Shown: one piece after another, positions 1 to 37,252 of the stretch
How the letters are laid out: each line of letters begins with the position of its first letter
Position numbering within the stretch: the first letter of the stretch is position 1
Virus record (IMG/VR): IMGVR_UViG_3300030430_001289
Coordinates: 1-37,252 of that record
From: a virus
Taxonomy: Duplodnaviria; Caudoviricetes
Length of the DNA: 37,252 nt
Strand: one strand, 5' to 3'
Translations under genes and position numbers: made by a program
The notes under the pieces: model-generated
Databases searched by the model: none
What the model was told of the DNA's origin: nothing
The model's input: the letters and a program-made list of their open reading frames with translations, nothing else

Positions 1-1
1 A

Positions 2-835
2 GAAACTATATCAAGAGAAGCTCCAGAAATAGAGGCTAGAAAACTAGCTTTGTATGACCAAGCCATAGAACTAGCAAGAACACCTATGGAAATACCTGCA
101 TATCAGGTAGCAGGTCCTTCACCTTTAGAATCACAAGCTTTTACAAGAGCAACACAAACTGGCATAGGAGCAGTACCAGTACAAGCTGGAGTTGGTAGCA
201 CAGTAGCCGCAGGGCAAGTGGCTATGCAAGATATTACGCAACAAGGAGGGTTAATAGATTCTTTTATGAACCCTTATCAACGATATGTAATAGATGAAAT
301 AAATAGACAAAGTGAACAAAGAAGAAACCAACAAGCAGCACAAGCAATAGAGAGTGGAGCTTTTGGTGGAGGTAGAGAAGGAGTAGAAAGAGCAGAAGAA
401 GAGAGATTACGATTAGGATTAATAGGCACAGCTCAAGCAGATGCTTTTAAACAAGCAAGAGCTTCAGCTCAAGCACAAAGACAATTTCAAACAGAAGCAC
501 TCCTAAATCAAGCAGGTACTTTTGGAACTTTAGGACAAGCACAACAGTTAATGGCACAAAAGGATATAAGTCAACAGCTATCAGCAGGACAGTTGCAAAG
601 AGACATAGCACAAAAAGGCTTGGAGGCTGCAAGGGCTACAGAAGTTGCAAGACAGGCAGAACCATTTCAAAGAGTAGAATTTGCAAAAGGTATTATGACA
701 GCATTACCAACAACAGCATCTCAAATAACTGCAACAACAGGACCTGGGGCTAATCCTTTGGCACAAGCCGCAGGTGCAGGGATTGGTGCATACGCAGCTT
801 ACAATTTATTAAAACCAATGAATGCAGTAGACTAA
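2..835 (+). CDS. Putative internal virion/DNA-ejection protein, 5'-truncated (Q/A/G-rich)
   Basis: Frame is open from base 2 (ETISREAPEIEARKLALYDQ...), so the TTG at 50 is unlikely to be the true start. Q/A/G-rich helical protein with SGAFGGGR and a glycine-rich hydrophobic C-terminus (AGAGIGAYAAY), as seen in podovirus ejection proteins. Heads a run of large tightly coupled genes. Confidence 0.6.
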   Translation, partial: ETISREAPEIEARKLALYDQAIELARTPMEIPAYQVAGPSPLESQAFTRATQTGIGAVPVQAGVGSTVAAGQVAMQDITQQGGLIDSFMNPYQRYVIDEINRQSEQRRNQQAAQAIESGAFGGGREGVERAEEERLRLGLIGTAQADAFKQARASAQAQRQFQTEALLNQAGTFGTLGQAQQLMAQKDISQQLSAGQLQRDIAQKGLEAARATEVARQAEPFQRVEFAKGIMTALPTTASQITATTGPGANPLAQAAGAGIGAYAAYNLLKPMNAVD

Positions 836-836
836 T

Positions 837-2405
837 ATGGCAACTGATAACAAAAATATTTTTGATTTTGAAAACAGAGAAGAAGGAGAAGAAATACAAT
901 CTGACACAAGAGACCTTAATAATCAAAATGTACCTCCCACGATAACAAGACCTATGGAGTCAGTATCACAACCTATATTTAGTAGAGATGAAAGAGTGGC
1001 TCTTACATTATTGCCTTTGGCTTCTGCTTTGTTGCAAGGTAAAGCACCTGGAGGACAATCTTTACTTAGTAGCACTTTAGCAACTGCAGGACAAGGCTTA
1101 GCTGCAAGTGGTAATGTTGCCTTGCGTATTAAAGAACTAGAAGGGCAAAGAAGAAAAGAAATTGGTACTGGACTTAAAAGTGTTAAATTACAACCGACTG
1201 CTGGTCCAGTAGAAATACAAGGAAAAGTATTTACACCAGACATGGGTAGAGAATTTACTTTAGATGCAGCAACTAGGATGATGTACCCACCAGATACTTT
1301 TACGGAGGTTACAGCAGACAAAACAACACCTAAGTTTGAACCTAAAAAATTTCGTTTTACAGAAGATGTGGAATTACAAGATGGAACTAAATACCAAGCA
1401 GGACAAGAGGTATCATTATTACCAAAAGATTCTTTGTATTTATATAACACTTATGGGGCACAGGCTTTAAAGGAAATTAAAGATGTTGACCCACCTTCAT
1501 CTTTAAAACCAATAAATTTTATGGTAGATATTTTTCAAAAAGGTAGCGATGATATAAAAAATAATAGAAGGTTTTCATTTGGACAAGATGAGATAGCTAA
1601 AGCATTCTTATTAGCTGAAGCTGAATCTAAACCAAAAAGAGTAACAATTAAATTACCTGGTGGTGTTGAAGAACAAAGAATAGTAAGAGACTTAGATTAT
1701 GTGAAAAATTTAAAAAATATATATGGAGATGAAGTCTTTGAGCAATTATGGACTTATGCCAATTTAGGTGAAAATTTTTATGCTGATTTAGGAAATGATG
1801 TAGTAAAATCAGAAACAGCTATAGCAAAATTAGAAAGACCTATAGACTACGATGCTCTTAGAACTGGTAAAAGTAGTGATATTGTAATAGCAAGAAGAGT
1901 AAACTTACCTGATGCTGCAAAGAAAACTTTAGCTTCTGCAAGTTCAGTTATTCAAGACTTAGCTAATGTGAGAAGAAAACTCTTTAAAGATGGTGTATTA
2001 CAAAGAGATATTTTATTAACACCAAATAAAGTTAAAGTATTAAAATCAGGTGCTGTATCTTATGCAAGAAGTATGCAAAGAGCAGTAGAAACTTTATTAA
2101 GACAAAGGTCAGGTGCAGCCATAACAAAACAAGAATTTGACAGATATCAAAATTTATATGTTCCTACAACTCTAGACTCAGAAGAAGTAGTCAAACAAAA
2201 ATTATTAGCTATGGAGAGAGAATTTGGAACAATTATTAAACTTATAAGAAGTGATAAACCAGTTCAAATTTATGATAGTGTTAATGACATTAAAATCAAT
2301 GGTATGACTCTAGAAGAGCAATGGGAAAAGGGCATATTTAAAGATAACAAAACTATAAAGACTAATGAGGCAGATAATGAAACTGGAGGAGCTAGTATAA
2401 ACTAA
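837..2405 (+). CDS. Putative internal virion protein (522 aa)
   Basis: Long ORF coupled to both neighbours. N-terminal A/G/L-rich segment (LASALLQGKAPGG...AGQGLAASG) and RQRSGAAITKQEFDRY segment. Function inferred from position. Confidence 0.5.
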   Translation: MATDNKNIFDFENREEGEEIQSDTRDLNNQNVPPTITRPMESVSQPIFSRDERVALTLLPLASALLQGKAPGGQSLLSSTLATAGQGLAASGNVALRIKELEGQRRKEIGTGLKSVKLQPTAGPVEIQGKVFTPDMGREFTLDAATRMMYPPDTFTEVTADKTTPKFEPKKFRFTEDVELQDGTKYQAGQEVSLLPKDSLYLYNTYGAQALKEIKDVDPPSSLKPINFMVDIFQKGSDDIKNNRRFSFGQDEIAKAFLLAEAESKPKRVTIKLPGGVEEQRIVRDLDYVKNLKNIYGDEVFEQLWTYANLGENFYADLGNDVVKSETAIAKLERPIDYDALRTGKSSDIVIARRVNLPDAAKKTLASASSVIQDLANVRRKLFKDGVLQRDILLTPNKVKVLKSGAVSYARSMQRAVETLLRQRSGAAITKQEFDRYQNLYVPTTLDSEEVVKQKLLAMEREFGTIIKLIRSDKPVQIYDSVNDIKINGMTLEEQWEKGIFKDNKTIKTNEADNETGGASIN

Positions 2406-4882
2406 TGACAGTATTATCACAAAACAGATTAGCAATTAGTCCAATTCTAATATTAAAAGATGGAACTATAGCTCCACCAGGTACTCCAGAAAATGATGAA
2501 AATGTTGCAACTGTTATACCAAAGATTGATTTGTCTATGGGTGCATCAGCATCTTTAAGAGCTAAAGTTGGTAACAGAGATAAACCAGAAGAAAGACTTG
2601 CTATTATTAAACAATTCTATCCTGATGCTATACCTACATCAAAAACAATTAATATACAGACAGAAGACCCAAATGACTCAAATAAAAAAATTACAAAAAA
2701 AGTTACTATTGGCGATTATTTAGATATTGGTAATGATAATTTTATTTATACCGATATGGTAGATGGAAAAGAAGTGCAGAAGGTATATAATGAAAAAGGT
2801 TTAAGTTTAGGAGATGTAGCATCTTTTGGTAGAACTATAGCAGAAAATGTTGGTGGAACTTTAGCTGGAACTGCTGTTACTGTTTTAGGACAAGCAGGAC
2901 CTCAAGCACTTACCCCAGAGGAAATATTTACTGTACCAACAGCTATAGCTCTTGGTTCTGAAGCAGGAGGTCAGTTATATGATAGAGCTGTAGATATGTT
3001 AATAACAACTGCTGGTAAAGAGTTGGTTAGTCGAGGAAAGATGTCTAGTCAAATTATTAAAATGTTAAGTAACATAGGTATTGAAGCTTCTGGTATAAGG
3101 TCTGTGGATGCCTTAGTTGAAGCAGGTAGAAAAGTTACACCAAAAATAGGTCAACTATTGTTGGGTATAGGAAAACAATCAAAAGAAAAAGCAAAAGAGC
3201 TAACTAAAAAAGCTGCAAGTTTAGGATTAAAAATACCAACAATAGGTTTAGCTACACAAAGTCCTACTGTTCAGTTCATAGAAAAAGTTATGATTAATTC
3301 ACCTTTAGGAGTAGGTGCATTTACAAAAAAAGTAAAAGAATTTAATGACGGAGTAAGTAATGCAGTTAAAATAATAGGCAATAAATATGGTAGTGGAAAT
3401 GTAGAAAAAGATATTATTGGGAAAAGACTACTAGGAGGTGTTCAAGATTATGCTGAAAAAGTTCGCAAAGAGACAGATAGATTGTATGGTAAATTAGATG
3501 AAGTTTTTCCTAACAGAGTTAACACACCTAATTTACAAATTGTACAAGATGAATTAAAAGATGATTTAGCTGAAGGAGGTATCAAATCAGCTATTACCCC
3601 AGTTTTAAACATTGTGTCAGATTTACAAAAAGCATCAAAAAATAAAGAAGGGTTAACAATTCTTACTTTACATAAAAGAAGAAGTGAATTGTTGAGTATG
3701 TTAAGAAATACAAAATCTGAAGGCATGAATAATGAAGTTATTAGAACATCTATTAAAAAAGCTATTGATGCGATTGAAAGTGATATGAAGTCTGGTATTG
3801 AAGCAGTAGGAAGTAAAAAAGCATTAAAAGCATATGAAGATGCTAGTAAGTATGTTAGAGAAACAAAGGGTGAATTAAAAGGTTCATTAACTGATATATT
3901 AGATTTTGGAGATAGTGAAAAATTTGACAGAATTTTTAATTTAGCAATAGGACCTTCAGCACTATCTAGTGGTGGAGAAAAAATAAAAAAAATAGTAAAA
4001 AATTTAAAACCTGAAGATAAAAATGAATTAGCCTCTTCTATACTGTTTAGACTAGGAGTTAAAAATCCTGATGGCACTTTATTAGAAGAGGGATTTAGTC
4101 CAAGCACATTTATTACTAATTGGGGTAAAATATCCAAATCTGCAAAAGATGAAATATTTGGAAATACTGGTTTACGAAAAAATATAGATGATTTATCAGA
4201 CATATTAAAAAGTTATTTAAGTGGACAAAAATACGAAAACTTTTCTAGAACTGGTAATTCTATAGGCACACTTGCCTTAGTATATCCTTTATTTAGTGGT
4301 CTTGTTGGAGCTACTGGAGCTGCCATTGGAGGCACTACTGCTGGTGTAGTGGGTGGAGGAGGATTGGCTACAATGTCTTTCTCTCCATATTTAATGAGTA
4401 AATTATTAACTAGCGAAACTTTTATGAAATCTATTATTGATGGTGGAAAAGAAGTTTTTAGAAAACCTAATTTATTAGGAACATGGTCAGGTCGATTATT
4501 AGATGATATGAGAAAAGAGGCTGAGAGAACTGGAGATTTAAGTTTAATTGATGCAACAGAAGTATACTTACACCAACTTCTTTTTGAACAACCAGTAGAT
4601 GAAGATGAAACATCTGAAATAAAAGAATTAGAAGAGACACAAACAATGGCTCAAGCAGATGTACCCAAAATAACACCACAGCAACAGATAGGTAATATAC
4701 AACCTACAAGACCCAATATAAATATCACACCACCCACGAACCAAGGAACACCTGCAATGGTTGCATCAGCTCCAGTATCTCCTCCTAGTGGTGGAGGTAT
4801 AGCTTCTATTAATAGAGAACAGTTTGGTGGTTTATTTCCTCAAGATAATTTAGGTCAACTCATAGCTAATAGGAAAACATAG
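2405..4882 (+). CDS. Putative DNA-ejection/transfer protein (825 aa)
   Basis: Two glycine/alanine-rich hydrophobic stretches (GGTLAGTAVTVLG; GLVGATGAAIGGTTAGVVGGGGL) flank a long helical region, the architecture of podovirus ejection proteins. Confidence 0.55.
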   Translation: MTVLSQNRLAISPILILKDGTIAPPGTPENDENVATVIPKIDLSMGASASLRAKVGNRDKPEERLAIIKQFYPDAIPTSKTINIQTEDPNDSNKKITKKVTIGDYLDIGNDNFIYTDMVDGKEVQKVYNEKGLSLGDVASFGRTIAENVGGTLAGTAVTVLGQAGPQALTPEEIFTVPTAIALGSEAGGQLYDRAVDMLITTAGKELVSRGKMSSQIIKMLSNIGIEASGIRSVDALVEAGRKVTPKIGQLLLGIGKQSKEKAKELTKKAASLGLKIPTIGLATQSPTVQFIEKVMINSPLGVGAFTKKVKEFNDGVSNAVKIIGNKYGSGNVEKDIIGKRLLGGVQDYAEKVRKETDRLYGKLDEVFPNRVNTPNLQIVQDELKDDLAEGGIKSAITPVLNIVSDLQKASKNKEGLTILTLHKRRSELLSMLRNTKSEGMNNEVIRTSIKKAIDAIESDMKSGIEAVGSKKALKAYEDASKYVRETKGELKGSLTDILDFGDSEKFDRIFNLAIGPSALSSGGEKIKKIVKNLKPEDKNELASSILFRLGVKNPDGTLLEEGFSPSTFITNWGKISKSAKDEIFGNTGLRKNIDDLSDILKSYLSGQKYENFSRTGNSIGTLALVYPLFSGLVGATGAAIGGTTAGVVGGGGLATMSFSPYLMSKLLTSETFMKSIIDGGKEVFRKPNLLGTWSGRLLDDMRKEAERTGDLSLIDATEVYLHQLLFEQPVDEDETSEIKELEETQTMAQADVPKITPQQQIGNIQPTRPNINITPPTNQGTPAMVASAPVSPPSGGGIASINREQFGGLFPQDNLGQLIANRKT

Positions 4883-5115
4883 TGGACAATATAATGTTAT
4901 GGAATATTTTGTTAACTGTTCTTTGCACAGCTTTTGGTTGGGCTTTTAACAAAATGTTTTTAGAAGTGAAAAGATTACAAATACTATTAAACAAAACTAG
5001 AGAAGACTATTTGCCTAGAAATGATTTTAAAACAGAATTAAATCAAATTTTAGATTATCTACGAAGATTAGAAGATAAACTAGATAGGCATATGGAGGGG
5101 AAAAATGCAAAATGA
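4882..5115 (+). CDS. Small membrane-anchored coiled-coil protein
   Basis: GTG start overlaps the upstream TAG. N-terminal hydrophobic helix (IMLWNILLTVLCTAFGWAF) followed by a coiled coil (RRLEDKLDR). Confidence 0.6.
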   Translation: MDNIMLWNILLTVLCTAFGWAFNKMFLEVKRLQILLNKTREDYLPRNDFKTELNQILDYLRRLEDKLDRHMEGKNAK

Positions 5116-8100
5116 AGTCGGCATTACAGCTCTCCAACCTGAAGATATAAAACAAACAAACATACCCCAAGGTTTATCATCTAGAAAAGCTAGACGAGAT
5201 GAGTTTAAACAACTAAGTCCTCAAGAACAAGAACAAAGAAGAATTCAAGGTCTTAAAAAAATTAAAAAAGATATGAAGACTGCTCTACCTTTTGTTTCGC
5301 AAGGTATTTCAGAGTTCGCCCTAGGAGTTGATTTATTACGACAGTTTGGTTTTGCTCCAGATTTAATAACACAAGAAAAATTTCTGCCTAGTACAGGAGA
5401 AACTATAGCAGGGGGTATTGCAAAATTTAAAGAGGGTCAAAAATTAGAGGGTGGTACGGATGTAGCTATTGGAGGATTAGAAACTTTATCAGCTGGTGCA
5501 GATGCAATCATATTAAGTAGTGTTATTGGTGGTCCTTTAGCTCCTATCTTACTAGCAGGAGGTGTTGCTTTTAAAGGTCTTACAAAAGCTGGGTTAGCTA
5601 TTCTAAAAAGTCCAAAGGGTAAAACTTTTTTTGCTAAAATTACAGGCAACGATATACAGAATACACCAAGAAAAGATGGAGATGGCACAGAACCAACTAT
5701 AAATGTTGAAAGTATTATTGCTGAAAAACCAGAGGATTTAGAGGAATTAGGAAACATAGACAATGTACCAACAGAATTTACAGGTGAATTATCAACAGAA
5801 GATTTATTAAGTGATAAATACAAAAGAAAAACAATTTTTAAATCAAGATTAAATGAAGCCATTGACACTTTGCAACAAAAAGCTACTGGTAAACAATTTT
5901 TACAAACATTAAAAAAAAGAGGTAATTTTTCAAAGGATGAGTTAAAACACTCTGGATTAGAAGACTTTTTAAATTCAGAGCAAAATAATCAAGGCTCTAT
6001 AAGTCTATCAGATATTAAAAATTATATGAGTCAAAATACACCAGAGTTTGTAGTCGAAAAAAGAACCACAAGTGGAACCTCTGATGATTTAGTAGTAAAT
6101 TTAGATTTTGATGAAGGAGAAGCTATACCCTTTGGAGAAAGTGGTGATTATGATTATCAAATAGAATCAGCAGAAGAGTTTATAACAGAAAACTCTCCAG
6201 ATAATCCGTTAAATGAACTATTATATTTTAAAGTATTACAAAGAGATAGTGATAATGAATTAGACTTTAGTGTGCCTAAAGGCAATTTTGAACAATTTGC
6301 AAATAATGCAGTTTTAACAGGAAAAGAGATAACTGAATTAGAAAAAAAAGCTGAAAAAATTATTGAAAAAATACCCCCTTATGAATCAGCCATAGCACAA
6401 ATTGATATGTTTGACCCTTCTAAAAGACAAGCAATACAAGATAGAGGCAGAAATCAATATTATATTGATGCAATATCTGATATTAGAGCAAAAGAAAAAG
6501 AAGACTTAGACAAGACAGAAATTACTGAAAAATATTTTGGAGATAATGCAATCAATGTTATTGAGAACATAGCAGAAGGAACTTATGGAGGCAATCCAGA
6601 AATGGTTTATACGGATAGAAATACTGGTTATCGTATACTGCAAATGGCTGATAATGATACTTTTATTGTAACTAGACCAGATGGGTCAGTTGTGGATAGA
6701 GAAGTTTATAGTTATGGAGAAGCAGAGGTAACAGCAACACAAGATGCCTTCGACAGAGGCGAAATAGAGTACGAGCCAGATGATGATGCAGACTATGCTC
6801 AAAGAGTTGGAAGAACTATGTTTGAAGGATATACTTCTAAATTAGGAACTCAGGGTACTTATGAAGAAGACCCTTACTATATATACAGTAAACTTTCACA
6901 AGAAAAATCATTATTTGAAAGAGAGGATGGTCATTTTAGGCAAGAAAATAATGTGGGTCATTTAAGACATTCTTTAATATCTCCAACCTCAGCACAAGGC
7001 AAGGGTAGAAGTATTTTTTTAGTGGAAGAATTTCAACAAGACCCTGTTAATGTAGCAAAAAGAGATTTTGGTGGTGGTTTTGCACCTACAAAAGAAGATA
7101 TTGCTGAAATAAAAAAAATAATTGGAGAGGATGAGTTGGGTACAGGTTCGCCAAGTCCAGCTACTAGTATTTTAGATAAACAAGGTAGAATATTTAAGTT
7201 TGATGAAGATGCTGGTTATGTTTTTACGAGGATGATTGAGGGTCAAGGAACAACAATGACTAAACATCCAAAAAATGAAGAACTTTTAAAATTTTTTAAA
7301 AAAAATAAAATTAATCCATTAAGTAGAGTGGATGGAGATTTACCAAATAAAAATGATGGATATAAATTTAACTTTCGATTTGGTTTAGGACAAGCTGTTG
7401 ATAAAAATCAATCACATATGCACTATGTTGCAGGAGAATCACACGCACTAGCTTATGGAGAAGCTATTAGGTTGACTGGTGTGGATAGAGTACCAGCTGA
7501 GATATTAAAAAAACCAATACAAAGATTTAATGAAATAGTAAAAGATGACCCTGAAAAATTAGGGGTTATTGAAATACCTCTTGATATCAGAGCTAATAGA
7601 CCTGCTACTGGTTTAAAAGCACCTACTGAAAATACATTTCAGGCTAGATTAGAACAACAAAGTATATTTAATGAAGATTTTATAAAGGCAGTTGAAGATG
7701 AAGATGTTCAATTTTATACTATTGGTGAAGATACAATTATCGAAGGCACAACTGATAATTTAGATAAAATTTTAAAAAAAATGTATGGAGATAATTTTGA
7801 AACTTTAATGAGAGAAGATAAATTTAAAATACGGAAAGTAATACCTGAAGGTCAAACTCGTATGAATCGTAGAATGCAAGGAGATTATGCAAGTACCGAA
7901 AAAATATATTCTTCTGTAGCTGGAAGAGATGGCAACGAAATAGTATTGCCTTTTGATATAGAAGAAATGCAAAGAGCTAATCCTGATATGGCTAGTAGGT
8001 TAGAGGACTACGCATCTGGTAAGACACAAGACGATTTTTTTGATGATTTAATGTTGATAGATGTAAAATTTGGTTATCATACTGACCAAGATGCAGTAAG

Positions 8101-8782
8101 GCATTTTTTAGTAAATAAAGAAAACAATGATGTTTTGGGTGTTTTTATAAATCAACCTATACGACCAAATGAAACGAGACCTGTTGGTAGTAATGATTTA
8201 AAAATTCTTGATGACATAGCAAACGAAGACTTACCTTATTTTTTCCAACAAAATAAAGTTAATTTTTTTGTTAGAGATGGTGGAGACACGAAAAATGTTA
8301 CTCCTAAAAATTTAAAAGATTTTTTAACAGATGAAGAAATAAGTGAATTAAAAAGAGATGAAGCAGGAAGTCTAAGTGATAAAACGAACAGAGAAGCATA
8401 TTATGATGAATTTACAGATATAGACAAGACTGGTGAAGTTATTGGAGGGTTTGGCAAAAAGAAATTATATAACGAAATGATAAATAAGTATGCAGAAAAA
8501 TATCTAAAAAAAATTGACCCTGATGTAGAAATTTATCGTGAACTTATGGAAAACTCTGAGGGAAATATGATTCCCACTTATGGATTTAAAATTACTGACA
8601 AAATTAGAAAACATATTTTGTTAGAGGGTATTGAAAGTTTTAAAAGAGGTGGAGCTGTTATATTTTTACAAAGTAAACAAAAAATAAAACCACAAAAAAA
8701 GTATGTTCCAACAATAACTGTAAAAAAATATGGCTCCTTTGTTGATAAAAATAAAGACCCTTGGAACTATATAGATGGTTGA
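5105..8782 (+). CDS. Large acidic multidomain protein (1225 aa), putative virion-injected/polyvalent-type protein
   Basis: RBS GGAGG upstream. N-terminal hydrophobic G/A segment, then KSRLNEAI...KDELKHSGLEDFL and GHLR...FLVEEFQQD segments. C-terminal FKRGG motif. Confidence 0.55.
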   Translation: MQNEVGITALQPEDIKQTNIPQGLSSRKARRDEFKQLSPQEQEQRRIQGLKKIKKDMKTALPFVSQGISEFALGVDLLRQFGFAPDLITQEKFLPSTGETIAGGIAKFKEGQKLEGGTDVAIGGLETLSAGADAIILSSVIGGPLAPILLAGGVAFKGLTKAGLAILKSPKGKTFFAKITGNDIQNTPRKDGDGTEPTINVESIIAEKPEDLEELGNIDNVPTEFTGELSTEDLLSDKYKRKTIFKSRLNEAIDTLQQKATGKQFLQTLKKRGNFSKDELKHSGLEDFLNSEQNNQGSISLSDIKNYMSQNTPEFVVEKRTTSGTSDDLVVNLDFDEGEAIPFGESGDYDYQIESAEEFITENSPDNPLNELLYFKVLQRDSDNELDFSVPKGNFEQFANNAVLTGKEITELEKKAEKIIEKIPPYESAIAQIDMFDPSKRQAIQDRGRNQYYIDAISDIRAKEKEDLDKTEITEKYFGDNAINVIENIAEGTYGGNPEMVYTDRNTGYRILQMADNDTFIVTRPDGSVVDREVYSYGEAEVTATQDAFDRGEIEYEPDDDADYAQRVGRTMFEGYTSKLGTQGTYEEDPYYIYSKLSQEKSLFEREDGHFRQENNVGHLRHSLISPTSAQGKGRSIFLVEEFQQDPVNVAKRDFGGGFAPTKEDIAEIKKIIGEDELGTGSPSPATSILDKQGRIFKFDEDAGYVFTRMIEGQGTTMTKHPKNEELLKFFKKNKINPLSRVDGDLPNKNDGYKFNFRFGLGQAVDKNQSHMHYVAGESHALAYGEAIRLTGVDRVPAEILKKPIQRFNEIVKDDPEKLGVIEIPLDIRANRPATGLKAPTENTFQARLEQQSIFNEDFIKAVEDEDVQFYTIGEDTIIEGTTDNLDKILKKMYGDNFETLMREDKFKIRKVIPEGQTRMNRRMQGDYASTEKIYSSVAGRDGNEIVLPFDIEEMQRANPDMASRLEDYASGKTQDDFFDDLMLIDVKFGYHTDQDAVRHFLVNKENNDVLGVFINQPIRPNETRPVGSNDLKILDDIANEDLPYFFQQNKVNFFVRDGGDTKNVTPKNLKDFLTDEEISELKRDEAGSLSDKTNREAYYDEFTDIDKTGEVIGGFGKKKLYNEMINKYAEKYLKKIDPDVEIYRELMENSEGNMIPTYGFKITDKIRKHILLEGIESFKRGGAVIFLQSKQKIKPQKKYVPTITVKKYGSFVDKNKDPWNYIDG

Positions 8783-9416
8783 CCCTTTAACAGCTGGGGC
8801 TGCAGTATTATCAGGAATTAAACTTGTAAAAAAAAGTGTAGACTTTGTTAAGAGTAATATATCTACTGCTAAAGATATTGGAGATATCATAGGACACATA
8901 GATAATGCTCTAAATGGTCAACAAGAAGTTATTAAAGAAAGAGACAAAGCAAATGTCGATTATTATTCTACTAAAAATGTGGCTCACGAGATAATTAATG
9001 CCAAACTGGCAGCTGAGGCTATCGGAGAGATGAGGGCTCTTGTAAACTATAGGTTTGGTCCAGGGACATGGGACCAGATACTCCAAGAAAGAAAAAGAAG
9101 AATAGATGCAAAAAAACAAGCTATTAAAGAAGCCAAGGCACAAAAAATTAAACAACAACAAGAGATAGCAGAGTATTTAAAATATGGTTTTATTACTTTA
9201 GCTGTAATAATTTTTTTAGCAGTAGCTATAGGTATTACATTTAAATTTGTTCTGGCTCATCCACCAGAGGAAGGCGATGAAGAATCCTGCAAATTATATG
9301 AACCAAAGTATTTTTTAATATGTCTCAATGAAGGCAGGGGGTATGCTGATACACAGTTGTATTTAGACTATAAAAAAATACGAGATAATTGGATTGAAGA
9401 AGACGATATTAAATAG
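8775..9416 (+). CDS. Membrane protein with coiled coil (213 aa), hypothetical
   Basis: MVDPLTAGAAV N-terminus, coiled coil, transmembrane helix FITLAVIIFLAVAIGITF, short Cys-containing C-terminal domain. Confidence 0.6.
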   Translation: MVDPLTAGAAVLSGIKLVKKSVDFVKSNISTAKDIGDIIGHIDNALNGQQEVIKERDKANVDYYSTKNVAHEIINAKLAAEAIGEMRALVNYRFGPGTWDQILQERKRRIDAKKQAIKEAKAQKIKQQQEIAEYLKYGFITLAVIIFLAVAIGITFKFVLAHPPEEGDEESCKLYEPKYFLICLNEGRGYADTQLYLDYKKIRDNWIEEDDIK

Positions 9417-9422
9417 TATAAT
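9394..9422 (+). promoter_or_regulatory. Sigma70-type promoter for the KGG-repeat gene
   Basis: TTGAAG (9394-9399), 17 bp spacer, TATAAT (9417-9422); AAGGAG RBS before ATG 9447. Confidence 0.55.
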
Positions 9423-9446
9423 AGATGTATAAAAAAGGAGTACAAA

Positions 9447-9830
9447 ATGGTAGGTAGAATGAAAACTAAAGGTATGCGAAAAATGGCAAAAGGTGGCACT
9501 AAAATGATGAAGGCTCAAGGTGGTAGAATGGCATCAAAAGGTGGCACTAAAATGATGAAGGCTCGTGGTGGTAAAATGGCAAAAGGCTATGCAAAAGGTG
9601 GCACTAAAATGATGAAAGCCAGAGTAGGTAGAATGATGCCAGATAGACCTATAGCTAGTGGTGCTATGAGAAAAGGAACTATGGCTAGACCTATGGGAGC
9701 TATGAAAGGTAAGATGGCTAAAGGTTATGCAAAAGGTGGTGTGAAAAAAATGCAACTTGGTGGAGGAATTACAGTTGCAAAACTTCGTTCTGAGGCTAAA
9801 AAAAGAGGAATGAAATTAGTTAAAGCTTAG
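9447..9830 (+). CDS. Highly basic K/M/G-rich repeat protein (KGG repeats), putative DNA-binding internal protein
   Basis: Repeats MAKGG/TKMMKAxGG/GYAKGG; almost no acidic residues; clear RBS. Confidence 0.75.
   Translation: MVGRMKTKGMRKMAKGGTKMMKAQGGRMASKGGTKMMKARGGKMAKGYAKGGTKMMKARVGRMMPDRPIASGAMRKGTMARPMGAMKGKMAKGYAKGGVKKMQLGGGITVAKLRSEAKKRGMKLVKA
9487..9616 (+). repeat. Three identical 25-bp direct repeats CAAAAGGTGGCACTAAAATGATGAA
   Basis: Copies at 9487-9511, 9535-9559 and 9592-9616, encoding KGGTKMMK. Confidence 0.9.
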
Positions 9831-9833
9831 TGC

Positions 9834-9861
9834 TTGACTTATGTGCGTTTAGCATTAAGAT
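9834..9861 (+). promoter_or_regulatory. Sigma70-type promoter, probably producing a leaderless mRNA
   Basis: TTGACT (9834-9839), 16 bp spacer, TAAGAT (9856-9861); ATG at 9867 with no Shine-Dalgarno. Confidence 0.5.
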
Positions 9862-9866
9862 AAGAT

Positions 9867-10550
9867 ATGGCTTACCTTACTGCTAACATACCTTACTTTA
9901 AATGTTGGGTACGAAAAGAATTCACACATAACCACTCTAAATACGAAGGAGAATTCGTACACGCATTAGCAATCGCAGTAACTTGTATTCCTGATAGGTC
10001 TTTATCTTTTCAAGTAGTGTTTACTGGTTGCGAAGATGAAGACAACCGACTAGAGAGTCCTCATGGAGGTGCCATGTGGGCTAGGATGCCTGTTCAAGCA
10101 CTTGTAGAAGATACAATGCTTGATGACTTTCCCTCCAGAGTTCCTAATCACTTTTGTCAACCTTGGGACTGTTCTAGTCGGTACTTCAGTATTATTAAAT
10201 ATGATAGAACCAGTAGCTCTCCTTGGATAACAAAAATAGATGGTGAGTTTTACAATGCTAAATATTATTTTACAATCGACTACACAAACGGAGATGAAAT
10301 GACAAGTCTTGGAGATGATGTTGCTCAACATAAACAATCTCATATTCTTGCAATTACTAGTGGTGAGTTTAAAGGTCAAATGGTAGCACAACCTAATAAT
10401 AGAGTAAGAGTAACTAATCCTGCACTATGGGTAACTGGAGAGGGAGCCCCTGATTTTATTCCAAGCCAATATGAGTTTTCTGCTGAAGAAGATGAGAGTT
10501 ATATGAATCCAGAATATACCTTTGATAATTTGTACGCAAAAAAGAAATGA
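9867..10550 (+). CDS. Conserved-looking phage hypothetical protein (227 aa)
   Basis: Well-formed beta-rich globular protein (MAYLTANIP..., GGAMWARMP, QPWDC, HKQSH, QPNNR); converges with the SNF2 gene. Confidence 0.7.
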   Translation: MAYLTANIPYFKCWVRKEFTHNHSKYEGEFVHALAIAVTCIPDRSLSFQVVFTGCEDEDNRLESPHGGAMWARMPVQALVEDTMLDDFPSRVPNHFCQPWDCSSRYFSIIKYDRTSSSPWITKIDGEFYNAKYYFTIDYTNGDEMTSLGDDVAQHKQSHILAITSGEFKGQMVAQPNNRVRVTNPALWVTGEGAPDFIPSQYEFSAEEDESYMNPEYTFDNLYAKKK

Positions 10551-10555
10551 AGACC

Positions 10556-11965
10556 TCACTCTAAAAAAGTCAATACTTGTTCTTTAAAAGTTTTTGCAGA
10601 TATTTGTATTTTGTCTTTTAAGGCTTTCAACACAAATTCATCAATAGTTTTTATAGCTACTAAATCTATGTAAGTAACTTTATCAGCCATTTGACCACTT
10701 CTGTGATTTCTAGCTTCTGCTTGTAATCTCACCTCTAAGTTAAAAGAATTATTAAAAAAAATTTGCACATTTGCTGCATTTAAAGTTAAACCATATCCAC
10801 CTACTATAGGATTGCTAACTAAGAACCTCGCACCATGGACACTATTAAAATTATCTACTATTTTTGGTCTGTCTTTTGTTTTTGTTTCTCCGTATAAAGT
10901 TACAACACTATCTTCTCCAAAATGTTTTTTCAAAGTTTTTTCAATAACTTGTATAGAGTGTCTAAAGGTTGACCATATAATAATTTTACCTTCAACTTCA
11001 TCAATAACTTGTAACAGTTCTTTTAACTTTGCATTATCTAATTCTATTAATTTACCATCATCAGAATAAATAAAACCTGAACATACTTGTTGTAATTTTA
11101 TCAGCTCTGTAAGTTTATTATTTACAGAAGATTGTTTATCTTCTATGACTACTCTTGCTAATTTTTTTAAAGTCTCATAAGTTGCTCTTTGTTCATTAGA
11201 TAAAAAAACATTTCTTCTCTGCCAAACTTGAGGAGGCAAATCTAAACAATCTTTTTTCAAACATCTAAATATGTGAGGGTCTAAAATATCTTGAAGCTGG
11301 TCTAAGTTAACATAGTACAATGGAAACTCTATTCTACGATTGCCTGAAACTGCTCTGCTTTCCATAACACAATATCTTGCTCTAAAAGTGTAGTATGATT
11401 TAAAACCTAATAATGTTTCATCTAAAAAAGCAAACTGACTCCATAAATCTAGTGGCGATTTAGTTATTGGTGTTCCAGTAAGTAATCGTTTGTATCTAAC
11501 ACCTTTAGCTAACTTTATTAAATTTTTTGTTCTCGTAGCAGTTCTATTTTTTATCGTAGTGCTTTCATCATTTACAATCATCATATCTAAACCATATTTG
11601 TCTATGATTTGAAGAGCTTTGTTGTAACCAGATTTATGACTAAATGCTTCTACATTCATTAAATACCAATTTAATTTATCTTTTTGAAAGTAAAATTTTT
11701 TATCTATTTTATGTTTGTAAATATAGTTATCTGCTGAAGAATGAATTTTAATTTCTTTTTCCCAATTAGTGTAAACACTATTAGGAGCCACAACAAAAAC
11801 TAATTTTAATTTGTTTTCATTATATAAATATACTGAGTTGTCTATTGCTACTTTTGTTTTTCCTGTTCCTTGCTCCATGAAGTAACCATACAATCTTGAT
11901 GTAGCACCTTTACGAAGAGCTTCTCTTTGATGTTCATAAGGTTGTGTTTTATATTGATGGCTCAC
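10556..11965 (-). CDS. SNF2-family (SF2) helicase/ATPase
   Basis: Motif I FMEQGTGKT, motif II VNDEST, motif III LLTGTP, motif V GGYGLTL, motif VI QAEARNHRSGQ. Confidence 0.92.
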   Translation of the reverse strand: MSHQYKTQPYEHQREALRKGATSRLYGYFMEQGTGKTKVAIDNSVYLYNENKLKLVFVVAPNSVYTNWEKEIKIHSSADNYIYKHKIDKKFYFQKDKLNWYLMNVEAFSHKSGYNKALQIIDKYGLDMMIVNDESTTIKNRTATRTKNLIKLAKGVRYKRLLTGTPITKSPLDLWSQFAFLDETLLGFKSYYTFRARYCVMESRAVSGNRRIEFPLYYVNLDQLQDILDPHIFRCLKKDCLDLPPQVWQRRNVFLSNEQRATYETLKKLARVVIEDKQSSVNNKLTELIKLQQVCSGFIYSDDGKLIELDNAKLKELLQVIDEVEGKIIIWSTFRHSIQVIEKTLKKHFGEDSVVTLYGETKTKDRPKIVDNFNSVHGARFLVSNPIVGGYGLTLNAANVQIFFNNSFNLEVRLQAEARNHRSGQMADKVTYIDLVAIKTIDEFVLKALKDKIQISAKTFKEQVLTFLE

Positions 11966-12402
11966 TCATCACCTAAATAAATTATTTCTTCTTCTTCTCT
12001 ATCATTAAAATAAGCTATGCAATTATCTTTATAAACTTTTTTTTCAAATAATTGTCCACCCTTGTTAATAGCTTTAAATCTATTTGCAAACCATTCTGCT
12101 ATATCTTTATCTAATGTCCAACTAATTCCTCTTTTACTAACACCACCTCTGTAAATAGTAATTTTTTCTGGTAAGTTGCTAAAGTAATTTAACTCGTCAT
12201 AATCCATCAACAATTTAGTATTTCTAATAGATTTAAAAGTATCTATCCATAATTGCAAATCTTCATAAATAAATTCTGTATGTATATAATGTTGTTTCAC
12301 TAATTGAGTGTATTCTTTTTCTGTAACTGTTTTTTTCAGTAAGTCTAATTTATCAAAATCATCCATCATTAAAATTTCTTGATTAGTAGGATAGTTAGTC
12401 AT
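11962..12402 (-). CDS. Putative ADP-ribosyltransferase-fold protein (R-S-E type)
   Basis: ITIYRG ... ISWTLDKDIAEWFA ... REEEEII matches the order of the R, S-x-T/S and E-x-E motifs of RSE-clade ARTs. RBS AAAGGTG. Confidence 0.55.
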   Translation of the reverse strand: MTNYPTNQEILMMDDFDKLDLLKKTVTEKEYTQLVKQHYIHTEFIYEDLQLWIDTFKSIRNTKLLMDYDELNYFSNLPEKITIYRGGVSKRGISWTLDKDIAEWFANRFKAINKGGQLFEKKVYKDNCIAYFNDREEEEIIYLGDE

Positions 12403-12426
12403 AATATCACCTTTAAGAAAGTGGCA

Positions 12427-13329
12427 TTAAGCCACCTTCTTATTTTCCCCCTTGTTTTGTAAGTTGTCTAAAAATTCTACTGCTCTTGAAGATTTATTAA
12501 TAGCTTTAATTACTTGTTCTGGTTTATTCTGTAACTGCTCTATCCAACTATTAATATACTTTGCGTGGTCAGCTCTTACAGTTTGAGAAATACCTAATAT
12601 GGCACTCAATATTGCTGAACCAGTTTCTGCAACTAACTCTTCAATCGCATAAGCATCGGAACCAAACTGACCAGAAAAATCTCTATCTAATCTATTTTTA
12701 TTTCCAGTCCAATGAACCAGCTCGTGTAACAAAGTACCATAAAATTTTTCTGTGCTATGAAAATCTTTTTTATTTGGCATTTGTATATAGTCAGAGCTTG
12801 GTGAATAATAAGCTCTATCACCACCATATTGTATAACTGCTTCTGTGTTTGCGATGTATTTATTAGCTTCTGAATTATTTTTTGCTTTGTTAGGAGACTT
12901 AGACTTTTTTATCTCATACCCTTCAACTTGATTTGCATTAAAAACTGCGTGAGGTTTTAAATACCATATTTGTTTTTTTCTAGGGTTGCCATTCTCATCA
13001 AGTTTCTTTTCGTCTTCTACTGTAAACTTATCGTTGTAAAATATGTAAGTAGCTTTTTCTTTTGCCTTTACATTATACCCCATTGATTTCCACATATTAT
13101 ATGTCCCCCACTCATTATTGTCATACTTCTTGATGTCTCTTTCAATAAGTAAGTTGAAAACATTAAAACCAGAATAAGACTTTTTGGTTTTAGCATTTAC
13201 TGGTAATCCAAATTCACTAGAGTTCCATACTTCACTTTTTTTCCAATTAGAACCCTCAGTCTTTAGTAACTCTATTAATCTATTAGCTACCTTGTTTATT
13301 ATTTCTTTTCTATTATTTTTTTTAGTCAT
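12427..13329 (-). CDS. ardC: ArdC-family antirestriction/ssDNA-binding protein with zincin (HExxH) domain
   Basis: N-terminal ArdC-like domain (P-N-x-T-x-K-x-Y-S-G-F-N, WGTYNMWKSMG-x-x-V, VFNANQVEG). C-terminal RAYYSPSSDYIQMP...LLHELVHWTG...YAIEELVAE metallopeptidase-like domain. Confidence 0.88.
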   Translation of the reverse strand: MTKKNNRKEIINKVANRLIELLKTEGSNWKKSEVWNSSEFGLPVNAKTKKSYSGFNVFNLLIERDIKKYDNNEWGTYNMWKSMGYNVKAKEKATYIFYNDKFTVEDEKKLDENGNPRKKQIWYLKPHAVFNANQVEGYEIKKSKSPNKAKNNSEANKYIANTEAVIQYGGDRAYYSPSSDYIQMPNKKDFHSTEKFYGTLLHELVHWTGNKNRLDRDFSGQFGSDAYAIEELVAETGSAILSAILGISQTVRADHAKYINSWIEQLQNKPEQVIKAINKSSRAVEFLDNLQNKGENKKVA

Positions 13330-13335
13330 TTAATT

Positions 13336-13381
13336 TCTCCTTTGTATACTATTAATATAGTGATTAAATCTGTGATGTCAA
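13336..13381 (-). promoter_or_regulatory. Sigma70 promoter and RBS for the ardC-ART-SNF2 operon
   Basis: Minus strand TTGACA (13381-13376), 16 bp spacer, TATATT (13359-13354), then AAAGGAG RBS. Confidence 0.65.
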
Positions 13382-13433
13382 GTGCCAAGATAAGATATTT
13401 TTTATTATGCTACGACCCTATTATTTTTTTTGT

Positions 13434-13478
13434 TTGACTTAACCTGATTAATCGTTTAAAAGTATTTTAGAAAGGAGG
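13434..13478 (+). promoter_or_regulatory. Divergent promoter and RBS for the replication operon
   Basis: TTGACT (13434-13439), 17 bp spacer, weak TAAAAG (13457-13462), AT-rich upstream tract, AAAGGAGG RBS before ATG 13483. Confidence 0.45.
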
Positions 13479-13482
13479 TCTA

Positions 13483-14034
13483 ATGGACTTACGAAAAGAA
13501 GCAGATAAGCTAAAAACAGAGTTAAGCACCGATAATTTAGCTGACATCACTTCAGAATGTAATAAATTAATGACACTTCAAGATGAAATAAAAAAAACTG
13601 AAGAAAGATTAAAAGAACTACAATCAGAAGAAAGAAATATATCTCAAGAAGTGATTCCTAATTTATTGCACCAAGTTGGTGTAAGCGAAATAAAAACTAT
13701 TGATGGTGCTACTGTTCAAGTGAAACCTTTTCTTAAAGCATCCATAACTAAAGCTAATCAAGAACGAGCTTTTAACTGGTTACGAGAGAATGGGTTTGAA
13801 GATATCATTAAGAATCAATTAGCAATTAACTTTAAAAAAAGTGAAGACAATATGGCTTCGGATATTTTTGAAGATTTAAAATCCAAAGGGTTAAATGTTA
13901 ATCGAGAAGAAAAAGTAAACACAAATACTTTGACTGCAACTTTTAAAGAATTAATTTTAGAAAAAGGAGAAGCAGTTCCAAATGATGTGTTTTCAATATA
14001 TCAATTCAATAAAACAAAAATAATAAGGAGTTAA
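13483..14034 (+). CDS. Replication-module hypothetical protein (N-terminal coiled coil)
   Basis: Strong RBS; coiled coil then AFNWLRENGFEDIIK segment; first gene of the replication operon. Confidence 0.7.
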   Translation: MDLRKEADKLKTELSTDNLADITSECNKLMTLQDEIKKTEERLKELQSEERNISQEVIPNLLHQVGVSEIKTIDGATVQVKPFLKASITKANQERAFNWLRENGFEDIIKNQLAINFKKSEDNMASDIFEDLKSKGLNVNREEKVNTNTLTATFKELILEKGEAVPNDVFSIYQFNKTKIIRS

Positions 14035-14036
14035 AA

Positions 14037-14867
14037 ATGAATCAAGTTACTAAGAAAAAAGAAAATTTACCTTCAACTGAAAAAATTAGTTTAAGGGAGT
14101 ATGCAGGTCAGGGAACGGAGAACATAGAAGCAAAAGACCAAAAGTTACCAATTATGAGAATACTTCAATCTACTAATCCTCAAGTGCAACAAGGTAATTC
14201 TGCCTATGATGAAGATGCTAGGATTGGAGATATTTATGTTGCAGCCACTAGAAAAAATTATGGTAAAAAAATTACTGTTGTTCCTTGTCAATACATAAAC
14301 ACTTTTAATGAGTGGAAAGGCAGTAGAGATGGAGTATCAAGACCAACAGTTCATATGAATAAAAGTATTTTAGATAAAGCATCTAAAAGAGATGGAGATA
14401 ACAGAGATTGGTTGCCTAACGGAAACTATGTAGAAGATACTGGTAATCATTTTTGCTATATTTTAGATTCTAAAACTTATGAACCTTTAGAGTGTGTTTT
14501 GATACCTATGGCATCTTCTCAAAAAGGTAAATCAAAAAGTTGGAACTCTATTATAGCTAACAAAACTAAAACTGATAAGTTAGGAACTTTTATACCACCT
14601 ACCTTTAGTTCTGTTTACACACTATCTACTGTGCCTGAAAAGAACGATAAAGGTTCTTGGATTGGTTGGGTTATAGAGTTTGATAAATGGTTAGACGAAG
14701 GTAAAGATGACCATATCCTAACTGCTACTAAACAATATTATGATAGTTTAAAAGGAGCAGACCCATTAGGTTCAGTTCAGTATGAAGAGGATATTGATGT
14801 TCCTACAGAACAGCCTAAACAAGGTAAACAAAAAACACAGATTCAAACAGACGATACTCCATTCTAA
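14037..14867 (+). CDS. Putative single-stranded DNA-binding protein
   Basis: Beta-rich core (NDKGSWIGW) with acidic flexible tail ending DDTPF, like the SSB C-terminal DDDIPF motif; lies upstream of the primase. Confidence 0.65.
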   Translation: MNQVTKKKENLPSTEKISLREYAGQGTENIEAKDQKLPIMRILQSTNPQVQQGNSAYDEDARIGDIYVAATRKNYGKKITVVPCQYINTFNEWKGSRDGVSRPTVHMNKSILDKASKRDGDNRDWLPNGNYVEDTGNHFCYILDSKTYEPLECVLIPMASSQKGKSKSWNSIIANKTKTDKLGTFIPPTFSSVYTLSTVPEKNDKGSWIGWVIEFDKWLDEGKDDHILTATKQYYDSLKGADPLGSVQYEEDIDVPTEQPKQGKQKTQIQTDDTPF

Positions 14868-16414
14868 TGTTTGATAAACTCTCAAAGTTGTTTGAGGGTA
14901 ACTTGTCTTCTTTCATTAAGTCTTCGATATCTTCGGAGACTGATGAGAGAGGAAAACAAATAGTTAAATACCTCACAATACAAGAACCACTATCTACGAA
15001 ACATTGGAAAGAACACTTGAATGGAAAAACAAGAGTGGGTGTAAAACCTGAAAGAGAAGGTAAATGTAAGTGGGGTTGTATAGATGTAGACCCAAGTAAT
15101 TATACAAACTACAATCAAAAAAAATATGTAGATATTATTAGAGATTATAAATTACCACTAGTGCCTATCAAAAGTAAAAGTGGAGGATTACATATCTTTG
15201 TTTTTTTAACAGAATGGTATGATGTTAGTAAAATAGCAGAAAAACTTAGTAAGATTAATGAGAAATTTTTTATGGCACAAGAAATATTTCCTTGCAATAA
15301 AGCTATGAATTTACCCTATCAAAATATGAATAGAAGTATGGAGTTTGCTTATGACGATAATAACAATCCTTTACTAATAGAAGCTTTTATAGAACTTGCT
15401 AATAATAAAAAAATTTTACCAGAGGAGTTTTTAAAATTAAAACTAAAAGAGTATGAACCTGAAGAGAGCTGGAAACAATATCCTCCTTGCGTACAAAAAC
15501 TTATACAAGAACGATGGACAGGAACAAATAGAAACAATTATTTATTTAATGTTTTAGTTTTAGAGATGAAAAAAAATACAACACACTCTGTTCAAAGTAT
15601 TGAAGAAATAGCTCAAAGTAGGAACACACAAATTTTTCATAATCCACTACCAAGAGCAGAAGTAACTCAATTAGCAAAAAGTGTTCATAAAGGAACTTAT
15701 GATTTTCGGTGTCCTCCTAAGTCTCCTGAACTTATGCCATTATGCAATAAAGATTTATGTAAACAAAGAAGATTAGGTATAGGAGAAGCAACACCAGAAG
15801 TGATAGAGGACTTTACTAATATTACTTTTATTAGAGATACAAAGAATATTTGGTACGAATTTGATTATCAAGAACAAAGAGTAACAATCACACCAGAGGA
15901 TATGAAAGATGAAAAAAGTTTTAGAACTAGATTATTACGATACAGAATTTTTTGGATGACTTTACCTAAAAGTAAAAGAGGACCTTCTCCATTTGAGTTA
16001 CTGATGAAAGGTATAGTGGAGAGGTCGATAGAAGATGACCACCATAAATTTGAAGATACTTTAGAAGAAGAAAAATATAATATGTTAAAAAAGTTTTTTG
16101 AGAGTCATATAGAACAAGATAATTATGATAAATTAAAAGATGGATATGTGGTACTCGATACAAAAGACAATGTTTGTTACTTTAAAAAAATTACACTTGA
16201 TAAATTTATCAAGAAACAAGGAGCAAAAATATTTAACACCACTTCGGATGCTTTACGATTATTAGGTTGCTCTAGAAAAGATTATCATGAAGGGGAGAAA
16301 AATATCTGGTATGTAACTTTACCAGAATTTATTAGCCACGAAACAATCAAACAAAAACCAAAAGAAAAAATTACAGAATTAGATGAAGAGTACCATGACA
16401 AGTTTAAAACATAA
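14867..16414 (+). CDS. Archaeo-eukaryotic primase (AEP) superfamily primase with PriCT-like domain
   Basis: WGCIDVD (DxD), KSKSGGLHIF (SxxGxH), NLPY; YPPCVQ...GTNRNNYLF...PLPRAEV PriCT-like region. Confidence 0.8.
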   Translation: MFDKLSKLFEGNLSSFIKSSISSETDERGKQIVKYLTIQEPLSTKHWKEHLNGKTRVGVKPEREGKCKWGCIDVDPSNYTNYNQKKYVDIIRDYKLPLVPIKSKSGGLHIFVFLTEWYDVSKIAEKLSKINEKFFMAQEIFPCNKAMNLPYQNMNRSMEFAYDDNNNPLLIEAFIELANNKKILPEEFLKLKLKEYEPEESWKQYPPCVQKLIQERWTGTNRNNYLFNVLVLEMKKNTTHSVQSIEEIAQSRNTQIFHNPLPRAEVTQLAKSVHKGTYDFRCPPKSPELMPLCNKDLCKQRRLGIGEATPEVIEDFTNITFIRDTKNIWYEFDYQEQRVTITPEDMKDEKSFRTRLLRYRIFWMTLPKSKRGPSPFELLMKGIVERSIEDDHHKFEDTLEEEKYNMLKKFFESHIEQDNYDKLKDGYVVLDTKDNVCYFKKITLDKFIKKQGAKIFNTTSDALRLLGCSRKDYHEGEKNIWYVTLPEFISHETIKQKPKEKITELDEEYHDKFKT

Positions 16415-16985
16415 AAATTTAAGACATTTACAAAAAATTAATTCTAATAGTCATCACCATCCTTTAGAAAAAGTAAATCAACTTAAAGAATTTAAAAATT
16501 TTATCTATGGAGATATATTGGAGGTTTTTGCTGGTCAAGGTAATTTAACTAATTTTTATAAAAAGTTAGGTAATGTTACTCCTTTAACAAAAGAGATAAC
16601 TGGAGACAGTTTTGAATACATTTATAAATTAAGAAGTCAGAAAAAAGTATATGATGTAATTGACATAGATGGTTATGGTTATCCTTCTAAATTTTTTCCA
16701 ATGATAATTGAAATGATAAAAGATGACGGATTGTTAATTTTTACATTTCCTATTTTAGGAGTACAAAATATTAATGGAATAACTGAGCAACATTTTATAA
16801 ATTTTTGGGGTAGTTATAGACCTACAGTAGGAGATGTAACTGGTAGAGTTACAGATTATGCACTAAGAGATTGGAAATTAGCAAGTTTATTATCTTGTAG
16901 AAAAATTAAACCTATATGGAGATTTATTTTTAAAATTAAACAAGAAAAAGCTACTCTATTTTGTAATGTGAGAAATAGAAAATGA
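16383..16985 (+). CDS. Putative class I SAM-dependent methyltransferase
   Basis: ILEVFAGQGNL (motif I) and YDVIDIDGYGYP, resembling the D-x-D-P-Y-G-S-P motif of Trm1-like enzymes. Overlaps both the primase and helicase genes. Confidence 0.6.
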   Translation: MKSTMTSLKHKNLRHLQKINSNSHHHPLEKVNQLKEFKNFIYGDILEVFAGQGNLTNFYKKLGNVTPLTKEITGDSFEYIYKLRSQKKVYDVIDIDGYGYPSKFFPMIIEMIKDDGLLIFTFPILGVQNINGITEQHFINFWGSYRPTVGDVTGRVTDYALRDWKLASLLSCRKIKPIWRFIFKIKQEKATLFCNVRNRK

Positions 16986-18586
16986 GTTCAGGACTACAGA
17001 AACAAAAAGAGATACATAAAAAAACTATAAAGATTTTTGGACCCCCTGGTACTGGAAAAACTTATACTTTAATTGAACGCATTTTAAAAAAACATTTAGC
17101 AAGAGGTGTGCATCCGAATGATATTGCTTACATAAGTTTTACTAACAAAGCAGTCAACGAAGCTATCAACAGAGCTATGGAAACTTTTACTAATTTTACA
17201 ATAAAAGATTTTAATAGATTTGCTACTCTTCACAAATATTGCAGAAGATATTATGAAGAGGAAGTTTTTGACCCAAAGAATTGTATGATAGATTTTGCAT
17301 TGCAAAGTAAAATTATTAAATCGTCTGATAATCGTTTAGCAGAAGATGGCTTCATTTACAAAGACTGGTCATTAGGTATTTATGATAAAGCAAGAAACAC
17401 GATGCAAGACCCAATATTAACTTACAAAAAAGAGATTTATAAAAAAGATTCTTTAGATGTGTATTGTAGAAAAATATCTACTTATGAACATTACAAAAAA
17501 GATAGTTTCATAGACTTTACTGATATGATATCAAGAGCAATAGATGAAGTAGATTTTCCTAAATTAAAACTACTAATATTAGATGAAGCTCAAGACTTTA
17601 CTCCGTTGCAATGGTCTTTGATTTACAAAATGGTAGAAAATGTAGACAGAGTAGTTTGTGCAGGAGATGACGACCAACAAATATACGGATGGTCTGGAGC
17701 AGACTCAAAATATTTTACTCATTACTTTCCAGGCAGAAAAGTAATTCTACGGAGAACTCAAAGGTTTGGAAAAGCTATTTATGATTTCTCACAAGTTATT
17801 AGAAAAGGTATTATGAATAGTTTAGAAAAAGAATATTATCCTTCTGCTAAAGATAGTTATGTAAAACGATACTTACACTTTCGTGAGGTGCCATTACATT
17901 TAGATGGAACTTGGTACATTTTAGGTAGAGTAAATTCTGTTGTCAACGAGCTGCGGATGATGGCAAAAGATATGGGCTTATATTTTTCAGACAATAGAGG
18001 CAATAAATCTTTTGATAATAAACAATGGGAAGCTATTAAGAGCTGGACTAAAATTAGCAATGGAAAAAAAATCACGAAACATGAAGCAGAAAACATGATG
18101 AAATATATTCGTGAATTAAAAGATAATTCTTTTCGTTCTATAAAATTTTGGGTAAGTCTATCCGATACACAAGAGTATGATTTTGATGGTTTAAGAGATT
18201 GGTGTGGTTTAGATTTAAGTGATGATGCTTACAATAAACCTTGGTATGAAATATTAAAAAGAAATTTTCATACACCACAAGTTACATATTTTGTTAGGTT
18301 GTTAAAACGATATGGACAAAAGACATTGAACAACGAACCAAAAATAGTTGTTGATACTATTCACAGTTGCAAAGGTGGTCAAGCTGTAAATGTTTTATTA
18401 TTTTCAAAATGTAATTGGGTGGCATCTTATCAGAAAAAAAATCCTTTCGAACAATCTGAAGAAAGAAAAGTATATTATGTTGGAGTAACAAGAGCCCAAA
18501 AAAGATTACATCTATTGTCCACCGACCATAAGTATAATTATCCTATAGGAGAAGATTATTTAAATTTTCTTAGAGGAGTGAAATAA
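16982..18586 (+). CDS. UvrD/Rep-like superfamily 1 DNA helicase
   Basis: GPPGTGKT, SFTNKA, ILDEAQD, GDDDQQIY, TIHSCKG, YVGVTRA. Confidence 0.93.
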   Translation: MSSGLQKQKEIHKKTIKIFGPPGTGKTYTLIERILKKHLARGVHPNDIAYISFTNKAVNEAINRAMETFTNFTIKDFNRFATLHKYCRRYYEEEVFDPKNCMIDFALQSKIIKSSDNRLAEDGFIYKDWSLGIYDKARNTMQDPILTYKKEIYKKDSLDVYCRKISTYEHYKKDSFIDFTDMISRAIDEVDFPKLKLLILDEAQDFTPLQWSLIYKMVENVDRVVCAGDDDQQIYGWSGADSKYFTHYFPGRKVILRRTQRFGKAIYDFSQVIRKGIMNSLEKEYYPSAKDSYVKRYLHFREVPLHLDGTWYILGRVNSVVNELRMMAKDMGLYFSDNRGNKSFDNKQWEAIKSWTKISNGKKITKHEAENMMKYIRELKDNSFRSIKFWVSLSDTQEYDFDGLRDWCGLDLSDDAYNKPWYEILKRNFHTPQVTYFVRLLKRYGQKTLNNEPKIVVDTIHSCKGGQAVNVLLFSKCNWVASYQKKNPFEQSEERKVYYVGVTRAQKRLHLLSTDHKYNYPIGEDYLNFLRGVK

Positions 18587-18619
18587 AATTATGTTAAACT
18601 ATATTTGAGGAAGAATGAA

Positions 18620-18691
18620 ATGGAATATGTAATATTATATACAATAATTCGTACCATCATTGCGATACATAATTCAGGAGTAATACAATGA
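18620..18691 (+). CDS. Possible 23-aa hydrophobic peptide (MEYVILYTIIRTIIAIHNSGVIQ)
   Basis: GAGGA upstream; stop overlaps next start as ATGA; fills the intergenic gap. Not in the ORF track. Confidence 0.35.
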   Translation: MEYVILYTIIRTIIAIHNSGVIQ

Positions 18692-18873
18692 GCAAGTATC
18701 AAATCAACTATAAGATGGAGTTTAAAACTAGACCAAGTAAATTTGATGTAGAGTGTAAATTATTTGATTTGCTTAAAAATGGTTTCACTTTAAAATCAGT
18801 AGAAGAAAGTAGCACAGTAGTTAGACTTAAAAATATACAGGAGAAAAAAAATGAGTGTTTGGGAAAAGGGTAG
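18688..18873 (+). CDS. Hypothetical protein (61 aa)
   Basis: AGGAG RBS; operon context. Confidence 0.6.
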   Translation: MSKYQINYKMEFKTRPSKFDVECKLFDLLKNGFTLKSVEESSTVVRLKNIQEKKNECLGKG

Positions 18874-19051
18874 CGAACACTACAAAGAATTTAAAATACA
18901 GCCTTCTCAGTTTATCAATAAAAACGAACTAGGTTTTGCAGAGGGCAATGTGATTAAATACATTTGTAGACACAAAAGCAAAGGCAAAAAATCTGACATA
19001 TTAAAAGCAATACACTATTGTGAAATGATAATAGAAAGGGATTATGAATAA
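18851..19051 (+). CDS. DUF3310-family protein (T7 gp1.7-like nucleotide kinase fold)
   Basis: GSEHY...IQP...GFAEGNVIKYICR...KG...DILKAIHY signature. Confidence 0.8.
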   Translation: MSVWEKGSEHYKEFKIQPSQFINKNELGFAEGNVIKYICRHKSKGKKSDILKAIHYCEMIIERDYE

Positions 19052-19284
19052 TGTTTGTAAATAACAAAAAAACTGGTTCTAGGGGTGTAGAATATAGGGA
19101 TGGCAGCACTAGGACTGTGATAAAAGCTATCATGCCTTTTATTCCAAGAACTGATGAGTATTACGATAAGTATGCTGTTTTTGATAAAAATTGGAAAATA
19201 GTTGAGATAAGAACAAAGGCACAAGATGTGATGGAAGAGCATATGAAATGGCACAACGAATTATTTAAAGATGAAAAACAATGA
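19051..19284 (+). CDS. Hypothetical protein (77 aa)
   Basis: TAATG coupling upstream and ATGA overlap downstream. Confidence 0.6.
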   Translation: MFVNNKKTGSRGVEYRDGSTRTVIKAIMPFIPRTDEYYDKYAVFDKNWKIVEIRTKAQDVMEEHMKWHNELFKDEKQ

Positions 19285-19895
19285 ATGTTTTTAAATGTAA
19301 AGTTCCAAATGATATTTTTGACAAACTAAAACAAAAAATATCTAAAGTTGCAGAGAAAGATTTTTACGGAAAAGATTTAGCTGGTAACATTAAAAAAGAG
19401 TATAGCTTAAATGCAAACTTTCTAGAGTTAAATAATTTTTTGATTGGTAACATAAATTCATTTGCACCACTAGGAGAATATGTAAAAAAAATAGTTAAAC
19501 AATATTTGCAAGATAATGATTTAACTGTAGAACTACATCTATATAATTTGTGGGTAAACTTAATGGCACAAAACGAGTTTAATCCTTTACACACACATGA
19601 AGGAGTTTTTTCATTTATAATATTTATAAATATTCCTTATGATATTGAAGAGATGAGAAAAGCCTCTCCTGGTATTAGAAGTAACTCTAATGTATCTGGT
19701 GCCTTAGAGTTTGTAAAAGGCAATAGTGATACTATTAACGATTTAACATCATTACAAATACACGCAGATAAAAGTTGGGAAAAACAATGTTTGATATTTC
19801 CGTCTACTTTAAATCATTGTGTTTATCCTTTCTACAACACAGACAGTTATAGAATAACTGTTTCTGGTAATTTAGGGTTACAAAGAAAGAGATAA
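19281..19895 (+). CDS. 2OG-Fe(II) oxygenase superfamily protein
   Basis: WVN...EFNPLHTH (HxH), IFPSTLNHCV (distal His), RITVSGN (R-x-T/S). Confidence 0.82.
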   Translation: MNVFKCKVPNDIFDKLKQKISKVAEKDFYGKDLAGNIKKEYSLNANFLELNNFLIGNINSFAPLGEYVKKIVKQYLQDNDLTVELHLYNLWVNLMAQNEFNPLHTHEGVFSFIIFINIPYDIEEMRKASPGIRSNSNVSGALEFVKGNSDTINDLTSLQIHADKSWEKQCLIFPSTLNHCVYPFYNTDSYRITVSGNLGLQRKR

Positions 19896-19902
19896 TATCA
19901 TT

Positions 19903-21762
19903 ATGCAATTAGTATTTCCTTTACAAAAAAAAACAATGTGGTCTCCTCCCATTGAGTATAAAGATTTATCAGAAGCAAAAGAAATCGCTATAGATTTAGA
20001 AACAAGAGACGAGGGTATTAATAAAGGTCTTGGAGCTGGATGGGCTACTGGCAATGGTGAGATAGTAGGAGTTGCAGTTGCTACAAAAGGATTTAGTGCT
20101 TACTATCCTTTTGGTCATCAGGGTGGTGGTAATTTAATTAAAGAACAAGTCTTATCTTATGTAACAGATTTGTGTGCTTTGCCTTGTAGAAAAATATTTC
20201 ATAATGCTCCATATGATGTCGGTTGGTTACAAGCATATGGCATCAAGGTACAAGGAGAAATAGTTGACACTATGATAGCAGGAGCTTTGTTAGATGAGAA
20301 TAGATACTCTTATTCTTTAAACGCATTATGTAAAGAATATCTAGGAGAACTAAAAGCAGAAAAAGATTTACTAGAGTCAGCTAAACTATTTGGTGTCAGT
20401 CCCAAAGAAGAATTATATAAATTACCGAGTGAGTATGTAGGATTTTACGCACAAGAAGATGCTAGGCTTACTTATGATTTATGGCAGAGATTTAAAAATG
20501 AATTGTATAAACAAAATTTAATGACTATCTGGGAATTAGAAAGAGACTTACAACCTCACCTTATTGAAATGAGAAGAAGAGGTATACGAGTAAATTTAGA
20601 AGGAACAGAAAAACTTAAAAAAGATTTTAAGCAAAAAGAAAACATAACTTTACAAAATATAAAAAAATTAGTAGGTAAAGATATTGATATATGGGGGGCT
20701 CGTTCCATAAGTTTTGCCTTCGATAAAATGGGTATCTCATATCCAAGAACACAAAAGACAAAAGAACCAAGTTTCACGCAACAATGGTTAATGGAAGATA
20801 ACAATGAGATATCTAAACTAATCGTACAAGCAAGAGAGTTGAATAAGTTTCATAATACATTTATCAATAGTATTTTGAAATACGAACATAAAGGTAGAAT
20901 ACACGCAGAGATAAATCAACTACGCAGCGATAGTGGTGGTACTGTTAGTGGAAGACTATCTATGAGCAATCCAAACTTACAACAGCTACCAGCTCGAAAT
21001 AAAGAGTTTGGAAACTTAATACGAGGTTTATTTTTACCAGAAGTAGGAGATAAGTTTTGTGCTTTAGACTACTCGCAACAAGAACCAAGAATTGCTACCA
21101 GTTATAGTTTAGCATTAGAGTTTAAGGGTGCAGAAGAAATAGCAAAGGCTTATGAAAGTGGAGATGGCGACTTTCATCAATCGGTAGCTGACTTATGTGG
21201 TATAGATAGAAAAAGTGCTAAAAGCATTTCTTTAGGGTTGATGTATGGTATGGGTAAAAATAAATTAGCAAATATGTTAGGATTAAGTTTTGATGAGGCT
21301 ACCTCTTTAATAGATACTTATAATAGAAAAGCTCCTTTCTTAAAACAACTAGCTGATAAATGTATGGAGAAAGCTCAGAACGAAGGAGTGATTAGAACGA
21401 AGTTAGGAAGAAAATGTCGTTTTGATTTATATGAGCCGAAAGATTGGGGTGTGCATACACCTGAAAGATATGAAAATGCTAGTGCAAAATATGGTGCAAA
21501 TAATATAAGAAGAAGTTTTACTTTTCGTAGTCTAAATAGATTAGTACAAGGTAGTTCTGCTGACTTAACTAAAAAAGCTATGTTAGAATGTGCTAGGATA
21601 GGACATCTACCTTTATTACAAATTCACGATGAATTATGTTTTAGTATTAAAAACAAAGAAGATGTAAAAGTTATTAAAAAGAAAATGGAAGACTGTGTAG
21701 AGTTTCTAGTTCCAATGAAAGTAGATGTAGCGATAGGAGACAACTTTGGTGAAACTATCTAA
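19903..21762 (+). CDS. polA: Family A DNA polymerase with 3'-5' exonuclease
   Basis: Exonuclease motifs AIDLET, FHNAPYD, YAQEDA; SGRLSMSNPNLQQLP; motif A LDYSQQEPR; motif B RKSAKSISLGLMYG; motif C QIHDEL. Confidence 0.96.
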   Translation: MQLVFPLQKKTMWSPPIEYKDLSEAKEIAIDLETRDEGINKGLGAGWATGNGEIVGVAVATKGFSAYYPFGHQGGGNLIKEQVLSYVTDLCALPCRKIFHNAPYDVGWLQAYGIKVQGEIVDTMIAGALLDENRYSYSLNALCKEYLGELKAEKDLLESAKLFGVSPKEELYKLPSEYVGFYAQEDARLTYDLWQRFKNELYKQNLMTIWELERDLQPHLIEMRRRGIRVNLEGTEKLKKDFKQKENITLQNIKKLVGKDIDIWGARSISFAFDKMGISYPRTQKTKEPSFTQQWLMEDNNEISKLIVQARELNKFHNTFINSILKYEHKGRIHAEINQLRSDSGGTVSGRLSMSNPNLQQLPARNKEFGNLIRGLFLPEVGDKFCALDYSQQEPRIATSYSLALEFKGAEEIAKAYESGDGDFHQSVADLCGIDRKSAKSISLGLMYGMGKNKLANMLGLSFDEATSLIDTYNRKAPFLKQLADKCMEKAQNEGVIRTKLGRKCRFDLYEPKDWGVHTPERYENASAKYGANNIRRSFTFRSLNRLVQGSSADLTKKAMLECARIGHLPLLQIHDELCFSIKNKEDVKVIKKKMEDCVEFLVPMKVDVAIGDNFGETI

Positions 21763-21764
21763 TT

Positions 21765-21944
21765 CTATATTTGATTATGTATTTTGTTTTTTACAGCTTC
21801 AATATCTTGTAGGATAATTTTTCTTTTAATAGTTGTTAATGCTTTATCTAAATTAACCATTTGATTAGTATAGACACCATAATGTTTATACATCTTAGTC
21901 CACAAGTTTTCTAAAGCAATTTTCTGTTCTAATAAATTATTCAT
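21765..21944 (-). CDS. Small hypothetical protein (59 aa, MNNLLEQKIALENLW...)
   Basis: Open frame converging on the polA stop; AAAAGG upstream and its own TTGACA promoter. Below the track cutoff. Confidence 0.6.
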   Translation of the reverse strand: MNNLLEQKIALENLWTKMYKHYGVYTNQMVNLDKALTTIKRKIILQDIEAVKNKIHNQI

Positions 21945-21959
21945 AATAGCCTTTTACTG

Positions 21960-22023
21960 ATAATAAAATATTATCACTTCATTTGTCAACTCCTCTTGAC
22001 ATTTCTTATCTAGTCTTTAATAT
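21960..22023. promoter_or_regulatory. Back-to-back divergent sigma70 promoters
   Basis: TGTCAA (21984-21989) and TTGACA (21996-22001) 6 bp apart. Rightward TAATAT at 22018-22023 (16 bp spacer); leftward TATTAT with 18 bp spacer. Confidence 0.6.
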
Positions 22024-22048
22024 GAAAAGATAAACTAAAGGGGGCGAT

Positions 22049-22126
22049 ATGACAAAATTTATAGTATCAACTGTTCTTATTATGAATGGTCTATTGTGGT
22101 TTTATATTTACATATTAACTTTATAG
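22049..22126 (+). CDS. Possible 25-aa single-pass membrane peptide (MTKFIVSTVLIMNGLLWFYIYILTL)
   Basis: AAGGGGG upstream; first ORF after the promoter; its stop overlaps the next RBS (TAGGAG). Confidence 0.45.
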   Translation: MTKFIVSTVLIMNGLLWFYIYILTL

Positions 22127-22135
22127 GAGATAAAA

Positions 22136-22354
22136 ATGGATTTAACGAAATGGAAAACTGTTGCAATTAGGATAGAAGATTTTTATTTATTAAAAGGCAT
22201 CTGTGAAAAAAAATATAGAAAACCTGCTTCTATGATTTCCAAACTAATACACGACTACTGTGTTCATATGTCAAAGAAGGAACAAGTAAAGTTAGAGGTT
22301 TTAAAAAAAACACTTAGCAAAGATTTACCAAATAATAAAAAAGAAAAAAAATGA
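22136..22354 (+). CDS. Putative ribbon-helix-helix transcriptional regulator
   Basis: KWKTVAIR strand followed by two helices (EDFYLLKGICEK; PASMISKLIHDY); AGGAG RBS. Confidence 0.55.
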   Translation: MDLTKWKTVAIRIEDFYLLKGICEKKYRKPASMISKLIHDYCVHMSKKEQVKLEVLKKTLSKDLPNNKKEKK

Positions 22355-22521
22355 GTATTACTAAATCTAAAGACTCAAGTTACTATTATTTACAAAGAGC
22401 TAAAAATTTAGCTAATTGCACTAATAGAGAGTGGGACAAGTTGTCTAAAGTAAAAAGAGATTATTTTGTTGAGAAGGCTGAAAACGATTATGAACATGAA
22501 AGTGTTACAAATAAAAAATGA
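22351..22521 (+). CDS. Small basic hypothetical protein (56 aa, MSITKSKDSSYYYLQRAK...)
   Basis: ATGA overlap with the upstream gene; open for 56 codons; fills the gap before the mom-like gene. Not in the track. Confidence 0.55.
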   Translation: MSITKSKDSSYYYLQRAKNLANCTNREWDKLSKVKRDYFVEKAENDYEHESVTNKK

Positions 22522-23143
22522 AGAAACTGAACCTTGGCTATTACGAAAGCATTATGCCAAAAGAATGCCTCATATAAGTTTTGCTTTTGGATTGTATCGA
22601 CAAAATGATTTAGTAGGAGTTATAACTTATGGCAATCCAGCTAGTGATGCCTTGTGTCGTGGTGTGTGTGGCGAAGAGTATAAACACATGGTCATAGAGT
22701 TGAACAGACTATGTTTACAAGATAATAAAAAAAACGAAGCATCCATATTGGTTTCTCACTCTTTAAAACTTTTACCAAAACCAAAAATTGTTATTAGCTA
22801 TGCCGACACATCAAAAAATCATATTGGATATATTTATCAAGCAACAAACTTTATGTACACAGGTCTTAGTGCAAAAAGAACAGAATGGAGAATAATTGGT
22901 AGTAACAAACATAGTCGAACAATAACAGCCCAAGCTTCATTAAATGAAAGGAAAACTAATACAGAAAAATATGAGTTAGTTGACCGACCAAGAAAACACA
23001 GATACATATTCTTGGTTGCTAATAAAAAAATGAAAAAAGAAATTATCAAAAAAATGAACTATAAACCTGAGCCATATCCTAAAGGAGATAACAAAAATTA
23101 TGACTCAGGTGGTGATGTATCTAAACAGTTATTATTGTTGTAG
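22490..23143 (+). CDS. mom: Mom-family (GNAT-fold) DNA adenine modification enzyme
   Basis: KHY...FGL...GVITYG-x-P...IELNRL...NEAS...ISYAD...HIGYIYQATNF-x-YTG, the signature of phage Mu Mom homologs. ATG 22490 preferred over TTG 22466. Confidence 0.8.
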   Translation: MNMKVLQIKNEETEPWLLRKHYAKRMPHISFAFGLYRQNDLVGVITYGNPASDALCRGVCGEEYKHMVIELNRLCLQDNKKNEASILVSHSLKLLPKPKIVISYADTSKNHIGYIYQATNFMYTGLSAKRTEWRIIGSNKHSRTITAQASLNERKTNTEKYELVDRPRKHRYIFLVANKKMKKEIIKKMNYKPEPYPKGDNKNYDSGGDVSKQLLLL

Positions 23144-23216
23144 TAATAATTATTTCTTGTTTTAGATTTTATAAATGGTATATCTAAAACAGTTAATGAA
23201 GAAAAAAGGTAAAGAT

Positions 23217-23423
23217 ATGGATTTTTTTGATTTAATCGAAGAAATTGTTCAAACCGATGTAGCAAGAATTGTCGACCCCTCAACATTAGACCACGATGAA
23301 AGGCACTTGTTCATAGACACAATTTATGTAGATTACTTGTACCACAAAGATAAAAAGAATTATTTTTTAACAAAACAATTTGCAAAATTACTGTCCAGCT
23401 TAATAAAAAAATATGGACACTAA
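23217..23423 (+). CDS. Hypothetical protein
   Basis: AAAGG before ATG 23217 (track start 23175); coupled to the next gene. Confidence 0.6.
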   Translation: MDFFDLIEEIVQTDVARIVDPSTLDHDERHLFIDTIYVDYLYHKDKKNYFLTKQFAKLLSSLIKKYGH

Positions 23424-23887
23424 TGTATTTACCTTCACCTTCAGTTCTTAAAGTTTTAGGTTACAAAGTAAGCAAAGAAATATTATATCAAGATAGAAGA
23501 CCAGAAGAAAATTTATACTGTTATGTTTTAATAAATTCTATAGAAGATGTGATGTTAACACATAGCGATAGAAAATCCTCTTTGCAAAAATGTGAAGCTC
23601 ATAATTGGTTGATTAGTAATTCGGAAGATTTTAAAAAAGTTTGTGAGTGGGCTTTGTTAGACCCTGAATTAGTATTATATAGTTACAAGTTATCTATAAA
23701 AAACAAAATGATAAAATTTACAGCAAGACAAGTGGGTTGGAAAAGATATTATAATTTTTATTTAAAAGTGAAAACTTTTAACATAAAAGAAAAAAGAAAA
23801 CATAAAGGTCATTTAAAAAAGTTACGAAATTCTGTTTTTAATTCTAGCACTAACTTTATCTCTACAATTTTTTTGTCAGTTATTTAA
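23423..23887 (+). CDS. Hypothetical protein (154 aa)
   Basis: TAATG coupling; EAHNWL...DFKKVCEWALLDP segment; basic C-terminus. Confidence 0.65.
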   Translation: MYLPSPSVLKVLGYKVSKEILYQDRRPEENLYCYVLINSIEDVMLTHSDRKSSLQKCEAHNWLISNSEDFKKVCEWALLDPELVLYSYKLSIKNKMIKFTARQVGWKRYYNFYLKVKTFNIKEKRKHKGHLKKLRNSVFNSSTNFISTIFLSVI

Positions 23888-24287
23888 AGTATTCAAAGTT
23901 ATAACTTGTTCTATTAGTCGATACCAAAGTAGCACCATTTTTAGTATGAAACTTATATGCCATATCTGTTTTAGGAGATAGTGTTACAAATCTTTTTGTA
24001 TTTAAATTAGGTAACAAATAATTTAAAATTAATCTACCAAATCCTTTTTCATAACTCCACAATGTATAAAAGATTGTAAACTCTTTTGTATCTTCTTTTG
24101 TATACTTAATTAATTGTTTTATTGTTTTTGGTAACTTTATAGTATTAGCAGTACATACTACCGATTTGTTTGGTATCGTATAAATTCTTCTGCCCTCTGT
24201 TGTTCTAAATTTAAAATCTAAATCTCTTCTTACTGGGTCATCAGCAATAGATACCTCATACTCATTGTTAACTATTTTTAAATTCAT
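23880..24287 (-). CDS. GNAT-like acetyltransferase
   Basis: FYTLWSYEKGFGRLIL (acetyl-CoA loop-like) and MAYKFHTKNG (motif B-like); coupled to terS. Confidence 0.55.
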   Translation of the reverse strand: MNLKIVNNEYEVSIADDPVRRDLDFKFRTTEGRRIYTIPNKSVVCTANTIKLPKTIKQLIKYTKEDTKEFTIFYTLWSYEKGFGRLILNYLLPNLNTKRFVTLSPKTDMAYKFHTKNGATLVSTNRTSYNFEYFK

Positions 24288-24799
24288 TATTCTTTTTCTA
24301 TTTTATCAGGAGTAACATCTATGATATTTTTTGCTTCGCCAATCTTAGACTCTAGTTCTTCTAATCTTTTTTCTAATTGGTCTCTACTCATTCCCTCTAA
24401 AGTAGAATGTGTAATTTGTTTGTGGTCTATATACATTCCAGCTAATTGACCAGAACGATACTCAGCATTAATAGATGCAGTAAATTGTCCTTTCTTTGCA
24501 GATTGCTCTCTTAAATCATCAAGTATCTTATATCTTCTTAGCTTGTCTTTCTCATACTTCTCTCTTTCAATCATTAATTGTTTCTCTAAGTATCTGCAAA
24601 TATGTGGGTTTAAATCTGGGTTCGTTAACTTCGATGCAAGGACAAAGGCACTTTCTCTAGTCTTTGGTGTATAACCAGCTTTGTAGAGTGCATCAGTTTT
24701 TGTGATTTTACCCCAATCCTCGACTAATATGTTAACAAACTTTTTTTGATTGTCTGTTAAGTCTTTTGTCGTTCTCATTATCTTTTTTCTTTGAGCCAT
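24287..24799 (-). CDS. Terminase small subunit-like protein
   Basis: LTDNQKKFV...TDALYKAGYT...ASKLTNP...I-x-x-YL HTH pattern of TerS, followed by an oligomerisation helix and a GQLAGMY tail. Confidence 0.72.
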   Translation of the reverse strand: MAQRKKIMRTTKDLTDNQKKFVNILVEDWGKITKTDALYKAGYTPKTRESAFVLASKLTNPDLNPHICRYLEKQLMIEREKYEKDKLRRYKILDDLREQSAKKGQFTASINAEYRSGQLAGMYIDHKQITHSTLEGMSRDQLEKRLEELESKIGEAKNIIDVTPDKIEKE

Positions 24800-24892
24800 A
24801 ACGAATCAATATTTATCATAAAATACCATAATGCACTAATATAGAAAATATTTTTTAAAAAAAAGTTGCTAGAAAAACACTCAAGTTTTTAT

Positions 24893-24984
24893 ATTTTTCC
24901 CAAAAAGTGGGAATTTTTCCCAAAACTTTCCTAGTTTGTTTTCTTGCTAACCCTATGTTTTCTGGGGTTTTTCCCAGTTTCCTA
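24893..24984. repeat. Cluster of short direct and inverted TTTCCCA/TTTCCTA repeats
   Basis: ATTTTTCCCAAAA at 24893-24905 and 24913-24925; TTTCCTA at 24927-24933 and 24978-24984; inverted pairs TTCCCA/TGGGAA (24897-24913) and CTGGG/CCCAG (24962-24977). Confidence 0.7.
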
Positions 24985-25069
24985 AAAAAAAAGGCGATTT
25001 TACACTATATATTTTTTTTTTTAGTTGTAAGGAAAGACATTATAGAAAAACAGAAATTTAATAAAATAT

Positions 25070-25118
25070 TTGATATCACTAATTAGATGTGATATATTTT
25101 ACTTATAAACAAAGGAGA
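25070..25118 (+). promoter_or_regulatory. Strong sigma70 early promoter with overlapping palindrome and RBS
   Basis: TTGATA (25070-25075), 17 bp spacer, extended TG-n-TATATT (25090-25098); ATATCAC-N9-GTGATAT inverted repeat (25073-25095); AAAGGAG RBS. Confidence 0.7.
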
Positions 25119-25125
25119 AAAAAAA

Positions 25126-25395
25126 ATGACTAAAGATTTATTACAATTACAAAAATTTATAGAGGGTAGCGATATCATACACGAAACAGATGGTGCTATA
25201 ACTTTTGTACTTCACGATTTGTTCAAACTTAAAAAAGATGGTAGTCCTAGAAGTAAAGTAAAACTTTTTACATTTCTTGAAAAAGTAGCTAAAAAAGATG
25301 GAGGACAATTATTTGAAGATGATGGTTGTTGGTTTTTAAGAGTTACTAAAAAATTAAGAGATAGATTAGATTTAACTTCTTGTGAAGAGTTTTAA
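25126..25395 (+). CDS. Small early hypothetical protein (89 aa)
   Basis: AAAGGAGAAA RBS; first gene after the promoter. Confidence 0.75.
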   Translation: MTKDLLQLQKFIEGSDIIHETDGAITFVLHDLFKLKKDGSPRSKVKLFTFLEKVAKKDGGQLFEDDGCWFLRVTKKLRDRLDLTSCEEF

Positions 25396-25416
25396 AATAG
25401 ATAAAGGAGAAAAAAA

Positions 25417-25740
25417 ATGACTAACAAATTTAAATGGACAAGCACAACAATTCCAGAAATTAAATCTGCAGCTGAAGAATTAGTTAAATCTGCTATCAAA
25501 GATGGTTGGACTTGGGACATTCTATGTGATGGAGATTACTTGTGTAAAGACACTTATGACTTTGACGAAGTTATGGGTTGCATACACGCAGTAGATGGAC
25601 CAGTTGAAGCACACATAAATCACCCACACGAAAAATCAGATTGGTGTAATTTTATTATGTGTAATGGTGAGCCAGACTGTGAAGTGGCAGATTGTTATAT
25701 AGGTGGTTACATTGATAGATGGTTAGAAAAACAAAATTAA
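25417..25740 (+). CDS. Small acidic Cys/His-rich early protein (107 aa)
   Basis: AAAGGAGAAA RBS; C-terminal GEPDCEVADC. Confidence 0.75.
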   Translation: MTNKFKWTSTTIPEIKSAAEELVKSAIKDGWTWDILCDGDYLCKDTYDFDEVMGCIHAVDGPVEAHINHPHEKSDWCNFIMCNGEPDCEVADCYIGGYIDRWLEKQN

Positions 25741-25742
25741 AT

Positions 25743-25784
25743 AGCATTTATTGTAGCCCTCTTCGGAGGGTTACTACAAGTGCT
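25743..25784 (+). other. Long RNA hairpin with C(UUCG)G tetraloop, no U-tract
   Basis: AGCAT-tta-TTGTAG-CCCTC-TTCG-GAGGG-tta-CTACAA-GTGCT; intergenic within the early operon. Confidence 0.7.
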
Positions 25785-25820
25785 ACAACACTTGGTTTTA
25801 TATTAACAAAGGAGAAATAA

Positions 25821-25982
25821 ATGAACATAGATATGAAATTACTAAAGAATACAATAGATGATATAAAAAGTGATGATAGTTGGGTGAAGGATAATAGCCA
25901 TTCTCGTACAGAGTTTAAGGGTGTGCGTCTTGGACTCAATTTATTAGTCCATCGCTTAGAAGAAAAAATGAAGGAGAAATAA
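25821..25982 (+). CDS. Small early hypothetical protein (53 aa, MNIDMKLLKNTIDDIK...)
   Basis: AAAGGAGAAATAAATG start context; stop abuts next ATG. Not in the track. Confidence 0.7.
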   Translation: MNIDMKLLKNTIDDIKSDDSWVKDNSHSRTEFKGVRLGLNLLVHRLEEKMKEK

Positions 25983-26192
25983 ATGAGCAGGTATAAAAGT
26001 TTCTTAATGGATAGAGAGCAAGAGCTGGATGGAGAAATATACATCCTTAAAAAGAAAGAATACAAAGTGGCAAGATTATTTAAAAAGTTAATGCCTTCAA
26101 CTTGGTCATATAACTATTGGATGAGTGTCGGAGTTGAGCTTAACAAGAGCATAAAAAGACTACAAAGGGAGAAGACAAATATTAGTTATTGA
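25983..26192 (+). CDS. Small early hypothetical protein (69 aa)
   Basis: AAGGAGAAATAAATG start context. Confidence 0.7.
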   Translation: MSRYKSFLMDREQELDGEIYILKKKEYKVARLFKKLMPSTWSYNYWMSVGVELNKSIKRLQREKTNISY

Positions 26193-26310
26193 TATTCCCT
26201 AAATTATAGTTTAGGGTGTTGTTAGTCTCTACCTATACTAAAAATTAGAGACTATCCTTTGTTGGTAGCCATAGGTTTTTTAGTCATTGCTTATGGCTAT
26301 CGTTATAGTT

Positions 26311-26730
26311 ATGGAAAGAAATCTTTGGCATCAACTTAACCAGATACAAAAACATAAACAAAATTATAAATCTTGGAAACTTACTCGCATAGAAACCTCA
26401 ACGATTAATGGGGTTCCTGATGTGCATTGTTTAATATCTGGATTTTCTTTTTGGTTAGAATTAAAAGCTAATGAGGATAAGAATTATGGTCTATCAAAAT
26501 ATCAAATCATTTGGCAACTTGATTACATAGCTAGAAAAGGTTTTGTTTACAACTTAGTTTTCGCCCCCTCGCAGAGGCTACTCAAACTTGTAGCCATAAA
26601 TCCAGCTTCATTTAGCTTCAATCATACAGATAAGACACATAAATCTGGTTTCATGGTGCTTGATACAATTAAATATACACAAGATAATTTATGTAAAATA
26701 ATTAAGTCGATTTTGATTCGAAATAGTTAG
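26311..26730 (+). CDS. PD-(D/E)xK nuclease (VRR-NUC/Holliday junction resolvase-like)
   Basis: MERNLW...RIET...GVPDV...FWLELKA...LSKYQIIW; ATG 26311 preferred over TTG 26287. Confidence 0.8.
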   Translation: MERNLWHQLNQIQKHKQNYKSWKLTRIETSTINGVPDVHCLISGFSFWLELKANEDKNYGLSKYQIIWQLDYIARKGFVYNLVFAPSQRLLKLVAINPASFSFNHTDKTHKSGFMVLDTIKYTQDNLCKIIKSILIRNS

Positions 26731-26756
26731 TTCGCATAACACACATTATGTTAAAT
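26729..26756 (+). other. XerC/XerD dif-like recombination site
   Basis: AGTTCGCATAA-CACACA-TTATGTTAAAT versus E. coli dif GGTGCGCATAA-TGTATA-TTATGTTAAAT: XerD arm 11/11, XerC arm 9/11, correct 6-bp spacer; intergenic. Confidence 0.85.
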
Positions 26757-26951
26757 AAAGCCATTTGTTCCTTGTCTGTTCTCCTTGGTTTGTAAAAGAA
26801 GGCTCAGACTTTTTTTGGAAATGTAAAGTATTTTTTTTTATTTTTTTTAGGGTCGGCAAAATTTATGTTACTGTGCGTATGGCTATAGGTTGAGTTGAAT
26901 ACATATATATAAGAAGTAAACATCTAAATTTTTTTATGTTATAAATTAATT

Positions 26952-28424
26952 ATGAACATTGAAAATTTAACCACAGATAGATTACGATTACAAGTAGAAA
27001 AATTACACATAGAACATATCAAATTATGCCAAGATAATTTTTTATATTTTGTTCAAGAGATGTGGCAAGATTTTATTTGCAGAAAAGAAAAAGAAAAAAG
27101 CAAATGGGGTCATCATCAAATTATAGCTAACGAGTTTTCAAACATAGCTTCAGAAAGAAAAGGAAGGCTCATAATAAATATGCCACCAAGACATACAAAA
27201 TCAGAATTTGCATCTGTATATTTTCCAGCTTGGATAATTGGTAAGTTTCCAAAATTAAAAATTATGCAAGTATCACACAACACAGAATTAGCAGTACGAT
27301 TTGGAAGTAAGGTTCGAAACATAATTGATTCTTCAGAGTACAAACAAATTTTTGGAGATGTAAAACTTCGTGAGGACTCCAAAGCAAAAGGTCGTTGGGA
27401 AACTAATCAAGGTGGTGAATACTATGCCGCAGGGGTGGGTGCTTCTATTACTGGTCGTGGTGCAGATTTATTAATTATAGATGACCCACATACGGAACAA
27501 GATTCTATGTCCGACTTAGCAATGGAAAGAGCATATGAGTGGTACACATCAGGACCACGACAAAGACTACAACCAGGTGGTTCAATTTTATTGGTAATGA
27601 CAAGATGGGCTGAGGATGATTTAACTGGAAGATTATTGAAAGCTCAAAAAGAACCTAAAGCAGATAAATGGAAAACTATTTCTTTTCCAGCCATACTACC
27701 TGATGGAGTTCCAGTATGGTCTGAGTATTGGGAGATAGAAGAGTTAGAAAAAATAAAAGCATCTTTGCCAATAAGAAACTGGTCAGCCCAATATATGCAA
27801 GAGCCGACTTCAGAAGAAGGTGCGATTATAAAAAGAGAGTGGTGGCAACCTTGGAAAAAAGAAACGATGCCAAATTTAATTCATATAATACAAAGTTACG
27901 ATACTGCGTTTAGTAAAAAAGAAACAGCAGATTATTCTGCTATTACAACTTGGGGAGTTTTTTATCCAGATGAAGTTACACCAAATATAATTTTATTAGA
28001 TGCTGTGAGAGGTAAATATGATTTTCCTGAATTGAAAGCTGTGGCGATGGACAATTATAAATATTGGGAAGCTGAAAGTGTTATTATAGAACAAAAAGCT
28101 AGTGGCGAACCACTAACGCAAGAATTTAGAAGAATGGGAATACCAGTAATACCTTTTGTGCCAAGTAAAGGCAATGATAAGTTTTCTAGAGTAAATGCAG
28201 TTGCTCCTATTTTTGAAAGTGGTGCAGTTTGGTTTCCTTACGGAGAAAATTTTGCTGACGAAGTAATTGAAGAATGTGCATCTTTTCCACATGGGGCTCA
28301 CGATGATTATGTTGATAGTATGACACAAGCTTTGTTGAGATATAGACAAGGCAACTTTGTTGAACTATACTCAGATTATGTGGACAACGAAGACTTGCCT
28401 CCTAAAGATTATATTTATTACTGA
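26952..28424 (+). CDS. terL: Terminase large subunit
   Basis: Walker A IINMPPRHTKS, ITGRGADLLIIDDP, MTRW, nuclease SYDTA...DYSA...IEQKASG...HDDYVDSMTQ. Confidence 0.95.
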   Translation: MNIENLTTDRLRLQVEKLHIEHIKLCQDNFLYFVQEMWQDFICRKEKEKSKWGHHQIIANEFSNIASERKGRLIINMPPRHTKSEFASVYFPAWIIGKFPKLKIMQVSHNTELAVRFGSKVRNIIDSSEYKQIFGDVKLREDSKAKGRWETNQGGEYYAAGVGASITGRGADLLIIDDPHTEQDSMSDLAMERAYEWYTSGPRQRLQPGGSILLVMTRWAEDDLTGRLLKAQKEPKADKWKTISFPAILPDGVPVWSEYWEIEELEKIKASLPIRNWSAQYMQEPTSEEGAIIKREWWQPWKKETMPNLIHIIQSYDTAFSKKETADYSAITTWGVFYPDEVTPNIILLDAVRGKYDFPELKAVAMDNYKYWEAESVIIEQKASGEPLTQEFRRMGIPVIPFVPSKGNDKFSRVNAVAPIFESGAVWFPYGENFADEVIEECASFPHGAHDDYVDSMTQALLRYRQGNFVELYSDYVDNEDLPPKDYIYY

Positions 28425-28432
28425 GGATAATT

Positions 28433-28846
28433 ATGAGTGAAATGAAAACCAAAAAAATAGACCCATTAAGTGAAAGATTAGATAAAGCTGGAATAAGAGG
28501 AGGAGTTGGTAAAAGCTCTAGACCAACTTTAAATAAAAAAGATAAAAAAGTTATTGATGCTTTTTACAAAGGCAAAGAAGCAAGTAGTAATAAATTAATT
28601 TCAGATGGCAAAACTTTAGAAATAATGGGTTTAGGAAGACAGAACATAGCTAAAAGAGATAAAGGAGAATTTGGTGATTTTAACATTATAGCTAAACCAA
28701 GTGGAAGAACAACACAAAGCATATTAAGATATATAAAAAAAACTTTTCCAAAAGATAGAATAAAAAAAGATGCTACAAAAATGGTTAAGAAAAAAAACAA
28801 AGGTGGATTACTTGTTACACCTAAATTAGCTCAAAGAGGTTTTTAA
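28433..28846 (+). CDS. Basic hypothetical protein (137 aa) with C-terminal KGG motif
   Basis: GAGG RBS; lysine-rich; KKKNKGGLLV near the C-terminus. Confidence 0.7.
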   Translation: MSEMKTKKIDPLSERLDKAGIRGGVGKSSRPTLNKKDKKVIDAFYKGKEASSNKLISDGKTLEIMGLGRQNIAKRDKGEFGDFNIIAKPSGRTTQSILRYIKKTFPKDRIKKDATKMVKKKNKGGLLVTPKLAQRGF

Positions 28847-28960
28847 ATGATAAAAAAAATTAAAAATATATTTTCTAAAATTAAAAAAAGATTATTTGGC
28901 AAACTCTGTGAATGTATGCCTAAGAAAAAAAGTAAAAGAGGGAGACCTAAAAAAAAATGA
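28847..28960 (+). CDS. 37-aa basic peptide with AT-hook-like motif (KRGRPKKK)
   Basis: MIKKIKNIFSKIKKRLFGKLCECMPKKKSKRGRPKKK; GAGG RBS, abuts the upstream stop and overlaps the downstream start (ATGA). Not in the track. Confidence 0.65.
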   Translation: MIKKIKNIFSKIKKRLFGKLCECMPKKKSKRGRPKKK

Positions 28961-29331
28961 GCTTACGAACTCAATATAAAGAACTCTCTAAAGAAAAAAA
29001 AGCAAAATTAGAAAAGCAAAGATTAGAGAGAATAGCAAAATCAAAAAAGAAAGCTACAACGAAAAAACGAAAACCATTTGGTAAAAGATTAAGTGATTTT
29101 GCTGCAGTTACTGGATATGACCCTATACAAAGTTTATTAGAGGGACCTACTCTACCTAATATAGATACACCAGATTTAGCAAGTGAAGTTCGAAGTAGAG
29201 TGGAACAACAAAAGGCTAGAATAGCATCTTCTCCAAAATTGTTTCCTATGTATTATGAAAGAGCAAACGAAGGTAATTTTATTACAGTAAAAACTAAAAT
29301 AGGAAGAACAAAAAAAACTAAACTATCATGA
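28957..29331 (+). CDS. Basic hypothetical protein (124 aa)
   Basis: ATGA overlaps at both ends; lysine-rich termini. Confidence 0.7.
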   Translation: MSLRTQYKELSKEKKAKLEKQRLERIAKSKKKATTKKRKPFGKRLSDFAAVTGYDPIQSLLEGPTLPNIDTPDLASEVRSRVEQQKARIASSPKLFPMYYERANEGNFITVKTKIGRTKKTKLS

Positions 29332-31697
29332 TTGAAGAAGAAAATAACCAAGAAGAGGAATCTGTTGTCGAAGAAACTGATGAAGAAGTTACCTCACCAG
29401 ATACAGAAAATACTGAAGAAGTAAATGTTGAAGTAAAAGAAAACACAGAAGAGCAATCAGAACTACAAGAAGAATTAGTAGAACAAGTTAAAGATTTTTA
29501 TTCAAATCTTGCTGAAGATATGGATGAAAGAGTTTTAGGTAGAATATCTAACGATTTAATTAACGATTACAAAAGAGATAAAGAGTCTAGAAGTGATTGG
29601 GAGAAGGCTTACATAAGTGGTTTAGATTTATTAGGTTTTAAATACGATAATGAAAGCAGACCTTTTCAAGGAGCTAGTTCTGTTACGCATCCTTTATTAG
29701 CTGAGGCAGTTACACAATTTCAAGCACAAGCTTACAAAGAATTGTTACCTTCTGACGGACCTGTAAGAACAGTAGTCGTTGGCGACAATACAAAAGAAAA
29801 GGAGGAACAAGCACAAAGGGTTCAAGAATTTATGAACTATATGCTTATGGAAGTTATGGAAGAATACACTCCTGACTTTGACCAATTATTATTTTATTTA
29901 CCTTTATCAGGTTCAGCATTTAAAAAAATATATTATGACGAAGTAATGCAACGAGCCATATCTAAATTTATACCAGCTGAAGATTTAATTGTTCCTTACT
30001 ATGCAACGGACTTGAAAGATTGTGAACGCATTACGCATCTGGTTAAAATGAGTGAAAATGATATTTTAAAAAAGCAAAGAACAGGTTTTTATAGAGATGT
30101 TGATATTTTACCTAGTAGACAAGATGATGAGGTGCAAGAAAAATATGATTCTATAGAGGGTGTTAACCCTTCTGATGATAAAGAGTATCAGTTCAATGTG
30201 TTAGAAATGCACATAGATTTAGATTTAAATGAATACGAGGTAGAGAATGCAGACAAAAATGTAAAAGTTCCTTACATTGTTACGATTGATGAAGGCTCTC
30301 AAGAAGTATTATCAATTTACAGAAACTATGATATGAACGACCCTATATTTAAAAGAAAAGAATACTTCGTTCATTACAAGTTTTTACCTGGATTAGGCTT
30401 TTATGGCTTTGGTTTAATTCATATGATTGGTGGATTATCAAAAACTGCCACCGCTGCACTACGACAACTACTAGATGCAGGTACTTTGTCGAACTTACCT
30501 GCCGGGTTCAAGTCTCGTGGACTACGAATCAGGGATGATGACCAACCATTTCAACCTGGTGAGTTCCGAGATGTCGATGCACCAGGGGGTAATATCAAAG
30601 ACCAGTTTCAAATTTTGCCATTTAAAGAGCCAAGTTCAGTATTATTTTCATTATTAGGATTTGTAGTACAAGCTGGACAGAGATTTGCTGCGATTACGGA
30701 CAATGCGATAGGCAATGATGCACAAAATAGAGCAGTAGGAACGACTATTGCACTCTTGGAACGAGGTTCAAGGGTAATGTCAGCTATTCATAAGAGATGT
30801 TACTATGCAATGAGACAAGAATTTAGACTTTTATCGAGTGTTTTTGGTACTTATTTGCCACCAGTCTACCCTTATGCTGTATATGGAGGTAATCGACTAA
30901 TAAAAATTATAGATTTTTCGCCTGATGTTGATGTTATACCTGTTGCAGACCCAAATATTTTTTCTATGGCTCAAAGAGTAACACTAGCACAGACACAATT
31001 ACAAATTGCACAATCAAATCCACAATTACACAATATTCGTGAGGCATATCGTAGAGTGTATGAAGCTTTAGGTACAAAACAAGTCGATACTTTACTGAAA
31101 CCAGAAAAAATACCACAACCTTTAGACCCATCTATAGAAAATGCTGAGGCATTACGAATGGAAATACCAAAAGCTTATCCAGAACAGAACCACGATGCAC
31201 ATATCATTGCACATACTGCTTTTATTAAGAGTAGAATGGTACAAATTAATCCAATGGTATATGCGTTGTTACAAGCACACATTGCAGAACATTTGTCTTT
31301 TAAAGCTAGAGCTTTAATATTACAAGAGTTACAAGAAAAACCAGAAACTTTAGTAATGCAACAAGACAATCCACAAGCATTTTTGGTGATTACAGAATCT
31401 TTAGTCGCTGATAAGATTGCACAACTTACTTCAGAGCTACAATTATTAGAAAGTTCTGAAGAAAAGACTGACCCATTAATACAACTAAAACAACAAGAGA
31501 TGGACTTACGAGCTTTGGATATGCAAAGAAAGATACAAGAGTTTGTAGATACTGAAGAAAGAAAGATGGGCGAGTTTGAACAAAAAATTGATTTAGAAAA
31601 AATGAAACGAGAGGATAGTGAAGAACAAGCTGAAGAAAGAATACGAATAGCAGAAGAAAAACTAAAAGTAGCAAGAGAGAAAAATGAGAAGAATTAA
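29328..31697 (+). CDS. Portal protein (P22-like podovirus type)
   Basis: Downstream of terL; PF-x-GAS-x-V-x-HPLLAEAV, PLSGSAFKK, PGLGFYGFGL, LLDAGTLSNLPAG; acidic N-terminus and long C-terminal coiled coil. Confidence 0.88.
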   Translation: MIEEENNQEEESVVEETDEEVTSPDTENTEEVNVEVKENTEEQSELQEELVEQVKDFYSNLAEDMDERVLGRISNDLINDYKRDKESRSDWEKAYISGLDLLGFKYDNESRPFQGASSVTHPLLAEAVTQFQAQAYKELLPSDGPVRTVVVGDNTKEKEEQAQRVQEFMNYMLMEVMEEYTPDFDQLLFYLPLSGSAFKKIYYDEVMQRAISKFIPAEDLIVPYYATDLKDCERITHLVKMSENDILKKQRTGFYRDVDILPSRQDDEVQEKYDSIEGVNPSDDKEYQFNVLEMHIDLDLNEYEVENADKNVKVPYIVTIDEGSQEVLSIYRNYDMNDPIFKRKEYFVHYKFLPGLGFYGFGLIHMIGGLSKTATAALRQLLDAGTLSNLPAGFKSRGLRIRDDDQPFQPGEFRDVDAPGGNIKDQFQILPFKEPSSVLFSLLGFVVQAGQRFAAITDNAIGNDAQNRAVGTTIALLERGSRVMSAIHKRCYYAMRQEFRLLSSVFGTYLPPVYPYAVYGGNRLIKIIDFSPDVDVIPVADPNIFSMAQRVTLAQTQLQIAQSNPQLHNIREAYRRVYEALGTKQVDTLLKPEKIPQPLDPSIENAEALRMEIPKAYPEQNHDAHIIAHTAFIKSRMVQINPMVYALLQAHIAEHLSFKARALILQELQEKPETLVMQQDNPQAFLVITESLVADKIAQLTSELQLLESSEEKTDPLIQLKQQEMDLRALDMQRKIQEFVDTEERKMGEFEQKIDLEKMKREDSEEQAEERIRIAEEKLKVAREKNEKN

Positions 31698-31854
31698 AGC
31701 ATTACCACCGAAACGAGGTCCTAACCCTCAAGGTTTAAAAAAAGGAGCATTAAATAGTGGTTGTCCTTATCGTGAAAATGGTGTAAAAGGTAGTGATATC
31801 AAAGGAGTAAAACCTATTCAAGTTAAGGGAAAAAAATTTATCGGTGTTAAATGA
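31684..31854 (+). CDS. Small basic K/G/P-rich protein (56 aa, MRRIKALPPKRGPNPQGLKKG...KGKKFIGVK)
   Basis: Overlaps the portal end and the next start (ATGA). Not in the track. Confidence 0.65.
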   Translation: MRRIKALPPKRGPNPQGLKKGALNSGCPYRENGVKGSDIKGVKPIQVKGKKFIGVK

Positions 31855-32447
31855 TAGATGGTGATTCTAGCGAATACAATTTCATTAGTGAAGAAATAGA
31901 AAAATTAAATTTAGAAGATGTAGTTCTTACTTGCGAAATAGGGTTACGAAGAGGACTTGGTTCTAAAATAATTATGGATGCTGTAAAGAAAAAACAAGTA
32001 CCACATTATAGACATTTAGCAGTCGACCCATACGGAAACTTAGAATACAAACATTACGATAATGCCTTACCTTGTAAAAAAGATTACACAGATAATATGA
32101 AGGTTGAAACATTATGTGAGTTGGTCAAATATAAAGAGTTTAGTTTTTTCGAGTTTCCAGACACATACTTTTTTGAAACTATGGAACGAGGTTATCCATT
32201 TTACATAGATAGTAAAATAGCATTACTAGGATTATATTCTGTTGTGCATTTAGATGGTCCTCACACGACAGAGGCAGTAGAAAATGAAATAAATTTTTTT
32301 ATGAAACGAATGGCTGATGAAAGTATAATTATTATTGACGATTACAACGAAATAAAGGTAAAATCTATAGAATGGTCTTTACAAAAAGTAGGTTTTCAAG
32401 AAATACGAAAAGGCAGTAGAAAATTAATTTTTAAAAGGAGTATATAA
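31851..32447 (+). CDS. Class I SAM-dependent methyltransferase (Methyltransf_24-like)
   Basis: EIGLRRGLGS, AVDPY, VHLDGPH, IIIDD motifs. Confidence 0.75.
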   Translation: MIDGDSSEYNFISEEIEKLNLEDVVLTCEIGLRRGLGSKIIMDAVKKKQVPHYRHLAVDPYGNLEYKHYDNALPCKKDYTDNMKVETLCELVKYKEFSFFEFPDTYFFETMERGYPFYIDSKIALLGLYSVVHLDGPHTTEAVENEINFFMKRMADESIIIIDDYNEIKVKSIEWSLQKVGFQEIRKGSRKLIFKRSI

Positions 32448-32836
32448 TGGCACTAACAGCACTCATAGGACCTGCTACAAAACTAATAGGAAAATTTGTA
32501 AGAGACAAAGATAAGGCAGCACAACTAAGCCATGAAATATCTACTATGGCAGAAAAACACGCACAAGAATTAGCTCTTGCTCAAATAAAATTAAATACAG
32601 AAGAAGCAAAAGGTAATTGGTTTCAATCCTCGTGGAGACCTCTTGTTGGTTGGATAGCAGCAACATCTTTAGGAGTAAACTATCTCTTATCTCCTATATG
32701 TGCTGGGTTTGGTATTACAATACCACAAGCTGATATGTCGGTCATGATGCCCTTGCTACTAGGCTTACTGGGACTCGGAGGTTTGCGTTCTTTTGACAAG
32801 TTAAAGAAAACTGATACTAAAATTGTAAAAAAGTAG
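32447..32836 (+). CDS. Holin of the GTA 3-TM holin family
   Basis: EEAKGNWFQSSWRPLVGW and LLGLLGLGGLRSFDK signature; hydrophobic segments. Confidence 0.75.
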   Translation: MALTALIGPATKLIGKFVRDKDKAAQLSHEISTMAEKHAQELALAQIKLNTEEAKGNWFQSSWRPLVGWIAATSLGVNYLLSPICAGFGITIPQADMSVMMPLLLGLLGLGGLRSFDKLKKTDTKIVKK

Positions 32837-32837
32837 T

Positions 32838-33422
32838 GTGATACCTTTCCCAGATAAAAAATATAATATTATATACGCAGACCCACCTTGGAGCTTTGAT
32901 ACATATTCAGAGAAAGGCAAAGATAAAAGTGCAGACAATCATTATGAGTGTCAAGATTTAGAGTGGATAAAAAATTTGCCAATAAAGAATATAGCTGACG
33001 ATAATTGTATTTTGTTTATGTGGGTTACTTTTCCTACATTACAACAAAGCTTTGAAGTTTTATCTAGTTGGGGTTTTAAGTATTCGACTTGTGGTTTTGT
33101 GTGGGTAAAGTCTAACAAAACATATAACAAAAATCAGTTAAGCTTTGTAAAAGAAGAAAAGTTTGATGCTTTCTGGGGTTTAGGATATTGGACAAGGGCT
33201 AATGCAGAACTATGTTTGATTGCTAAAAAAGGCTCAATAGAAAGACAATCACGAGGAGTACATCAAATAGTGTACGAGCCAATACAAGAACACAGTAGAA
33301 AACCAGATTGTGTAAAAGACAAAATTATACAACTTTGTGGAGACTTACCAAGAATAGAATTGTTTGCTAGAAGAGAAACACAAGGCTGGGATGTATGGGG
33401 TAATGAAGTATGTATGACATAG
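32838..33422 (+). CDS. MT-A70 family N6-adenine methyltransferase
   Basis: IYADPPW, LFMWVT, WGF-x-Y, GLGYWTR-x-NAE, EHSRKP, IELFAR, GWDVWGNE. Confidence 0.9.
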   Translation: MIPFPDKKYNIIYADPPWSFDTYSEKGKDKSADNHYECQDLEWIKNLPIKNIADDNCILFMWVTFPTLQQSFEVLSSWGFKYSTCGFVWVKSNKTYNKNQLSFVKEEKFDAFWGLGYWTRANAELCLIAKKGSIERQSRGVHQIVYEPIQEHSRKPDCVKDKIIQLCGDLPRIELFARRETQGWDVWGNEVCMT

Positions 33423-33592
33423 ATACTTTATTAGGAATAAAAAGAATGTTACAAAAAGAAATTGATGTGGCAAAAGAAAATATCGTCTATAGTGTAGACA
33501 ACTTAGAAACACTTCAGTATGCTAGAGGTAAGCTCAACGCATTAGAGTCGTTGCTACAGGATATAATGAACCTGCAAAAAGAGGAAGAATGA
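33410..33592 (+). CDS. Small coiled-coil hypothetical protein (60 aa)
   Basis: Overlapping coupling on both sides; Y-x-RG-x-L-x-ALE segment; directly upstream of groES. Confidence 0.7.
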   Translation: MYDIDTLLGIKRMLQKEIDVAKENIVYSVDNLETLQYARGKLNALESLLQDIMNLQKEEE

Positions 33593-34008
33593 AACTTATA
33601 AAACCAAAAAAATATGATACATCTGATAAGGATGCTATTATACCTAAAGGCACAAAACAAACTGAAGAATATTTAAACTTAATTCCAACACCAGTTGGTT
33701 ATCGTATTTTAGTACGACCCTTTTCTGGAAAGAAAAAAACTGATGGTGGAATAATCTTAACAGACCAATCTAAAGAAACCATAGAGATGACTACAGTAGT
33801 TGGGTTAGTTATTAAAATGGGTGATATGTGTTATAAAGATAAAGATAGGTTTCCTAACGGACCTTGGTGCAAAGAAGGTCAATTTGTAATTTATGGAAGA
33901 TATGCTGGAGCAAGATTTAAAACTAAATTTGGAGAGCATAGAATTTTAAATGACGATGAAATCATAGGTACTATCAATAAACCTGAAGATATATTAGCAT
34001 TATTTTAA
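33589..34008 (+). CDS. groES: Phage-encoded co-chaperonin GroES (Cpn10)
   Basis: PVGYRILV, mobile loop KTDGGIILTD, G-x-V-x-x-MG, YAG, RILNDDEIIG. Confidence 0.88.
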   Translation: MKLIKPKKYDTSDKDAIIPKGTKQTEEYLNLIPTPVGYRILVRPFSGKKKTDGGIILTDQSKETIEMTTVVGLVIKMGDMCYKDKDRFPNGPWCKEGQFVIYGRYAGARFKTKFGEHRILNDDEIIGTINKPEDILALF

Positions 34009-34017
34009 GGAGATAAT

Positions 34018-34956
34018 ATGGCACAACAAAAATTAGATTTGAACAGAGAGGATGAAAAAGTTTCAGTAGGTGAGGATGCTTACGAAGAAAAACAATTAGA
34101 TGTAGAAAAAGTTTCAGAGGAAAAAGAAGTAAAACTTGAAGAGGTAGACTTAGGATATACAGACCCTATCAAGAAAGAGACCGAAGCAAAAATAGAACCC
34201 AAAGAAGAAAAAAAGGCAGAACCTAAAACGAATTTGAATGAGGTTTCAGAAAGTGTTCAAAGAAGAATAGACCAACTTACCAGAAAGTATAGAGAGGCAG
34301 AAAGAAGAGAAAGGGCTGCCCTTGATTATGCAAAAGGACTACAAGAAAAATATAGTAAAGCTGAAAAAACTATAAACTCTGTAGATACAAACTACATAAA
34401 AGAATTTGATGCAAGAATAGATGCACAAAGAGAGCAAGTAAAAAGTAATCTTAAAGCAGCGATAGAAAATAATGATGCAGATAAAATTATGGAAGCAAAT
34501 GATTTGTTAGCAAAATTATCTGTAGAAAAAGAAAAAGCTAGAATACTTACAGAACAAAAAAAAGAAGCTACAGAAACCAAGGAACAAGAAAAAGTTGAGC
34601 AACCTACAGTTCAACAACCAAGAAAAGAACCTAGTGGCAAGGCAAAAGAATGGGCTCAAAAAAATACTTGGTTTGGACAAGATAAGGTTATGACAAGTGC
34701 TGCATATGGTATTCACGAAGATTTAATCGCACAGGGGTTTGACCCAGAAAGTGAAGACTACTATAATGAAATTAATTTCAAAATGAGGGAGTATTTTCCT
34801 AATAAATTTGAAGTCGAAAAACGACCTCCTCAGACTGTCGCATCGGCAGGAAGAAAACAAGAGGGTCGCAGAACTGTGAAACTCACTCGTTCACAGGTAG
34901 CAATAGCTAAAAAGTTGGGTGTGCCGTTGGAAGAATACGCAAAATTTGTAAAATAG
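34018..34956 (+). CDS. Putative capsid scaffolding protein
   Basis: Acidic disordered N-terminus, long coiled coil (VQRRIDQLT), W-x-x-x-N-x-WFG, C-terminal AKKLGVPLEEYAK; upstream of the capsid genes. Confidence 0.7.
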   Translation: MAQQKLDLNREDEKVSVGEDAYEEKQLDVEKVSEEKEVKLEEVDLGYTDPIKKETEAKIEPKEEKKAEPKTNLNEVSESVQRRIDQLTRKYREAERRERAALDYAKGLQEKYSKAEKTINSVDTNYIKEFDARIDAQREQVKSNLKAAIENNDADKIMEANDLLAKLSVEKEKARILTEQKKEATETKEQEKVEQPTVQQPRKEPSGKAKEWAQKNTWFGQDKVMTSAAYGIHEDLIAQGFDPESEDYYNEINFKMREYFPNKFEVEKRPPQTVASAGRKQEGRRTVKLTRSQVAIAKKLGVPLEEYAKFVK

Positions 34957-34964
34957 GAGTTACT

Positions 34965-35429
34965 ATGGAAAAAGTAAACAGAAACTCACGAACATCCGAA
35001 GTGAGAGATACTAGAAAAAAACAATGGATGCCTCCGTCAAGTCTAGATGCACCTCCTGCACCAAGAGGATATAAACATAGGTGGATAAGAACTGAAACGA
35101 TGGGACAAGAAGACACAGGAAATGTTTCCAAGAAACTTCGTGAAGGTTGGGAGTTTGTCAGAGCTGAAGAAATAACTAAAGCAGTAGGCAAACACGATTA
35201 TCCAGTTATTAGTGATGGTAAATATCAGGGGTTAATCGGAGTTGGTGGGCTCGTGTTGGCGAGAATACCTGAAGAAATAGTTGAGCAACGCAAAAAGTAT
35301 TTTATGGATAAAACTACTGACCAAATGAAAGCAGTTGACAATGATGTTCTAAGGGAACAACGACCAGAGATGCCAATAAATGTAGATAGGCAATCTCGTG
35401 TTACTTTTGGTGGTGGTCGCAAATCTTAA
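34965..35429 (+). CDS. Head-module hypothetical protein (154 aa)
   Basis: AGGAG RBS; W-x-PPSSLDAP...HRWIR...REGWEFV...GGLVLARIP. Confidence 0.75.
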   Translation: MEKVNRNSRTSEVRDTRKKQWMPPSSLDAPPAPRGYKHRWIRTETMGQEDTGNVSKKLREGWEFVRAEEITKAVGKHDYPVISDGKYQGLIGVGGLVLARIPEEIVEQRKKYFMDKTTDQMKAVDNDVLREQRPEMPINVDRQSRVTFGGGRKS

Positions 35430-35474
35430 TTTGTTACCACTTTATTTTGAACAGCCCTAATAAGGAGATATTTT

Positions 35475-36065
35475 ATGGCGAATGTAAGTGAAAAATTTGG
35501 TCTTAGACCTTATAAGAATCTTAATGGTGCGTCTTGGAATAATGCTCAAAATAGATATACCATAGCTTCTAATTACGGAACTGCTATTTTCCAAGGTGAT
35601 TTAGTGATACCTCATACTGATGGTACTATTAGAAGACACACAGCTGGAAACGCAACTCCTGTACTTGGTGTATTTAATGGAGTGTTTTACACAGACCCAA
35701 CCACTAAGAAACCAACTTTTAGTAATTACTATCCAGGTAGCATAGTTGCATCTGATATAGTTGCTAATGTTATAGACGACCCAAGCACATTATTTTTAGT
35801 TGATGCTGACGCAGCTTTTACTAGAGATGACTGTTTTATGAATTACTCAGTAACAAATGTTAGTGGTAATACAGACACAGGTATTTCAAAAGTACAACTA
35901 GATGTAAGTGAAACTAGTAGCTCATTTACTTTTGCATTAATGGCAGTAGACATCTGTCAAGATGTTAACAACGAAGACACAACAACTGCAAATGCAAATA
36001 TAATTGTGCGTATCAATAACCACTTTTATCAGCCTAATAATCAAGCTGATACTGGTAAGAATTAA
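35475..36065 (+). CDS. Putative capsid decoration/minor capsid protein
   Basis: AAGGAG RBS; beta-rich T/N/A/S composition (FGLRP, IFQGDLV, GVFNG, DDP); immediately upstream of the major capsid gene. Confidence 0.6.
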   Translation: MANVSEKFGLRPYKNLNGASWNNAQNRYTIASNYGTAIFQGDLVIPHTDGTIRRHTAGNATPVLGVFNGVFYTDPTTKKPTFSNYYPGSIVASDIVANVIDDPSTLFLVDADAAFTRDDCFMNYSVTNVSGNTDTGISKVQLDVSETSSSFTFALMAVDICQDVNNEDTTTANANIIVRINNHFYQPNNQADTGKN

Positions 36066-36075
36066 GGAGTAAATT

Positions 36076-36987
36076 ATGGCAATATCTAGAAGTCAATTAG
36101 TGAAAGAGTTAGAGCCAGGTTTAAATGCCTTGTTCGGACTAGAGTATAATCGTTACGAAAATGAACACGCAGAAATTTTTGTAACTGAAACCTCTGACAG
36201 AGCTTTTGAAGAAGAAGTAATGTTAAGTGGTTTTGGTTCAGCTCCAGTAAAGTCAGAAGGTGCAAATGTAACTTTTGACCAAGCTACTGAATCATTTACA
36301 GCTAGATACACACACGAAACTATCGCAATGGCTTTTGCAATTACTGAAGAAGCTATTGAAGATAATTTGTATGATAGACTAGCTGGTAGATATACAAGAG
36401 CTTTAGCTAGAAGTATGGCAAATACTAAACAAGTTAAATCTGCTAATGTTCTTAACAATGCTTTCAACAGCAGTTTTACTGGTGGAGATGGTGTGGAGCT
36501 TTGCTCTACTTCTCATCCATTGGCGAGTGGAGGTGTATTAGCTAATACATTAAGCACCGCTGCTGATTTAAGCGAAACATCATTGGAACAGTCATTAATA
36601 GACATCGCTGCATTCATTGATGAGAGAGGTTTGAAGATTGCTCTTCAAGGTGTGAAGTTAATAATTCCTAAGGAGTTACAATTCACAGCAGAGAGAATTA
36701 TGAAGTCTCCTCAAAGAGTGGGTACTGCTGACAATGACATTAATGCTTTAGCCAATATGGGGATGATACCTCAAGGCTATAGAGTTAATCATTATCTTAC
36801 AGATACCGATGCTTTTTTTATTATGACTGATGCTCCTAATGGATTAAAGATGTTCGTTAGAAGCCCAATTAAAACTGCAATCGAAGGGGACTTTGATACT
36901 GGTAATGTTAGATTTAAAGCAAGAGAGAGATACTCTTTTGGTTTTTCTGACCCAAGAGGTATTTTTGGTTCTCCAGGTGCAGCATAA
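36076..36987 (+). CDS. Major capsid protein
   Basis: MAISRSQLVKELEPGLNALFGLEY...ITEEAIEDNLY...KARERYSFG-x-SDPRG; AAGGAG RBS; followed by a strong terminator. Confidence 0.9.
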   Translation: MAISRSQLVKELEPGLNALFGLEYNRYENEHAEIFVTETSDRAFEEEVMLSGFGSAPVKSEGANVTFDQATESFTARYTHETIAMAFAITEEAIEDNLYDRLAGRYTRALARSMANTKQVKSANVLNNAFNSSFTGGDGVELCSTSHPLASGGVLANTLSTAADLSETSLEQSLIDIAAFIDERGLKIALQGVKLIIPKELQFTAERIMKSPQRVGTADNDINALANMGMIPQGYRVNHYLTDTDAFFIMTDAPNGLKMFVRSPIKTAIEGDFDTGNVRFKARERYSFGFSDPRGIFGSPGAA

Positions 36988-37010
36988 ATTCATAGATAAA
37001 TCTCTAAAGG

Positions 37011-37036
37011 AGGGGGGAGTTATTCCCCCCTTTTTT
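37011..37036 (+). terminator. Intrinsic terminator after the capsid gene, between convergent genes
   Basis: AGGGGGGA-gttat-TCCCCCCT followed by a T tract. Confidence 0.85.
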
Positions 37037-37172
37037 ATTCGTCTTCTTTTTTTGCTCTAGCATTATCGTATTCAAGAATCATATTACGAATAAACCCAGA
37101 GTGTTTATCGACCATATTTTCATCGTAGGTTTTTTCCCACATTTCAATTATTTCTTTTAAAGTGAATTTCAT
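37035..37172 (-). CDS. Small hypothetical protein (45 aa, MKFTLKEIIEMWEKTYDENMVDKHSGF...)
   Basis: AGGAGG RBS; stop inside the terminator T tract. Not in the track. Confidence 0.6.
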   Translation of the reverse strand: MKFTLKEIIEMWEKTYDENMVDKHSGFIRNMILEYDNARAKKEDE

Positions 37173-37182
37173 TTTATTCCTC

Positions 37183-37252
37183 CTATAGCTTTACGACTTG
37201 ATAAATTTTCTTAGTTTTAGGTTTAACTATTAAATAGTTTTCAATAGCCATT
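37183..37252 (-). CDS. Probable 3' end of an upstream gene truncated by the window edge
   Basis: Open frame (..MAIENYLIVKPKTKKIYQVVKL*) whose TAG overlaps the AGGAGG RBS of the next gene. Confidence 0.35.
   Translation of the reverse strand, partial: MAIENYLIVKPKTKKIYQVVKL

Follow-up and report, generated by a model that had tools for sequence, protein, structure and literature searches.

A dif-type site beside the terminase genes of an integrase-less marine tailed phage: a possible role for host XerCD in joining the genome ends

A 28-bp dif-type recombination site lies just upstream of the large terminase gene of a marine tailed phage, represented here by a 37,252-nucleotide stretch of DNA (the window), and is conserved in one clade of its relatives. 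We favour, with a probability of roughly 0.55, a reading in which host XerCD recombines two copies of this site, one from each end of the phage DNA, thereby closing the genome or joining it to another. The first-pass annotation of this DNA had proposed integration at the host dif or resolution of genome dimers; joining of ends is a use that it did not name, and the evidence leans towards it.

The 28-mer, AGTTCGCATAA-CACACA-TTATGTTAAAT, occupies positions 26729-26756 on the plus strand and is real, beyond chance: it is the sole match in the window at up to three mismatches, the mean in 100 shuffled sequences being 0.01. It shows the 28-bp dif-type layout of two 11-bp arms and a 6-bp centre, with an inner dyad CATAA/TTATG. 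Scored against the E. coli dif sequence given in PMC2731167, the XerD arm agrees at 11/11 and the XerC arm at 9/11 positions, exactly as had been claimed, and the arm bases are identical (22/22) to real chromosomal dif sites located at GC-skew maxima. The site had also been described as intergenic, which holds for all but its first two bases; these fall within the stop codon of a nuclease gene (26728-26730), and the remainder lies 195 bp before terL. Host XerC and XerD are predicted to bind the site. The site and the genes nearest to it are:

24287..24799, minus strand: small terminase subunit (terS)
26311..26730, plus strand: PD-(D/E)XK nuclease with a predicted VRR-NUC/Hjc Holliday-junction-resolvase fold, adjoining the site
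26729..26739, plus strand: XerC-type arm AGTTCGCATAA, its first two bases common to the nuclease stop codon
26740..26745, plus strand: central hexamer CACACA, of the clade form C-NNNN-A
26746..26756, plus strand: XerD-type arm TTATGTTAAAT, variable at its last base only (T/A)
26952..28424, plus strand: large terminase subunit (terL), 73.8% identical to that of HTVC023P

Relatives were picked by terL alone, as the best 80 of 592 viral loci. Seventeen of the 80 share at least 90% terL identity and 15 of these have the site with at most one change; the remaining two begin just 173 and 316 bp before terL. All close relatives with enough upstream DNA therefore keep the 28-mer (15/15 informative loci), as the first-pass annotation had proposed to check. 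The other 63 loci, at 69-87% terL identity and some holding little upstream DNA, gave no match better than five mismatches. A quick maximum-likelihood terL tree was built from 71 rows after two short rows had been removed and identical ones collapsed; in it the 14 site carriers and the two loci that begin just before terL form one branch, with an SH-aLRT support of 100. The XerC arm is identical in 14 of the 15 terL-selected relatives, one having G at position 1; across these loci each arm varies at a single outer base, and the centre takes six forms, all C-NNNN-A. Seven centre variants occur in the clade overall, never CATATA, TATATA or TGTATA, with positions 1 and 6 invariant and positions 2-5 variable. 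Among 28 haplotypes pooled from all searches, 10/11 columns of each arm are invariant, a figure that is partly circular as the haplotypes were pattern-selected, compared with 2/6 in the centre, 3/21 in the left flank and 14/45 in the right flank. As judged from the alignment, the arms are thus almost invariant and the centre and flanks freer, as in a dif-type site and as had been anticipated for arms and flanks. In a check for a recombination hot spot, the four-gamete share was 0.34-0.44 across the site and 0.25-0.38 alongside.

These patterns bear on whether this is an Xer site at all. The 28-mer lies in a conserved non-coding module before terL, where an operator, promoter or terminase-binding element resembling dif by chance might be expected. 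However, every arm base equals that of real chromosomal dif, the same arms recur in unrelated phages, 63 relatives that likewise need packaging signals lack the site, and promoter, terminator and Rfam scans gave no signal above chance. We regard such a chance resemblance as highly improbable.

The window (32% GC) encodes PolA, primase, helicases, terS, terL, portal, GroES and capsid, and its replication and head genes stand in the order common to HTVC023P-type phages; the capsid shares 82% identity with that of HTVC023P-type pelagiphages. No end repeat is present in the window, which covers about 37 of the 58-59.5 kb of an HTVC023P-type marine phage genome. Phages of this type are described as lytic and as the most abundant in marine viromes (bioRxiv 2019.12.14.876532). 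Because the window is a partial genome, the absence of a recombinase from its 37 kb, which had been pointed out earlier, did not in itself show an integrase-less phage. That conclusion comes instead from the complete relatives, where an integrase elsewhere in the genome was sought and PF00589, PF00239 and PF07508 matched in 0/4. Three of these are circular assemblies of 58.4-59.5 kb with one site each, and no FtsK-gamma domain was found in three complete genomes. A PHROGs scan of 126 ORFs from three genomes (74 listed for G003 and 52 picked from G001 and G002, leaving out ORFs below 70 aa or cut by a border) recognised no integrase, repressor, partition or plasmid replication gene; the sole partition-like match was a weak ParB C-terminal one (E 7e-5) in an 839-aa protein. 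The KOPS motif GGGNAGGG is absent from both strands of the window and of three complete genomes, a weak test in DNA of 32% GC. With the site conserved in one clade and four complete relatives free of recombinase genes, the central claim, that an integrase-less tailed phage carries a conserved dif-type site, is supported.

One site per genome, with arms intact and centre free, is also what a plasmid xrs-like function would show, in which host XerCD resolves multimers or unlinks replicating circles, wherever the ends lie. This would be useful in theta replication or in a carrier state in starved hosts. Plasmid sites with the same arms and C-first centres exist, and 28-bp FtsK-dependent xrs on large plasmids are described in bioRxiv 2024.04.05.588136. 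The 126 ORFs and the lack of KOPS argue against this function, which also leaves unexplained the position beside terminase genes and inside terminal repeats (below), and we consider it unlikely.

The proposed integration at host dif without an integrase could not be substantiated. Pattern scans returned 197 loci (60, 19 and 118), 55 of them in the clade, many rows being the same contigs twice. In 54/55 clade loci the nuclease gene lies left of the site and a phage motif right of it, the other locus ending 4 bp after the site; with a relaxed pattern (free centre and outer XerD arm) the nuclease was on the left in 30/30. The suggested search for phage-host junctions thus gave 0 hybrids in 55 clade loci within a pattern-bound search, and no clade genes were present beside the candidate host dif at 26 and 15 loci of two host groups (one of 27 in the first group was unmatched by the script). 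The metagenome scan covered 44/64 parts and required the arms and a C...A centre; being partial and pattern-bound, it would miss rare or differently built junctions. A loose end at 26759 in run X8 proved to be another phage family with the same arms, not host DNA. Furthermore, 0/28 haplotypes have the centre of a candidate host dif (CATATA, TATATA or TGTATA), and recombination requires closely related centres (PMC11705084). In the known attP sites of IMEX, the elements that exploit XerCD, the centre of the host dif or its XerC half is preserved and the XerD arm is often poor (PMC5357621); the phage site is the opposite, with good arms and a drifting centre. Since neither a phage-host junction nor a centre equal to a candidate host dif was found, integration at host dif is unlikely.

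An IMEX-type attP, at which an XerC-first exchange would integrate the phage at the host dif, could still draw on the lack of an integrase, on arms and a C...A frame that match the dif of TMED62-like alphaproteobacteria (CATATA), and on the 11/28 haplotypes one base away from CATATA. Beyond the missing junctions and host centres, bases 2-3 on the XerC side vary, no lysogeny genes were recognised and the group is described as lytic (bioRxiv 2019.12.14.876532). IMEX (CTXphi, VGJphi, TLCphi, the gonococcal island, tailless Vibrio prophages) resemble this phage in having a dif-like site and no integrase of their own, but they are filamentous, tailless or islands and are integrated at dif, often with a poor XerD arm, whereas here the arms are intact and the centre drifts; our incomplete, pattern-bound search found no integrated form with hybrid sites. 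The subtypes compare with it as follows. TLC/GGI-type elements have a host-like centre and a degenerate XerD arm, and here the XerD arm is intact and 28/28 centres differ. The VGJ type has a 29-bp attP, compared with 28 bp here, and the CAT start of 10/28 haplotypes fits CATATA while the rest do not. The CTX type uses single-stranded DNA with two inverted sites about 90 nt apart, unlike the one site of this tailed dsDNA phage. We give an attP of this kind little chance. The unusual centre had been thought to favour self-recombination by the phage, and this idea is supported.

In unrelated cultured phages, sites of the same kind lie inside the terminal repeat where the ends are recorded. A blastn query of 91 bp around the site, run against cultured phages, matched lytic Wifcevirus coliphages, GAP31 and PSTCR3. 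In Wifcevirus WFH, AGTTCGCATAA-CAGGTA-TTACGTTAAAT occurs at 3337 and 70919, within an exact 3,701-bp terminal repeat, given as about 3.7 kb in PMC6563267. WFH, Ro157lw and Mansfield all carry AGTTCGCATAA-NAGGTA-TTACGTTAAAT within the terminal repeat, 337 bp short of its right end; the repeat is 3,533 bp long in Ro157lw and spans 1-3673 by PhageTerm in Mansfield, where it also holds terS. The site region was present in 29/29 matching Wifcevirus-type records, RefSeq duplicates included, and twice in 7 of them. In Klebsiella phage DP the site is inside a 514-bp terminal repeat (L486:274-301). Wifcevirus (WFH, WFC, Bas98-101, Mansfield) and Vequintavirinae (GAP31, DP) are myoviruses of enterobacteria, unrelated to the window phage. 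The Wifcevirus sites located are:

L478:3337-3364, L479 (MK373776) and L483-L485: dif-type sites, unannotated in the records, as in the Vequintavirinae records viewed

The fixed 337-bp distance in three Wifcevirus records would also suit binding without crossover, in which bound XerCD shields an end from nucleases or translocases, or copies of the site titrate XerCD/FtsK and stall division. Intact arms at a 6-bp spacing, as seen here, suffice for binding, and FtsK halts at XerCD-dif according to PMC2800217. However, the invariant centre positions 1 and 6 lie beside the cleavage points and fit catalysis better, and binding alone appears quite unlikely to be the function.

Among 19 non-clade loci, hand-picked from 30 prepared, 7/19 have a terminase gene no more than about 0.8 kb from the site, and in 12/19 none was recognised within 3 kb. 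Unrelated tailed-phage contigs with the same arms about 0.8 kb or less from terS or terL are L005, L013, L040, L053, L058, L146 and L228; in L001, L003 and L038 the site is beside a primase gene instead. Dif-type sites were also seen in the rV5-like phage GAP31 (L481:3000-3027), whose region matches 70 records, and just after terL in Providencia phage PSTCR3 (L482:3995-4022). A second unrelated marine phage family of about 40% GC, with genes for a baseplate lysozyme and a 2OG-Fe(II) oxygenase, has the same arms around the centre CACATA, followed by TTGACA (L157:545-572, L173). The CACATA centre occurs in 26/118 metagenome matches, one of them a clade member.

For the window phage itself, read depth gives a hint of terminal redundancy at the site, and only a hint, because it comes from assembled contigs of two studies. 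The site-bearing contig was the deepest of eight long contigs listed in 4/4 virome runs. Its depth exceeded the median of the other contigs by factors of 1.82, 1.54, 1.31 and 1.48, which would correspond to about 1070, 900, 360 (run X4) and 1160 doubled bases; depth is one figure per assembled contig and calls for cautious reading, and the four runs may sample one population. In run X4 the depth is at baseline from 26862 (contig 26862-27056). In runs X3 and X5 the site contig continues without a break beyond 25756; this is compatible with a physical end but not with a second strain of equal abundance. To the right of the site, three contigs stop after 67-82 bp. The features bearing on the ends, and the conserved elements around the site, are:

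24800..25125: A/T-tract non-coding region, from terS to a small-gene block, matched in 33-35 of 37 clade loci
25756..26891: raised-depth stretch with approximate boundaries that includes the site, a candidate terminal redundancy of about 1 kb
26715..26719, plus strand: GATTC, kept in 28/28 haplotypes despite two nuclease-gene reading frames there
26764..26781, plus strand: conserved direct repeat TWTGTTC-N4-TNYGTWC with an 11-bp period, 7 bp past the XerD arm
26829..26860, plus strand: T-tracts and an (A/G)GGTC motif, conserved in the alignment; possibly where the terminase cuts or where the repeated stretch has its right end

In the favoured reading, joining of the ends by host XerCD, the site likely falls within a stretch of about 1 kb repeated at both ends of the packaged DNA. 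XerCD recombination between the end copies would turn the incoming genome into a circle, or yield genomes joined head to tail. Completion of the reaction might fall to FtsK, to replication, or to the adjacent resolvase-like nuclease cutting a Holliday junction made by XerC. As both partners would come from one genome, the centre would be free to drift, and the drift would also keep it unlike the host dif. Several observations speak against end-joining. Run X4 implies only about 350 doubled bases, and another strain present in the sample and carrying the same stretch could raise the depth. Recombination at a site of 28 bp ordinarily depends on FtsK or on accessory sequences; here neither KOPS nor FtsK-gamma was found in the three complete genomes, and the XerC side is coding. 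Long homologous repeats can also be joined by ordinary recombination, with no need of Xer, and most relatives get by with no such site. The literature searched gave no account of how HTVC023P-type phages package their DNA or where its ends lie.

That the nuclease finishes a junction made by XerC without FtsK is speculation, since the gene is also found in relatives without the site. Its start at 26311 is taken from relatives. The PD-ExK core is invariant, the profile matches VRR-NUC 4QBO (E 0.005), and a structural model (pLDDT 89) resembles the Hjc and RecU resolvases (best E 4e-4). Stand-alone VRR-NUC proteins cleave four-way junctions (PMC4103454) and XerC alone can form junctions without FtsK (PMC9226527). 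The terS gene is on the minus strand in 8/8 site-bearing loci and on the plus strand in 27/27 sampled loci without the site; in the window, terS and the next gene (23880-24799) are inverted as a pair relative to close site-less relatives. This inversion fits as a clade marker in 35 loci but was rejected, since HTVC027P and 023Pt_psg01 have terS on the minus strand and no site.

The arms had been expected to help identify the host, but they fit several. Pelagibacter ubique is without dif and Xer (PMC2731167). HTVC023P-type pelagiphages resemble the window phage in gene order and proteins (terL 74%, capsid 82%), but HTVC023P and HTVC027P, which infect Xer-less Pelagibacter, show no site in the terL regions scanned (38.7 of 60.9 kb and 13 kb, respectively). 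Matches to the arms with a C...A centre were found in 16 of 185,579 genomes, three of which are low-GC alphaproteobacterial MAGs, including TMED62, with the centre CATATA. This CATATA site, where an MBL-hydrolase gene and mazG meet, is a real chromosomal dif: in the TMED62-like genome G007 the GC-skew maximum is about 600 bp away and KOPS converge on the site. Such genomes encode XerC-, XerD- and FtsK-like proteins, the Xer scores falling below the NCBIfam equivalog cut-offs; CATATA is the centre of 7/8 such sites in the order, and the TMED62-like dif was the only exact match among 401 alphaproteobacteria sampled. One of its arms forms the last codons and stop of the MBL hydrolase (L240:1667-1693, L292, G007:C1:311559-311585) and the other the start of mazG, which is replaced by a GGDEF/phosphatase cluster in L246 and L300.

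A TMED62-like host read from the site alone was favoured at first, and this reading was weakened by recurrence of the arms elsewhere. An order of small 32%-GC genomes that includes G847, and is probably SAR86, has a dif in 150/201 genomes, with the centre TATATA; exact arms occur in at least ten of its genomes among the rows listed, and the dif of G847 is at the skew maximum. The same arms are present in 19/401 sampled gammaproteobacteria, all with a T-first centre, and the XerC arm, next to a C-first centre, is found in E. coli phages as well. An Xer-positive host is likely, with TMED62-like alphaproteobacteria or the SAR86-like order as candidates. Within these orders we found no phage of the clade, only distant relatives (terL at 61% in 1/46 genomes, capsid in 0/46, and capsid at 68-85% in 2/266), none with the site. 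Markov-chain composition separated the hosts by less than 0.01 per base, differences driven by GC, and no phage proteins were in common with 380 kb and 341 kb of two candidate hosts. HTVC023P-like contigs binned into bacterial genomes (G1077:C4, several contigs of G918, and G034:C6), one a circle of 53 kb, carry no dif-type site.

Among known systems, P1 comes close. P1 circularises through loxP copies in its terminal redundancy, and loxP, like the present site, is a tyrosine-recombinase site placed for phage self-recombination; P1 differs in encoding its recombinase, Cre, and in being a temperate plasmid prophage, whereas this phage has no recombinase and belongs to a lytic group. For a site in a terminal redundancy there is here the depth hint in 4/4 runs, with repeats seen for unrelated cultured phages. 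A role of Cre/loxP in multimer resolution is described in PMC10999674. Plasmid xrs (cer/psi, the FtsK-dependent xrs of large plasmids, Acinetobacter pdif) share the use of host XerCD, good arms and a centre unlike that of the host; unlike them, the phage has no plasmid functions and linear virion DNA, and on its XerC side, where cer/psi have an accessory sequence of about 200 bp, there is coding DNA, the variable 3' end of a gene. The converging KOPS of FtsK-dependent xrs on large replicons were not detected, again a weak test at 32% GC. Chromosomal dif with XerCD and FtsK (PMC2731167) has the same 28-bp 11-6-11 form, with arms identical in TMED62-like and some SAR86-like members; the phage site is set apart by its place beside terminase genes, a variable centre unlike that of any candidate host, and the absence of KOPS. 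By analogy, the phage site would on balance seem to work like P1 loxP and plasmid xrs while being a member of neither, and it fails the tests for IMEX.

A wider proposal, which we advance tentatively and with less confidence than in end-joining itself, is that many lytic tailed phages (this ocean branch, Wifcevirus, rV5-like) have independently put a host dif in their terminal repeat, so that XerCD could close or concatemerise the genome with neither RecA nor a recombinase of the phage's own; acquiring the site would mark a move to an Xer host, and the nuclease could finish the junction without FtsK. Hijacking of Xer is known for integration (IMEX) and plasmid stability, and a lytic-cycle use at genome ends would, if true, add a third role and make the phages depend on their hosts in a new way, bearing on how terminally repeated genomes close after entry. 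The literature searched, with subscription journals mostly outside it and papers partly available, did not describe dif sites at genome ends in lytic tailed phages; the word 'Xer' is absent from the main text of two Wifcevirus papers, whose supplements may annotate sites. Cultured site-bearing Wifcevirus phages offer a laboratory model in E. coli K-12. The window contributes a test across a whole clade of an abundant marine group, a contrast with the phages of Xer-less Pelagibacter, a junction search with a negative outcome and the depth hint, and its site suggests that this HTVC023P-type branch infects an Xer-positive host rather than Pelagibacter ubique.

Other features of the window were also noted. 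No tRNA genes were found. The virion gene block closes with a 127-aa Met/Lys/Gly/Ala-rich protein with MAKGG-type repeats (9447-9830), which has no family match. GATC is fully absent from the window and G001 (observed/expected 0.0) and stands at 0.5-0.8 in G002 and G003; its absence suggests avoidance of a host restriction system. The window has genes for an ArdC-like anti-restriction protein, a Mom-like modification protein and methyltransferases (12427-13329, 22466-23143 and 31851-33422). Anti-restriction and modification genes are swapped among relatives, G001 and G003 having C5 methyltransferase and thymidylate-synthase-like genes.
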